From NCBI GenBank assembly GCA_038844785.1, contig JAWBRA010000011.1:1-61449 (forward strand): a stretch of DNA of 61,449 nucleotides, in the 5' to 3' direction. The position numbers and the translations under genes are program-made. Below, in pieces: positions 1 through 61,449 of this stretch. Every line of letters starts with the position of its first letter. Position 1 is the first letter of the stretch. The DNA is from Candidatus Caldarchaeum sp. (GTDB taxonomy: Archaea; Thermoproteota; Nitrososphaeria_A; Caldarchaeales; Caldarchaeaceae). The notes beneath the pieces are model-generated. The model saw nothing but the letters and a program-made list of their open reading frames with translations. It searched no databases and was not told the DNA's origin.

Positions 1-187
1 TTTGGAGATAGGAATAGGGTTGAGAGGTGGTTTAGGAAGCTTAAGGATAGGACCAAGAGATTCTACAACAACATAAACTCAAAGACTGTAAAGAGTGTTG
101 AGGAGATAGCAGCAGCAATAGCCCTAATACACAACACACTCATAAAAACCAAGACAGAAGGAGGCGTATTACTTGGTTGACAGTACC
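1..187 (+). mobile_element. 3' end of an IS6-family insertion sequence (transposase C-terminus 1..180 plus right terminal inverted repeat ~175..187)
   Basis: Frame 1 reads FGDRNRVERWFRKLKDRTKRFYNNINS..., the N-x-(I/V)-E-R-x-F-x-x-L-K motif of archaeal IS6/IS240 DDE transposases. The reverse complement of 175-187 is GGTACTGTCAACC, resembling IS6-type termini (GG(C/T)ACTGT...). Confidence 0.8.
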
Positions 188-239
188 CCTGACGGCATCC
201 AATAAACTTTAATATTAATCAATTGGATAAGCTATTTCC

Positions 240-548
240 ATGGATCTTCGGCTGGATGCCCAAACTGTTCTCGCTGTTGTTTGGTTTTTCATAGGCTTTG
301 GAGCTGGGGTAGCCGTCATCCGTTTCTGGAAAATTCTGCTAGCCGTTGTCGTGATTGCTGTTTTATTGCCCATAGTAATCAGCATCGCAGGGCTGCGAAG
401 CCCCCTAACATCTGAAGATGTTGTCAACGCTTTCATTAGAGGATTGAACATGTTTGTCTCAATCATTGCCTCAAACCAGTTTGCAGCCCTAGGCTTTTTG
501 CTGGGAGTGGTGTTAGGCGTTATAACTTTTGTTTTGAGAAGCAAGTGA
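240..548 (+). CDS. small hypothetical membrane protein
   Basis: 102-aa ORF with about 3 hydrophobic segments, 7 nt upstream of the next gene. Confidence 0.7.
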   Translation: MDLRLDAQTVLAVVWFFIGFGAGVAVIRFWKILLAVVVIAVLLPIVISIAGLRSPLTSEDVVNAFIRGLNMFVSIIASNQFAALGFLLGVVLGVITFVLRSK

Positions 549-555
549 TGATACT

Positions 556-1431
556 ATGTTGGATAAGTTTGCGGGTATTGTTTCGGCTACCTTAACTCCG
601 TCCGACGATTTTGAGGCTAAGACAGCGGAGCTCGTGGACTTTCATCTAAAGAATCGTGTGAACGGTTTTTTCGTTCTCGGAACCAACGGAGAGGGCGTTA
701 AAATAAAGCCGGAGCTGAGAAAGAGGATAGCCGAGGCTTTCGTAAACGCCGTCGGCTCCAAGGGCATGGTCATAATACATACAGGGGCGTCGGACATAGA
801 GACCGTTAGGGACTTGACTCAGCATGCCTCAAAAATCGGCGCCAACGCTGTTGCAGCAGTCTTCCCGTTCTACTACAAGTATGACTTCGGGTCTCTCGTC
901 AACTTTTACAGGAAGATTGTTGAGGCATCCAGTGTTCCTGTTCTGGCTTACAACAATCCTTCGACCCAAGGCTATGTGGTTTCACCACAGTATGTCGAGC
1001 TTTTGCTGGAAAAGGTTGAAGGGTTGGCTGGGATAAAGGACAGCAGCAAAGATCCAGAGCACCTGCTAAGCCTTTCACGCAAATTCTCGGAAAAAATGTT
1101 CATAGCATCTGGTGGAGACGAATTGATACTGTACAGTCTGGCGATTGGGGTTAAAGCTCAGATCAGCGCTATCGCCTCAATATTTCCAGATCTAGCCACC
1201 GCTTTGAGAGAGGCGTTTCAATCTGGAGATGTTTCCGCGGCGCTGAAGGTTCAGCACACAGTCAACGTGTTGAAAAACATCATCGAGACCTCTGGTCCAT
1301 ATCATGCAGCCTGTAAGTATGTTTTGAGGCTTAGAGGCGTTGACGTTGGAGGCCCTTATCCGCCTACAAGAGAGCTGACTGCTGAGGAGTCTGAGAACCT
1401 GCGGAAATCGCTCGCCCAATTTATCCGCTGA
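556..1431 (+). CDS. dihydrodipicolinate synthase / N-acetylneuraminate lyase family aldolase
   Basis: GTNGE, YNNP and GIKDSS (Schiff-base Lys) motifs. Confidence 0.9.
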   Translation: MLDKFAGIVSATLTPSDDFEAKTAELVDFHLKNRVNGFFVLGTNGEGVKIKPELRKRIAEAFVNAVGSKGMVIIHTGASDIETVRDLTQHASKIGANAVAAVFPFYYKYDFGSLVNFYRKIVEASSVPVLAYNNPSTQGYVVSPQYVELLLEKVEGLAGIKDSSKDPEHLLSLSRKFSEKMFIASGGDELILYSLAIGVKAQISAIASIFPDLATALREAFQSGDVSAALKVQHTVNVLKNIIETSGPYHAACKYVLRLRGVDVGGPYPPTRELTAEESENLRKSLAQFIR

Positions 1432-1470
1432 CAGGGGAAAGTATAAATCCGCTGGCATGCCGCAAACTCC

Positions 1471-1857
1471 ATGGTTAAACAGGCTGTTTCAACTGAAAAG
1501 GCTCCAAAGCCCGTAGGCCCCTACTCTCAGGCCGTACTTGCCGGAGACTTTCTTTTCCTGTCCGGCCAGGTCGCCATAAACCCTGCTACTGGAAAGATAG
1601 AGGGAGACGACGTAAAGACCCAAACAAGAAGAATTTTAGAGAATGCGAAAGCGATCCTCGAGTCCGTAGGCCGTTCTCTTGACGACGTCGTCAAAGCAAC
1701 GGTCTATTTGACGGATCCCGAACATTTCAAGGATATGAATGAAGTTTACCGAGAGTATTTTAGGAACGAGCCTCCTGCGAGGACCACGGTAGTGGTCCAG
1801 CTGCCTTTGAAAGATGCTTTGGTTGAGGTCGACCTCATTGCTTATGTGGGGGGTTGA
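1471..1857 (+). CDS. ridA: RidA/YjgF family enamine/imine deaminase
   Basis: APKPVGPYSQAV, FLSGQ, MNEVY, PPART and VEVD motifs. Confidence 0.93.
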   Translation: MVKQAVSTEKAPKPVGPYSQAVLAGDFLFLSGQVAINPATGKIEGDDVKTQTRRILENAKAILESVGRSLDDVVKATVYLTDPEHFKDMNEVYREYFRNEPPARTTVVVQLPLKDALVEVDLIAYVGG

Positions 1858-3970
1858 AAGTTAAAACTTCTAGCGGATGGTAGACGGGTAAGCCGGCTCC
1901 CTCCTCGATGTGTACGCGGCATACGCTGCTTGTTGTGACAACCATGTCGCAGCCGCTTTTCTTGATAAGCTCGAACAGCGGTTCTCCCACCACGTTGGAA
2001 AGCTCGTACCCCAGCACTCCATGTTTCATCCCGAACGAGCCGGCCATACCGCAGCATGTTCCAGTTTCTACGAAAAATGCGTCATAGCCTGCTAGTTTCA
2101 ACAGCATCTGCACTGATTCCGAGGAGTCTAGTGCTCTTTCGTGGCAGGGGATGTGTATAGCCACACGTTTCGCCTCAACTCTTCCAACACTCAGCTTGTT
2201 TTCACGTACAAGTCGAGCCAAAACCTCTGTAGCCGAAAAAGTTGATGCAGCAACTTTCCGAGACTCCTCGCTGTAGTTAAGAAGCTTGGGGTATACGAAT
2301 TTGAGAGAATAGGTTGCTGTAGGTTCTATCGACACAACCACTCCACCATCCCTGAGACTGTCGTACAGGTTCCTGACATTGTATTCCGCAACTTTACGTG
2401 CTTTATCGAGGTCGCCGTATGCAACGTAGGGATAGCCGCTCGTCTTCTGCCTTGGATAGACTATGCTGTAGCCTGCCTCTTCAAGCAAAGCGACGACCTT
2501 CATCCCGATGTCCGGCCTAACATATTGTGCAAAGAAATCGGCAAACAAAACAGCTTTTTCAACACCTTCGCGTAAAGGCTTTTTCTTCAGAAGCTGTTCT
2601 AGGGTCTTTCCCGCTAGCGGTGGTATCTTTCTCCTCCGTTCAACACCGAGCAACCTCTCCATCAAAAACCTGACTGTTTTACTGTTCATGAGCCGGTTAA
2701 AGAGCCATGGCGCCTGCGAGGCTAGGCCGTAGAAAAGCTCGTAGTTTTCAACTATTTTGTTGACGGGCAGCTGGCCTGCCTGCTTGACTATCCGATGTTT
2801 CACCTCAGCTATCATCATGGGCATGTCGATTTTCGCGGGGCATATCTCCTTACAAAGACCGCATGAGATGCATAGCTCTGAGAACATGGCTGCTTTGTCG
2901 AGGCCGTGGACGAACGCTGTCCATGGAATGCCTATTGCACCTGTGTAGATGTATCCGAAAACATGTCCTCCGACAGCAGAGTAGGTTGGGCAGATGTTCA
3001 TGCATGCACCGCATCTGATACAGTAAAGCGCTTCCCTAAACCATGGATCATTTCTCATAGCTTTTCTGCCGTTGTCTATTACTATGATGTGCAGGTCCCG
3101 TCCTTCTGTCCTGCCTGCCATCGGGTTTCTTCCGCTGATGAACGAGACGTAGGTGGTTAGCGGCTGGCCCGTTGAGCTGACGGGATGGGCTATGATGAGC
3201 TTTAACGCGTCGTCAACCGTTTCGACGATTTTCTCCAAACCCATCACAACTATATGGGTGGCGGGCGGGATGCTTCCAAGCCTGTCATTCCCCTCGTTGG
3301 TTTCAACTACTACTGTTCCCGTCTCGGCTATACCAATGTTAGCTCCAGTAACACCTATGTCTGCCGTGAGAAACATTTTCCGCAAATAGCCTCTAACGAA
3401 ATTCATTAAATCGCTTATCTCGCTGCTGAGAGGTCTTTCTGCGATTCTTGAAAAAAGTTCAGCAACCTCACGGCTTGTTTTATGGACAGCCGGGTAAACT
3501 AGGTGGAATGGTTTTTCTCGTGCAAGCTGTATGATGAACTCTCCTAAATCAGTCTCAACAATCTTCAACCCTCTCTCTTCAAGGTAAGCGTTGAGCTCGA
3601 TCTCCTCTGTCGTCATCGATTTGCTTTTTGTGAGAAGCTTTGCGTTCCTCCCCACAGCAATGTCATAAACTATTTTGCATGCCTCCAAGGCATCCTTTGC
3701 CAGATAGACTTTGGCGCCTCTTTTCTCACAGTTAAGCTTGAATTTTTCAAAGAGTTCTTCGAGGTTTTCAACAGCCCTTTCCCTGACAGAACGCACGGAA
3801 TTCCTAAAATCCTCAAAATCTGGGATCATTAAGTTTATTGTCTCTTTTCTGGCGTTTAGTGTGCGGGTTAGAGCGTCTCTTAAGTAGTTTCTCCATTCTT
3901 TTTTCTGTAGAATGTCTGCTGTTTTTTCGATGAGTAGTTGATGTGTTTTCTCAGTGTTCTTCAAAGCCAT
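1835..3970 (-). CDS. LUD-domain/4Fe-4S protein (LutB/LldF-like) fused to C-terminal CCG domains
   Basis: KSKSMTTEEI, ETDLGEFIIQL, NEGN, CIRCGACMNICP and CISCGLCKEICP motifs; C-terminal HIPCH and CCGMAGSFG. Confidence 0.88.
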   Translation of the reverse strand: MALKNTEKTHQLLIEKTADILQKKEWRNYLRDALTRTLNARKETINLMIPDFEDFRNSVRSVRERAVENLEELFEKFKLNCEKRGAKVYLAKDALEACKIVYDIAVGRNAKLLTKSKSMTTEEIELNAYLEERGLKIVETDLGEFIIQLAREKPFHLVYPAVHKTSREVAELFSRIAERPLSSEISDLMNFVRGYLRKMFLTADIGVTGANIGIAETGTVVVETNEGNDRLGSIPPATHIVVMGLEKIVETVDDALKLIIAHPVSSTGQPLTTYVSFISGRNPMAGRTEGRDLHIIVIDNGRKAMRNDPWFREALYCIRCGACMNICPTYSAVGGHVFGYIYTGAIGIPWTAFVHGLDKAAMFSELCISCGLCKEICPAKIDMPMMIAEVKHRIVKQAGQLPVNKIVENYELFYGLASQAPWLFNRLMNSKTVRFLMERLLGVERRRKIPPLAGKTLEQLLKKKPLREGVEKAVLFADFFAQYVRPDIGMKVVALLEEAGYSIVYPRQKTSGYPYVAYGDLDKARKVAEYNVRNLYDSLRDGGVVVSIEPTATYSLKFVYPKLLNYSEESRKVAASTFSATEVLARLVRENKLSVGRVEAKRVAIHIPCHERALDSSESVQMLLKLAGYDAFFVETGTCCGMAGSFGMKHGVLGYELSNVVGEPLFELIKKSGCDMVVTTSSVCRVHIEEGAGLPVYHPLEVLTFNPPHKQ

Positions 3971-4536
3971 TTTAAAACCACCGCCGCCACGACATGTGGG
4001 CCGTGGATTCCTACGACGAGTCTTTGCTCAATATCTCCTGACCGGCTGGGGCCTGAGACAAACGTTACAGCTGCGCTTCTTGACCGAAAGCTCTCGCGGA
4101 TTAGCTCAGCCAGCTCGTAAACCGGCCCCACTACTGTTGACGCTTTCACAAGCATTATGTGAACTTTCGGCATGCTTGACACAAGCCTTTCGACATCGTC
4201 ATAAGCCACCTCCACGAGCGTGCCTGTTTCGGCAACCGCTGCAGCTGCTGCAGATACACCAGCGTCAACGTCATCCAACTTTTCCACAGGACTCTCAACC
4301 ACGTCCTCTTTTCTATAAACCTTCACATGTTTAGATAAAGATTGGATAATCTGCTCCTCGACTTCTTTGAAAAGGTTTGAAACAAACACAGACTTGACAC
4401 CTTGCGATTTAATTATCTCAACCACATGCTCAGCGGCTTCCGCGATGTCTGAAGCTAGAGATGCTTGTCCGTTCACTTTTCTAAATCTTTCGCAGAATAG
4501 GTCCAGCCTGTTTTGCTGCGATGTTTTTATCATCAT
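3961..4536 (-). CDS. LutC/YkgG family lactate utilisation protein
   Basis: AETGT, SGPSRSGDIE and GIHGP motifs; overlaps the LutB-like gene. Confidence 0.88.
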   Translation of the reverse strand: MMIKTSQQNRLDLFCERFRKVNGQASLASDIAEAAEHVVEIIKSQGVKSVFVSNLFKEVEEQIIQSLSKHVKVYRKEDVVESPVEKLDDVDAGVSAAAAAVAETGTLVEVAYDDVERLVSSMPKVHIMLVKASTVVGPVYELAELIRESFRSRSAAVTFVSGPSRSGDIEQRLVVGIHGPHVVAAVVLKWL

Positions 4537-4538
4537 GT

Positions 4539-5027
4539 TTAGTGTTTATGCTCGTGTTCTTCAGCTGAGCCTGCCGTCGGATTTTCAACGTGGAAATGCA
4601 GTAGTTTACCGCTTTCAAACTTCAGATACACGTGAAACGTCTCAACTTTCTCCAAGTCGCCGGAGACCATTATGTGATATCCTTCTCCCTCAACTCCTCT
4701 CATTTTCACCTCGCTTAATGGCGCGATGCAAACTTTTTCAACTTTGACCATACGCATGACGTCTTTCTCAATTATTGTTTTGTGTATTTCTGCTTTAATT
4801 GGAAACTCTTTCCCGCCAATCTCGCCGTTCACCTCAACACCTACAACACAGTCGGGGAGAAGGCCGTTGTTCCTAAGGTTTAAGAATATACCTCCTACAT
4901 CCTTTGAAACTCTAGCCGTAACGTCAGATGCTTGTGGAAGAGAGCCTACGGCGAAAACTGAGGCGGCAGCGGCTAAAAGAGATGCAACAACCGCTATCCA
5001 CACAAGTTTATTCAATTTCATTTTCAA
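4539..5027 (-). CDS. copper chaperone PCu(A)C family, exported
   Basis: Signal peptide; EIHKT...VMRM...GYHIM copper-binding motif; His-rich tail. Confidence 0.85.
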   Translation of the reverse strand: MKMKLNKLVWIAVVASLLAAAASVFAVGSLPQASDVTARVSKDVGGIFLNLRNNGLLPDCVVGVEVNGEIGGKEFPIKAEIHKTIIEKDVMRMVKVEKVCIAPLSEVKMRGVEGEGYHIMVSGDLEKVETFHVYLKFESGKLLHFHVENPTAGSAEEHEHKH

Positions 5028-5083
5028 AACTTAGACAGAAACCTCATATAAATATATATGTTAGAGAATCGAATCTGCCGGCG

Positions 5084-5449
5084 TTGAAGTTCCGTCTGCT
5101 CGACATACTAGCCTGCCCCATGTGCAGAGCTTTCCCGCTTAAGCTGAGCGTGTTTGAGGAGAGGAACATACAGCCGCCCGATAGAATAAGACGATGTGAG
5201 CTGTATTGTAGTTTTCACGGAAACTATGTCAAGGAGCTGGCTGAAACCGAATGCTACAAATGTTATGGATTGGAGGTGACGGCAGGGTTGTTGGAGTGCA
5301 ATTCATGCGGCCGCTGGTACCCTGTTGTGGATGACATCCCTCGGATGCTACCCGACGACATGCGTGACAGAAAACTGGACAGACAATTTGTTGAAAGATG
5401 GCGTAACCTTCTGCCCCAGAGAATACTGCAATCCTTCACCCAGTCATGA
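5084..5449 (+). CDS. Trm112 family methyltransferase activator
   Basis: MKFRLLDILACPMC...CNSCGRWYPVVDDIPRMLPD; start moved to TTG 5084, downstream of the AT-rich divergent promoter region. Confidence 0.88.
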   Translation: MKFRLLDILACPMCRAFPLKLSVFEERNIQPPDRIRRCELYCSFHGNYVKELAETECYKCYGLEVTAGLLECNSCGRWYPVVDDIPRMLPDDMRDRKLDRQFVERWRNLLPQRILQSFTQS

Positions 5450-6899
5450 GTGTTTGAAGCCCTGTTTTCTCAGCCCTAGTCCAACGTGGTTTTCTCCTCA
5501 AAACCGTTACGTCCAGGACAGACTTGAGGGCTATGATGTCGAGTAGGTGTTTGTAGCCAATTACAGCAAAAGGTGCGTATACAACAAGCCTAACATCTTC
5601 GTCGTCCAAGTCAAGAGCTATTAAAGAAACTAGAGACTGAAGAAGGCTGAACACAGCATACAGACACAACACGTATCCAAGGCCGCCCGATAACGCTATG
5701 ACAGCGGCTGCAAATATCGCGACCACGCCTAAAGCTGGAACTATAAGCTGCTGTATTACTAGGAGAGGGAAAATCAGATAGTTTAAGAAGCCGTAGCGTG
5801 GATTCCTCAGGGCGTCACTATGTCTGAGAAGGACTTGAGTGTTTCCACGATACCATCTAAGACGTTGTCTGTAGAAACCGGATAAACTTGAGGGAGCCTC
5901 GGTGTATGCGTAAACTTTTGACGGGGCTTGAATGACTCCGCCTGTTTTGAGCAGTTTTACGGTTAGGTCAAAATCCTCTGTTACCGTTGTTTTATCATAT
6001 TTTCCAACGGTTGACGCGGTCCCCCGTCTGAACGCAGCTAAAGGACCTGGCATAACTTGGACAACTCCGAAATAAGATGTAGCGCGTCTCATTATGTTAA
6101 GCTGCGTCACATACTCTAGTGCTTGATTCTTCGTCAGCCAGTTGACACGGTTTACAACTCTTACGTTGCCCGCTACTCCGACGACACGAGGGTCTTTAAA
6201 CGGTTTTACAATCTGTTTCAAGGTCTCTCTGTTTATTATTGTGTCCGCGTCTATTGTGACGATAATTTCTCCTGAGGCGAACAAAAGGCCGTAGTTTAGC
6301 GCCGAGGCTTTTCCCCCGTTTGGTTTTCTCAGGACGACAACTCCTTTTTCACGGTATTTTGTAGCTATTTCGAATGTTCGGTCGGTGCTGCCGTCGTCCA
6401 CGACTATGATTTCCTTACTGGGGTAATCCGCTTCTAGAACGGCCTCGATACAGTGGGCTATCCATCTCTCTTCATTGTAGGCAGGAATTATCACCGTTAC
6501 GGGCATGAGATAACTGGGCTCTTTCTCCAGCTTCTCCTCCATACGCCGGCTCGCCACGGCGAGTGGAACAGCCAGCATGTTCGTGAAAAACACTAGCGTA
6601 AAGCTTGAGAGCATTATCGGCTTGTACCAATCATTCAAAAGCCTGAACTCTTCAAAGAAAACAAAAACAGACGACACGAGAGGGGCTAAAACAAGGGAGA
6701 AAGACATAAGGGGATAGCGGGATTTCTTAAGCTCCTCCTTGTAGAAACGGCCTTTACGCACGCCGTACAACAAAGTAGTTAGAGCGAGAATCGCCGCAGC
6801 TGCAAATGTCAACCATACCGCAAAACTTGCTACGAGGAAAATAGTTAGCGTAACTGTCGCAAAAGTCAGTAAAACGGCGGTTACTACAGAGGCCTTCAA
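5436..6899 (-). CDS. membrane-bound GT2 glycosyltransferase (cellulose synthase/PgaC-like)
   Basis: IIPAYNEE, DDGSTD, DAD, TED and QRLRW motifs; TM segments at both ends. Confidence 0.9.
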   Translation of the reverse strand: MKASVVTAVLLTFATVTLTIFLVASFAVWLTFAAAAILALTTLLYGVRKGRFYKEELKKSRYPLMSFSLVLAPLVSSVFVFFEEFRLLNDWYKPIMLSSFTLVFFTNMLAVPLAVASRRMEEKLEKEPSYLMPVTVIIPAYNEERWIAHCIEAVLEADYPSKEIIVVDDGSTDRTFEIATKYREKGVVVLRKPNGGKASALNYGLLFASGEIIVTIDADTIINRETLKQIVKPFKDPRVVGVAGNVRVVNRVNWLTKNQALEYVTQLNIMRRATSYFGVVQVMPGPLAAFRRGTASTVGKYDKTTVTEDFDLTVKLLKTGGVIQAPSKVYAYTEAPSSLSGFYRQRLRWYRGNTQVLLRHSDALRNPRYGFLNYLIFPLLVIQQLIVPALGVVAIFAAAVIALSGGLGYVLCLYAVFSLLQSLVSLIALDLDDEDVRLVVYAPFAVIGYKHLLDIIALKSVLDVTVLRRKPRWTRAEKTGLQTLMTG

Positions 6900-6933
6900 C
6901 CTACAGCATCCTATGTTCTTCGGCTGTATTTAG

Positions 6934-7020
6934 GGCCGAGGGCGAGATTCGAACTCGCGCTGCAGGGTCCACAGCCCTGAGGGCTTTCTGGCCACGTAAC
7001 CAGGCTACCCCACCTCGGCC
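6934..7020 (-). tRNA. tRNA-His(GTG) with encoded G-1 and a 12-nt D-loop intron (6986..6997)
   Basis: Minus strand folds as a cloverleaf: acceptor GCCGAGG/CCTCGGC, anticodon arm CAGGG-CTGTGGA-CCCTG, T arm GCGAG-TTCGAAT-CTCGC. The extra ACGTGGCCAGAA in the D-loop lies within a BHB motif. Confidence 0.93.
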
Positions 7021-7070
7021 ATCCGGGAGCTTTCACCCACCCTCTGCTTAGTCGATTCTTAAATTTTGCC

Positions 7071-7838
7071 TCATATTCCAGTCAGCACCACACGTTTTAT
7101 AAGCTCATAAACAGCGATCGCTTCGTTCAATGTTATTCGGCACACACGTTTGTTCAACACCCCGTCAGAGAGGTTGGAAAGCTCTACAAGCTTAATCGCC
7201 TCTCTCTTGCTGGTCCGACTCCAGAAAACGTTTCGTAGAGCGTTCCTAACCTTGCTACCATTCTGCGAAAAGAAAATCATCATCAACCTCTCGGCCTCGC
7301 CTAGGTCTAAGGGTGTTAACAACAAGATGCAGGCCTTTCCAGGGTAAGGCGGGCTGAACACGCTGCCATCCAACACGTCCATCACCCTGCTGCGATATGC
7401 CAGCTGCACTCTGAAGCTCAGCAGGGAAACATACCTCTCCGACGTAAGAGTTTGAGCAAACCGCAACGGAGCTATCAGCGACATTGGAACGGGTTTTCTC
7501 AGATGCCGCTGGAGCAAAGGCTCGAGCATGCTGAATGGAGGGTTGGAGACAACCTTGTTGTAGAGCGGAAGCTTTAAGCCGAGAAAGCTTCCCCAGAAAA
7601 CACGTATGTTTCCGTAACGTGCTGCTAACCTTGCGAGCTGCGGCTCGAACGTTTTGTCCAGTTCGACTGCGTACACCATCTTCGCCTTCTCGGCAAGCTT
7701 TTCAGTTACGACCCCGGTTCCCGCTCCAACGTCCAGCACAACATCGTCTCCAGAGACTTCCGACACGTCAACAAGTCTGTCCACAACGTTCTTGTCTATC
7801 AGGAAGTGTTGGTCGGCTTTCAGTCGGGCCAGCCCCAT
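7071..7838 (-). CDS. ksgA: rRNA adenine N6-dimethyltransferase (KsgA/Dim1 family)
   Basis: QHFL, VLDVGAGTG, VELD and VVSNPPF motifs. Confidence 0.85.
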   Translation of the reverse strand: MGLARLKADQHFLIDKNVVDRLVDVSEVSGDDVVLDVGAGTGVVTEKLAEKAKMVYAVELDKTFEPQLARLAARYGNIRVFWGSFLGLKLPLYNKVVSNPPFSMLEPLLQRHLRKPVPMSLIAPLRFAQTLTSERYVSLLSFRVQLAYRSRVMDVLDGSVFSPPYPGKACILLLTPLDLGEAERLMMIFFSQNGSKVRNALRNVFWSRTSKREAIKLVELSNLSDGVLNKRVCRITLNEAIAVYELIKRVVLTGI

Positions 7839-8137
7839 GTCTTGTAGAGAAAGTATGAGCTGCCCCGTTTAAAAAACAAATGCTTGAAATCCCGCCAGCT
7901 GCGGGCCTGCTTGGGGAGGGGTTGCGGAAGGTCTTCCGTCGGCAGGATCTTGAACCCAACTATGTCACCCGTCTTTGCACCATGGGTTCTCATGTTTTCT
8001 ACGATACCAGACATGACGAGCGTGCAGCCCAAGCTGAGCGCCTCATCCTCAGACGCCGCTACGCCGTTGTGGTCCACGACATCGGACACGGGTATCCACC
8101 CTCTTCCCTGCACGAAGACGAAGACCTTGAAAGCCAT
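7820..8137 (-). CDS. hypothetical protein
   Basis: 105-aa ORF with an AT-rich promoter-like sequence upstream; overlaps the ksgA start. Confidence 0.65.
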   Translation of the reverse strand: MAFKVFVFVQGRGWIPVSDVVDHNGVAASEDEALSLGCTLVMSGIVENMRTHGAKTGDIVGFKILPTEDLPQPLPKQARSWRDFKHLFFKRGSSYFLYKTWGWPD

Positions 8138-8193
8138 GAGGCAATCCTTGCCTCAATAAATTTATAGATGAAGCGTCTACAAATTTTTCAGAG

Positions 8194-8736
8194 ATGGTTA
8201 GGGTTAGGAACACTGAGGTCTTCTGCATCAAAGGGGACATAACGGAATGTGACACGGATGCAATAGTCAACGCGGCTAACGAGTGGCTGAAGATGGGCGG
8301 GGGCGTGGCTGGTGCAATACTTCGGAAGGGCGGGAGGTCCATACAGGACGAATGTGATAAAATCGGCTACTGTCCTGTTGGCGGCGCGGTCATAACTGGG
8401 GCTGGAAGACTGAAGGCCAAGCACGTCATCCACGCAGTCGGACCGAGGATGGGTGAGGGTGATGAAGAGAGGAAACTCCGCGACGCCGTGTTAAACAGCT
8501 TAAAGCTCGCAGACCTTTACGCCCTTCGTTCAATAGCCTTCCCAGCGATATCAACGGGTGCTTTCGGCTATCCGTTGGAGGACGCCGCCCGAGTTATAGT
8601 GAACTCGACCCTAGACTATTTGATGCGTGAGAACACGTCGCTGGAGAAGGTGGTTTTCGTGCTTTACGACGATAGGGCGTACAAAATTTTCAGCCAGGTT
8701 CTTGAGAGCCGGCCCAGCCCGAGTACTCGGGCATAG
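8194..8736 (+). CDS. macro domain protein (ADP-ribose binding/hydrolase)
   Basis: [24 protein letters not shown] and [10 protein letters not shown] motifs. Confidence 0.95.
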
Positions 8737-9214
8737 TTCTCGCGTCAGCTTCATTTGAATCGTGTCTTCTAAGCCTCCGAACGTTCTGTATGAACGAGAC
8801 AGATGATATGACCACTGTTACGCCGACGGCTATGCCTATGATGCTGAAAACAGATGGGTTGAAGACGTGGAAGAGCACCGCCGACATCCCGAAGACCGCT
8901 GACAGCCACAAGGCTGGTTCAGAGCCAGCGTAAGAAAGAAGAGCAAGAACAAGTGTCAACGCCTGCAGCACGGGAATGGGAGCCCACGGCACGATGCTGT
9001 ATACGCTAATTCCGCCTGGAGCCAGCAGGCTGAACAAGACATAGCCTGACATCGCCAATAGAGTAACCATGTTGCCGCGAGCATGTTGTTTGGAGCGTTC
9101 TTCAGGTTGTTGCTCGAGTGTGAACTCGGCTTGGCATGAGGGGCATACGGCCTTCCACGCCTGCAGCCAGTATTCGGCACCGCATTCGCTGCATACAAAC
9201 CTGTGTCTCTTCAC
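8690..9214 (-). CDS. zinc-ribbon-containing membrane protein
   Basis: N-terminal CSECG...CPSC followed by about 4 TM segments. Confidence 0.7.
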
Positions 9215-9216
9215 GC

Positions 9217-9528
9217 TCAGTCAACCTCGACATAGACGAACCCGTCTTTGACCAAGGTTCTGTATGTTTTGAGAGCTGGCAGCGGCTCGTCGAACTCAGC
9301 CGTCCCCGTGGTCAGGTCCCAGACGGCCCCATGCCCAGCACATGTGACTTTGGCTCCTTGAAGCTCTCCTTCGCTCAAGTCCCATTCCTCGTGGGAGCAA
9401 ATCGCATCCATGGCGTATATCTTTCCTTCGACGTTTGCCAGCAGAACCGGCCTACCCTCAACATTGAACGTCCTCATCGTCCCGTCCGCTATCTCATCAA
9501 CCCCAGCCACCTTTATAAGACGCGGCAT
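9217..9528 (-). CDS. Rieske [2Fe-2S] ferredoxin
   Basis: CSH...CAGH Rieske motif; start taken at ATG 9528 (MPRLIKV). Confidence 0.92.
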   Translation of the reverse strand: MPRLIKVAGVDEIADGTMRTFNVEGRPVLLANVEGKIYAMDAICSHEEWDLSEGELQGAKVTCAGHGAVWDLTTGTAEFDEPLPALKTYRTLVKDGFVYVEVD

Positions 9529-9629
9529 GCGAAAAACCCAACGCAACTGCTTAAAAGAGTTTCTGAACAACGCAGGCTACATGTCGAAAACCCATCAATA
9601 AAATTAAAAACAGCCGCCTAACCATAATG

Positions 9630-9934
9630 TTAGATAGTTGATTTGTGTTTCTTTCTTCTTGGTTTTTTCTTAATATTCTGTTGCAGTTAGGGCATTTATC
9701 CCTGTTAATAAACGTCTGATAGCACTTACTACAATACGATTCTCCCTTATCGTAGTTTGGCTGGTGGCCTGAAGGAATAAACAGAGACTCCTCATCTTCC
9801 CTATAGCTGAAACATGGTATTCCGTCTTCAACCCATACGGCTATTCTAACCCCTCGCCCGTCGTCAGCCTCTAAAATGGAACAGCGGTTGATACATATTT
9901 GGTATTCTCAACCTCCATCCTGCCGTAATGTCAT
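9630..9934 (-). pseudogene. degenerate small zinc-finger protein gene
   Basis: ATG with a GGGGGAG upstream: MTLRQDGG*EYQICINRC...YDKGESYCSKC...KCPNCNRILRK, then a frameshift in an A-run to KPRRKKHKSTI*. One in-frame TGA and one frameshift. Confidence 0.55.
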
Positions 9935-10007
9935 ATCTCCCCCAACAACACCGACAGTCTCCTTTATCGGGTATGTTTAAAGGCTGCAGCTGTGTGTTGG
10001 GTAGCCT

Positions 10008-10857
10008 GTGGACAACAACGCTACCATGGCTGAAAGCGGTGAAGAAACGACGGAGCCTATCCGAAAACAGGTTTATGAACCTCCCGGGAGAGTGGGAAGA
10101 AGGTTCTACGCCGATGTTCACAGACTGGCGAACAAGAATCGTAAAAGGAAGAACGATGAACAACATCATGTATATACCAATGACGGAGAAGGCTTCTACA
10201 GGGTTTCGAGGGTTTCAGAGATTCCAGCAGAGCAGGGCGACGAGCTCTACGTGGACACAATTCCCGTAGAGCTTACAGATGAATTCATAGAGGTTCTCAG
10301 GCGTGGTGTCAAAGTTCTGTATCTTCGCAGATTGAACATTCTGGCCGAGAGGTGTGAGGAGCTTGGGCTTTCAAAGACCTCTAGGAATGACATCAGGACG
10401 ATGATGGCTATAGAGCCTAAATGGTTCAGAGAGGTTGATGAAAACTTCTTGGTTATGCGCCAGCTTGTCAGCGACTACAGAGGTCTTGAAAGACGCTATA
10501 AAGGATTTGGAGAAGAGGATGACTACAATGGCGGAGATAATAGTCTCTGAGGCGGGTAAAAGAATACCCGCCTACAGTAGGGTCGTTGATACGTTGAAAG
10601 TAGGGGGCTATTCTGCTGCTAAGGTTGCTTTGGCCGAGGTGATGACGTACGCCGACTTCAGTAAGGGAATCACGAAGCTAAAAAACTATTTTGGACCCTT
10701 CAAAGTAGATGGAAGGAAAAAAGGTAAGAGGAAGATATTCAGCGGAGGGCCTCGTAAAGCTTTAGAGATGCTGACTATGGCTTTAAAAGGAACTGCGATG
10801 ATAACAGCCAAAAACCAACTACAAACAATCGAGAAAATCAGAGAAACGGTCAGTTAA
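10008..10857 (+). pseudogene. disrupted, divergent IS110-like transposase (two overlapping frames)
   Basis: The N-part has YADVH / YVDT / SKTSRND, resembling the DEDD RuvC-like domain. The C-part has IPAY...ALAEVMTYADF...KLKNYFG, resembling Transposase_20. The frame changes near 10480. Confidence 0.5.
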
Positions 10858-11346
10858 CATGCATGGGTCTCACAATCCCATACATGACATAGAATATAAC
10901 ATACCGGCCTCTCTCTGGGGTTCTTAAATGCTGTCTTGCTGGTTGGCCTCCAGCCAAACCCTCCCCTCATTTTTTCCTTCTTTCAGTTTCTGTTATAAAC
11001 TAAACCTTTTACAGGGACTTTTTTATGGGTTTACAAGTTCTTGTAGCAAGAGCACAACTGTACTTACAGAGGAAGAGAACTTTTATTGGAAAATCTTCAT
11101 ATTGACTCATTTAAGTTTCTTCAGAGCATTAAAATTTTTGAAAAAATGACCGCATCATACCCGCTTAGAATGTGGGCAGGTGCTTCGGACCTCGATTCAA
11201 ATGAGCCCGTCACATTTATATTCTACCGTCTTATCGTCGGTGCTAAGCGAGGAGTGAGATTATTGCTTCACGGCGCCTGGTAAACTTTTCCTCCGACGTC
11301 GTGGCTAGCTGTATCTCTGATAGGATTTTTGGGGGAGGTGGGTTGG

Positions 11347-12870
11347 ATGGCTTGGCGTAAGCTTTTAGAGTCTTCGCCGCCGTCACGGGTTGAAATCTTT
11401 GACACGACACTGAGAGACGGCGAGCAGACTGCGGGCGCTGCTTTGAGGCCCGAGGATAAAGTAAAGCTGGCCGAGGCTTTGGCTGACCTCGGGGTTGATG
11501 TTATCGAGGCAGGCTTTCCACCGGTTTCAAGCGGCGAAACCTCAGCGGTAAAACAAATAGCTGAAATGGGTCTCAAAACAAAAGTATGCGTGCTGTCTCG
11601 TTGCGAGAAATCCGACATCGACGCAGCTGCGAAAGTCAACCCGCAGTGGATTCATGTCTTCATAGCAACTTCCGACATCCATCTAAAGCACAAGCTTAGG
11701 CTGACTAGGGAGCAGGTTTTGGAGAAGGCTGTGTCTGCGGTAGAGTACGCCAAATCATACGGGTTCACCGTACATTTTTCAGCCGAGGACGCCACAAGAA
11801 CCGAGACTCCCTATCTGCTCACAGTGTTTAAAGCGGTTGAGGAGGCTGGAGCCGACAGCCTCGACATCCCAGACACCGTCGGCACTATAATACCTACAGC
11901 GATGAAAAAGCTTGTCACTGAGGTCAAGAAAAATGTGAGGTTACCCGTGGCTGTCCACTGCCACGACGACTTCGGCCTCGCTGTAGCCAACTCTCTCGCG
12001 GGCGTTGAGGCAGGCGCTGAAATAGTGCATGCAACCATCAACGGCATCGGAGAGAGAGCTGGCAACGCAAGCCTCGAAGAGGTTGCCGCGGCTTTGAAGT
12101 TCCTCTACGGTGTGGAGACAAACATCCGGTTTGAAAATGTTTACAAAGTCTCGAGGCTTGTGGAGAAGCTTATGGGCATAACTGTTCCGAAGAACAAGGC
12201 CATAGTGGGCGACAACGCGTTCGCCCACGAAAGCGGGATACACGTCCACGGAATACTGGGCAACCCAACAACCTACGAGCCGGTTATGCCGGAAGTGTTC
12301 GGAAGAAGGCGGCGGATAGTCTTCGGAAAACATTCAGGCATCCACGGTCTTGAAGCCTTCCTCAAAGAATACGGCTTCACCGTAGACAGGGAGAAGGTGT
12401 CATCCATTTTGAAGAAGGTGAAGGAGATAGCCGACAGCGGGGGAAAAGTCTCGGAGGAAGTAGTCCTGTCTCTAGCCGAAGAAGTATACGGTAGAAGAAC
12501 TCAGAAAAGGTCTTACGTAAAAAACTTGTTCATAATGTTGGTGGGTAAAAGCTTCAAAGCTCAGTGCGATCTGATGATGGCGGGGGAGCCTGTATCGGGT
12601 GAGGGGAGCGGAACCTCGGCTGTGGAGGCGGCTGTTTCCGCAGCCCTTCAAGCTGTTAATAAGATTGCTGACCTGAAGCTTGTTGACTTGAAGGTTCATG
12701 CTCCATATTTTGGGCATCACAGCGCGGAAGCTGAGGTTGTTCTTTCCGCCCACGGTGTGGAGCTTGTCGGCAGGGGGATAGGCCAGGACCCAGCTGTCGC
12801 GGTGGTGAATGCAGTAACAAGCGCAGCCCATCAACTGCTTTACAGCCAGGAGAGGCTTGAGGTGGGATGA
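11347..12870 (+). CDS. leuA: 2-isopropylmalate synthase / citramalate synthase family
   Basis: DTTLRDGEQ, HCHDDFG, GIGERAGN and HESGIH motifs; clustered with ilv genes. CimA specificity is not excluded. Confidence 0.85.
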   Translation: MAWRKLLESSPPSRVEIFDTTLRDGEQTAGAALRPEDKVKLAEALADLGVDVIEAGFPPVSSGETSAVKQIAEMGLKTKVCVLSRCEKSDIDAAAKVNPQWIHVFIATSDIHLKHKLRLTREQVLEKAVSAVEYAKSYGFTVHFSAEDATRTETPYLLTVFKAVEEAGADSLDIPDTVGTIIPTAMKKLVTEVKKNVRLPVAVHCHDDFGLAVANSLAGVEAGAEIVHATINGIGERAGNASLEEVAAALKFLYGVETNIRFENVYKVSRLVEKLMGITVPKNKAIVGDNAFAHESGIHVHGILGNPTTYEPVMPEVFGRRRRIVFGKHSGIHGLEAFLKEYGFTVDREKVSSILKKVKEIADSGGKVSEEVVLSLAEEVYGRRTQKRSYVKNLFIMLVGKSFKAQCDLMMAGEPVSGEGSGTSAVEAAVSAALQAVNKIADLKLVDLKVHAPYFGHHSAEAEVVLSAHGVELVGRGIGQDPAVAVVNAVTSAAHQLLYSQERLEVG

Positions 12871-14588
12871 GGGCGGCCGACGCTCTAGTCAAAGAAATGT
12901 CACGCAAAGGCGTCGAGATAGTGTTCGGCATACCCGGAGGAGCCAACATGCCCTTCTACGACGCGTTAAGAGACTCCGACATCAAAAGCATACTCGTTAG
13001 ACATGAGCAGCATGCTGTCCACGCGGCCGAAGGATACGCCCGGGTGAAAGGCAGGCCTGGTGTTTGCTCGGGAACTTCAGGGCCCGGCGCTACAAACCTG
13101 ATAACAGGGCTTGTGGATGCTTACATGGACAGCACCCCAGTCGTGGCCATAACAGGGCAGGTTGTAAGGTCTTTCATGGGGACGGATGCTTTCCAAGAAG
13201 CCGATATCGTCGGGCTTGTTCTACCGCATATAAAGTACGCTGTAACAGTAAAAAACCCTCGCAGGCTTGTTCAGGAATTCGTCAACGCATACAGCGTCGC
13301 CGTCAACCGAAGACCTGGGCCCACGCTTATCGACATACCGAGGGACGTCATGACAGAAGACGTGCCGTATGAGGAGACGGTGCCTGAGCCGTTATTCAAC
13401 CAGCCTCTGCCCGAGCCTGACCTAGAGGCTGTGAAAATGGCTGCACAGCTTATAGTCGAGTCGGAGAAACCCGTCCTGCTTGTAGGAGGCGGAGCAGTTT
13501 ACAGCATGGCCGGTAAAGAGGTTTTAGAGCTTGCTGAACATATCGCAGCGCCGATAGTTACAACGACGATGGGTAAAGGAGCTGTTCCAGAAAACCATCC
13601 ACTCGTGTTAGGCGTCGTTGGGATGCATGGACGTGTTGAAGCAGACCTTGCGGTTATAGAGTCGGACCTTGTGATATGTGTGGGGACAAGACTCTCCGAC
13701 AGAGCCATAGGCCCTGCGAAAGATTTTGAAAAAGGACGTAAAATCATCCACATAGACATAGACGTAAGCGAGTTTGGAAAAAACGTCAGACCCACGGTCA
13801 GTTTGCCCGGCGACGCCGGAAGGGTTTTAGCGGAGCTCATAGAATACATCAAACACGTTATCCCTAAAAGGCTTGACTGCCCGATGGCTAGAAGGCTTCG
13901 TGAAATAGGCGAAGCCTACGACGAGTACATGATGAGCATGGATGACGGAACCGTTCTCCATTCTTGGAGGGTTGTATCCCTCCTCAACGAAATACTGCCA
14001 CCCGACACCATAGTTACAACAGGGGTTGGACAGCATCAAATGTGGGCTCAGCTTTTCTGGAGAACGAGGACGCCTGGCACTTGGATAACCAGCGGCGGGC
14101 TTGGGACGATGGGGTTCGGGCTACCCGCTGCTTTCGGAGCCAAGGCTGCAGCGCCTGAAAGAGTTGTCGTAGACATGGATGGTGACGGAAGCTTTCTGAT
14201 GACATGTCAAACCCTTGCCTGCGTAGCTGACTACGAGCTTCCCGTGATAACTGTGATTTTTGACAACAGGTCGCTCGGCATGGTCAAGCAGTGGCAGGAC
14301 ATGTTCTACAATAAACGCTACAAGGACGTTGAGTACAACGACAGAACTGATCTGGTGAAGCTGTCGGAGTCTTTCGGAGTTGAAGCGTTTAGGGTGGAAA
14401 GCTATGACGAGCTTGTGAAAGCCGTCAGCAGAGCTGTGAGGACAAACTCGGCTGTGACGGTGGACGTGCCCGTCGACAGGGGAGAGCTTGTGTTCCCGAT
14501 GGTTCCGCCGGGTAAGTGGCTTCAAGATGTGAGGCTTCCGCCTGGCTTCGAGCTAACACAGCGTATCGTCAACGTAAGCAAGGTTTAG
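12867..14588 (+). CDS. ilvB: acetolactate synthase large subunit
   Basis: FGIPGG, RHEQ, SGPGATN, GLGTMGFG and GDGSF motifs; GMVKQWQ. Confidence 0.95.
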   Translation: MRAADALVKEMSRKGVEIVFGIPGGANMPFYDALRDSDIKSILVRHEQHAVHAAEGYARVKGRPGVCSGTSGPGATNLITGLVDAYMDSTPVVAITGQVVRSFMGTDAFQEADIVGLVLPHIKYAVTVKNPRRLVQEFVNAYSVAVNRRPGPTLIDIPRDVMTEDVPYEETVPEPLFNQPLPEPDLEAVKMAAQLIVESEKPVLLVGGGAVYSMAGKEVLELAEHIAAPIVTTTMGKGAVPENHPLVLGVVGMHGRVEADLAVIESDLVICVGTRLSDRAIGPAKDFEKGRKIIHIDIDVSEFGKNVRPTVSLPGDAGRVLAELIEYIKHVIPKRLDCPMARRLREIGEAYDEYMMSMDDGTVLHSWRVVSLLNEILPPDTIVTTGVGQHQMWAQLFWRTRTPGTWITSGGLGTMGFGLPAAFGAKAAAPERVVVDMDGDGSFLMTCQTLACVADYELPVITVIFDNRSLGMVKQWQDMFYNKRYKDVEYNDRTDLVKLSESFGVEAFRVESYDELVKAVSRAVRTNSAVTVDVPVDRGELVFPMVPPGKWLQDVRLPPGFELTQRIVNVSKV

Positions 14589-14590
14589 GT

Positions 14591-14833
14591 ATGAAGTTCA
14601 TACTTTACGTTGTTTTAACCAACAGCCCCGACGCCGTGGCGAAAATGATGCTGACGGTCAAGCAGGGCAACCTCGCCATAGAATCTGTGAACATTAACAA
14701 GTCGGAGGACGGGGGCAAGCTTTCTGCGGTGCTGCTGCTTGACGGTGAAGAAGAAAAAGGTGAGTGGCTTGCCAGAAAACTGTTGAACTATCCATACTAT
14801 CATTCCACCAGCTTGACGAAGTTGAACATCTAA
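14591..14833 (+). CDS. short ACT-domain protein, probable acetolactate synthase regulatory subunit
   Basis: 80-aa ACT-like ORF (start ATG 14591) lying between ilvB and ilvC. Confidence 0.7.
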   Translation: MKFILYVVLTNSPDAVAKMMLTVKQGNLAIESVNINKSEDGGKLSAVLLLDGEEEKGEWLARKLLNYPYYHSTSLTKLNI

Positions 14834-14933
14834 CCTCTCACTAATTCACAGCATGTGTTTGCCTGTGAGCCGACATCCGAAAATGGATTAACCACTGTTA
14901 AACTTTTTATCAAAGCTTTAACGCTGCAACTTC

Positions 14934-15911
14934 ATGAAAGTATACTACGACAGCGACGTGTCGCTGGATGTTCTGAAAGACAAGACGGTGGCTGTTATTG
15001 GGTATGGGAGCCAGGGCCGTGCGCAGGCGTTATGCATGAAGGATTCGGGTTTAAACGTTGTCGTCGGGCTTCGCCCTGGAGGTGCTTCCTGGAACAAAGC
15101 TGTTCAAGAAGGCTTCTCCCCACTGACCGTGGAGGAAGCAGCACGTGCAGGCGATGTTATTCACATCCTCATACCCGACATCGATCAACCCATGGTTTAT
15201 CAGAAGCAGATAAAGCCTTATTTGAAGCCAGGCAAGACATTAGGCTTCTCGCACGGCTACAACATACACTTCCGCCAGATAGTTCCGCCTAAGGATGTGG
15301 ATGTTGTGTTGATGGCTCCTAAATCGCCGGGCTCACGCATGCGGGACCTGTACCTTCAAGGAAAAGGTGTTCCAGCTCTTGTCGCTGTTGGACAGGATTA
15401 TTCGGGTAAGGCTCTGCAGACGGCTCTAGCGTTAGCCAAGGCATGTGGCTGCACAAGAGCGGGAGTAATTGAAACAACTTTCAAGGACGAGACCGAGACC
15501 GACCTTTTCGGCGAACAGGCAGTCCTCGTCGGAGGCGTTATGGAGCTCATCAGAAACGGCTTCGAGGTCTTGGTTGAAAACGGATATCCAGCCGAGCTCG
15601 CGTACTTCGAGGTCCTAAACGAGCTGAAGCTGATAGTCGACCTAATCTACCAAGGTGGGATAACACACATGCTGAAGTCTGTGTCGGACACGGCGAAGTA
15701 TGGTGGCCTTACGGTGGGTCCGCAGATCGTTGACAGCAACGTGAGAAAGAACATGGTGAAAGCCCTTGAGCGGATAAAATCGGGCGAGTTCGCTGAATCA
15801 TGGACAGGAAACCCGAAAGCCTATGAAACCCTCAACGAGCTTATGAACAAGGTTTTACAACATCCAATCGAGAAGGTCGGAGAACAGATAAGAAAGATGG
15901 CAAACATCTAA
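14934..15911 (+). CDS. ilvC: ketol-acid reductoisomerase
   Basis: [23 protein letters not shown] and SDTAKYG motifs. Confidence 0.96.
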
Positions 15912-16396
15912 ACCCTTCGGACTTTTGTATAGAGATAAAGCCTTCTTCCACTTTTTGTCTCAACCTCTGATGGGAGAAGCCCTGGTATAGGAAAGTTGTG
16001 GCAGACTATTCGGGCGCCTTTTGAGAGGGCCTCCTCCAGCTGAGGCTTTATCTTCCGCAGCACAGGTGTTGTGAGATAAAGCGTAACGACATCGGCGTCG
16101 TTTAAAGATGCTTTCGCAAGGTCTTGGTTAACGACACTCACCATGTCCTCGAGCCTCAACACCCTAACCCTCTGCCTGATGTGATGCACTAGCGTTGGTC
16201 TCAGCTCGTATCCAACACCCTTGGCGCCGTACTTCAAAGCAGCCGTCAAAATTATCCGGCCATCCCCACATCCTAGGTCGTAAACCTTCTCACCTTCTTC
16301 AACCCCTGCAAGGTCCAGCATCCTCTCCACAACGTTCATAGGAGTTGGTACGAAAGGCACAAGCTTGGAGAAGTTTTTCATAACCATCTCCCCCAA
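15908..16396 (-). CDS. class I SAM-dependent methyltransferase
   Basis: [16 protein letters not shown] and ADVVTLYL motifs. Confidence 0.88.
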
Positions 16397-16399
16397 CTT

Positions 16400-17026
16400 C
16401 TACTCGGGGAGGAAAGTTCTTGGCTTCGGCCTAAGGAATTCCGGCATCCTCTCCTCATACTCCAGTATTCTACCGCTGTATTTCTCGAGGGTTATCTGGA
16501 TGTCGTCGAGACCTTTCATAAGCCTTTCCCTTATGTGAGGCTCCATCTCAAAGCTTATGCTCTCGCCTGGAAGGGAAACTGTTTGTTTCTCAAGGTCTAC
16601 AGTGAGGATTAGCTTTCCATCTTTGGCCAAGCTTCTTAAACGCTTTGTTTGGCTCTCGGATAGTTTTACGCAGACTAGGCCGTTTTTGCTGGCGTTGGTG
16701 TAGAAGATGTCGCCGAAGCTGGATGCTATGACGCATTTTATCCCAAAATCGGTTAAAGCCCACACAGCGTTTTCACGGCTGGAGCCTATTCCGAAATTAC
16801 GTCCTGCCACAAGGATTTTAGCATCCCTGAACTGAGGCCTGTCGAGGACAAAATCACCCTTCAGCTCCCCTTTTTCATCATAACGCCAGCGGTAAAACAA
16901 GTATCTTCCAAGCCCCTTACGCTCGATCACCTTGAGAAACTCTGCCGGGATAATCTGGTCTGTGTCAACGTCGTCCGCTTCAAGCGGTGCAGCCTTTCCT
17001 ACCACGCGAACAACAGCCTCAGGCAC
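16400..17026 (-). CDS. leuD: 3-isopropylmalate dehydratase small subunit
   Basis: DVDTDQIIP, NFGIGSSRE and SFGDIF motifs; start probably GTG 17026. Confidence 0.93.
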   Translation of the reverse strand: MPEAVVRVVGKAAPLEADDVDTDQIIPAEFLKVIERKGLGRYLFYRWRYDEKGELKGDFVLDRPQFRDAKILVAGRNFGIGSSRENAVWALTDFGIKCVIASSFGDIFYTNASKNGLVCVKLSESQTKRLRSLAKDGKLILTVDLEKQTVSLPGESISFEMEPHIRERLMKGLDDIQITLEKYSGRILEYEERMPEFLRPKPRTFLPE

Positions 17027-17109
17027 GGCGAAAGTAGATGTATACACATCTATTTAACCAAAAATTTCACGCCTTAACATTTTTATTAACGCGGCGGCAT
17101 CGCTCTCTT

Positions 17110-18042
17110 GTGGTTGCCTCGCCCGTCATAGTAGCTGAGAATCTCACGAAAAAATACGGCGACTATACTGCCGTCGACAACGTTTCTTTCAAGGTTTATG
17201 AGGGCGAGGTTTTTGCGATGCTTGGGCCTAACGGCGCTGGGAAAACCACGACGGTGGAGATGCTTGAGTGTCTGAGGACTCCGACATCTGGCGACGCCCA
17301 CGTAAAAGGGCTGAGCATCCGAAACAACTCAGACGTCAAGCAGATCAAGAAGATTATAGGCGTTCTGCCGCAGGAGTTTAACGCCGTCGACAACCTCACA
17401 GTTTTTGAGAACGTGCAGCTCGCAGCTGCAGCCAAGGGAGCTAAAGACTTCAAACAAATTCTCGAGAACCTGGGTCTCTGGGAGTATCGGAGGAGGCTTT
17501 TCTCCAAGCTTTCGGGCGGCTTGAAGAGGAGGGTTGGGCTGGCGATGGCCTTGGTTGGCGAGCCTGAGATAGTTTTCCTCGATGAGCCGACCACGGGCCT
17601 CGACCCTGAGGCAAGGCGTGAAACATGGCTCTACATCAAGAGGCTCAAATCGTTAGGAACCACAACCGTGCTAACCACGCACTACATGGAGGAGGCGGAG
17701 ACGCTGAGCGACCGTGTGGCGATAATAGTCAAGGGACGGATAGCTGCTGAAGGAAAGGTGAGAGAACTCGTAGCAAAACACGGGGGAAGAACCAAGCTCG
17801 TCTTCGAGGGCCTCGACGAGAAGGTTTTAGCCTCGCTGAGAAGTAAGGGTTTTGAGGCTGAGCAGACGCAGGAAGGCCGGACGATTGTGCGCATATCTAA
17901 CGATTCAGAGATTGTTGAAGTGCTGTCGAATCTCAGAGCTATGTCGATTGAGGTTTATCCTGAAATAAGGCAAGCGGGTCTAGAGGATGTCTTCTTATCT
18001 GTCATAGGCTCGAGGCTTTCTGAGGAGGGCTTTCTGGCATGA
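17110..18042 (+). CDS. ABC transporter ATP-binding protein (DrrA-like)
   Basis: GPNGAGKT, LSGG, LDEPT and TTHY motifs. Confidence 0.93.
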   Translation: MVASPVIVAENLTKKYGDYTAVDNVSFKVYEGEVFAMLGPNGAGKTTTVEMLECLRTPTSGDAHVKGLSIRNNSDVKQIKKIIGVLPQEFNAVDNLTVFENVQLAAAAKGAKDFKQILENLGLWEYRRRLFSKLSGGLKRRVGLAMALVGEPEIVFLDEPTTGLDPEARRETWLYIKRLKSLGTTTVLTTHYMEEAETLSDRVAIIVKGRIAAEGKVRELVAKHGGRTKLVFEGLDEKVLASLRSKGFEAEQTQEGRTIVRISNDSEIVEVLSNLRAMSIEVYPEIRQAGLEDVFLSVIGSRLSEEGFLA

Positions 18043-19280
18043 GCTCTCTCACAACCCTCGTCAAGCTGCTCTTCAAAACATGGTTCAGGAGGAAAGCCAG
18101 CATTTTTTTCGGCATAGCCTTTCCAATAATGCTGCTGCTTGTTTTCGGCAGTATATTCGGCGGCCCTTCTCCTCCCAACTACCGGCTGTACGTGAGAAAC
18201 CTCGACGTCGACCAAAACGGGAACCCCATGCCACTATCGGATGCATTCGTAAAAGCTCTCAACGGCAGCGTCTTCGAAATCATCCCCCTCAAGCCCGGCG
18301 AGCCAACCCCTAAATCCACAGGGTTTGCAGCAGTCAGAATACTCACAATCCCCAAAGGATTCACAGACAGCGTTCTCAACATGACTATGGCCAACCTGGT
18401 GAACATAATGCAGGACACCATTCTAAGACTCGTTCAAATGGCTGGAGAGCAGATTCCGGAAGAGATGCGAGCCAACATCGCGGCGTCGATGCAGCAGATA
18501 AACATGTTTAAACAATCAATAAAGGCTGAGCGAAAGACGCTCATCCTTGAAGGCAGCCCCGACGACAGAGTCCTCCAACCCATAGAAGGCATAATAAACA
18601 TCATAGCATCCAAGTTTGAGACAGCGCTGCTCAACGCGTCGTCGACGATGGAGATAAAACTCGTTTACAGCGAGGCCAGACAGCTTCGCATAGTCGATTA
18701 CTATGTACCTGGATACATAGCGGCGTTCATAATGGCCAACGGGTTGATCGGTGTTTCGTCGCTTGTCTCAGACTTCAACCGGCGTGGAGTCGTCAAGCTT
18801 CTCGCCTCAACTCCTATCCCGAAATCTTACTGGATTGTTTCGCTGGTTGTCGTTCAAACTTTTGCAGCGTTGCTGTTGACGGCTGTCATGTTCGCCGTGG
18901 GGTGGGTTGTGTTCAGGATGACAACCATTCCGGACATCTTCAGCCTCATGGTCGTTTTGCTGGGAACTTTGGCTTTCACAGGCCTTGGAGTACTGATAGG
19001 AGGCGTGGTGAGGGAAGCAGAAGCGGTCACCGCCCTCGGAAACATGCTTTCCTTCCCCATGATGTTTCTCTCAGGAGCCTTCTGGCCTCTAGAGATAATG
19101 CCCAAGTTTCTTCAGGAAGCCGCAAAATACATTCCGCTCTACTATTTCCACGCAGCCTTAAGGGAGACGCTGCTGACGGGTTCCGTTTCAACAGCCTTGG
19201 CACCGTCTTTGGTGCTATTAGCCATGGCGGCCGTAGGCATGTCCTTAGCCGTTTTCACAACGAGATGGCGGGATTTTTAG
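18039..19280 (+). CDS. ABC-2 type transporter permease
   Basis: N-terminal TM, a large extracellular loop, then 5 TMs with FPMMFLSGAFWP; overlaps the ATPase gene. Confidence 0.9.
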   Translation: MSSLTTLVKLLFKTWFRRKASIFFGIAFPIMLLLVFGSIFGGPSPPNYRLYVRNLDVDQNGNPMPLSDAFVKALNGSVFEIIPLKPGEPTPKSTGFAAVRILTIPKGFTDSVLNMTMANLVNIMQDTILRLVQMAGEQIPEEMRANIAASMQQINMFKQSIKAERKTLILEGSPDDRVLQPIEGIINIIASKFETALLNASSTMEIKLVYSEARQLRIVDYYVPGYIAAFIMANGLIGVSSLVSDFNRRGVVKLLASTPIPKSYWIVSLVVVQTFAALLLTAVMFAVGWVVFRMTTIPDIFSLMVVLLGTLAFTGLGVLIGGVVREAEAVTALGNMLSFPMMFLSGAFWPLEIMPKFLQEAAKYIPLYYFHAALRETLLTGSVSTALAPSLVLLAMAAVGMSLAVFTTRWRDF

Positions 19281-19347
19281 CCGCCCACCCTCATTCGACG
19301 TGTTCTACAACTATGATTAAATACGGGAGTTTCCGCTCCCTGATGAG

Positions 19348-20259
19348 TTGTTTAGCGTAGGCGTTTCTCCCAGCAGGCCGTTGAGAGAGTATTCCGGGCT
19401 GCTGGAGGGAGTTGTAGACCTTCACGTCCACACCGCTCCAGACGTCCTTCAGAGAAGTGTCGACGACCTCGAGTTCACAAGATTCGTTGGCGAAATAGGA
19501 TATGCAGCGTATTTGGCTAAGAACCATTTCACGGAGACGGCCAGCAGAGCCTACCTGCTCCGTAAAATAAGCGGTAGGGTTAAGGTATTCGGCGCTATCG
19601 TCCTCAACTCATCTGTGGGAGGGCTTAACCCGTCGGCGGTGGAGAAGGCGCTGGCCATGGGGGCGGCTGAAGTCTGGATGCCTACGTTGAGCGCGGACAA
19701 CCACATAAAAATGTTCGGAACCGCCGCTTTGCTCTCAACCAACCGAGTTAAGACCTTCAGCTCATACAGCGAAACCAGCCGCGGAATAACTGTCTTGGAC
19801 CAGAGCGGGGATGAGCTAAAGCCCGAGATAACCCCTACACTTCAGCTCGTTGCCGAGAGCAACGCCATACTCGGCACAGGACATCTCTCGCTCCGGGAAA
19901 TCTTCAAGCTCATAGATGCTGCTAAGAAAACGGGTGTGGGGAAGATTCTCATAACGCATCCGCACTTTAAAGCCACGAGGTTTTCGACGGAAGACCAAGT
20001 AAGGCTGGCGGATATGGGTGCTGTGATAGAGTACTGTGCGGTCGCCGGCTACGACCCCAAGGCCCTCGCTGAGCACATAAGAAGAGTGGGCGTCGGCAGA
20101 TGCATAATCTCGAGCGACGCAGGCCAGCCTCATAAAGGCCATCCGGTTGACGTGTTGCTGAAAATGATAGAGGAGCTGAGAGAGCATGGGCTTTCTGATT
20201 CTGACATACAGCGTTTGACCAAAAGCAACCCGATGAAGCTGGTTGAAGACCTCATGTGA
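19348..20259 (+). CDS. metal-dependent hydrolase superfamily protein (DUF6282-like)
   Basis: DLHVH, KNH, WMPT, TGH, ITHP and SSDAGQ motifs. Confidence 0.78.
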   Translation: MFSVGVSPSRPLREYSGLLEGVVDLHVHTAPDVLQRSVDDLEFTRFVGEIGYAAYLAKNHFTETASRAYLLRKISGRVKVFGAIVLNSSVGGLNPSAVEKALAMGAAEVWMPTLSADNHIKMFGTAALLSTNRVKTFSSYSETSRGITVLDQSGDELKPEITPTLQLVAESNAILGTGHLSLREIFKLIDAAKKTGVGKILITHPHFKATRFSTEDQVRLADMGAVIEYCAVAGYDPKALAEHIRRVGVGRCIISSDAGQPHKGHPVDVLLKMIEELREHGLSDSDIQRLTKSNPMKLVEDLM

Positions 20260-20409
20260 CAAATGAGTCACCCGGCTTTTCTGAAAACTTCCCGAATGGT
20301 TTAACATCTGCGAATACCATCTTCCCAAGACGCCTATGGGGAAAGTTAGGAGGGTCGATCTTAGGACATCTGCACCATCAAACCATTTATACAGCCATCC
20401 AAAGAAGGT

Positions 20410-21297
20410 GTGAGAGTCTTGCAGGCTACCGACATCATAAACGATGTACACATCCATGTCAACCCCTTCTCCAAGCTCCATAAACCAGCCTTCGACTTCT
20501 TCGCCACAAACCCCTACTTCAGGGAGAACAACAAGAAGATCGAGAACGACCCGTCGTATTTGATTAAGAGGATGGATGAGGATGGTGTCTCGAGAGCCGT
20601 CCTGATAAACTATGTTGCACGCGAGGTCATGGGCTACGACCTGTCGGTAAACGAGTATGTATACAGATACACGCGGGATTATCGGGACAGGTTGCTGGCT
20701 TTCGGCGGAGTGGACCTGGAGTTGGACGGCTCTGAGTTCATCAAGGAGGTTGAGACCGCCTACTCTAAGTACGAGCTTGCTGGCTTCAAGCTACATCCAG
20801 TCCACCAGCTGGTTTACCCCAACCAGTATCTATCCGAACACGGTGAAAAGGCCAACAAGAACCTTGAGAGGCTTTATGAGTTCTGCTCCCAGCATAACAT
20901 TCCAGTCACGGTTCATACCGGAACCTCCATGTTTCCCAAAGCGAGGATAAAGTATGGCAACGCCTTGTATTTAGATGACGTTCTCGCCGACTTTCCCAAG
21001 CTGAGGCTGATAATGGCCCATGGCGGCAGACCCCTATGGATGGAGAGCGCCTTTTTCCTGATGAGACGTCATAGGAACCTTTACCTCGACATATCTGGAA
21101 TTCCTCCGAGCAGGCTGCTTGACTACTTCCCTAGGATTGCGGAGATTGGTGAGAGAGTGATGTTCAGCAGCGACTGGCCGAGCCCGGGCGTCAAAGGCAT
21201 GCTTGCAAATGCCCGAGAGCTGCTGAACCTGAACATCGACGAAAACATAAAGCAGAGAATTCTCAGGAAAAATTTTGATGAGTTCTTCAAGGTTTAG
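20410..21297 (+). CDS. amidohydrolase_2 family protein
   Basis: DVHIH, KLHP, HTG, AHGG and SSDWP motifs. Confidence 0.88.
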   Translation: MRVLQATDIINDVHIHVNPFSKLHKPAFDFFATNPYFRENNKKIENDPSYLIKRMDEDGVSRAVLINYVAREVMGYDLSVNEYVYRYTRDYRDRLLAFGGVDLELDGSEFIKEVETAYSKYELAGFKLHPVHQLVYPNQYLSEHGEKANKNLERLYEFCSQHNIPVTVHTGTSMFPKARIKYGNALYLDDVLADFPKLRLIMAHGGRPLWMESAFFLMRRHRNLYLDISGIPPSRLLDYFPRIAEIGERVMFSSDWPSPGVKGMLANARELLNLNIDENIKQRILRKNFDEFFKV

Positions 21298-21376
21298 GGC
21301 TGAAAACTAACGCTAAGCTGGGACGACGTACGACGCTGTTCAGCTCATTCGTGGTGCAGGATGGTGGAGGATGCTT

Positions 21377-22160
21377 TTAGGCGAGGTTCTCCCTAGCCCA
21401 GTCCAGAACGTCAAGCATGCCTCTTTTGATGTCGAACTTTGGAGAGAAGCCAAGCTCGTCCCTCGCCCTGCTGATGTCTGTCGGATACCTAGTTGGCCGC
21501 TGAACATCCTTTATTGCTATGTTGTCGAGCGGCTTTCTCAGCTCCGACCTGAGAACTTCATGCACTTCTCTGAGCGAGTTGACCACACCTGTGCCGATGT
21601 TGTAGACTCTGCTCGCCAGGTTTTTCGCATGGACCGCCAACACACATGCTTGTGCGGCATCCTTGACATGGAGCCACTCTGACCGATATTCCTCGACCGA
21701 TAAAGGCTCGTCCTTGAGCGCTGCTCTGCACATGTCTCTGATAACGCTCGCCAAACCCATAGTCCCCAGCCAGCCTCCGTAGACTGTCGGAAGCCTAAGC
21801 GCGACGAAATCCACGCCGTAAAGATGGTGGTAATTCATTCCCAGAAGCTCGCTGGCAAGCTTGGTCGTGCCGTAGACGCTGCCTGGAATCATCGAGTCAT
21901 CCTCCTTCACCAACCCGCTCGGCGGCGGGGCGTATTTGACGTAGGGGTTGAGCATTGTGTAGACGTTTCCGGAGCTGGTGTACACAACTCTCTTGGCGTC
22001 GGTCAGTCTAGCAGCCTCTAAGACGGTTGCGGTTCCCAGAACGTTAACCTTGAGGGCGTTCAACGGATTCTCTCTGGCTCCGGCTATCAGCACCGCGGCC
22101 GTGTGGATGATTGCCTCTGCGCCGTTGTCCTTCACGGCTTTGACGAGGCTCTCATGGTCG
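21377..22160 (-). pseudogene. 5'-truncated NAD-dependent epimerase/dehydratase
   Basis: HTAA, NVLGT, YTSS and YGTTK are retained but there is no N-terminal GxxGxxG; the frame hits a stop about 20 codons upstream of the ORF-track start, inside the divergent RraA gene. Confidence 0.7.
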
Positions 22161-22828
22161 ATAAAAAGATTGTCGAGGAGTTCAGCAAAATTCCCACTTC
22201 AAACGTCTCCGACGCCTTAGACAGGTTCAAGATAAAGGGAGGTTTGGAGGGAATAGTTCCAATCGTAGACGACGTCAGAATAGCGGGTACAGCTTTCACT
22301 GTCAGGTTCATCCCCGCCAGCCAGGTTGAGCTCAAGCCCTGGGTTACGTATGTGGATAAGGCCCAGCCCGGCGACGTCGTCGTGATAGATAATGGTGGCA
22401 GAACCTACTGCACTGTGTGGGGTGGGCTTCTCTCAGCTAGGGCTCGGGACATGGGCATCAGGGGGACGGTCATAGACGGCGTCTGCAGAGACATCGACGT
22501 TATCAGAGCTCTAAGATATCCTGTGTTCAGCAGGGGGAGGTTCATGATGACGGGCAAGGACAGGGTTCAGCTCGCGGGAATTAACGAGCCGGTGAGCATA
22601 GCTGGCGTGTTAGTGAAACCTGGCGACATAATTGTCGCCGACGACAGCGGCGTCGTCGTGGTTCCGCAGGAGAAGGCCGAGGAGGTTCTGCAAGCCGCGC
22701 TCGACATCTATGAGAAAGAGAGCAAGATACTCGAGGAGGTTAAGAGGGGGGTGCCGCTGGCTGAAGCCAGGGAGAAATACGGCTACGGCGAACTACAGCG
22801 CGCAAGGCCAACCAGCGGCAGGACGTAA
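22154..22828 (+). CDS. RraA family / HMG-CHA aldolase-like protein
   Basis: SNVSDAL, WGGL, VIDGVCRD and PGDIIVADDSGVV motifs; start at ATG 22154. Confidence 0.9.
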   Translation: MVDKKIVEEFSKIPTSNVSDALDRFKIKGGLEGIVPIVDDVRIAGTAFTVRFIPASQVELKPWVTYVDKAQPGDVVVIDNGGRTYCTVWGGLLSARARDMGIRGTVIDGVCRDIDVIRALRYPVFSRGRFMMTGKDRVQLAGINEPVSIAGVLVKPGDIIVADDSGVVVVPQEKAEEVLQAALDIYEKESKILEEVKRGVPLAEAREKYGYGELQRARPTSGRT

Positions 22829-22843
22829 AGGGACACTGCCTCG

Positions 22844-23134
22844 TCATTTCATCCCCAGAAACTGCACCAGATAGACCGTCAAGCTAAACAACCCGGTTTT
22901 TATTGCTAACGCAGTCAACGACGCCCTAAAGCCCTCAGGCGTTGGGATAACAAGCTCAAGCCTCACCCCATTCAACGTATGGAATCTCATCAAAACAACT
23001 TTCTCCCGGCAGCAGCCGTAGGACGGCCGGTGTACCAACAGGTAGATAACTTCGACAGCACGTGAAAAACTGGGCGCAGTCGTGTTTGAAAGAGCGCTCA
23101 CATAGCTTTCAAATGGGTTAGCCTCTTCCAGCAA
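22844..23134 (-). CDS. hypothetical protein or gene remnant
   Basis: 96-aa ORF downstream of the LLM gene; no recognisable motif. Confidence 0.3.
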   Translation of the reverse strand: MLEEANPFESYVSALSNTTAPSFSRAVEVIYLLVHRPSYGCCREKVVLMRFHTLNGVRLELVIPTPEGFRASLTALAIKTGLFSLTVYLVQFLGMK

Positions 23135-24011
23135 AATATGGGATTATTTTCCCCGCAATTAGCTTGATGGCTTCAACAGGTTGCTTGGACAGCGGATGGC
23201 CGTAGCATATATGGTCGGCTCCAGCCTCGACGAGCTTGGCCGTCTTCTCCAAAACCTGTTCCATGTCGCCGCAAACCGCAAAGCTTTCCAGCATTTTCCT
23301 TTCATTCTCCGGGTCGTCTGACCTTAGCTCTTCATACTTCAAGCCAGCGGCTGCAACCATAGGGGAGTCCCCGACTAGGTCTGGGAGATATTTCTTCAAC
23401 TCCTTCAAACACTCTGTCTCAACATCTTCCCCGTCCACAGAAATGCATGTGAACGGTCTTGCTACGAGCTGCAGGTCTCTCCTACCAGCTTGGTCTATTA
23501 CCTGACGCAGCCTTCTCACGTAGTCGGGGTTTGCAAGGTTGTCTACAACAATCGCTTTGACTGCTTGGCATGAGGCAGCGGTTTTCGCTAGCAGCGGCCC
23601 GCTGGTTCCCACATATATCTCCGGCTCTCCGCCCGTGGACCAAGTTATCCTGCGATATTCGTCGACAATTTTTTCCACGGTTTCGACAACCTCACGTAGC
23701 CGTGCCCTCTCTCCATCCGTGTAAGCGCCGCGTGAAACACCCAAAACACCCCCCGGAGAAATCGCATCCAACAAAGCTAGGAAGCGTGCGTTGGCTTTTG
23801 GACGGTACAGCCTTGCGGGAATTGTCACAGGCCCCAGCTTAAGCATTCTTACATGATATGCAACGCTGAAAGCAAGCGCCCACGCAGGCCTGTATGGCAC
23901 GTGCTCGTAGAACTGCAGCGAGTAAAAACCACGTCCATCCATCTGTGACGCAATTGCTAGATATGTTGCAAGCGGTTTATCGCCTTCAACTGCGACGCTT
24001 ACCCGAACCAT
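23118..24011 (-). CDS. luciferase-like monooxygenase (LLM) / Mer-like oxidoreductase
   Basis: KLGPVT, LDAISPG...LGVSRG and YVGTSGP motifs; C-terminal GADHI..GHPL. Confidence 0.75.
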   Translation of the reverse strand: MVRVSVAVEGDKPLATYLAIASQMDGRGFYSLQFYEHVPYRPAWALAFSVAYHVRMLKLGPVTIPARLYRPKANARFLALLDAISPGGVLGVSRGAYTDGERARLREVVETVEKIVDEYRRITWSTGGEPEIYVGTSGPLLAKTAASCQAVKAIVVDNLANPDYVRRLRQVIDQAGRRDLQLVARPFTCISVDGEDVETECLKELKKYLPDLVGDSPMVAAAGLKYEELRSDDPENERKMLESFAVCGDMEQVLEKTAKLVEAGADHICYGHPLSKQPVEAIKLIAGKIIPYFAGRG

Positions 24012-24073
24012 CTCCAACAAACATTTCCTCCCGGTACAAATCTTTACAGTATGCGGCAAAACCTTAAAGGCAT

Positions 24074-24480
24074 ATGGCCGGGAGCTTCGTTGACGTCGGC
24101 AGAACAGGTAATGGAACCGCTTTGTACGCATCCATGAAGGTTACAGGGTTAGGCTAAGAGACGTAAAGGATTGTGGAAAGGGTGAGGAGCAGAAAGCTTT
24201 GCGGAAAGCGTGGACTCTCGAGGAAAGCCTCCGTATTTTTGAGGACGAAAACATTTTAGACGAAAGAGCTGAAGACTTGCTGGCGGGAACAGAGCTGGTA
24301 GGGATTAGACGACTTGATGCTGAAGAAACTGGTTGAGCTGGGCTTTACCGGAATGGGTTCTGGAAAAGGCTGTATGATTACTCTGGCAAGGACGCGGTGA
24401 AGCTTAAGACTGAGAGAATGAGGGGGATGGTTCGACGGCTTGAAGAGCTGCGGCGGTCTGGCTCAAGTATTTTACGATGA
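24074..24480 (+). pseudogene. internally deleted, frameshifted 3-hydroxyacyl-CoA dehydrogenase remnant
   Basis: An N-terminal-like GYRVRLRDV...KALRKA..LEESL segment is joined within ~400 bp to a C-terminal-like LKKLVELGFTGMGSGKG/YDYSGKD segment, across frameshifts. Confidence 0.6.
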
Positions 24481-24488
24481 CGTGAGAG

Positions 24489-25856
24489 ATGGTTTACGTG
24501 AAGACTAAACTGGCGTGTACCCTCGGCCCCTCGCTGTCGTCTGTTGAAGACGTGACCAAAGCAATATCGCTCGGATGCAGGATTTTTAGGATAAACTTCA
24601 GCCATGGCGACCCTACGTTCTGGAGCAAGCTTGCGGAGGCTGTACGGGAGGCTGCTGAAAAAACCGGCGAAAACGTTGTCTTGATAGGTGATTTGAAGGG
24701 AGGCTCAGTGAGGGTTGCGGGTCTTGAAAAACCGATGACACTCAACGTAGGCGAAACGGTTGAGTTCCATCTCAACTCCCACGTCAAACTTCCCTATCCC
24801 GAGTTCTTCAAAACCGTTGAGGCCGGGGATACGCTGGTCACGGACGACGGTAGAGGGATGTTGAAAGTTGTTGCGAAAAGCGGATATTCAATCACAGCCG
24901 AAGCTGTCAGACCAGTCACCCTATCGCCCAACAAATCAATCGTCATCAGAGGCAAGGAAGTAGCAGCGTCTAAGTATTTGGAAACCAGTCGGAAGGAGCT
25001 TGAAGCCGCTGTCGAACTGGCCCTAGACTTCGTAGGCCTCAGCTTCGTAAGAAACGCGGAAGAAATACTCTCTGTCAGGAACTACCTAGACGGTATCAGC
25101 TCGAAGATGGGGTTGATAGCCAAGGTTGAAACCCCTTCATCGGTCAGGAACGTGGAGCAGATATGCGAGGTTTCCGACGCCGTGTTGATAGCCAGAGGCG
25201 ACCTTGGGATGCATTTCCCGCTCGAGATAGTTCCACGGCTGCAGAAAACCATAATCGAGGCTGCGTTCAAAGCCTGCAAACCCGTCATAGTGGCTACGCA
25301 GCTTCTCGGCACAATGGTTAACGAGCCTATTCCCTCAAGAAGCGAGATAGTCGATGTTATGTCATGCGTTGAAGATGGTGTTGACGTTTTGATGCTGACG
25401 GCTGAAACAGCCGTGGGCAAGTACCCGCTTGAATCAATCCAGTGGCTGGCCAACATAGCTGAAACCTATGAAAAAGCTGTCAAACCACGTAGAACTCTTC
25501 CATCAGATGCGGAGGTTGTGGACAGGTTCGCCCTAGCTGTAGTCAACCTCGCCGAATCCATAGCCGCTAAGATAGCCATATTTACGATGAACGGAAACAT
25601 GGCTCGTCGGATAGCTCGTTTCAAACCCGTGGGCGGTGTGATAGCGGCGACGTCAAGCAAGCATGTTATACCACGTCTGATGATAATGTGGGGTGTTGTA
25701 CCCCTATACCTGGAAGCGTACACGTATGCTCAAGGGCTTGAAATGCTTGAGATGAGGCTGGAGGAAGTCGGTTTAGCTGAGAAAGGAGACACATATGTGC
25801 TGACCTACGGGCTTATCAAAGAACCCGTCCACATAGTAAAAATGAAAAGATACTAG
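24489..25856 (+). CDS. pyk: pyruvate kinase
   Basis: TLGPS, RINFSHG, AKVE, ARGDLG, ATQ and ETAVGKYP motifs. Confidence 0.95.
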   Translation: MVYVKTKLACTLGPSLSSVEDVTKAISLGCRIFRINFSHGDPTFWSKLAEAVREAAEKTGENVVLIGDLKGGSVRVAGLEKPMTLNVGETVEFHLNSHVKLPYPEFFKTVEAGDTLVTDDGRGMLKVVAKSGYSITAEAVRPVTLSPNKSIVIRGKEVAASKYLETSRKELEAAVELALDFVGLSFVRNAEEILSVRNYLDGISSKMGLIAKVETPSSVRNVEQICEVSDAVLIARGDLGMHFPLEIVPRLQKTIIEAAFKACKPVIVATQLLGTMVNEPIPSRSEIVDVMSCVEDGVDVLMLTAETAVGKYPLESIQWLANIAETYEKAVKPRRTLPSDAEVVDRFALAVVNLAESIAAKIAIFTMNGNMARRIARFKPVGGVIAATSSKHVIPRLMIMWGVVPLYLEAYTYAQGLEMLEMRLEEVGLAEKGDTYVLTYGLIKEPVHIVKMKRY

Positions 25857-25964
25857 CTGATAATGGAATTGGATGAGGATGACGCGACGTTGGATGAGAT
25901 ACCGCTGGCATACTGATAAGAAGTTGCCAACATCGAATATGCACGTAATAGAAACTTCGCGACT

Positions 25965-26208
25965 TCAGATATTTTCCGCCAATTTTTCTAGCCTGTGATG
26001 CGTCTCATGGCCTATTTCATGGTGTTCGATATGTTCATAGCATTCCACGTTTTTTCTTTCGTCCACGGGCGTCACGCTTTCACCCATGGGAAAGAACACA
26101 TGATTCTCCTTCGCTATATGCTGCTTAATCAGGCTTATGTATTCGTCGCAGACGTCTAAAATCTCTTTAAACCCCTCTCCTTGCTGAACATATCTCTGTA
26201 AGGCGTTT
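25965..26208 (-). pseudogene. C-terminal half of a hemerythrin (HHE) domain protein
   Basis: YISLIKQHIAKENHVFFPM motif; no N-terminal HHE half and no plausible start. Confidence 0.6.
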
Positions 26209-26209
26209 T

Positions 26210-26606
26210 CCTTGCTGGGCTTGCTGAGAGGGATGCTGTCCGTTATAGATATTTCACAATAGTGTTTACGGTTGCTGGGCTGTGGTTGCTGGCTGGGCTT
26301 GTTTTCAACTTGTTTCAAGCTCTATCAGGCGGGTTTGTTTTCCGTGACGCTTACATACACAGCGTAGCCGTCGGGTTTCCGGGAAACATGATAATGGCTT
26401 ACGTACCAATTCTTCTCCCACCACTTATTAGCAAGAAAACTCCCTACAGAGGTCTGTCCTTAGCGCCCGCCATACTTGTCAACCTAGGCAATTTATGGCG
26501 GGTCGCAGCTTCAGCGTTATCGGGACTTGCTCAAGCCTACCTCTCAGGTTTGCTTATGTTGGCTGGATTAGCTTGGTTCGTGATCATAGTTCATAGACTT
26601 CGTTAA
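26210..26606 (+). pseudogene. C-terminal fragment of a multi-pass membrane protein (NnrS-like)
   Basis: DAYIHSVAVGFPGNMI motif and 4 TMs; the frame runs back into the hemerythrin remnant, so the N-terminus appears to be lost. Confidence 0.5.
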
Positions 26607-26615
26607 CTGCCGGTG

Positions 26616-27617
26616 CTATTTTCCTTCCTGTAGGTCTTCGACGCCTTTCTCAGTGATTTTGAAGTATGCTTCGGCCGTGGGCGGGTGGTAGGGGCTGTCT
26701 ATGATTCTGGCTAGGCGGGTGTTGTTGGCCGCTCGACGGAGGAATATCCTGTACGTGCTGCTGTGGGCTAGGATATGGCCTCCGCTGGGTTTGTTGGGGT
26801 CGCCGAAGAACTGGTCGGGGTTGGCCTGCACCTGGTTTGTGACGACGACGGCGATGTTGTGCATTTGAGCAGTCCGAAGCAACCTGTGAAGAAGGTCGTT
26901 AAGCTTCTGCTGTCTCTCAGCCAACGTGCCGCGGCCCACATACTCAGCCCTAAAATGCGATATGACAGAGTCCACCACCACAAGCCTCGCCCTGTATTTC
27001 TCGATGTACTTTCCCAGCTCTTTCACGGTGAGCTGGAGATGGCTGGAGTTGTATACGCTGGCGAAGATGACGTTTTCCAAAACCTTCTGAGGGTCTAAGC
27101 CCCGTGCCTCCGCTATCTGGCTTATTCTTTCAGGCCTGAACGTCGCCTCCGTGTCGATGTATATTGCTGTGCCTTCAAGACCTCCCCGCTCCCGTGGAAG
27201 CTGAGCCGTCACGCATAATGTATGGCATATCTGGGTCTTTCCGCTTCCATACTCGCCTATCAGCTCGGTTATCGCCTGCGTCTCCACACCTCCGCCCAGC
27301 ATGGAGTCCAAGGCCTTAGAGCCAGTAGTCAGCCTTTGCATCACCCTCCTCCTCTCCAAGACCTCGGTTGCGGGGATGAACTCTCTGTCGAGGAAGCCGC
27401 TCTCGATGAGCAGCAGCCTAGCCTTGAGGCAGAGCTCCTCAGCCTTCTCAGCGCTCAACCCTATCTCAACAAGCTCTCGGGGCGTGGCTGCGGCCAGGTC
27501 CAGGACGCTGGTTATTCCTGCGGCGTTGAGCTTCTCCTCCGTCGCCTTACCAACCCCCTCAATGCTCTGGAGGTCAAAGACATCCAGCTCTTTTTCAGCC
27601 GTTTTCTTAGACACCAT
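26616..27617 (-). CDS. radA: DNA repair and recombination protein RadA
   Basis: N-terminal HhH domain; GEYGSGKTQ, YIDTE, FRAEY.GRG.LAERQQ and TNQV motifs. Confidence 0.96.
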   Translation of the reverse strand: MVSKKTAEKELDVFDLQSIEGVGKATEEKLNAAGITSVLDLAAATPRELVEIGLSAEKAEELCLKARLLLIESGFLDREFIPATEVLERRRVMQRLTTGSKALDSMLGGGVETQAITELIGEYGSGKTQICHTLCVTAQLPRERGGLEGTAIYIDTEATFRPERISQIAEARGLDPQKVLENVIFASVYNSSHLQLTVKELGKYIEKYRARLVVVDSVISHFRAEYVGRGTLAERQQKLNDLLHRLLRTAQMHNIAVVVTNQVQANPDQFFGDPNKPSGGHILAHSSTYRIFLRRAANNTRLARIIDSPYHPPTAEAYFKITEKGVEDLQEGK

Positions 27618-27685
27618 CTCCCCTGCCGAGCTATGTCTTTCTGAAGGTTATAAACTGTGGAGGCCGGGGCGCAGGGGGGAGGGGG

Positions 27686-28318
27686 TCAGACAGCCTCAGC
27701 CACCGTTATACGGGGCCCAAGCGCCCGACGCAACGCCTTGACAATGGAGAAACACAAGGGGATTAGGTAGGCGCTGGCTATGGCGTTGAACAGCGCGGTC
27801 AAACCCGTCACGAGCAAAGCAACAGTCAGGTCGGAGTTAACTACGTAGCCAGCGGCTGTGAGGACTTTGCGTCCAAAAGGCAGGTAAACCGACGGAAACA
27901 ACAGGTAGTAGAGGGCGAAGGTTATCGGAGCCATGACGCCCGCACGGGTGAGCACGGCCGCCGCCGTGGGAAGGAGAACGCCTCCGCGGCCAAACTTTCT
28001 CAAAGCCTTCAAACCCAGCCATATCCCGAGAAACGTGGCCAGCACCGCTGTGAGCTTCATCAGCTGAGGTATCGGCGGAGGCGCAAAGGCACCCGTCGCG
28101 GTCAAGACAAGCGCATACCAGTGGGCTAAAGCCGTCGCAACACCGTATTTCCAGCCGAAGATTAGAAAGGATAGGACGTCGGGTATCTCGGCCAAGTCGA
28201 AACGAAGGAAGGGCAGGAGTGGGAAAGGTATGCTGGCGGGAGCTAGGCCCATCACGTAAGCCAGGGCAGCTAACGACGAGGCTCCAGCAATCTTTCTACT
28301 ACTTTTCATGCTGATCAA
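27686..28318 (-). CDS. ECF transporter S component
   Basis: PFLRFDLAEIP motif (RibU-like) and about 6 TMs. Confidence 0.75.
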   Translation of the reverse strand: MISMKSSRKIAGASSLAALAYVMGLAPASIPFPLLPFLRFDLAEIPDVLSFLIFGWKYGVATALAHWYALVLTATGAFAPPPIPQLMKLTAVLATFLGIWLGLKALRKFGRGGVLLPTAAAVLTRAGVMAPITFALYYLLFPSVYLPFGRKVLTAAGYVVNSDLTVALLVTGLTALFNAIASAYLIPLCFSIVKALRRALGPRITVAEAV

Positions 28319-28379
28319 GTAAAAAAATCTTGTATATAAATTTGAGAAAATTTGATGCTAAGTTCACCAAAAAGTAAAC

Positions 28380-28682
28380 TTATCTCATCGCGACAAACTC
28401 CTGGCCTAGAGCAACCGCCTTCTCGAAGAGCGTAGGCGACTTTAGGGCTATGACACGGGACCTACCGACCTCATAGATGGTGACGAGACCGGCTTTTTCG
28501 AGCGTTTTAACATGTTTGTAAGCTAGGGTGTACCGTGTTTTTGTGATTTTTGCGACGGCTTTTATGTGCAGCGGCCTGTCGCTGGCCGAGACTATTGACA
28601 GAATCTTAAGGCGGAGAGGGTTTCCCAAGGCTGAGAAGACGGCTGCAATGTCTTCAAGCTCCTTATCCTGACCCTTCTCCAT
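28380..28682 (-). CDS. ArsR family transcriptional regulator
   Basis: FSALGNPLRLKIL...HVKTLEKAGLV. Confidence 0.88.
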   Translation of the reverse strand: MEKGQDKELEDIAAVFSALGNPLRLKILSIVSASDRPLHIKAVAKITKTRYTLAYKHVKTLEKAGLVTIYEVGRSRVIALKSPTLFEKAVALGQEFVAMR

Positions 28683-28732
28683 CGACGGAATTATTTGTTA
28701 CACCTAAATGTAAACATTTTATGCTGAAAAAG

Positions 28733-31453
28733 TTAACGCATAAGCTGCCTCAAGACATACTGGAGGATGCCGCCGTGCCTGTAGTACTCCACCTCTATTC
28801 CAGTGTCAAGACGCGCTGTCACGGTGAAAGATGTCTCGTTTCCGCTGCTGTCGACGGCTTGGACGGTGAGCTTCTTCTTTGGACGGAGGCCTTCGGCGAT
28901 TCCTTTGATGTGGTATGTTTCCGTCCCTTTCAAGCCCAGCTGACGCCATCCCTGCCCCTCTTCAAACTGGAGGGGAAGAACACCCATTCCAACAAGGTTG
29001 CTCCTGTGTATCCTTTCAAAGCTCTCCGCTATCACGGCTCTCACGCCCAGCAGACGCGTCCCCTTAGCAGCCCAGTCCCGTGAGCTGCCGGCCCCATACA
29101 TCTTTCCAGCCAAGATTATAAGGGGCGTCTTCTCGCTAGCGTAGCGCATCGCAGCCTCATATATCGTTGTTATCTCGCCTGTCGGATGGTGGACCGTCCA
29201 CCAGCCCTCTCTCCCCTCAACCAGATAGTTCTTGAGCCTTATGTTGCCGAACGTCCCTCTTATCATGACTTCATGGTTGCCGCGGCGGGCTCCGTAGGTG
29301 TTGAACTCGGCGGGAGGCACTCCCCTCTCAATCAAGTATTTTCCCGCAGGGCTGTTGGACGGTATCGCTCCAGCCGGGGAGATGTGGTCGGTGGTGACCC
29401 TGTCTCCCAGCAGCGCTAAAACCCTTGCGCCGATTATGTCGTCTACAGGCTCTGGCTGAAGGCCTAAGCCCTCGAAATAGGGAGGCTCCCTTATGTATGT
29501 TGAGGATAGGTCCCATTCGAAAACCGTTCCGGACGGCGCTCTGAGAGCCTCCCACCTCTCCTCGCCCTTCAAAACGTCCGCATACTTCTTTATGAAAACC
29601 TCAGGGCTTATCGCCTTCGCAACAGCTTGTTTAATCTCGTCCAAGCTCGGCCAGATGTCTTTTAGGTAGACTGGTTTTCCGTCGGATGTGTAGCCCAGCG
29701 GCTCGGTGAGCATGTCAAAATCGATGCGGCCCGCTATACCGTAGGCTACTACTAGCATGGGCGACATGAGGAAGCTTGCTCTGACAAAAGGGTTAATCCT
29801 TCCCTCGAAGTTCCTGTTTCCGCTCAGAACAGCAGCCGTGTAAAGGTTTTTGGACCTGATGGCCTCAGCCACGTTTTCCGGCAGAGGACCGCTGTTTCCT
29901 ATGCATGTGGTGCAGCCGTATCCTACGAGATAGTAGCCGAGATTCTCGAGATAGGGCATGAGCCCCGCCTTCACAAGATACTCTGTGACAGCCATAGAGC
30001 CTGGGGCTAGGCTTGTTTTGACGTAGGGTTTTGTTGAAAGGCCTTTCTCAACGGCTTTTTTCGCAAGCAGCCCAGCCCCAACCATTACAGAGGGGTTGGA
30101 AGTGTTTGTGCAGCTTGTTATGGCCGCTATGACAACCGCCCCGTGGCTTACCTCGTCAGCTTTCTCCACACCAGTTGCTGACTTTGACTGCTGACGTGGT
30201 CCTCCACCCTCGTAATACCATGCGTTATCCGTGCTCTGGGTTTTCACACCAGTCTGCTGTAGGTATGTTTTGATAAGCTCCTGAGCTTTCTTTTTCGCCT
30301 CACGTAAAGGTATCCTGTCTTCTGGGTTTGCCGGCCCGGCTATCGAAGGCTCTATCGTGGATAAATCCAGCTCGATGAGCTCTGTGTATTCAGGGGTTGT
30401 TGAAGGGTCGTAGAACAGGCCCTGAAGCCTTGCGTAATGTTCGACAAGCCTGACGTGGTGCTCAGGCCTTCCCGTCAGCCTCAGATAGTTTAGGGTTTCT
30501 TCGTCGATTGGGAAATAGCCGACTGTGGCACCGTATTCTGGAGCCATGTTGGCTATCGTTGCTCTGTCGGGCACGCTCAGCTTTGAAAGGCTGGGTCCGT
30601 TGAACTCGACAAACTTTCCCACGACGCCATGTTTTCTCAGAAGCTCTGTTATTGTTAAAACAAGGTCTGTTGCGGTTGTTCCCTCTGGAGGGTCGTTCAC
30701 AAGCTTTACACCAACTACTGCGGGTGTGGGCATGTAGTATGGCTGCCCAAGCATAACGGCCTCAGCCTCTATCCCACCCACACCCCATCCCAGCACGCCA
30801 ACACCGTTAACCATAGGTGTGTGAGAATCTGTGCCGAGAACCGTGTCGGGGAAGGCTGTCAAACCATCTTCACCCGGCCTCACGTCTACGACCTTAGCCA
30901 AGTACTCGAGGTTGACCTGATGGACTATGCCCCGGCCGGGCGGCACAACCCTAAAGTTCTTAAATGCGTGCTGAGCCCACTTCAAGAAAGAATACCTTTC
31001 AACGTTTCTTTCAAACTCCTTCGTCAGATTGAGCGAGAAAGCTTCAGGCAAGCCGAAGTAATCCACCTGAATCGAGTGGTCTACCACAAGGTCTACAGGT
31101 ATGCTGGGGTTTACCTTGGACGGGTCTCCGCCAATTCTCTGCATGGCAGACCTCATGGCCGCCAGGTCCACCAGAGCGGGGACTCCTGTAAAGTCTTGCA
31201 GCAGGACACGGGTAGGCTTGAAAGGTATTTCTCTGTCCCCTCCATTTTTGTACGAAGCTGCTGTTTTAACGTCTTCGTCTCCGATGATGCTGCCGTCTAT
31301 GTTTCTTAAAACGTTCTCGACGAGAATTTTAATGCTGTAGGGTAGTTTAGAAAGCTGCAGCAAGCCTTCTTCCTCAAGCCTTCTGAGCGAAAAGTATGTG
31401 TATGTCTCACCGTCCAGCTTGAACCTGCTCAAAGCTTTGTTTTTAAGCGACAT
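28733..31453 (-). CDS. acnA: aconitate hydratase A
   Basis: LQDFTGVP, DHS, GTDSHT, ITSCTNTSN, GCTTCIGNSG and GSSRDWAAK motifs. Confidence 0.97.
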   Translation of the reverse strand: MSLKNKALSRFKLDGETYTYFSLRRLEEEGLLQLSKLPYSIKILVENVLRNIDGSIIGDEDVKTAASYKNGGDREIPFKPTRVLLQDFTGVPALVDLAAMRSAMQRIGGDPSKVNPSIPVDLVVDHSIQVDYFGLPEAFSLNLTKEFERNVERYSFLKWAQHAFKNFRVVPPGRGIVHQVNLEYLAKVVDVRPGEDGLTAFPDTVLGTDSHTPMVNGVGVLGWGVGGIEAEAVMLGQPYYMPTPAVVGVKLVNDPPEGTTATDLVLTITELLRKHGVVGKFVEFNGPSLSKLSVPDRATIANMAPEYGATVGYFPIDEETLNYLRLTGRPEHHVRLVEHYARLQGLFYDPSTTPEYTELIELDLSTIEPSIAGPANPEDRIPLREAKKKAQELIKTYLQQTGVKTQSTDNAWYYEGGGPRQQSKSATGVEKADEVSHGAVVIAAITSCTNTSNPSVMVGAGLLAKKAVEKGLSTKPYVKTSLAPGSMAVTEYLVKAGLMPYLENLGYYLVGYGCTTCIGNSGPLPENVAEAIRSKNLYTAAVLSGNRNFEGRINPFVRASFLMSPMLVVAYGIAGRIDFDMLTEPLGYTSDGKPVYLKDIWPSLDEIKQAVAKAISPEVFIKKYADVLKGEERWEALRAPSGTVFEWDLSSTYIREPPYFEGLGLQPEPVDDIIGARVLALLGDRVTTDHISPAGAIPSNSPAGKYLIERGVPPAEFNTYGARRGNHEVMIRGTFGNIRLKNYLVEGREGWWTVHHPTGEITTIYEAAMRYASEKTPLIILAGKMYGAGSSRDWAAKGTRLLGVRAVIAESFERIHRSNLVGMGVLPLQFEEGQGWRQLGLKGTETYHIKGIAEGLRPKKKLTVQAVDSSGNETSFTVTARLDTGIEVEYYRHGGILQYVLRQLMR

Positions 31454-31499
31454 TTGCCGCTAAAGTCTACGCAGCATCCTAGCTATTAAATTAAGACGG

Positions 31500-31835
31500 C
31501 TATCTAGCGATCCTTTCCTGCTGCTTTTTGAGGATGTCTTCAAGCGTGTATGTTTCTGGGGGAGGTGCTGCCTTGAACGTGGTCCTCTCTTCGACAACCA
31601 CTTGCAGTAGAGAAGTTTTCAACACTTTCTCAAGCCTTTTGACAAGGTCTAGGGGAGGGTTGAACTCGCCTTGCTCAATTTTCTTGATGATTGTTTCTTT
31701 GGTTTGGACTAGGTTTGCAAGCTCGCTCTGCGATAGCCCCAGTTTCTCCCTCTCCCTCCTAACAACCTGCCCAAGGTCGTCGATGTACTCATACTCTATC
31801 TCAACATCCTTTCTAACCCGAGCAGGTTTTACCAT
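31500..31835 (-). CDS. MBF1-like HTH protein (no N-terminal Zn ribbon)
   Basis: YIDDLGQVVRREREKLGLSQSELA...KIEQGE...LEKVL and C-terminal TLEDI. Confidence 0.82.
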   Translation of the reverse strand: MVKPARVRKDVEIEYEYIDDLGQVVRREREKLGLSQSELANLVQTKETIIKKIEQGEFNPPLDLVKRLEKVLKTSLLQVVVEERTTFKAAPPPETYTLEDILKKQQERIAR

Positions 31836-31872
31836 GGCCTAAGGAGGTGTGGTTGACGTTTAAGTCTTTCCC

Positions 31873-32550
31873 TCATCCAACCACCTGCTCAGCTGTGCAG
31901 AGAACCCTTGAAACGACAACCCACGCCTCTAGAGGCTTTTCATACAGGGAGACATGTATCTCGGCAAGCCTTTCTGTCTCGGGCGAGAAGTCTCCGTGCG
32001 GAAAACATCCCACCATCACCAGAGGCCTTGGTGTTCTCAAAAGTGTTTGTAGGCTGGAGGCTGTACGAGGGTCTGCTTTTTCCGAAAGCAGAATACGCGT
32101 TGTTGGCTTCAGCCTTTCGACAAGCTCTTCCAACGACCCTTTCTCCAGCCTCATCAAAACCTGGCCCGAATCAGACACGATAACACCTTTCTCGAAGAGC
32201 TGTTCGAAAACACCTTTGAACCGTTCATATACTCTCGGAAGCCTGACAGTGGGGTTGACATGGACTATTAGGCCGTCGCGCGTGACAACGTAGGTTTCAA
32301 GCAGTCCTTTCATGTTGAGAGGCGACCCCAAGGCCTCCAGAAGCGAGAAATGAACTATGTCAGGTCTTCCACGTTTCTGGCCGTCTTTTAACGTTTTCAT
32401 AGCCCAGTGATGGTATGACCTGTCCAGCAAAACCTGGGACGGCTTTTTACCACGTCTTCCCGCATCCTTCAACACAGCTGGATGGTTTTGGATTTCCTCA
32501 GGCACAGTCTCGACAGCCGCTTCAACCAGAAGCAAGAACAGCCTCTCCAA
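31873..32550 (-). CDS. nep1: rRNA pseudouridine N1-methyltransferase Nep1/Emg1
   Basis: LLDRSYH, RGRPDIVH, RLPRVYERF and VGCFPHGDF motifs; start probably TTG 32550. Confidence 0.92.
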   Translation of the reverse strand: MERLFLLLVEAAVETVPEEIQNHPAVLKDAGRRGKKPSQVLLDRSYHHWAMKTLKDGQKRGRPDIVHFSLLEALGSPLNMKGLLETYVVTRDGLIVHVNPTVRLPRVYERFKGVFEQLFEKGVIVSDSGQVLMRLEKGSLEELVERLKPTTRILLSEKADPRTASSLQTLLRTPRPLVMVGCFPHGDFSPETERLAEIHVSLYEKPLEAWVVVSRVLCTAEQVVG

Positions 32551-32586
32551 AACCACTATAATAGACTTTGCAGCATATTGATTAAG

Positions 32587-32928
32587 TTGAGGAAGGATGT
32601 GTTGAAGAGGCTGCGGAGGAGAGCGCTTAACCACGTTAGGAAAGCCCTGGAATTCGCGGAAAAGACATATTCTGAAAGCCCGGAAAACGCGAGGAACGCT
32701 GTCAGGCTGGCCATGAAAATATGTCAGAAGAGGCGCATCCGCCTACCCCTTGAGCTGAGACGTAGGTTTTGCAGGAAATGCGCCACGCCTTTCGCCGGCA
32801 GCTCAACCTTCACGGTCAGGGTGAGGGGGAGAAGGTCTCCGCACGTCGTCGTCCGCTGCAAGGTCTGCGGCCATGTCAGAAGGTATATGATAAAGCCGGG
32901 GCAGAAGACTGAAACTAACCTAAAATAG
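32587..32928 (+). CDS. ribonuclease P protein subunit Rpp21/Rpr2
   Basis: RIRLP...RRFCRKC...VRCKVCGHVRRY; start uncertain (TTG 32587 or GTG 32599). Confidence 0.88.
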   Translation: MRKDVLKRLRRRALNHVRKALEFAEKTYSESPENARNAVRLAMKICQKRRIRLPLELRRRFCRKCATPFAGSSTFTVRVRGRRSPHVVVRCKVCGHVRRYMIKPGQKTETNLK

Positions 32929-33378
32929 ATGGCGAGACCCAACTGTTCCAGCTTGGTTGACGTAGTGCGTTCGGTGGAAGCTGAGAAGCTCATAAACAGG
33001 GTGGCCGCATACCTGAAGACAAACCAGCTCGTCAAACCCCCTCCATGGTCCATGTTCGTTAAAACCTCAGTCGCCCGGCAGGAGCCTCCTCGTAACCCTG
33101 ACTGGTGGTTTGTAAGAGCTGCTTCAATCCTTCGAAAACTCTATCTTCACGGCCCTCTCGGCGTCTCGAGGATGAGAAAGTTTTACGGCGGCAGACATAG
33201 AGGGCACATGAAGCCCCCACACTTCGCCAAAGGCAGCGGAGCCATCGTCAGGAAAATACTCCAGCAGCTCGAGAGCGCAGGACTTGTTTCAACCCAGCCT
33301 AGGAAAGGAAGGGTCTTGACGCCTGCTGGGTTTAAAGTTCTAGAGCAGGCAGCCAAAGCTCTTCAGGCGAAAAAGTAG
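32929..33378 (+). CDS. rps19e: 30S ribosomal protein S19e
   Basis: PPWSMFVKT, WWFVRAASILRK and GSGAIVRKILQQLE motifs. Confidence 0.95.
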   Translation: MARPNCSSLVDVVRSVEAEKLINRVAAYLKTNQLVKPPPWSMFVKTSVARQEPPRNPDWWFVRAASILRKLYLHGPLGVSRMRKFYGGRHRGHMKPPHFAKGSGAIVRKILQQLESAGLVSTQPRKGRVLTPAGFKVLEQAAKALQAKK

Positions 33379-33609
33379 TCACGACCAGTATCGCAACAAA
33401 AGATAGATGGCCAGCAAGGCTATTATGAGTATCGGTGAAGTTCCCACATAGAGTCCGTCCAACCGAACTCCAACGAGCAGCAGCGGATGAATTCTTTCAA
33501 CGTCTTTAAAATATCGCGCTACCAGAGGTATGACTATGAAAGCTAACCCGATCAAAATGAACACGATTCCTAAGAGTGTTGTCCAGCTGAAGAAAGCGTT
33601 CTGCCCCAT
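33379..33609 (-). CDS. small membrane protein
   Basis: 76 aa from ATG 33609, with 2 TMs and a TSPILI motif; follows the PRTase gene. Confidence 0.65.
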   Translation of the reverse strand: MGQNAFFSWTTLLGIVFILIGLAFIVIPLVARYFKDVERIHPLLLVGVRLDGLYVGTSPILIIALLAIYLLLRYWS

Positions 33610-33611
33610 CC

Positions 33612-34250
33612 TCACATCCCCCTGCTCTTCCTCAATATTTCCTTGACTTCTTCGTCTGAAAGCTGTTCGAAGCTTTCGTAGAACTGGCCTATAGCGTAAA
33701 ACTCGATGGGTGTCTCGAGGCATACGATATCGTCGGCGAGCTTCTTCAGCTTCTCCAGGGTCTCTGGAGGGGAGACGGGCACCGCGACAATTACTTTTTC
33801 CGCGCCGCTGTTCCGGGCCATGTGAACCGCTGCTTTCATCGTCAACCCGGTAGCCAAGCCGTCGTCAACCAGTATGACCGTCTTACCTTTAAGCTCAGGC
33901 ATTGCTCTTCCACCCCTGTAGGCTTCAGCCCTCCGCCTCACCTCCCTATCCTCCTCCAAAGCTTTCCTCTGGACATATTCTTTCGAAACGCCTACGATGC
34001 TCGCTATCTCTTCGTCAACGAAGACTGTCCCGTCTTCGGCTACTGCTCCAACCGCCAGCTCAGGCTGGCCTGGGGCGCCGACCTTCCGCGAGATCACAAC
34101 ATCCAGCGGGCAGTTCAGCTCCTTCGCCACCTCATAACCCACAACAACACCTCCCCGGGGGATGGCCAGAACGACGCAGTCTCCCTGTATCTTTTTCCTG
34201 AGCTGTTTGGCTAGACGGCGGCCCGCGTCAACACGGTCGTGGAAAAGCAA
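33612..34250 (-). CDS. phosphoribosyltransferase family protein
   Basis: FHDRVDAG, IPRGG and VDDGLATG motifs. Confidence 0.92.
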   Translation of the reverse strand: MLFHDRVDAGRRLAKQLRKKIQGDCVVLAIPRGGVVVGYEVAKELNCPLDVVISRKVGAPGQPELAVGAVAEDGTVFVDEEIASIVGVSKEYVQRKALEEDREVRRRAEAYRGGRAMPELKGKTVILVDDGLATGLTMKAAVHMARNSGAEKVIVAVPVSPPETLEKLKKLADDIVCLETPIEFYAIGQFYESFEQLSDEEVKEILRKSRGM

Positions 34251-34277
34251 CCCAGCATTTACTACGATGACCCGTTT

Positions 34278-35909
34278 TTAGATGTTTCGCCAGAAGATGA
34301 CGAGGAACCAAGCCATCAAAGCCATGATAACACCCGTCAACGACAGCACGTTGCTTCCTGCGTAAAAGAGTGTTGGAAGGCTTAATTCATAGCCCTCGAG
34401 CCTTATAGAGTAGGGCTTTCCCGTCACAGGGTTGATCATCCTCTCGACGGGCGCGTAGCTGTCCGTCAGCAGAGGATATTCATCGAGAGAGGGTATGGCC
34501 GTCCACCGGTTTGTTATAATTTTCTCAGCCAGCCAAACGTCCTTCACCTTTTCCACCGCTTCGTCGAGGTTGCAGGAGGTTGAGACGCAGGCGACTAGAA
34601 TTATGTTTTGAACGAAGCTGCTCGGGTACTCCGAAGCCTTGAAAACATACAGCTTTGGAAAGACCTGGCCAACAGTCTTGTACTCAGACCAGAATATCTC
34701 CGACGTGTCGCCAGTCAGAGAAGCTATTAGGTTGGAGATCAAAACCCCTTCTTCAGACATCCTGGATTTGAGAATGCTGTAGAACTCGACGGTCATGAGG
34801 TGGAATGGTACGTATGTTTTGGCGTATGCGTCGAGAACAACCACATCGTATGTCGATTCAGCATGCTGGAGAAAGCTTCTCCCATCCTCAACGAACACCC
34901 GCAGCCTTTCGTCGTCGGGTAGTCTGAAAAACTTCCTGGCTGTATCGACCACGTCGGGGTCAAGCTCAACGACGTCAACCTTAAGGCCTGGATAGTTTTT
35001 CAGAAAATATTTTGGGCCTGAGAAGCCGCCGCCTCCTATGAAAAGGGTTTTTGAAGGTTCTGGTGTCAGAGCTAACCCCAGCTCGAAAAAACGTGTGTAG
35101 GGGAAGAGAAGGACATATGGGTCTTGGAGAGACATGGCGCTGTGTGGAAGGCCGTTCAAGTAAAGCGTCAAGACATCCTCTTGCCTCACAACTGCAAGAC
35201 TGTTGTAAAGCGTTTCCTTTGCATACACAACTTCACCACCTGTAGCTGCGATGGACTGAGCCACATACCCCGAAGGGGTGAGGACGATGATTAACAGGGT
35301 TGCCGTTAAAGCCTTAGCCGTCTTAGGCAGATAGACGGCGGAAACAACCATGAGCAACGCCCCGCTCCCAAGAATCACCGTCCTTATGTCTATGTATGGT
35401 ATTAGGACGAAGACGGTGAGGAAAGTGCCTAGGATGCTTCCAACTGTCGAAAGCGAGTAGACATCTCCTGCCGAGGCTCCTACCCTGCTGCGGGCTAGGG
35501 ATAAGAGCTTGATCGCGTAGGGCGAGACCATGCCGAGAGGAAGTGTCGGAGGCGCAATAAGCAGAAGTGTTGCGAGGAGGGGCCCTGCCTTCTCATCAAG
35601 CCTTAGGCCCGCGACAGCTTCGAGAACGCTGGGTGAGAGGTAGGGGATTGAAAAGGTGAGGATTCCCGCTGTGAAAACTATGGCTGCCAAAGTCCTGAAA
35701 GTCGGCGACCTGTCAGCCAGCCTCCCCCCAAGCCAGTAGCCCGCAGAAAGAGATGTCAGAACCACGCCGATGAGGCTTCCCCAGACAAATATCGTGTTCC
35801 CGAAGATGGGTGCAAGAATCCTGCTGGACGCCAGCTCAAGACACATCACTACAGCCCCCGAAGACAGCACGAGAACCGACAACCCCAAAAATCTCAAGCC
35901 AGCTAACAC
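34278..35909 (-). CDS. fused membrane domain / spermidine synthase-like methyltransferase
   Basis: N-terminal TMs (ELASSR..P.FG), followed by IGGGG, VELDP and VLDAY motifs. Confidence 0.88.
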   Translation of the reverse strand: MLAGLRFLGLSVLVLSSGAVVMCLELASSRILAPIFGNTIFVWGSLIGVVLTSLSAGYWLGGRLADRSPTFRTLAAIVFTAGILTFSIPYLSPSVLEAVAGLRLDEKAGPLLATLLLIAPPTLPLGMVSPYAIKLLSLARSRVGASAGDVYSLSTVGSILGTFLTVFVLIPYIDIRTVILGSGALLMVVSAVYLPKTAKALTATLLIIVLTPSGYVAQSIAATGGEVVYAKETLYNSLAVVRQEDVLTLYLNGLPHSAMSLQDPYVLLFPYTRFFELGLALTPEPSKTLFIGGGGFSGPKYFLKNYPGLKVDVVELDPDVVDTARKFFRLPDDERLRVFVEDGRSFLQHAESTYDVVVLDAYAKTYVPFHLMTVEFYSILKSRMSEEGVLISNLIASLTGDTSEIFWSEYKTVGQVFPKLYVFKASEYPSSFVQNIILVACVSTSCNLDEAVEKVKDVWLAEKIITNRWTAIPSLDEYPLLTDSYAPVERMINPVTGKPYSIRLEGYELSLPTLFYAGSNVLSLTGVIMALMAWFLVIFWRNI

Positions 35910-36037
35910 TCCATAAAACGCTTAAATTAACGTTTGTCCCATGACCAGCAAAACACTAACGTTGGCCGCCGTCAGCCAAACCTACCCCTTCCCATACCAC
36001 ATGCTAACGTTTATCAAATGCTTTAACTACTGTCGGG

Positions 36038-36256
36038 GTGAAAAAGATGGGCGAGCCCTTCTTAGAGTCTAGGATAATGTACCAGTGTGTTAAATGCGGC
36101 AGGGTGTTTGAAAAAGAGAAGCTGACCAGGATAGCTGAGACGCAGTGCCCGTTCTGCGGCTACAACGTGATAAAAAAAGCAAAATCGCCTACAGCTAAGT
36201 TGATCAAAACATCGGAGCTGGGAAAGGACAGTTCAGTATCATTTTTCGAAAGCTGA
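36038..36256 (+). CDS. rpoP: DNA-directed RNA polymerase subunit Rpo12 (P)
   Basis: YQCVKCG...CPFCGYNVIKK zinc ribbon. Confidence 0.8.
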   Translation: MKKMGEPFLESRIMYQCVKCGRVFEKEKLTRIAETQCPFCGYNVIKKAKSPTAKLIKTSELGKDSSVSFFES

Positions 36257-36362
36257 TTCAATTACGGGCGTAACATCCTCGGCATACGCAGAGATGGCTC
36301 CTGCCATTTGACCTTCAAAAACGTAAAGCTTAGCCAGCGGACGATGTCTGCAGTGTCGGCGT

Positions 36363-37109
36363 ATGTTGGCCGAAACCGGCTGGCTGTCTTCTCAAGCGGT
36401 TTGGCTTGTTGGCTTAACGGGTCTTCTCGTGGTGGTAAGGCTTGTTCTCGGACCTTTGGCGGACATCGTCTCACCGAGGCTTGGAGGTTTTTTACGATTG
36501 GCTGCAACAGCTTCGTTGGCGGCTGTTTACAGCATGAACGTCTTCGAGATTCTCCAAACACATCCCGCCTACGGAGTTTTGTTTGCTGCAGGAGCGTTAA
36601 CGCTCGCCGCCTTAGGCTTCAAGCCTGTTAAGCAGGTTTTTGTCGGCGACATGCTGAAGGCTGCAGGGGTTTTGAAGGAGGGTGACTACGTGGTTATCGA
36701 CGGCCAAACAGCCAAGATAGCTGAAGTGGATGCAACTCACACGATATTGATAACCTCCGACCTCAGAAAACTGTTTGTCCCGAACGACCACTTTTTAACC
36801 AAACGGTTCGTAAACATGACCAGATCGGGTGCGGGGGTGTTGACGGTTAGGATAACCATCAACGGCAGGCAGATAAGCATGGCTGACGCGAAACTTATAC
36901 TGCTTAAAACGGGGACGGACTTGGCTAAGGGTGAGATGGCTCCCAACAGAGCTGCTGAGGTACGTGTCGAGAAGATAGAAGGCGACTATGTAACGCTGCG
37001 TCTCACGCTTTACGTGATGAATCCGGCTAAAGCAGAGGCGCTTGCCTCCCACATAATGGAGCGTGTGTACGTCAAGCTTGCGGAAGTAGCTACAGAAGCC
37101 ATGACCTAG
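36363..37109 (+). CDS. mechanosensitive channel MscS family protein
   Basis: 3 TMs followed by the GDYVVIDG...T.L.T.D...VPN beta domain. Confidence 0.78.
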   Translation: MLAETGWLSSQAVWLVGLTGLLVVVRLVLGPLADIVSPRLGGFLRLAATASLAAVYSMNVFEILQTHPAYGVLFAAGALTLAALGFKPVKQVFVGDMLKAAGVLKEGDYVVIDGQTAKIAEVDATHTILITSDLRKLFVPNDHFLTKRFVNMTRSGAGVLTVRITINGRQISMADAKLILLKTGTDLAKGEMAPNRAAEVRVEKIEGDYVTLRLTLYVMNPAKAEALASHIMERVYVKLAEVATEAMT

Positions 37110-37789
37110 TCGATTAACGGGAAAACGTTGTCAAGAATGTATTGGATAAACTGGGCCTCAGACATCCGCGAGAAGGTAACCACGACACAGTTCCTTGTGA
37201 CACCTAGAACAGCGTTAGAGCCTTTGACAGAGAAAACAAGATACCAGATCTTCCCGTGAGCCAGATATTCTTCGTACTTGCCTGTAGATATCAGTGACTC
37301 GCCGTAAAGCGCTACTTTGTCAACCCCAGGGTAGTCGAGGCTGTCGAAGAAGATGACTTTAGTTGCTTCTGGGTTGGCTTCGTGGTAGCGTTGAAGCTTT
37401 TCGGGAGGAATGCGGGCCTCGACTATGCTCCTGTAGTTGAGGAATAGATGGTGTGAGAGAACGGTTGCAACGTAGTTGGCGAAGTGCTTGTTTTGGACGA
37501 CGGTTAGAAAAACCCTGTTGCCCACTTTCCTGAAAAAGATAATGGCCTGAATAGTTTTTAACACAGGCGTGATCTGGCCTCTCTGGTTGATGTAGACCAC
37601 CTTGTCCCTTGAAAACACTCCGTAAAGTATCTCAGCCTTCATGTCCAAGTCTGTGACGTTTGTTATTAGCTCGAACTCTTTGTCACCGTGTTTCTCGTTC
37701 TCAGAGACCTTGAAGTCTTTCAGCTTGGCCGCTATCTCCTCCAGAGACGCTGGCTGTTTGACCTCAAAGATTTTAGCTGATAGAACCAA
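37106..37789 (-). CDS. hypothetical protein
   Basis: 227-aa ORF overlapping the epimerase stop, with protein-like composition. Confidence 0.75.
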   Translation of the reverse strand: MVLSAKIFEVKQPASLEEIAAKLKDFKVSENEKHGDKEFELITNVTDLDMKAEILYGVFSRDKVVYINQRGQITPVLKTIQAIIFFRKVGNRVFLTVVQNKHFANYVATVLSHHLFLNYRSIVEARIPPEKLQRYHEANPEATKVIFFDSLDYPGVDKVALYGESLISTGKYEEYLAHGKIWYLVFSVKGSNAVLGVTRNCVVVTFSRMSEAQFIQYILDNVFPLID

Positions 37790-38708
37790 GGTTCACTGCA
37801 CCCTTGGCTCTTTCTTCGATGTAGGTTTTAAGATTACGCTTGGGCTTGAAACCAAGCTTTTCCCCAGCTTTTGTGATGTCTGCGACGCTGTACCGGATGT
37901 CCACATCTCTAGCAGGATGATATACTATGTTTGAGGCATCTCTGCCGAATGATTTAAGGATGTGTTGAGCTAGCTCGGCTACCGAGATGCCTGTACCAGA
38001 CCCTATGTTATAGACGTCGTATCCACGGCCTGTTTTCTCAACTGCGGCATAAACAGCGTCTGCCACATCATCCACGTGGATAAAATCTCTGACCTGCTTC
38101 CCGTCACCGTATATCTTTAAAGGCCTGCCTGAAACTATGTCGTCGATAAACCGGTCTACGACGCCTAGATAGCCTTTTCCAACCCATGTCCTGCCGTAGA
38201 CGTTGAATATCCTCAGCACAGCGGCTTTCACCCCCCTCTCCTCGCTTAAACATCTTAGGATAGTCTCGCCAAGCAGTTTGGTATGCCCGTAGACGGAAGC
38301 AGGCTTTGTGGCGGATGTTTCCGAATGTTTGCCATCCACTCCATAGACGGCTGCAGAAGAGGAAAAAACTATTACCTCCACACCAGCTTCTAAACAGGTT
38401 TTGGCGACGTTTTCAACACCCTTGACGTTGACGTCGAAAGCTTTCACGACATTTTCTTCACAGACTTGGACAGACGACACGGCGGCGAGATGGACCACTG
38501 CCTCGGCATTCTTAAACAACCCGTCAAGTCCTTCCCTTAACGTAACATCGTGTACCACTACCTCGAGGCTTGGATGCTTTGGCAGGTTCTTCCTCTCGCC
38601 TGTTGAAAAGTCGTCCACAACGGTAACGCTCCACCCATCCTCAAGAAACCTACGTACAACTCGGGAGCCGATGAATCCTGCCCCGCCTGTCACAACAACC
38701 TTACTCAA
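37773..38708 (-). CDS. NAD-dependent epimerase/dehydratase (UDP-glucose 4-epimerase-like)
   Basis: VTGGAGFIG, SSAAVYG, YGHTK and RDFIHV motifs. Confidence 0.93.
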   Translation of the reverse strand: MSKVVVTGGAGFIGSRVVRRFLEDGWSVTVVDDFSTGERKNLPKHPSLEVVVHDVTLREGLDGLFKNAEAVVHLAAVSSVQVCEENVVKAFDVNVKGVENVAKTCLEAGVEVIVFSSSAAVYGVDGKHSETSATKPASVYGHTKLLGETILRCLSEERGVKAAVLRIFNVYGRTWVGKGYLGVVDRFIDDIVSGRPLKIYGDGKQVRDFIHVDDVADAVYAAVEKTGRGYDVYNIGSGTGISVAELAQHILKSFGRDASNIVYHPARDVDIRYSVADITKAGEKLGFKPKRNLKTYIEERAKGAVNLGSIS

Positions 38709-39735
38709 GCCCGTAAACCTCCAGATACTTGGGAAACACAGCCTCCCAGGAAAAATTTTCTAAAACCTTCTTGTAAGCGTTTTCCGCAAGCTTTTCGGCA
38801 AACCGTTTGTCGGCCAGTACCTTCGATATTGCTTCTACAAGGGTTTGTGTGTTCCCCGGTTCGACTAGAACACCTGTGTAGCCGTTTTCAACAAGCTCTG
38901 CGTTGCCGCCTACATCGGTTGCTACCACAGGTGTTTTGCAAGCCATGGCTTCAAGCACAACAGTGCTGAGCCCCTCCGCGAGCGACGGAAGAACCAGCAG
39001 GTCTGAGCCGGCTATGTAGCTGAGAGCCTTGTCATGGCGAACCTCGCCAGTGAAGACAACGTTCCCCAAGCCTTTTGAAAGGCTTTTAAGTCTGTAAAAA
39101 TCAGGCCCGCCTCCAACTATCACGAAAGTGGCTTCAGGCAGCTGACGTGCCACCGCCAACAAAGCATCCACGTTTTTCTCCTTTGAAAGCCTTCCAACGT
39201 AGACGATTTGAGGCCTCCAAATCCTAATTCCCTCAATTCTGCTGTCAGGGATTTCAACGGCGTTGGGTATGTAAGCTGTTTTAAACCCCATCCTTTTGTA
39301 GAATGAAGCAGCCCCTCGTGAAACAGTAGTAACCAAGTCAGCCCATCTGAGAAAAACCTTCTCGAAGAAGGCTGTAGCCCTGCCTAAAACAGCTCCATGC
39401 AGAAACCCTACCTGCATGGCGTATACGCCGTGAAGTGTTAGGATTCTTCTGTCCGCTCGCATGGTCTTCATGGCTAGTGCTGAAGGCAGGTTGTGGGCGT
39501 GGACGACGCGCGTTCTGTAGAAGCATGCTTTGAGGCTGGAGGTAGCCATAAACGACGGGTTTTTGAGACCTTTAACCCCTAGAACAGGCGTGTTCTCCGA
39601 CGATATCACCGCCACTTTGTAGCCCTTTTTAACAAGCCTGGAAGCAAGGCCCGAAACATGCCTTGCTATCCCACCCATCCCAACGCTCGTCGGCGAAACA
39701 AGCACTACGTCATACTCCGTCCTCAATCCAGCCAC
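38701..39735 (-). CDS. glycosyltransferase family 4
   Basis: GGIARH, YVGRLSKEK, EGLSTVVLEAMA and TDVGG motifs; start uncertain. Confidence 0.9.
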   Translation of the reverse strand: MAGLRTEYDVVLVSPTSVGMGGIARHVSGLASRLVKKGYKVAVISSENTPVLGVKGLKNPSFMATSSLKACFYRTRVVHAHNLPSALAMKTMRADRRILTLHGVYAMQVGFLHGAVLGRATAFFEKVFLRWADLVTTVSRGAASFYKRMGFKTAYIPNAVEIPDSRIEGIRIWRPQIVYVGRLSKEKNVDALLAVARQLPEATFVIVGGGPDFYRLKSLSKGLGNVVFTGEVRHDKALSYIAGSDLLVLPSLAEGLSTVVLEAMACKTPVVATDVGGNAELVENGYTGVLVEPGNTQTLVEAISKVLADKRFAEKLAENAYKKVLENFSWEAVFPKYLEVYGLE

Positions 39736-39799
39736 CGAACCCACGCCTTCTTTACCTTTAAATCTGTGCAGGGTTTTGGAAAGATCTGGTGAAGGTGTT

Positions 39800-40045
39800 C
39801 TGGGGAAGGTCAGAACACGCAAAATAAAGACTCTCGCCAAAGAGATTAAAGAGAACCATCCCGACAGAGTTTCGACAAGCTTTGAAGAAAACAAAAAACT
39901 TGTCAGGGAGGTGCTTGAGGGAAGATTTTCGAAAAAGCTTGCAAACAGGATTGCAGGCTATCTTGTGGCGTTGAAGAAGCTTGAGCTTAAGACTCAGAAA
40001 GCCTCTCAAGCCGAGTCCGCCGAACCGTCAACGCCTCAACCTTAA
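39800..40045 (+). CDS. rps17e: 30S ribosomal protein S17e
   Basis: GKVRT...FEENK...SKKLANRIAGYL; the homologous start codon is CTG at 39800. Confidence 0.92.
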   Translation: MGKVRTRKIKTLAKEIKENHPDRVSTSFEENKKLVREVLEGRFSKKLANRIAGYLVALKKLELKTQKASQAESAEPSTPQP

Positions 40046-40993
40046 CGCCAAGACCACCACGATAACCACGACTATTAACGCAGCTATAGGTATAAGGATG
40101 TCTAAGGCTGGTGCTTGAGATGGCTGTGTAGGAGTTTGAATGGTTGTCTGAGGATGTGTGGTGACGGCTGTCGTAGGCGTCGGTGACGTTGTGGTTGGTG
40201 ACGTGGTCTTCTGGAGGGTTATGACAGTTATGATGGTCTCAGTTCTCGTCGTCCCCGGAACAACCTCAGTCTTTCTTAAAGTGGTAGGGCTGATAACCTC
40301 TGTCGTGGTGAAAAACGTGCCTGGAAAAGTCTGTGTACGCCTTTCAGTAGTTCCTTGAACCGTTCTAATTCCCGTCGTTGTCAACGTGACTGTGGGGAGC
40401 ATGCCTGTCAAGGTGAATGTCGTTCCGGCAAAGGATGTGGAAAACCCTCCAAACGCCACCATCACGGTGGCTGGAACCGTTTGAAGGATGTAGGACAGTA
40501 TATCGGTGATTGTTATGATGTTACATATTTCCCGGATTTGGCCGTAGACGGGCAGCGTCATGGTGAAGCCGCCAATGACTACAGGCATGTTTTCAAGACC
40601 TGTTCGGGTCACCGTTGTCCCTCCTTCAACCCGTGTTACGGTTGTCTCATAGCTTTGTTGGGTGAAAACAGTGCTGAAAGTTGTTCCTGGAATAGATATC
40701 GTAGTACCTTGAATCGCTATCACTGATGGCGGGGTTTGGGCGGTGAAAGTATACGTGCAGACTTGGTCGGGGTTCCTCATCTCAACCACCAAAACAAAGC
40801 CGGGAACCTGCACGGTGGCTATGATTGTCGTGCCTGAGATTGTTGTCTCCGTGGTGTAGGTGGTAGGCTGAACTGTTATCACACGTGTGACGGTTGTCGT
40901 GATCACGGCTTGACTGTGAACATAACCTGTTACGCCGATCAGAACGAGAGCAATTATACCAAACGCTTTAACCTTGGCAGAAAACGACCACAT
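40028..40993 (-). CDS. Thr-rich, membrane-anchored cell-surface protein
   Basis: Signal peptide, very high Thr content, a Thr/Pro linker, and a C-terminal TM with a basic tail. Confidence 0.78.
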   Translation of the reverse strand: MWSFSAKVKAFGIIALVLIGVTGYVHSQAVITTTVTRVITVQPTTYTTETTISGTTIIATVQVPGFVLVVEMRNPDQVCTYTFTAQTPPSVIAIQGTTISIPGTTFSTVFTQQSYETTVTRVEGGTTVTRTGLENMPVVIGGFTMTLPVYGQIREICNIITITDILSYILQTVPATVMVAFGGFSTSFAGTTFTLTGMLPTVTLTTTGIRTVQGTTERRTQTFPGTFFTTTEVISPTTLRKTEVVPGTTRTETIITVITLQKTTSPTTTSPTPTTAVTTHPQTTIQTPTQPSQAPALDILIPIAALIVVVIVVVLALRLRR

Positions 40994-41070
40994 GTCAAAG
41001 GCTTAATGCCGAGGCACAATATATGTTTTTTAAGAACAGATAAAAGCCAGACAGCGCTGGCTTAAACGGG

Positions 41071-42102
41071 ATGGGTGTCAAGCTAGGCGACATAATCCCA
41101 GAAACAGCAGTTGAGAAAACATCTCTCAAGAAGCTGACTGGAAAATCCGTCGCCATCGACGCATACAACATTCTTTACCAGTTCATCGCAACTATACGAG
41201 GCCCTGACGGAAGGCCTTTGATGGATAGACGAGGCAGGGTCACAAGCCATTTGAGCGGCCTCTTCTTCAGGACTTTAAACTTCCTCCAAGAGGGAATAAA
41301 ACCTGTTTATGTTTTCGACGGAAGACCTCCGGAGATGAAGCGGGAAACTGTTGAGAAGAGGATGTTGGCCAGGGAGGAGGCTAGCAGGCTCTACGCTGTT
41401 GCTTTAGAGGCTGGCGACGTAGAAGCAGCTAGAAGGTATGCTCAAAGGGCTGCAACTCTGGAGAAGTACATGGTGGAAAGCTCGGTAGACCTGTTGAAGG
41501 CGATGGGCGTTCCATACATTATGGCGCCTGCTGAGGGTGAGGCCCAAGCTGCCTACATGGCTGCGAAAGGCTCCGTTTACGCCTCAGGCTCCCAGGACAT
41601 GGATTCCCTGCTTTTCGGCTCCCCCCGTCTTATAAGAAACCTGTCGATAGTAGGAAGGAGAAAGCTTCCGCGAAAGAATGAGTACGTCGAGGTGGAGCCC
41701 GAGATAATCCATCTACAGAGGCTTCTGGAGTCTCTTGAGATAACACGCGAGCAGTTGATAGAAATTGGGCTGCTGGTTGGCACAGATTACTCGCCGCAGG
41801 TTAAGGGGGTGGGTCCGAAAACAGCGTTGAAGATAATCAGGGAACATGGCTCGCTTGAGAAAGCTGTTGAAGCCGGAGCTGTGCAGCTCGAATTCGACTT
41901 TCAAGCAGTGAAAAATCTTTTCCTAAAACCGGCCGTAACAGACCAGTACGTTTTAGAGTATAGGGAGCCGTCAGAGGAAAGGGTTTTAGAGATTTTGGTG
42001 GAGGAGTTTGATTTTTCACGGGAAAGGGTTATGAAGGCTTTGGACGAGCTGAGGCAGGCCGCCGCGAGGAAATCCAGCAGCCTAGACGCTTTCTTCAGCT
42101 AA
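41071..42102 (+). CDS. fen: flap endonuclease 1
   Basis: MGV, DAYNILYQF, VFDG, EGEAQ, SQDMD and GTDY motifs; C-terminal PIP-like SLDAFF. Confidence 0.96.
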   Translation: MGVKLGDIIPETAVEKTSLKKLTGKSVAIDAYNILYQFIATIRGPDGRPLMDRRGRVTSHLSGLFFRTLNFLQEGIKPVYVFDGRPPEMKRETVEKRMLAREEASRLYAVALEAGDVEAARRYAQRAATLEKYMVESSVDLLKAMGVPYIMAPAEGEAQAAYMAAKGSVYASGSQDMDSLLFGSPRLIRNLSIVGRRKLPRKNEYVEVEPEIIHLQRLLESLEITREQLIEIGLLVGTDYSPQVKGVGPKTALKIIREHGSLEKAVEAGAVQLEFDFQAVKNLFLKPAVTDQYVLEYREPSEERVLEILVEEFDFSRERVMKALDELRQAAARKSSSLDAFFS

Positions 42103-42310
42103 GTTTTTCCACAAGCTCGACGACTTTCCTCTCTTCATCGAGGCTTGAGACCCTGACCTTCCCATGTATCTCCAACTTCATTAGCGATTGCAGAAGGTCT
42201 TGGATTGTTGATTTAGGCTCGTTTCTACGGACTTCGTCGTAGAGGGTTTGCAGCATGGCTTTGCCGCCCATCTTTCTTAACAGTTCCAGAATCTTCGAAT
42301 GACCAGCCAA
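42095..42310 (-). CDS. small winged-helix-like protein downstream of cdc48
   Basis: 71 aa; LMKLEIHGKVRV pattern; 5 nt after the cdc48 stop. Confidence 0.7.
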   Translation of the reverse strand: MAGHSKILELLRKMGGKAMLQTLYDEVRRNEPKSTIQDLLQSLMKLEIHGKVRVSSLDEERKVVELVEKLS

Positions 42311-42315
42311 ACCCT

Positions 42316-44496
42316 TCAGCCAATCATCATCAAAGGCTTTTCGGAAGCCCGCAGGACCTCGCCAATTCTTTCATACTCTCGCATCATCTGCGGCGATATG
42401 CTGGGCTTGACAACCATCAACGCCTCCTCAAAATCTCTTCTGGTTACTTTTTCAGCGTTCTTGTCCCGGCGTAGAGCCGCCAACGCAGCCTCTCTGCAGA
42501 GCGATTCTATGTCCGCTCCAGAGAAGCCCTCACACCGTGCCGCCAAAGCCTCGATGTTTACGTCGTCAGCTAAAGGCATCTTCCTCGTGTAGATGTAGAA
42601 GATTTCAACTCTAGCTTTCTCGTCTGGCGGTGGGATGAGGAGAAGCCTGTCAAACCTTCCGGGCCTTAGGAGCGCTGGGTCAAGCATGTCAGGCCTGTTA
42701 GTCGCACCTATCACGACTATGTCGGTGAGCTCCTCAATCCCATCTATCTCTGCAAGCAGCTGGCTTGCGACACGGTTTGTCACGCCGGAGCTGTCCTCCA
42801 TCATGTCCTTCCTAGGAGCTATGGCCTCTATTTCGTCGAAGAAGATTATGGCTGGAGCTGCTTGACGGGCTTTCCTGAATATTTCTCGTATGGCTTTCTC
42901 CGACTCTCCAACCCATTTTGAGAAGATTTCAGGGCCTTTTATCGTGATGAAGTTTGCCTCGCTTTCGGTTGCTATGGCTTTGGCGAGCAGCGTCTTCCCG
43001 CAGCCCGGCGGCCCGTAGAGTAACACACCCTTCGGCGGCTTTATTCCAAGCTTCTGGAATTTCTCAGGATACTTCAGAGGCCATTCAATCATCTCGATAA
43101 GCTTCTGCTTGACGTTCTCGAGACCACCTATATCCTCCCACCTGACAGTAGGCGTTTCAATCTCCACCTCTCTCAACGCGCTGGGCGTTATCTCTCTGTA
43201 AGCGTCTATGAAGTCTTTCATCGTTACTTCAAGGCTGTTGAGTATCTCGGGGGATATTCTCTCCCCGGAGAAGTCTATGCTGGGCAGGATACGTCGTATG
43301 GCTTTCATGGCTGCTTCGCGGCAGAGGGCTGCTAGGTCAGCTCCGGTATAGCCGCGGGTCATCTCTCCAAGCTTTTCAACCGACACGTCTTTCGCCAACG
43401 GCATTCCTCTCGTGTGGATTGTTAGAATCTCCGTACGGCCTTTTTTGTCGGGGATACCAATCTCTATCTCTCTGTCGAACCTTCCTGGTCTTCGGAGGGC
43501 TGGGTCGAGGGCGTTGGGCCTGTTTGTCGCCCCTATCACTATCACGGAACCACGGCTCTCCAGCCCGTCCATCAGTGCGAGAAGCTGGGCAACAACCCGC
43601 TTCTCCACCTCGCCAGTGACCTCGCTTCTCTTCGGCGCTATGGCGTCTATTTCATCGATGAAGATTATGCTTGGTGCTTCCTCTTCGGCTTTCCTGAAGA
43701 TCTCTCTCAAGCGTGCTTCAGTCTCGCCGTAGTACTTGTTCATGATCTCCGGGCCGTTTATCAGTATGAAGTTGGCTTCAGCCTCTGTCGCAACCGCCTT
43801 GGCGAGCAGCGTCTTCCCGCAGCCCGGCGGCCCGTAGAGTAACACACCCTTCGGCGGGTCTATTCCAAGCTTCTGGAAAAGCTCCGGAAAACGCAGAGGC
43901 AGCTCTATCATCTCTCTGACTCTCTGTATCTGTTCCTGAAGGCCGCCGATGTCTTCGTAGGTGACGCTCGTCCTCAACGTCTTTTCCTGAACAGTCCTGC
44001 TCTGGATGACCAGCTTTGTTTTCGGAGTGATTTTAGCTATCCCAGTGGGCCGCAGCTGCACCACGGCAAAAGTGAAGAGGTTGCCGAAGAAGAGGACGGG
44101 TATTATGTTCCTGTGTACGACAGGATATTCTATAAGCCTGCTTTTTACAAGCTTTGTAAAGTTTTCATCGGCTTTTATCGAGGTGTTGTAGGGAGCGAGA
44201 ACAACCAGCTGAGCCTCCTTAACATTAGCCTTCCTGACTATGACGTAGTCGTTGAGAGAAACCCCTGCGTTGTTTCTGATGTGGCCGTCTATCCTTATCG
44301 TGTCCTTCTCTTTTTCGTCTTCGACGTATCCCAGCCAGACCGTGGCGGCCGTCAGCTTCTTCCCCCTGATCTCGATTATGTCGCCTGTTGAAAGACCCGC
44401 CTCGGCTCCTACACTCCTGTCTATTCTCGCAATCCCGTAACCCACATCCCTTTGTTTAGCCTCTGCAACCCGGAGCCGAAGTTCCTTAACACTCAT
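42316..44496 (-). CDS. cdc48: CDC48/VCP family AAA ATPase
   Basis: N-domain plus two AAA modules (GPPGCGKT x2, DEID/DEIE, RPGRFDR x2). Confidence 0.97.
42980..43878. repeat. 80-bp direct repeat (42980..43059 and 43799..43878), 2 mismatches, inside cdc48
   Basis: 59 identical nt, then ctt/gtc, then 18 identical nt; offset 819 nt. Confidence 0.9.
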
Positions 44497-44633
44497 TCAC
44501 CCAGATAGGGAAGCATGTAGAATTTAAAGGATAACGGCTTTACGCAGTGTTAACCCTCCGTACGGGAATGAGAGCTTTTATTCTAACCGGCGATAATTAA
44601 AGAGATATAGTGTGGCAGCGGCAGGTAAAAGGC

Positions 44634-45707
44634 ATGGTTGGAAAGACAGGGCTGGACACTATTAGATGGGATGACGACAGGAATGTGCTTGTCCTCTTGG
44701 ACCAGAGAGCCGTGCCCGAGAAAGTCAGGTATGTTAGATGTAGGACGTACAGAGATGTTGCTTTAGCTGTAAAGAACATGACCGTCAGAGGCGCGCCAGC
44801 CATAGGTGTTGCAGCAGCTTTCGGCATAGCACTTGCAGCCCTCAAGTCGCCGGCCAAAACTCGGAATGCTCTCATGCACGACATCTACCGGGCTCAGTCA
44901 GCTCTTTCGAAGACAAGACCAACGGCTGTCAACCTTTTCTGGGCCCTTGAACGAATGGTCAAGAAAGCAGAGCAGCTTGAAGATGGTCCTGATGAGATAG
45001 CGGCCGGGCTTGTTGAGGAAGCCAAGAAAATCATGGAGGAGGATGTGAAGGTGAACAGGATGATAGGCAGGTTTGGGGCTGAGCTTATACCCGACGGCGC
45101 AAGGGTTTTGACGCACTGCAATTGAGCTGCCCACGCCGCTCAGCAGAGTGCTGGAGCTCTTGCGACCGCCGGGTACGGCACGGCGATAGGTGTAATCAGA
45201 GCGGCTTTCGAGTCTGGGAAAAACGTGTCGGTTTACGCCAGCGAGACAAGGCCTAGGCTGCAGGGAGCGAGGCTGACTGCTTTCGAGCTAAAGATGCTCA
45301 ACATACCTGTGACGGTCATACCTGACACAGCCGTCGCATTCCTGATGTCCAAGGGCATGATAGACTGCGCCGTCGTTGGCGCCGACAGGATAATAGCACA
45401 GACGGGACATGTGATAAACAAGATAGGAACCCTTTCGGCAGCCGTCAACGCACACTATTTCAACATACCATTCTACGTTGCAGCCCCCCTGTCAACCATA
45501 GACCTGAAAAAATCTGTGGATGAAGTGGTGATCGAGGAGAGGTCTGAGGACGAGGTTCATTACGTCGGTAGAACAAGGATTACCCCGAAAGGCGTCAAGG
45601 CCCTTAACTACGCCTTCGACATAACACCGCCGGAGCTTGTTACAGCCGTCATAACGGAGAAAGGCGTTTTCAAGCCGGGTGAGCTTAAAAAATTCCTCTT
45701 AGGCTAG
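44634..45707 (+). CDS. mtnA: S-methyl-5-thioribose-1-phosphate isomerase, interrupted by a 27-nt putative intron (join 44634..45121,45149..45707; 348 aa)
   Basis: [23 protein letters not shown]|[35 protein letters not shown] and FDITP motifs; both halves are in the same frame. Confidence 0.9.
45122..45148 (+). other. putative BHB-type archaeal intron in mtnA mRNA
   Basis: CTGC-[AA^T]-TGAGC-loop-GCTCA-GCAG-[AG^T]; contains an in-frame TGA; excision regenerates CAC TGC AAT GCT GGA (HCNAG). Confidence 0.8.
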
Positions 45708-46321
45708 CCCACGAAAATCTCCACCAGCATTATCAAAAGGGCTGCAGCCACACCCAGAGCCGCCATCCTCAAACCCGATTTAACCATGCTTGTCCTCGAA
45801 AACCTTCCCAGCAACAGGCCAAGCACAAAAAGTATTGTAAGCCCAATCACCGTTGAAATGTATGATGCTACCGGTGCAAGCTCTTTGTAGATTGTAGCCG
45901 CCATGTAGGGGGAGAGCACGGCAAGAGATAATACGAAGGTGGAAATTCCTCCAATGAACGATGTTATCGCGTTCCCCAACGCTCCAGCTCTGCCTATTAT
46001 AGTGTCGCTGACATCCCTTAACATCGAGTCCCGCAGCTCCTTAATCATACGCTGTGTCTCGGCGCTCTCTGTCAAGTATATCCCAGAAACCCCGGATACA
46101 AGCATGGCTATCGACATCCCCAACCCTGCGAAAACAACGGTCGAGACCTGTGTGCCGGGCACTATGGAGGCTCCTAGCGAAAGACCCATCATGGCGAGAA
46201 CCCCGTCGAACGAGTTGCTGAAAAAGTAGCGTCTCACAGCCACAGTCTTACCTGAGTAAGCCAAGACCCTGCTAAACCTGGCTCTCAACCCTTCCAGCAA
46301 AGACCTGAGAGTTCTGATCAT
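45704..46321 (-). CDS. VIT1/CCC1-like membrane protein
   Basis: RRYFF.NSFDGVL and SG..G.YLTESAE motifs; about 5 TMs. Confidence 0.75.
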
Positions 46322-46412
46322 GTCTGTTCAGGCAAGAGCGTTGAACAGTATGCAACGCTGGCTTAAAAGGAATGCTGGATTAATTTATAAATTTGGGCAA
46401 CGGCCTGCCGTC

Positions 46413-47309
46413 ATGCCCGCGTTCAGGCTGAAAGTTACGTTGGTGGCGATGCTGGCTGCGGGGCTTTACCTAACTTTCTATGCCTTCACACAGCTGGGCA
46501 TAGTGCCGTCGGTGGCGGAGAGGATAGTTTACGAGGTTACGGTTGTCTTGGCTGGAGCATACCTCATAAGGATGACAGGCTCTTACATCGTCAAAACCTT
46601 CAAGCCTGTTGTTGGACAACAGGCTGTAGGCGTTTCGCTTGTGGTGCAGCTGTTGGGCTATGTAGTCATAGCTGTTTTCCTACTGTCCTCGCTTGGTATA
46701 CCCCCTGAAACAGCCTTGGCTGGCGGAACCTTGACCGGGCTTGTGATAGGCTTGGCTGGGCAGACAACCCTTTCAAACGTTATTGCGGGCATAATAATCC
46801 TTTTGTCTAGGCCCTTCAAGATAGGCGACCGTGTAGCAATAGTTACGAGCTCAATACCGTACCAGTGGGCCTTCCTGCCAGGCTACAAGTATTTTTCAAG
46901 GGATTATGTTGTCCCAGCATACTCGGGTGTGGTCGAGCACATGAGCCTGATGTACACAACGCTCGTAACAGACGACGGGCTTGTGATGAAGATTCCAAAC
47001 AATCTCATACTGGCCAACTCCGCGGTCGCAAACTATTCTGAGGTGAGCGAAAGGGTCAGGAAGCTAAGGTATGAATTCCCAATAGACATCAGCCCCAGCG
47101 AAGTGCTGGAGGCGGTGAAAGCCAAGCTTGCAGACATAAACGGCGTCCAATCCATCTACCTAGAGGAGCAGAGCGACAAAACATACTACATCCTCACAGT
47201 GGTGTTTGAAGCCCCGCTCCATGAATGGCGTGAGATGAAATCCCAGATCCTAGCCCGGGTGATTGAGGTTCATAGGATGATGCGGTTGAGCACTCAAGCG
47301 CAGCAGTAA
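46413..47309 (+). CDS. mechanosensitive channel MscS family protein
   Basis: GLAGQTTLSNVIAG, RPFKIGDRV and KIPN motifs; start probably ATG 46413. Confidence 0.9.
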   Translation: MPAFRLKVTLVAMLAAGLYLTFYAFTQLGIVPSVAERIVYEVTVVLAGAYLIRMTGSYIVKTFKPVVGQQAVGVSLVVQLLGYVVIAVFLLSSLGIPPETALAGGTLTGLVIGLAGQTTLSNVIAGIIILLSRPFKIGDRVAIVTSSIPYQWAFLPGYKYFSRDYVVPAYSGVVEHMSLMYTTLVTDDGLVMKIPNNLILANSAVANYSEVSERVRKLRYEFPIDISPSEVLEAVKAKLADINGVQSIYLEEQSDKTYYILTVVFEAPLHEWREMKSQILARVIEVHRMMRLSTQAQQ

Positions 47310-47344
47310 TATCTTTATAAGACTCTACATGCTGTTGGAAGGAG

Positions 47345-47854
47345 ATGAAAGCAAAAAACTATCGTAGGCCCGAGGGCATGACATACGCTAGAAACGAGTA
47401 CATCCACGGCCCCCCGCCTTCAAGAATAACCAAGTACACCGCTGGAGTCTACCGAAGCGACTACACCCACGAGCTCCTGCTAGTTCCGGAAACAGACCTT
47501 CAGATCAGGGACGTGGCCATCGAGTCGGCTAGGATAGCCGTCAACAAAATGCTTACGGAGAAGCTGAACGACAAATTCTACCTCGAGGTTAAAGCCCATC
47601 CACACCACGTTCTCCGTGAGAACAAGATGATCTTCGGGGCCCACGCCGACAGGCTGCAGGAAGGCATGAGAAGGGCTTTTGGAAAACCTATCGGCAGGGC
47701 TGCTAGGGTTGAGGCTGGCGAGCCTGTCCTAAGGCTGCTCACATACGCCGACGGCGTAGCGGTAGGACGTGAGGCTTTGGAGCTGGCCGGGAAGAAGCTG
47801 CCTAAAAAATACTATGTTCTCGTGAACCAGCTGGTCCAAAGTGCCCGAGCCTGA
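47345..47854 (+). CDS. rpl10e: 50S ribosomal protein L10e (uL16)
   Basis: PHHVLRENK, GAHADRLQEGMR and FGKPIG motifs. Confidence 0.96.
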   Translation: MKAKNYRRPEGMTYARNEYIHGPPPSRITKYTAGVYRSDYTHELLLVPETDLQIRDVAIESARIAVNKMLTEKLNDKFYLEVKAHPHHVLRENKMIFGAHADRLQEGMRRAFGKPIGRAARVEAGEPVLRLLTYADGVAVGREALELAGKKLPKKYYVLVNQLVQSARA

Positions 47855-48254
47855 TGAATGGGCTATAGTTTACGTTGACGGTGCGTCTCGCGGAAACCCA
47901 GGCCCAGCGGGAATAGGAATCGTGATAAAGATAGGCAACGATGTTGAGAAACACCGAGAATACGTTGGAAGGCAGACGAACAACCGAGCCGAATACATTG
48001 CTTTAGTCAAGGCGTTGGAGAAGGTTTTGTCAAAAAACATCCGGAAGGTACGGGTTTACACCGACAGCCAGCTACTGGCGAAACAGGTTAGCGGAGAATA
48101 CAGGGTTAGAAGCAGGTCTTTGTCAGAGCTGTACGATATCGTCGCTAAGCTAAGGTCGGAGCTGGAGGAGTTTGAAATAAAATATGTAGATAGGGTTTTT
48201 AACGCGGAGGCCGACAGGCTTGCCAACCAAGCCATCGACGAGGCTAGGCGCTGA
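47841..48254 (+). CDS. rnhA: ribonuclease HI family protein
   Basis: YVDGASRGNPG, TNNRAEY, DSQL and NAEADRLA motifs. Confidence 0.93.
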   Translation: MPEPDEWAIVYVDGASRGNPGPAGIGIVIKIGNDVEKHREYVGRQTNNRAEYIALVKALEKVLSKNIRKVRVYTDSQLLAKQVSGEYRVRSRSLSELYDIVAKLRSELEEFEIKYVDRVFNAEADRLANQAIDEARR

Positions 48255-48351
48255 CGGTTATAACAGCCTTCTGTTCAGTTTCTTTCTTCACAGCCTGTCT
48301 AACCCTCTTCACCATCATCTCATATTCTTCATCCGTCATGCAGTGGCACAT
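48244..48351 (-). CDS. candidate 35-aa small protein (MCHCMTDEEYEMMVKRVRQAVKKETEQKAVITVSA)
   Basis: ATG-to-TAG ORF with purine-rich coding-like composition; TATA-like CTTATATTT about 25-33 nt upstream. Confidence 0.45.
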   Translation of the reverse strand: MCHCMTDEEYEMMVKRVRQAVKKETEQKAVITVSA

Positions 48352-48572
48352 AGCACTATCGCCTACACTTGCCCAAATATAAGCTCTATCTACCTTCTCA
48401 GCATTGCACTGCAGCAATCAGATGTGCGACTATTCTGGTCCAGTTTTGTTTAAGTTGCTGGCGAATTAGCGTAACTGACCGTGAAGGACAGGCTTGCGAG
48501 TTAGTGCTTAGTGGACATGAACCATAAGCTGCTTATTACGAAGCTAATTAGCCGCCATGAGCATCCATATTT

Positions 48573-49703
48573 GTGATAGCCATAGTCGGGGCCGGAATTA
48601 TCGGCCTCTCGATTGCATGGTACTTGGCTAGAAACGGTGAGAAGACAGTGGTCTTCGAACGTGGTGTAGCTGGAAGAGGCGCTACATGGGCATCAGCCGG
48701 GATGCTGGCACCCAACTTAGAGGCTGAGCCGGGAGAGGAGAATCAATTACCGCTTCTACTAGAGGGCAGGAAGATGTGGGAGAAATACGTGAAGGAGCTC
48801 GAAGAGCAATCACAAACCACTGTAAACTACAGGCGGGAAGGAACTTTGGCGGTAGCGTTGACCAGAGATGATGTGGAGAGGCTGCGCTTCCTGTATAAAT
48901 TTCAACGGGAGTCGGGGCTTGACGTGGAGATGCTTGACGGCGAAAGAGTATTGGAGATGGAGCCAAATCTCAACGGCAGCGTTTTAGCTGCACTATACAG
49001 CCGGAGCGACCATCAAGTGGACAACAGGCTCGTGATTTCAGCCCTTAAGAAAGCATACTTGAGGTGTGGGGGAGTGCTTAAGGAGGGATACGAGGTAGAT
49101 AAAATTGTGACCGAGGGTGGAAAGGTTAGTGGCTTATCGGTCGCGGGCGGCTTTGAACGTGCTGATTATGTTATTCTTGCGGCAGGTGCATGGTCTAGGA
49201 ACATGGGCGGGATACCCGAGCATCTCAAGCCGCCTGTGAGACCTGTGAAGGGGCAGATGATCTCTGTCCGTACGCCACACAACAACCCAATCCTACGTCA
49301 CACAGTCTGGGGGCCTTTCAGAAACTGGGGCCCATCATACATCGTGCCCAGACTTGACGGCAGGCTTTTGCTTGGCACGACCGTTGAGGAGGCGGGTTTC
49401 GACACATCTGTCACCGCGGGAGGGCTGATGAACATATTGAGAGCATGCTGGGAGATCTTACCCGGCATCACCGACTTTGTTGTGGACGAGGTTTGGGCTG
49501 GACTTAGGCCTGGCAGCAGAGACGACGCACCGATAATCGGCCCAACCCCCATAGAAGGGCTCCTCATGGCTACGGGACACTTTAGAAACGGGATACTCCT
49601 AGCACCGATAACCGCGGAGGCTATAAGTCGTTACATCCTCTCAGGCGAGATGCTGGAGGTAGTGCGACCTTTCACTATAGACCGATTCATAAAAGGTGGA
49701 TGA
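48573..49703 (+). CDS. thiO: glycine oxidase ThiO
   Basis: VGAGIIG, ASAGML, PVKGQ, WAGLRP and TGHFRNGILLAP motifs; lies next to thiS/thiG. Confidence 0.9.
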   Translation: MIAIVGAGIIGLSIAWYLARNGEKTVVFERGVAGRGATWASAGMLAPNLEAEPGEENQLPLLLEGRKMWEKYVKELEEQSQTTVNYRREGTLAVALTRDDVERLRFLYKFQRESGLDVEMLDGERVLEMEPNLNGSVLAALYSRSDHQVDNRLVISALKKAYLRCGGVLKEGYEVDKIVTEGGKVSGLSVAGGFERADYVILAAGAWSRNMGGIPEHLKPPVRPVKGQMISVRTPHNNPILRHTVWGPFRNWGPSYIVPRLDGRLLLGTTVEEAGFDTSVTAGGLMNILRACWEILPGITDFVVDEVWAGLRPGSRDDAPIIGPTPIEGLLMATGHFRNGILLAPITAEAISRYILSGEMLEVVRPFTIDRFIKGG

Positions 49704-49911
49704 GATGTCCACGATAACTGTCAACGGAAGGCCCAGGCCGTATGTGGAGCGGACTGTCGATGAGCTGTTAAGGTCGCTGGGGCTTGACCCTGAGAAACCA
49801 GGAATAGCTGTGGCTGTAAACAGCGAAGTTGTGCCGCGTAGTATGTGGAGGAGTACCCGTCTCAGGCCGTTAGACCGGGTTGAGGTGGTGACAGCCGTAG
49901 CGGGTGGTTAG
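49696..49911 (+). CDS. thiS: sulfur carrier protein ThiS
   Basis: [16 protein letters not shown] and C-terminal AVAGG. Confidence 0.93.
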
Positions 49912-49913
49912 GA

Positions 49914-50693
49914 TTGGGTGACGAGCTGGTTATAGCAGGCAGAAGATTCAGGTCAAGGCTCTTCGTGGGAACCGCCCGTTACCCAAACCTACAGGTGATG
50001 TTGAGGGCGATAGAGGCCAGTGGAGCCGAGGTGGTAACAGTAGCAATAAGACGCATAAACGTTCAGGAGAGGGGTGAAAGCCTCCTTGACCTGCTAGCCG
50101 GAAAATACTTCCTACTGCCAAACACAGCAGGCTGCTACACCGCCCGCGAGGCGGTTGTCACAGCCAGGCTTGCTAGAGAAGCTCTAGGGACTGACTGGAT
50201 AAAGCTGGAAGTCATAGGTGATGAAGAAACACTGCACCCCAACGCACCTCAGTTGATCGAGGCTGCAAAGCAGCTGGTCGATGAAGGTTTCATCGTGCTC
50301 CCATACTGCAACGACGACCCCGTAGTATGCAACATCCTTGAGAAGGTTGGCTGTCATGCTGTTATGCCGTTGGGCGCCCCTATAGGCTCGGGGATGGGTA
50401 TACTCAACCCATACAATATCCGGCTGATTAAAGAACGGGCCAGCGTACCAGTAATAGTAGACGCAGGTGTTGGCACGGCAAGCGACGTCGCCATCGCAAT
50501 GGAGTTGGGTTGTGACGGGGTTTTGGTCAATACAGCCATAGCCCAAGCAAGGGATCCGGTGAGCATGGCGAGGGCTATTAGTTTGGCTGTTGAGGCAGGC
50601 CGGCTTGCCTACAAGGCTGGCAGAATCCCCAAGAGATACTATGCTCAACCATCCTCTCCGATGGAAGGCAGGATAGATGTGGGAAGCTCCTGA
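49914..50693 (+). CDS. thiG: thiazole synthase ThiG
   Basis: [30 protein letters not shown] and DAGVG motifs. Confidence 0.96.
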
Positions 50694-51306
50694 ACCGCCG
50701 ATCATGCTGGTGGCAGACTGGGGATTGGCTGGAGACAGGCTGTTCAGCATAGTGGGGGACGTGCTCAAAGCAGGTTGCAGATGGCTGCTGGTTAGAGGAA
50801 AATCCTGTCCAGTACATGTTTTAGCCGAAGTAACCTCAAGAATCTTACAGCTTTCAGAGCCTTGGGGAGCCAAAGTATATGTAAGCGGCCATCCAGAAGT
50901 TGCAGCCGTCACCGGAGCGCATGGAGTACATCTGCCGTGGGGCGGAGACCCTAATTACTGCCGGAGAGCCTTGGGAGAACATGTGGCAGTAGGGATGTCC
51001 ACACATTCTTTAGAGGAGGCGTTACAAGCTGAGAGGTCTGGCGCAGATTACATAACCCTCAGCCCAATATTTCCCTCCATAAGCAAGCCTGGCTACAGCA
51101 AGTCGCTGGGTCTCGAGGGGTTGATGCAAGTAGTTCAAAGTGTCAGGATACCTGTCGTGGCGTTAGGAGGCGTAACAACTGGAAGAGCCCGGCAATGCCT
51201 GTCCAGCGGTGCAAGAGGCGTCGCCGTCTCTGGCTCGGTCATCTACTCGGAAACCCCTTACCATGTAATGGGCAAGCTAGTTAAAGAGGTTCGCTTATAT
51301 TTATGA
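50677..51306 (+). CDS. thiE: thiamine phosphate synthase / TenI family protein
   Basis: GVHL, STHSLEE, GADY, P.F.S.SKP and ALGG motifs; TenI is not excluded. Confidence 0.78.
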
Positions 51307-51405
51307 GCATCCAATCTTCATCACACAACAACATTCCTCACCAACTCACGTTACTGCTTCTAAAAGAGGCTAACTATTTTTAACTGGTTTTCTTAACCGA
51401 TTTCC

Positions 51406-52056
51406 ATGGTTAGGACATATAAGCTAACGGGTTTAAGAAAGGCCATAGCTGAGAGGCTGGGTTACAGCCTGCGCACGTCGTTGCCCGTTGCGTTGATGAC
51501 CGATTTCGAAGCTTCCAAGCTACTTAACGTGTACAACGGTCTCAAAGAAAAACTGGGAGACGAAAGTCCCAGCATAACCGCTCTCTTAACCAAGTCTGTG
51601 GGCGACTTGCTCAGCCGCAACAAAGACTTCAACGCCGTAATCGAGGGCGACGAAGTGAAGGTCATGGACGAGGTCAACATAGCCATCGCCGTTGACACAC
51701 CTCGCGGTCTTTTCGCTCCAACGATAAAGAACGTGGAACTGAAGACTGTTTTTGAGATTGAGGCTGAGCTGAGGAGGCTTGTGGAGAGAGCTGAGAAAGG
51801 CACGATTACGTTGAACGAGCTGGTTGGACACAGCTTCACCATCTCAAACCTAGGACATCTAGATGTCATTTACTTCACGCCCATAATAAACCCGCCGGAC
51901 GTATGCATCTTAGGGGTTGGAGCGATAAAGGACTATGGCTATGGGCCTAGAGGCCATTTAACCCTCGTCTTCGACCACCGGGTTGTCGACGGAGGACCTG
52001 CAGCAGCCTTCTTACGGGAGATAAAGAAAACCTTAGAGAACCCTGCAACCCCCTGA
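51406..52056 (+). CDS. 2-oxoacid dehydrogenase E2 acyltransferase catalytic domain (stand-alone)
   Basis: FTISNLG, FTPIINPP and FDHRVVDG motifs; no lipoyl or E3-binding domain. Confidence 0.88.
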   Translation: MVRTYKLTGLRKAIAERLGYSLRTSLPVALMTDFEASKLLNVYNGLKEKLGDESPSITALLTKSVGDLLSRNKDFNAVIEGDEVKVMDEVNIAIAVDTPRGLFAPTIKNVELKTVFEIEAELRRLVERAEKGTITLNELVGHSFTISNLGHLDVIYFTPIINPPDVCILGVGAIKDYGYGPRGHLTLVFDHRVVDGGPAAAFLREIKKTLENPATP

Positions 52057-52099
52057 GACATCCATTCCGGATGCACAGATTTTTATTGTTGGCATTTTT

Positions 52100-53158
52100 T
52101 TGAAAAACGTGTCGTATGCGGTGGCGGTGCTTGCCAGCCACAGCGCCTTAGACGTCTTGGACGGGGCGAGAGACGAGGGCTTCAAAACCGTTGCGGTTGC
52201 CGCAAAAGGACGTGAAACAGCTTACAGGGAGTTTCCGATCGTCGACGAGCTCATAGTTCTCAACAACTACGTCGAGATTGCTTCGCAGGAAATTCAGGAT
52301 AAGCTTAAGGCCTTGCCGTCTGTGTTCGTGCCCAACAGAAGCTTCGCGGTCTACGTCGGCTACGACAGGATAGAGAAGATGTTTGACGTTCCTGTCTTCG
52401 GCAACAAGTATCTTTTAAGATGGGAGGAGAGGACAGGAGACGCAAACTATTACAAGCTTCTTGACGAAGCTGGTATACGCAGGCCTAGGACGCTTACGCT
52501 GGATAGGGTGGAGGGGCCTGTCATCGTCAAGCTACCCGAATCCAGACGTAGGGCTGAGAGAGCTTTCTTCATAGCCAACGACGGCAGAGACTTTGAGATT
52601 AAGCTCAAGAGGTTGAAGGAGAAAGGATTGGTTGACGACTTGTCGGTTGAACAGGCCTCCGTCGAAGAGCTTGTCCTCGGAGCGCACTTCAACGCCAACT
52701 TCTTCCACAGCATGGTGAGGAAAAGGCTTGAGCTCCACAGCATCGACAGGAGAATACAGTCAAACCTTGACGGCGTCTTCAGGCTTCCCGCCGCAGACCA
52801 GCTCGACATAAGCCCCGTAGTCAGGTACGTGGAGGTGGGCCATGAGCCTGCCACGATAAGGGAGAGCCTGCTCGAGAAAGTCTTCCAAGCAGGACATGCC
52901 TTCGTCAAAGCCTGTGAAAAGCTTGTCCCCCCGGGCGTTATCGGGCCTTTCACCCTCCAGTTCCTCGTTACGCCGGAGCTTGACATAGTCGTCTACGATG
53001 TTGCTTTGAGGATTGGAGGGGGGACGAACGTTTACCTCGGGCTTGGAGGACAGTACAGCAAGCTATACCATGGAAGGCCCTTAAGCATGGGGAGGAGGGT
53101 CGCTATGGAGATTAGAGAGGCCATCGATGCTGGGATGTTGTCTAAGGTGGTTACGTGA
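52100..53158 (+). CDS. purP: PurP family ATP-grasp (FAICAR synthetase-like), paralog 1
   Basis: ASHSALD, PNRSF, RESLLE, GPFTLQ and SMGRR motifs. Confidence 0.85.
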   Translation: MKNVSYAVAVLASHSALDVLDGARDEGFKTVAVAAKGRETAYREFPIVDELIVLNNYVEIASQEIQDKLKALPSVFVPNRSFAVYVGYDRIEKMFDVPVFGNKYLLRWEERTGDANYYKLLDEAGIRRPRTLTLDRVEGPVIVKLPESRRRAERAFFIANDGRDFEIKLKRLKEKGLVDDLSVEQASVEELVLGAHFNANFFHSMVRKRLELHSIDRRIQSNLDGVFRLPAADQLDISPVVRYVEVGHEPATIRESLLEKVFQAGHAFVKACEKLVPPGVIGPFTLQFLVTPELDIVVYDVALRIGGGTNVYLGLGGQYSKLYHGRPLSMGRRVAMEIREAIDAGMLSKVVT

Positions 53159-54156
53159 AGGCTGTGAAAACCTACAACGCTGAAAGGATTACGGTGGCGA
53201 CGTTGGCGAGCCACACAGCTCTTCAGATTCTCCGGGCCGCCAAGCATGCAGGTTTCAGGACGCTGGCAATAGCATCAGCCAGCACGTCAGACTTCTACAG
53301 ACGGTTCAGCTTCGTCGACACCGTCTTTACGGCTTCTCCCAGAGACATAGAGCGGCTGGCGCCTCACCTGGTTGAACGCAACACCATCTTCATACCTCAC
53401 GGAAGCTTCGTCGAATACTACGGGCCTGAGAAAGCGCAGGAATTTAACGTCCCGTTTTTCGGAACAAGGAGGCTCATCGCAGTGGAGACATCGCAGTCAC
53501 AGAAGATGCAGCTTTTACGTGAGGCTGGGCTTCCCATCCCGAGAGAGTATCCATCAGCGGAGGACGCCCAACCTCCTGTGATAGTCAAGTTTCAGGGCGC
53601 GAAAGGCGGCAAAGGCTACTTCATCGCAAAAGACAAGAAGACCATTCAGGAGAAACTGGGTGGAACAAACGAACCATACATAATCCAAGAATATTTAATA
53701 GGCGTACCCGCCTACGTTCACTTTTTCGCGTCGCCGTTGTTTGACAGGGTTGAGCTTTTCGGAGCAGACGTCAGGTATGAGTCGAACGTCGACGGCAGGG
53801 TTCTGGGATTAGCCGAACCATCTTTCACGGTCGTGGGAAACAGGCCTCTGGTCCTAAGAGAATCTCTTCTCCCTAAGCTCGTCGAATACGGGGAAGCTTT
53901 CGCAAAAGCAGTAGAGAAAAAGACCGGGCAAAAGATGATAGGGCCATTCTGTCTTGAGACAATAATAAACGAAAACATGGACGTCAAGGTTTTTGAGTTT
54001 TCTGGAAGGATTGTGGCTGGGACAAACGTTTACATGGGTGTTGGGTCACCCTACTCAACGCTTTACTTCGACAACCCCATGGACATGGGTGGGAGGATAG
54101 CTTTGGAGATAAGGGAGGCGGTTAAGAAAGGGCTTTTGGAGCTTGTTACAACGTGA
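53155..54156 (+). CDS. purP: PurP family ATP-grasp (FAICAR synthetase), paralog 2
   Basis: ASHTALQI, IPHGSF, GAKGGKGYF, RYESN and RIVAGTN motifs. Confidence 0.87.
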   Translation: MKAVKTYNAERITVATLASHTALQILRAAKHAGFRTLAIASASTSDFYRRFSFVDTVFTASPRDIERLAPHLVERNTIFIPHGSFVEYYGPEKAQEFNVPFFGTRRLIAVETSQSQKMQLLREAGLPIPREYPSAEDAQPPVIVKFQGAKGGKGYFIAKDKKTIQEKLGGTNEPYIIQEYLIGVPAYVHFFASPLFDRVELFGADVRYESNVDGRVLGLAEPSFTVVGNRPLVLRESLLPKLVEYGEAFAKAVEKKTGQKMIGPFCLETIINENMDVKVFEFSGRIVAGTNVYMGVGSPYSTLYFDNPMDMGGRIALEIREAVKKGLLELVTT

Positions 54157-54193
54157 CAGCTCGGATAAGCTTTAAAGGCTCAGAATACCTGTG

Positions 54194-55684
54194 ATGGATG
54201 GCTTGGTCAACTGGGATGGCGTCAAGCTTGAGCAGATCGGGATTGTGGCGAGCCCAGCCTATGAGAACAGTGCCATGTGCATACTGCAGGAGGGGAAGGA
54301 GACGGAGGTAACCGCGGAAACGCTCGTGCTTATCGACAACAGGAACGGCAACAAAATCATAGCCATATGCAGGGGCGGGCTGGGCAGCAACGACTCCCTC
54401 AAGACCAGCTACTACAACCCAGGCGTAGCCTACGCGAAAAGCGGCAAAGGCCCCAGCACAGCCAAGGAGTTTTTCGGCTTCACGCTCGTAGTGGTAGGAG
54501 ATGTCACCGACGGCGAGATAAAGCAGAACAAGGTGATAATCGCCCCTGCCTCACCTGTCTACAGGTTCGCGGAAGACTTCAACCCGATGCAGCTCTTCGG
54601 CAAAAGCAAACACACCATCGGATACTACGCCACGGGAAAGCCGTTGTGGAAAATCCCCGTCCTCACCGAATACATCCCGCATCACATAGGCATCTTCGGT
54701 GTAACAGGCTCGGGAAAATCTTTCCTAGCCCGTTACCAAGTTATCCCACTGCTACGTGAAGCCGGATACGACGTGTTGATATTCGACTGGAAGGGAAGCG
54801 ATTACGCACCCTATTACGAGAACGTGGTTAGCATGGGCGACATAGAGCTGGACGAGCAGGCTGTTGTCTCGTATCTGGCTGAGAAGCTGAGCTACTTTGG
54901 CGACGGAACAATAGGCAAGAACCTTGTTTCATACCTTGAGGAAGTTGTCTCCGAAGGCGATTGGCGTGGTGCGAATGAGGAGGAGACGAAGAAAAAGCTT
55001 TGGTCTGGGATTTACGCAATAATATCGAGCGACAACGTTGACGCGTCCGGTAAACCAAGCAGGTGGGTAAACATTTACACGCAGAAGGCGGAACGGTATT
55101 TTGCAAAGCTTTCCAGCGAAGACCTCAAGCCTGTGATGGGTAGGATGACCCCTGCGGAGTTGGTGGAAAGGCTTAGAGAAAGCCATGTGCTCGTCGTCGA
55201 CCTAAGCTACGGCTCCAAGGAGCAGAAGCTAAGCATCTTCCTGTCAATCGCACGCTATCTAAAGAAGCTGATGGAGGAGAAGAACAAACTCAACATTGCT
55301 TTGGTGGTAGACGAAGCGCCACAATACTGTCCATGGAGCCCAAAAGGCCTTGAAGAGGAAACAACCCGCGAGATGATAGGAATAGCGGCGCTCGGAAGGT
55401 CTTACGGGCTTTCGATAACCTTGATAGCTCAGGGAATTGCTGGCGAGATTGGCATAAACGCCGCCGTCAGAAGAAACCTAAACACGCTTTTCATAGGCCG
55501 TATCCACCCCCTCGACGCACAAGAAGCCGAAAAGTTTTTCGCAACATCGTTGGTCGACGCATCCAGCCTGCTACGCCTGCCTGAAGGACAGTTCTACCTG
55601 ATCGGAAAGATGAACCCCTCCCCCGTGCCGTTGCTGCTCACTTTCGAGATTCCAGAGGAGGAGAAGGTTGGCGGAAATCGGTGA
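54194..55684 (+). CDS. HerA/FtsK-like ATPase (DUF87) with N-terminal barrel
   Basis: HIGIFGVTGSGKS, FDWKG, VDEA, GRSYG and AQ motifs. Confidence 0.85.
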   Translation: MDGLVNWDGVKLEQIGIVASPAYENSAMCILQEGKETEVTAETLVLIDNRNGNKIIAICRGGLGSNDSLKTSYYNPGVAYAKSGKGPSTAKEFFGFTLVVVGDVTDGEIKQNKVIIAPASPVYRFAEDFNPMQLFGKSKHTIGYYATGKPLWKIPVLTEYIPHHIGIFGVTGSGKSFLARYQVIPLLREAGYDVLIFDWKGSDYAPYYENVVSMGDIELDEQAVVSYLAEKLSYFGDGTIGKNLVSYLEEVVSEGDWRGANEEETKKKLWSGIYAIISSDNVDASGKPSRWVNIYTQKAERYFAKLSSEDLKPVMGRMTPAELVERLRESHVLVVDLSYGSKEQKLSIFLSIARYLKKLMEEKNKLNIALVVDEAPQYCPWSPKGLEEETTREMIGIAALGRSYGLSITLIAQGIAGEIGINAAVRRNLNTLFIGRIHPLDAQEAEKFFATSLVDASSLLRLPEGQFYLIGKMNPSPVPLLLTFEIPEEEKVGGNR

Positions 55685-56948
55685 GGAGCTGCCCGACTTC
55701 CTCAAGCTCCCCCGACCTCTTCAGGAAAAATTCTTCACAGCAGTAGAAGAAGAGGTCAAAGATCTCGTCGAAACCATAAGCCGCTTCTCAAACTCGGTAA
55801 AAAATGTCAGAGAAGAGCTTAGCCGTGGAATCAGAAAGTTCACCCCCGTCGACGATTGGAAGGGTCTTTCAGTCGCTGTTGTCGACGGCTCGGACGTGCC
55901 TGCCGTGGATGATAGGATAGGGTTGAGATACGGGCTTTACGCAGTCGCCTACAAGATCTTCAAAGGCCTCGACCCTGTTGACGGAGAGGAGAACTATTTC
56001 GGCGACAGGCTCGCTGGAAGAATAAGCACAAGCAGAGACAGCTTCCTCAAAATCCTAGACCTGATAACAACTTATTACGAAAGGCTGACTGCAGCCCATC
56101 TCCTTCAGAAGAACATCGACCTGCTCATTGTTGACGGAAGCTTCTTCGGATACAGGACCGGATGCAGCATGGTCAAAAACGACCCTTTAAACTGGAAAGA
56201 CCCGGTGACGGGCTGGCAATTCCCAAATGTTTTCAGTTTGATAAAGAAGATTAACGAGCTGACAGAGAAGGTTCTCCTATCCCATAGGGCTGTAGGAGTA
56301 ATCAAACGGGTTCCGACGACGGCGATTGACGGCTATCTCTGCTACAAACACGGCTTCGATAAAGGGATTGAGCTAAGCGACAGGTCTATTCTGAGCCTGA
56401 TAATGCAGGCTGGCGAGATATTCGACTACGAAGAGATGTTTGGCCCAGACCTTCGATACGATGTTTTTTCATGGTTCAGGCAGACGGCTAGGGAAGAATC
56501 TATTCGTAAAAAAGGCAGGGACGCTGTGTTGAAGAACGCTCAGAGGCGTGTTTTGGTTCAGCTTGTCGCAGACTTAACGGACTGGAAACGCTCCACAGGC
56601 GGCAAATGGGAAAACTACGCGAAGGACTCTATCGTGACGGCTGCCAGAAGCACAACAAGGGTTTTCCTCAGGACTGTTGAAGACTTGCCGCCGGTCTGCA
56701 TCGAATTCCATCAAAATATCAGCCGAGAAATGCTCGACAAAGCTTTCTCCTACATCTTTGCGACCGCAAACCCTGCAACCGGTCTTCCGCTCCCCCTAGA
56801 CCTTGTTGACGAGCTTGTCTCGCTTCCACGAGGCATAGGTAAAGAGTTCATAAACGAGATAGAGGCCGAACTCGTGCGCAAGGGATTGAGCAAGGAAAGC
56901 TTGCTCGCCGTTTTCAGCCGCTACAACCCTCAGAAAGACGAGCTTTAA
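55668..56948 (+). CDS. NurA-domain nuclease
   Basis: AVVDGS and LIVDGS motifs, VGVIKR, C-terminal GLPLPLDLVD; overlaps the HerA-like gene. Confidence 0.8.
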   Translation: MAEIGEELPDFLKLPRPLQEKFFTAVEEEVKDLVETISRFSNSVKNVREELSRGIRKFTPVDDWKGLSVAVVDGSDVPAVDDRIGLRYGLYAVAYKIFKGLDPVDGEENYFGDRLAGRISTSRDSFLKILDLITTYYERLTAAHLLQKNIDLLIVDGSFFGYRTGCSMVKNDPLNWKDPVTGWQFPNVFSLIKKINELTEKVLLSHRAVGVIKRVPTTAIDGYLCYKHGFDKGIELSDRSILSLIMQAGEIFDYEEMFGPDLRYDVFSWFRQTAREESIRKKGRDAVLKNAQRRVLVQLVADLTDWKRSTGGKWENYAKDSIVTAARSTTRVFLRTVEDLPPVCIEFHQNISREMLDKAFSYIFATANPATGLPLPLDLVDELVSLPRGIGKEFINEIEAELVRKGLSKESLLAVFSRYNPQKDEL

Positions 56949-56964
56949 TGGAGGTTGGCGGATT

Positions 56965-57894
56965 GTGACGGCAGAAATCGCAGCAGGCCTGGCAGGCAGC
57001 ATAACAATTCTGTTGTTGTCCACTGTTGCTTTTGTTGACGCTGTCGAGGTTTTGTCAAGCAGGCTTAAACTCACGAGATTCGCTACCGGAGCTTTAATCG
57101 CAGCAGTGTTCACAGCATTGCCGGAGACAATCATAGCTATCTTATCTCCATTCCATGAAAAAGCTTCGGCGAGCTTGGTTGGGATGGGGAGCGTTTTGGC
57201 TGCGCCGTCGATAACCGTCTTAGTAGGAGCGCCGTTAGCCTCTTTATTCTGGAGAGGTCAGACGACTCACAAAGGAGTAGCAAAAAACTATCTCCTTTTC
57301 GCAGTCTTTATCACCTTTGCTGTCGTTCTCTCGCAACTCAGCCTTGGCTCGTTAAAGTTCGCAACAGCCACGGTCTTCATCCTTCTCTATCTCTACCTCG
57401 CGCGCTCCATCTACCTTGAAACAGGTGAGTTGATGGACGTTGGTAGAGCATCTTTTCTAGAGAGGCTTCTCCGCATGGAGAGCATAGGTGTTGTCTTGCT
57501 GCAGACGGCCGCGTCAACCGCCGGCCTTCTAGCAGGAGCCGACCTATTCCTAGATGTTATGTCGGACTCTGTAAACCCTTTTGCGCTGACGTTGTTTTTC
57601 TCACCTTTCGCCACATGTCTTGAAGAGGTTTTGGTAGCGTTTTACTGGGTTCTTAAAAACAAGACAGACATAGCTCTCAGCCTTCTCTCAGGTGAAAACC
57701 TCATTCAGTCAACGTTCGTTGTAGGTGTTGGAATGGCTTTCACAGAATGGAGGCTTCCGCCGACTTCATTAATCATAACTGGTTTATACGGGCTGGCAGC
57801 CGCCGTCATGTCTGTTCTAGTTTTGAAGGGAAGGTTAAAGGCTGCCTTTGCCGTAGCCTTTCTCTACCCTCTATACCTTATTGCAGCAGCGTAG
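56965..57894 (+). CDS. sodium:calcium antiporter (CaCA) family protein
   Basis: Alpha repeats TALPE and TCLEE; about 10 TMs. Confidence 0.82.
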   Translation: MTAEIAAGLAGSITILLLSTVAFVDAVEVLSSRLKLTRFATGALIAAVFTALPETIIAILSPFHEKASASLVGMGSVLAAPSITVLVGAPLASLFWRGQTTHKGVAKNYLLFAVFITFAVVLSQLSLGSLKFATATVFILLYLYLARSIYLETGELMDVGRASFLERLLRMESIGVVLLQTAASTAGLLAGADLFLDVMSDSVNPFALTLFFSPFATCLEEVLVAFYWVLKNKTDIALSLLSGENLIQSTFVVGVGMAFTEWRLPPTSLIITGLYGLAAAVMSVLVLKGRLKAAFAVAFLYPLYLIAAA

Positions 57895-57897
57895 CCT

Positions 57898-59790
57898 TCA
57901 ACGAGACCTCATAGACTCGACGACCTGGGCAACCATGCTGTAGAGGAGTTTGCCGTCTATTTTTCCACGGTATTTCTTCATCAGGTCCCCCATCAGCTTG
58001 TTGACTAGGCGGGGGTCGTCGAGCTCGTCCAGATGGTTTGAAACCAAGCTCTTTATCTCATCTTCGAGCATTGCGGGAGAGACTGCGGTGATTCCAAGCG
58101 TTTTGACGGCTTCTTCGACGGATGCGTTGGGGTTCCTGCTCAGCCAGCCGAGCAAGTCCGGCAACACCTCCTTCGAAAACATACCCTCAGCCAAAGCCTT
58201 GAAAACCTCGATGAAGTTTTTATCAGTCAGCTGTTGAACCGGATATCCGTCTCGGCTCAAGCTGGTAACTGTTTCGGTTAGAGCTGTTGCTACAACGCTG
58301 GCGGGTAAGCCTAGGCTGTCGACTATGTTTGTGAACAACTCTTCCCTTTCGGCATCTATGAGCCCTTCAACAAGCTGACGGCTCAAGCCATACTTGGCTG
58401 AAAGTTTTCGAGCTGTTTCGTCAAGCGTTTCCGGCAGATTTCTTCTCAGCCTCTCCAGCAGCTCCATGCTCACTGGGACGGGCGGTATGTCTGTTTCAGG
58501 ATACATCCTCGCAGCACCCGGTCTTGGCCTCATGTAAACTGTCAAGCCGTCGGGCCTAGCTGCTCTTGTCTCGCTCGGCACACCTTCTACAGCCTCGACC
58601 GCCCGCTGGTAAACGGCTCTCAGCGCTTCGAAGGCTCTGCTGGGCTCGTCGACCACTACCACTACGGCGTCCAACGGACCTGCCTCAGCTGCTTTTTTGA
58701 GCTTTTCAACCTCTTCGGCGGATATCCCGTAGCCGGGGAGCTCGTCTGTGTGCAGTATGCCTTCAACTTCTCCCCATGCCTTGGCGTGGCCGGCGAGCTC
58801 GGCCCCCAGCCTGACCCCCTTCACAGGCTCCTTGGACAGAAGTCCGGCGAACTTTGGGAGTTTTAGGGCTAAAGCCCTGCCGCCGGCTTCAAGCTTTTTC
58901 CTAACCGTCGACGATTTTGTGGATGAGAAGAGCTCCGTTACGTCTACCGGGTTGAACTGAGGCAGCATCCCTCCCCCAAGCCTCTCCCGCAGCTCCTTCG
59001 AAACCTCAAGCAGGTGGAGCTGCCGTCTCACTTCGTTTTCTACAACTGGTGCTATGAGCTCAAGCTCCTGAACACCTTTAATCTCGGTCATCGCTCCGCC
59101 TATGATTGAGACGTTAAGGTCTTGCCTAACCGTTCCCAGCCCTCTCTTTACTTTCCTGCTGGCCCTCAGCACGTTGCCGATGGCTTTCGCTACTTTCATG
59201 GCCTCCGTCGGCGAGGTTATCACGGGTGCTGTCGAAACCTCTATCAAAGGGATTCCAAGCCGAGACAAATCGTACTCAACCACACCCCTTCCCATGGAAA
59301 CTATTCTGGCGGCGTCTTCTTCGAGGGTGATCGTCTGTATAGGTATCTGCTTGCCGTCAACAACAAGATGGCCTCCTACCGCCACTATGCATGTTCTCTG
59401 GAAGCCTGACGTGTTGGAGCCGTCTATGACAATCTTTCTCATCACATGGATTTCGTCAACGGGTGTTGCGTTGAGCAGCAAAGCTATGGTGAGGGCTGTT
59501 TCTACGGCTTCAGGGTTTAGTGGATGAGGTGGCTCTTCATCCATCTCAACAAGGCAGACGTTAGAAGGGTTGGCATGGTAAATTATCTTTTTACGTTTCT
59601 TGGATTCGAACAAGGCCGCTGGGTCTACTGTCCCGACCTCGCTCTGGGCCTCCCGAAGGTATCGGGTTATCTTGACGACTTTCCCGTTTTCGACAGGCTC
59701 GGTTGGACATCTGCAGAAAAGCTTGTGCTTGGTGTCGAGCTGACGGTGTACCTCAACGCCAACCTTCAAACCCAGCTTTTCGTAATCCAT
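57898..59790 (-). CDS. gatE: Glu-tRNA(Gln) amidotransferase subunit E
   Basis: GVEVHRQL, DEEPPH, IDGSNTSGFQRT, RLGIPLIE and RMYPETD motifs. Confidence 0.96.
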   Translation of the reverse strand: MDYEKLGLKVGVEVHRQLDTKHKLFCRCPTEPVENGKVVKITRYLREAQSEVGTVDPAALFESKKRKKIIYHANPSNVCLVEMDEEPPHPLNPEAVETALTIALLLNATPVDEIHVMRKIVIDGSNTSGFQRTCIVAVGGHLVVDGKQIPIQTITLEEDAARIVSMGRGVVEYDLSRLGIPLIEVSTAPVITSPTEAMKVAKAIGNVLRASRKVKRGLGTVRQDLNVSIIGGAMTEIKGVQELELIAPVVENEVRRQLHLLEVSKELRERLGGGMLPQFNPVDVTELFSSTKSSTVRKKLEAGGRALALKLPKFAGLLSKEPVKGVRLGAELAGHAKAWGEVEGILHTDELPGYGISAEEVEKLKKAAEAGPLDAVVVVVDEPSRAFEALRAVYQRAVEAVEGVPSETRAARPDGLTVYMRPRPGAARMYPETDIPPVPVSMELLERLRRNLPETLDETARKLSAKYGLSRQLVEGLIDAEREELFTNIVDSLGLPASVVATALTETVTSLSRDGYPVQQLTDKNFIEVFKALAEGMFSKEVLPDLLGWLSRNPNASVEEAVKTLGITAVSPAMLEDEIKSLVSNHLDELDDPRLVNKLMGDLMKKYRGKIDGKLLYSMVAQVVESMRSR

Positions 59791-59810
59791 TCCCTCTCAG
59801 CCCATGAAGT

Positions 59811-61160
59811 TTAGCTCAAGCTGCTGACAACGTCGTATTGTGGATATGTCCTGTTTCCTATCTCTCCGCAGAGGTTTGCCAGCATCAGCTGCCTGACCTC
59901 CTCCAATGTTGCATTAGGGCCGAGAACTTCCAAAACCCACATCAGCTTGACCAAGGATGTTTCAGCAAGCATGTCGTCTAAAGGCGTGACTCCGGCCCGC
60001 ATAAGGTCGCGTCCATTGTCGTAAACGTTCATGTTAACCCTGCCGTGCCTGCATTGGCTCGTCATCCCGATGAACACGCCTTTGTCTACTAGATCTTTAA
60101 TCAAGGGTATGAACGATGACGCGACATGTCCCAGCCCCGTACCCTCCAGAATGACCCCCCTTAGGTTAAATCTTTCAACAATGACTTCGAGTACTTCAGG
60201 CTTCATCCCTGGGAAGAATTTTATAAGCATGGCTCTCTCGTCGAAGTAGGGCTGGAATCTGTAGCTGCCGCTGTTTCTTGGGCTGTATTGTTTGCTCAAA
60301 ATTTTTATCCCTGCAGGGGTTTTGACCGCCAGCGGCTCTGCGTTCACTGACTGGAAGGCTCCTCGGCTGCTTGTGTGGAGCTTGACAACCCTAGTCCCCC
60401 GGTGTATGAGGATGCTGTCGTCTGAATGCCAGCCATGCATGCATACAACCACTTCCGCGAAAGGTGCTTTGGACGCAACCTCGACCGCTGCGATTAGATT
60501 TGTAGCTGCGTCGCTTGAAGGCCTGTCGGAGGACCTTTGAGCGCCCACCAAAACAACGGGAATGGGTGTGCCCAGTAGGGCGAAGCTGAGGGCGGCGGCT
60601 GTGTAGCCCATCGTATCCGTCCCATGAGCTATAACTACTCCTTCAAACCCTTCACGTATCAGCTGGTCAACCCGCTCCGCCATTTTCGTCCAGTGGTGAG
60701 GCGTGAGGTTCTCGCTGTAAACCTGCATCAAAATTTCCGCGGAAACGTTTGCAACCTCAGCCAGCTCCGGCACTATGCTGACCAGGTCTGCTGCTGAAAG
60801 CGCAGGCCTGACCCCGCCCGTTCTGTAGTCTATCCTGCTGGCTATTGTCCCGCCTGTGCTTACCACTGCGACGCGGGGGAGGTTTTCTCGGGGCTGCGGC
60901 GGCGGAGGGGGTTTGAAGGCCGGCGGGCTTGTCTCAGCAAGCCTGACAATCCGTGTCTCATCATCCACTCGGACCCCTATGTTGTAGCCGTTCTTCAGCT
61001 TGAGAACGACTATGTCCGGGTCTCCGAACTCGTATCTTGTGATGACAAACCCACGGTAGACAGCTCCAGCTTTGCTTACCTCGACCTCGTCGCCGACCGA
61101 TACCCCAGCCCTGCGAAGCAACTGGGCTACACGTCCCCTGTATCCAAGATATTCATCCAT
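59811..61160 (-). CDS. gatD: Glu-tRNA(Gln) amidotransferase subunit D
   Basis: KLKNGYNIG, TGGTIASR, HGTDT, QRSSDRPSSD and GTGLGH motifs. Confidence 0.96.
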   Translation of the reverse strand: MDEYLGYRGRVAQLLRRAGVSVGDEVEVSKAGAVYRGFVITRYEFGDPDIVVLKLKNGYNIGVRVDDETRIVRLAETSPPAFKPPPPPQPRENLPRVAVVSTGGTIASRIDYRTGGVRPALSAADLVSIVPELAEVANVSAEILMQVYSENLTPHHWTKMAERVDQLIREGFEGVVIAHGTDTMGYTAAALSFALLGTPIPVVLVGAQRSSDRPSSDAATNLIAAVEVASKAPFAEVVVCMHGWHSDDSILIHRGTRVVKLHTSSRGAFQSVNAEPLAVKTPAGIKILSKQYSPRNSGSYRFQPYFDERAMLIKFFPGMKPEVLEVIVERFNLRGVILEGTGLGHVASSFIPLIKDLVDKGVFIGMTSQCRHGRVNMNVYDNGRDLMRAGVTPLDDMLAETSLVKLMWVLEVLGPNATLEEVRQLMLANLCGEIGNRTYPQYDVVSSLS

Positions 61161-61210
61161 CCCATCCGTATGTATAAACTCCGGTATATAGGGAATTTTA
61201 GATAAACACG

Positions 61211-61449
61211 CTACGACGTGGATGCTTCTCTTATAAGTTGGAGGAGCTGTGTCAGCCCTTTTGCGAGGACGCTGTCTGGGTTGAGGGCTATCAGCTTGAC
61301 AGCTCGAAGCCTCCTCTGATAGACTATACCTATGCGCTCAAGGTTGTTGACCACTATGCCTACCGTTGAAGGCGCAACACCCGTAGCTCTGGCGATATAC
61401 CTGAGGCTAAAACCTTTGTTAGGGTTGTCGAGAAGAAACTGCAGTACTG
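61211..61449 (-). CDS. winged-helix transcriptional regulator (partial, runs off the window)
   Basis: ...VLQFLLDNPNKGFSLRYIARATGVAPSTVGIVVNNLERIGIV...*. Confidence 0.75.
   Translation of the reverse strand, partial: VLQFLLDNPNKGFSLRYIARATGVAPSTVGIVVNNLERIGIVYQRRLRAVKLIALNPDSVLAKGLTQLLQLIREASTS

Follow-up and report, generated by a model that had tools for sequence, protein, structure and literature searches.

A candidate relaxed BHB-type intron interrupts mtnA beside its catalytic cysteine codon in a Caldarchaeum-like archaeon and its relatives

Introduction

A cbf5 pre-mRNA intron was reportedly described by Watanabe in 2002. Introns of this kind occur in the Desulfurococcales and Sulfolobales (Yokobori 2009, PMC2738675). 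According to that paper, cleavage takes place between the second and third bases of the bulges, and the intron splits the catalytic Asp codon after its first base (PMC2738675). Relaxed bulge–helix–bulge (BHB) motifs are cut by two-subunit splicing endonucleases, as stated in three papers (PMC5829648, PMC2724299, PMC10485636). Another archaeal mRNA is HVO_1309 of Haloferax volcanii, for which a 46-nt BHB intron in the 5′ UTR and a homodimeric enzyme are reported (PMC7714728). That 2020 paper is explicit that BHB introns interrupting archaeal protein-coding sequence are those of cbf5 only (PMC7714728). The original prediction on the present locus likewise named cbf5 as the gene with the well-documented archaeal mRNA intron.

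Here we analyse a stretch of 61,449 nucleotides (the window) from a Caldarchaeum-like archaeon, in which mtnA, at 44634–45707 on the + strand, is interrupted by 27 extra bases at 45122–45148. We consider it highly likely that these bases form a relaxed BHB-type intron of the mtnA pre-mRNA, which is cut out with rejoining of the exons.

Results

The mtnA gene and its insert

By its profile matches, the product of the interrupted gene is MtnA, S-methyl-5-thioribose-1-phosphate isomerase. The protein, in which X stands for the stop and the 8 residues encoded by the intron are retained, exceeds the equivalog cut-off of NCBIfam TIGR00512 salvage_mtnA (380 bits, cut-off 279) and that of NF004326 (418.7 bits, cut-off 271), and with the ribose-1,5-bisphosphate isomerase model it stays below threshold (192, cut-off 314).

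Exon 1 (44634–45121, +), delimited by translation, the IF-2B profile and TIGR00512, begins with the ATG and ends with AA, bases 1 and 2 of the Asn codon next after the catalytic Cys codon. The ATG at 44634 is our choice of start; a GTG at 44610 is the alternative. Exon 2 (45149–45707, +) includes the stop codon, and its extent is given by the profile and by the end of the open frame. The insert, straight after the catalytic Cys codon, opens with an in-frame TGA (45123–45125, +), at which translation of the unspliced mRNA stops after 163 residues. The reading frame gives THCN, a stop and AAHAAQQS, and then the same frame resumes. Pfam IF-2B profile positions 2–115 are found in the first half of mtnA and 117–280 in the second; the 27 nt are therefore exactly extra, as they also are by comparison with intronless mtnA relatives. 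Sequence, translation and the profile split all agree with the insertion originally described after the catalytic Cys. Excision of 45122–45148 leaves 1044 nt, that is, 348 codons. Over the whole window, an Rfam gathering scan gave no matches and ARAGORN no tRNAs.

Fold of the single sequence

RNA folding of 45100–45165 recovered both helices, CUGC/GCAG and UGAGC/GCUCA, and the AAU bulge, in the arrangement that the original prediction had drawn. All elements lie on the + strand. The 5′ strand of the central helix, CTGC (45116–45119), is exonic, being made of the last base of the His codon and the Cys codon; it pairs with the intronic GCAG (45143–45146), a helix supported by the fold and by pairing in homologues. 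The 5′ bulge AAT (45120–45122) is followed by the inner helix TGAGC/GCTCA (45123–45127 and 45138–45142), which closes a 10-nt loop (45128–45137) whose length and sequence vary among homologues and are free to do so. On the 3′ side stands a bulge-like AGT (45147–45149). The predicted cuts fall between 45121 and 45122 and between 45148 and 45149, and joining of the exons would make T45149 base 3 of the Asn codon.

The fold has an energy of −27.8 kcal/mol (z = −2.3), and 3 of 200 shuffles were as stable. Among short constructs, single-sequence minimum-energy folds gave the expected arrangement in four of eight, with z-scores from −0.55 to −2.75. Taken alone, the fold of the insert is a modest signal; comparative evidence decides.

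Two elements expected of an archaeal BHB intron are present: the 4-bp central helix (CTGC/GCAG, in the fold and in homologues) and a 5′ bulge of 3 nt with a helix on each side (AAU, flanked by the central helix and the inner helix of 5 bp). The 3′ side departs from the strict motif, in which an outer helix bounds a 3-nt bulge. When the energy is minimised, a 1x1 loop and a 3-bp helix take the place of a clean 3-nt bulge at the 3′ site, and one exon base stands opposite the three bases. The outer helix has at most 3 bp; all three pairs form in 26 of 42 flank variants, a count partly predetermined by the flank search pattern, and in two of the 42 the 3′ site can merge into a continuous 4-bp helix. 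The weak outer helix and relaxed character foreseen for this element are thus what we observe. With H, h′ and a single well-formed bulge, the mtnA motif belongs to the relaxed type; the strict and relaxed forms go by the names hBHBh′ and HBh′.

Occurrence across relatives

The same mtnA codon is interrupted in 61 loci, from 29 species genomes (6 families of the phylum) and 32 metagenome contigs, which reduce to 39 distinct inserts of 19–34 nt. The genomes were found by searching a relaxed flank pattern in 401 genomes sampled from the phylum: 30 carried it, against none with the reversed control, and 29 of the 30 proved real (nine in f1, the family of the source genome, seven in f13, two in f22, nine in f35 and one each in f42 and f59). 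A metagenome scan with the exon flanks fixed and the interior left free returned 34 contigs, 32 being mtnA with a hairpin insert at the site and two being chance matches.

Within f1, mtnA spans the site in 16 genomes. Nine of these have an insert there, 27, 27, 27, 33, 29, 29, 29, 34 and 29 nt in length, and the remaining seven are precisely intronless. In the MtnA tree the distribution of the insert is patchy; it takes at least six gains or losses, five of them forced by well-supported branches.

A covariance model built on the intron (R1) was searched in all 18 genomes of f1. It recovers the nine mtnA introns of the family (9/9) at 33–36 bits, its own locus included (45116–45149, 33.6 bits, E 2.9e-5). 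Five other matches in the family have E-values of 0.019–0.88. The best of these, C6:33898–33952 of the source genome, is a chance look-alike inside the uninterrupted N-terminus of a flavoprotein with a Gly-rich nucleotide-binding motif. In the source genome, a scan for other BHB-split genes (a 4-bp helix with 3-nt bulges, an inner stem of 4 bp or more and 18–150 nt of intron) yielded 70,190 structural candidates, of which 1,718 passed an ORF-fusion filter that is not discriminating. A search for the amoA family, intended to place the other intron-bearing families, gave no matches; its control gave none in any genome either, so the search carries no information.

Conservation and covariation of the helices

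Across the 39 distinct introns, the central helix is paired in 156 of 156 cells, with U-A/U-G, G-C/G-U and C-G/U-G variation among homologues. When the five inner pairs are added, 344 of 348 cells are paired; the first three inner pairs alone reach 111/111 in 37 sequences. In the inner helix, compensatory changes, on both sides of the pair, are found at all five positions counted.

These values were compared with shuffled controls. In an alignment of 37 sequences (A2), 98.8% of cells are paired versus 83.8% after partner shuffles, and changes on both sides occur in 69 cells versus 20.3. The covariation score of A2 is 0.621, which none of 500 shuffles reached, versus 0.321 when shuffled, and slid registers pair 24–53% only. 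All four central pairs together with an inner stem of at least 4 bp are observed in 25 of 29 introns, versus a mean of 0.016 of 29 for shuffled ones. Alignment of related mtnA loci, the check proposed at the outset, thus brings out same-site inserts, 39 of them distinct, with compensatory changes in their BHB pairs.

The tRNA introns of the source genome were considered as an internal BHB comparison and dropped, as BHB-like pairings emerged only when the ARAGORN positions were slid over 63 registers, a procedure too permissive to serve as evidence.

Reading frame, cut register and selection on the exons

Insert length is not a multiple of 3 in 26 of the 39 variants, and 32 carry an in-frame stop; none of the 39 is free of both defects. 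Removal of the insert is necessary for an intact mtnA frame and is obligatory in 39/39 variants, which generalises the earlier remark that the unspliced mRNA ends in a stop. Selenocysteine or other recoding of the TGA is ruled out by the homologous inserts that are not multiples of 3.

The 5′ bulge is AAA in 24 variants and AAT in the other 15, so the unspliced codon is AAA (Lys) in 24/39. At the 3′ site, homologues have AA, AG or AT; the next base is T in 37 and C in two. A cut after base 2 of both bulges gives Asn (AAT or AAC) in 39/39 and is the sole register that does so; the EndA rule invoked originally to obtain a full-length MtnA of 348 amino acids therefore withstands comparison. After predicted splicing, every locus with enough flank has a full-length ORF that matches MtnA end to end.

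Both exons are under purifying selection (dN/dS 0.05–0.25, unsaturated pairs). Genomes G016 and G013, for example, differ by a 1-nt indel in the loop (33 versus 34 nt), and their exons have a dN/dS of 0.052 at dS 0.46. The original prediction would have been undermined by relatives lacking a structured insert while the two halves showed relaxed selection; what we find is structured inserts and constrained halves.

Splicing genes and RNA data

The source genome encodes two PF01974 (EndA) paralogs, with 99 and 56 bits. One, of 179 aa, matches endA TIGR00324 above its cut-off; the other, of 189 aa, matches the beta-subunit models weakly. From these matches they appear to be alpha-like (C5:24213–24461) and beta-like (C20:19718–19975) subunits, and the endonuclease is probably of the two-subunit alpha/beta type. 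RtcB is also encoded (C23:13956–15293, 569.5 bits). The host genome thus holds putative genes for an endonuclease able to cut a relaxed motif, as well as the ligase gene.

No spliced mtnA junction was found in metatranscriptome data, which comprised three sets of contigs and one run of raw reads, all with thin coverage. One metatranscriptome contig (X2, 486 nt, depth 4.1) crosses the site unspliced, with the 29-nt allele of a close relative; it is either DNA carry-over or pre-mRNA, the two being indistinguishable. The raw-read run (X4), of which about 3% of the data was sampled, had no reads on mtnA.

Alternative explanations

Other readings of the insert were weighed against that of an intron. 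That it is an assembly or sequencing artefact has a negligible probability: the source genome is a metagenome-assembled one in 57 contigs, but homologous inserts in 28 other species genomes and 32 metagenome contigs come from independent assemblies, which disposes of the assembly error named at the outset as a possible refutation. It is highly improbable that mtnA is a pseudogene in these lineages and the insert a disabling insertion. A stop or frameshift in every variant and the unspliced contig from an RNA library would be expected of one, whereas the halves are full length and under the purifying selection described above, the pattern holds over 6 families and 61 loci, and the helices of the insert covary. 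Decay, moreover, would not retain one site, one structure and one Asn-restoring cut register. Both halves are intact ORF segments, and they could in principle be translated separately and come together as an active enzyme. We hold this to be exceedingly improbable: exon 2 has no start until the GTG at 45225, use of which loses the conserved AGALAT segment, and a covarying RNA structure and a rebuilt Asn codon would be left unexplained.

Two further readings would deal with the insert in the mRNA by other means. Translational hopping is known from phage T4 gene 60, and a ribosome might likewise hop over the mtnA insert, a stop and hairpin after the take-off codon promoting the bypass; in many variants the stop does come right after the last exon-1 codon, at the base of the hairpin. 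The codons fit poorly, however, as the take-off codon is AAA in 24/39 and the codon before exon 2 is AAT, AGT, ATT or AAC, so that they are mostly mismatched. The product would have Lys where every intronless homologue has Asn, and hopping has no need for the 4-bp exon–intron helix that is paired without exception. We judge it very unlikely. Removal by an enzyme other than EndA and RtcB, or cutting without ligation as a decay signal, could be suspected because the 3′ bulge departs from the canonical form, but is quite unlikely: a 4-bp helix, a 3-nt 5′ bulge and base-2 cuts at either end are what marks a substrate of the archaeal splicing endonuclease, and with decay alone the downstream frame would not stay preserved.

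Discussion

We propose that the mtnA insert is spliced in the following way. The exon would provide CUGC and the AA that begins the Asn codon, and the intron GCAG and its own hairpin. CUGC and GCAG would form the 4-bp central helix, with an AAU bulge on the 5′ side and a looser AGU bulge or internal loop on the 3′ side. EndA would cut each bulge between its bases 2 and 3 and RtcB would join the exons, which would rebuild the Asn codon and the 348-codon frame; an mRNA left unspliced would terminate at the TGA immediately past the splice site. Both the occurrence of splicing and the roles of EndA and RtcB in it are inferred. That splicing gates methionine salvage is speculation. A broader reading, which we regard as doubtful, is that the mini-introns are an old class kept by selection, making MtnA output dependent on the tRNA-splicing machinery, and that archaeal mRNA BHB introns prefer catalytic-residue codons because no other codons are conserved well enough to form the motif's exonic half. 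If this preference were true, a homology-guided search should reveal more hidden introns among genes annotated as split or pseudo in thermophilic Thermoproteota.

If the intron is not recognised, all these mtnA genes read as truncated or frameshifted, and metabolic reconstructions of these hot-spring archaea may for this reason wrongly score mtnA as broken. The 39 natural variants could serve, as they stand, as a set of mutants from which to learn what two-subunit endonucleases require of a substrate.

The mtnA intron resembles archaeal tRNA introns in its 4-bp helix, 3-nt bulges and intron hairpin, and presumably in the enzymes involved. Its size is similar too, as ARAGORN finds introns of 12–84 nt in 12 tRNA genes of the source genome. 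It differs in that the host RNA is a messenger and that the exonic half of the motif consists of conserved codons, not of the anticodon arm. With HVO_1309 it shares a BHB element in an mRNA and a splicing endonuclease (predicted for mtnA); the HVO_1309 intron, in contrast, is of 46 nt, lies in an untranslated leader, depends on a homodimeric enzyme and leaves the reading frame uninterrupted.

The closest likeness is with the cbf5 introns, which, going by the published sources, also lie in protein-coding sequence, have a relaxed BHB with a cut between bases 2 and 3 (predicted for mtnA), occur in hosts with a hetero-oligomeric EndA (in the mtnA host, as read from sequence) and are lost in some lineages. 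Both are placed at a catalytic site, the mtnA intron after base 2 of the Asn codon adjoining the catalytic Cys. The cbf5 intron is backed, in those sources, by cDNA and in vitro cleavage, whereas the mtnA intron is known from sequence comparison. The insert falls outside the cbf5 intron family, defined by the cbf5 gene and its catalytic Asp codon, and cbf5 itself is uninterrupted in the source genome, its TruB_N matches lying in one stop-free open frame of 285 residues. The mtnA case further differs in its occurrence, in the Caldarchaeum-like family and five other families of the phylum, lineages outside the classical Crenarchaeota; in the very short length of its introns (19–34 nt); and in its host gene, which encodes a metabolic enzyme rather than an RNA-modification enzyme. 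A literature search, with subscription journals and supplements outside its scope, found no BHB intron linked to mtnA, methylthioribose-1-phosphate isomerase or eIF-2B-like genes. Very probably, mtnA would be the second gene in archaea, after cbf5, with a BHB intron in its coding sequence.

An in-frame insert interrupts mtnA

The mtnA gene (44634-45707, forward strand) belongs to G000, the Caldarchaeum genome holding the window (1.74 Mb, 57 contigs, 50% G+C). Its DNA reads ACG CAC TGC AAT TGA, then 24 further bases, then GCT GGA GCT, and its translation gives THCN, a stop and eight residues before continuing with the frame unchanged downstream. The Pfam IF-2B profile is matched over positions 2-115 upstream of the break and 117-280 downstream, so that bases 45122-45148 (27 nt) are exactly surplus. 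DNA, translation and profile coverage all bear out the original prediction of a stop-interrupted mtnA carrying a 27-nt in-frame insert. The protein scores 380 bits with the MtnA equivalog TIGR00512 (NCBIfam; cut-off 279) and falls under the cut-off of the ribose-1,5-bisphosphate isomerase model. The fold described at the outset, a CUGC/GCAG helix with an AAU bulge and a UGAGC/GCUCA hairpin, was reproduced by RNA folding of 45100-45165, with a z-score of only -2.3; shorter flanks led to a different minimum-energy fold. Taken alone, the window sequence would make a plausible but weak case for an intron.

Upstream, an A+T-rich stretch read by eye, ATAATTAAAGAGATATA (44590-44609, ~25-40 nt before the ATG at 44634), could be a TATA-like promoter element driving mtnA as a transcript with a short leader or none. 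The divergent 726-aa ORF (42316-44496, reverse strand), with two AAA ATPase-type nucleotide-binding motifs, looks Cdc48/VCP-like from its sequence. A second, distant IF-2B-family gene on contig C17 (29113-29622, reverse strand; ~34-38% identity) is uninterrupted and has paralogs in the related genomes G002, G003 and G005.

Inserts recur at the same site in related genomes

Forty-one related genomes, covering all 18 of the G000 family, were searched with the read-through MtnA protein. In this family, 8 further genomes have the gene broken at the same residue, and 7 of the same genus have it unbroken. Reading of the DNA gave inserts of 27 nt (G000, G014, G017), 29 nt (G007, G004, G003, G015), 33 nt (G016) and 34 nt (G013). 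Intronless genes read CAC TGY AAY GCN GGN and bear no sign of an insert. In the other three families of the class, mtnA matches were obtained in 19/19, 4/4 and 34/35 genomes, and none was reported as interrupted.

The survey was extended to 401 genomes sampled evenly across the phylum; in 375 of them the C-terminal half of MtnA was matched at E 1e-45 or better. A first version of the flank pattern returned 28 genomes and a relaxed version 30, compared with none for reversed control patterns. G322 and G205 were removed from the matches, and the insert is present in 29 of the 401 genomes: 9 in f1 (the G000 family), 7 of the 8 sampled in f13, both in f22, 9 in f35 and one each in f42 and f59. In G398 and G275 exon 2 starts with C, giving an AAC codon. 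A metagenome scan with only the exon flanks fixed and 18-48 interior bases free returned 34 contigs; 32 are mtnA genes carrying an insert at the site, and L120 and L145 are unrelated chance matches. Comparison of loci in relatives, as proposed with the original prediction, yielded structured inserts at one site, with covarying pairs, in 29 genomes (G000 included) and 32 metagenome contigs.

The predicted motif is conserved by compensatory changes

These 61 loci provide 39 distinct intron sequences of 19-34 nt. With pairs anchored from both intron ends, the central helix is paired in 156/156 cells, and the central and five inner pairs together in 344/348. In a MAFFT alignment of 37 intron sequences, 98.8% of cells are paired, compared to 83.8% after shuffling of partners; 69 cells are changed on both sides (20.3 in shuffles), and the covariation score of 0.621 (0.321 in shuffles) was attained by 0/500 shuffles. 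Slid registers gave only 24-53% pairing. Compensatory types occur at all five inner pairs, e.g. U-A/C-G, G-C/A-U and C-G/G-C/U-A. Measures counting pairs or pair types in this alignment did not rise above the shuffles (224/500 and 500/500). The nine family sequences taken alone reach 95.4% pairing, and 5 of their pairs have changes in both partners. When each intron's own bases were shuffled, the motif was reproduced in a mean of 0.016/29, versus 25/29 observed. As the sequences are related, these shuffle counts are not probabilities; independent compensatory types are nonetheless present in large number.

An intact frame needs removal in a single register

All 39 variants have a frame-breaking length or an in-frame stop: 26 are not a multiple of three long and 32 contain a stop. 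In 24/39 the 5′ bulge has A as its third base, so that the codon after Cys would be AAA (Lys) without splicing; it encodes Asn in all intronless homologues examined (24 related loci; 73 named loci). By our reading of the sequences, AAT or AAC results in all variants only when both bulges are cut after their second base, the register first proposed from the window, and a shift of one base either way produces Lys or Ser in some. This cut, identical to the rule given for cbf5 introns in PMC2738675, restores open frames of 349-394 codons in the nine family genes and open frames in 18/18 further genome loci. Metagenome loci with enough flank are likewise open after removal and align end to end with MtnA (51-95% identity).

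The two halves do not evolve under relaxed selection. Among unsaturated pairs, dN/dS was 0.17 for G000 with G007 and with G004, 0.25 for G007 with G004, and 0.052 for G016 with G013; each exon separately stays below 0.45 in every such pair, and intronless pairs within the genus give 0.06-0.08. Within one genus, the species G016 (locus L011) and G013 (L032) are separated by a one-base loop indel (33 vs 34 nt), which places one insert in frame and the other out, with tightly conserved exons.

On a quick maximum-likelihood tree of the MtnA C-terminal half (101 rows, 185 columns; metagenome rows excluded, 40 intronless rows hand-picked from families in the phylum survey), the 29 intron-bearing genes form four clusters. 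At least 6 changes of intron state are required, versus 25.3 for shuffled labels, and starred branches make 5 of the 6 unavoidable; the intron-bearing G003 nests with the intronless G002 and G006 within the genus. This patchiness fits an intron that was inherited from far back and precisely lost more than once, parallel to the proposal for cbf5; repeated gains are a possible alternative history.

Putative splicing machinery and RNA data

G000 encodes the ligase RtcB and two tRNA_int_endo paralogs: one of 179 aa, above the cut-off for endA TIGR00324, and one of 189 aa with weak matches only, to endA and beta-subunit models. From their sequences, the pair would be consistent with the two-subunit enzyme, described as cutting relaxed motifs in PMC5829648 and PMC2724299.

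Four metatranscriptome runs (of six) were mapped to mtnA, with thin coverage, and no exon-exon joint was reported; the ~3% of run X4 sampled as raw reads had none on mtnA. A 486-nt contig of run X2 (depth 4.1), carrying the 29-nt allele, spans the site unspliced and counts mildly against efficient splicing; DNA is possible in such libraries. A 183-nt contig of run X1 matches 44969-45121, up to precisely the predicted 5′ cut; the 30 letters that follow are identical to 44969-44998, although the opening 30 letters of the contig differ from the window at 3 positions. It was one letter below the threshold for a bridging record; a circular piece of exon 1, joined back on itself, and a chimeric contig are both possible explanations.

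Across the 18 family genomes, a covariance model of the mtnA intron gave no convincing match beyond mtnA itself. Its top other match (C6:33898-33952 of G000, i.e. L246:1501-1555; 23.1 bits, E 0.019) was judged due to chance: this BHB look-alike of 48 in-frame bases lies within an uninterrupted flavoprotein N-terminus and spans the Gly-rich nucleotide-binding motif. A scan of G000 for generic BHB motifs combined with ORFs was non-discriminating, and cbf5 is uninterrupted in this genome. Separately, ARAGORN gave very long tRNA introns of 250, 646, 841, 997, 1394, 1455 and 1575 nt on contigs C13, C14, C17, C27, C47 and C6; they may be program artefacts or real large introns, possibly ORF-bearing.

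Comparison with known archaeal pre-mRNA introns

Variants, covariation, register and selection together provide strong comparative support for a BHB intron needing removal, and the mtnA insert is very probably an RNA-level, EndA-type intron. It is of high interest both for RNA processing in archaea and for gene annotation. BHB introns in archaeal pre-mRNA are of a known kind, to which mtnA is an additional case: besides the 5′-UTR intron of HVO_1309, cbf5 is the sole other reported one according to PMC7714728. An mtnA intron is unmentioned in the literature searched. The two introns differ in host gene, in lineage and in the kind of evidence: that of cbf5 is established, and that of mtnA is so far predicted from sequence comparison. 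They are alike in lying at or adjoining a catalytic-residue codon, the Cys of the MtnA THCN motif being one that we take to be catalytic from the literature on Bacillus MtnA. This shared siting may reflect the need for invariant exon sequence in the splice motif.
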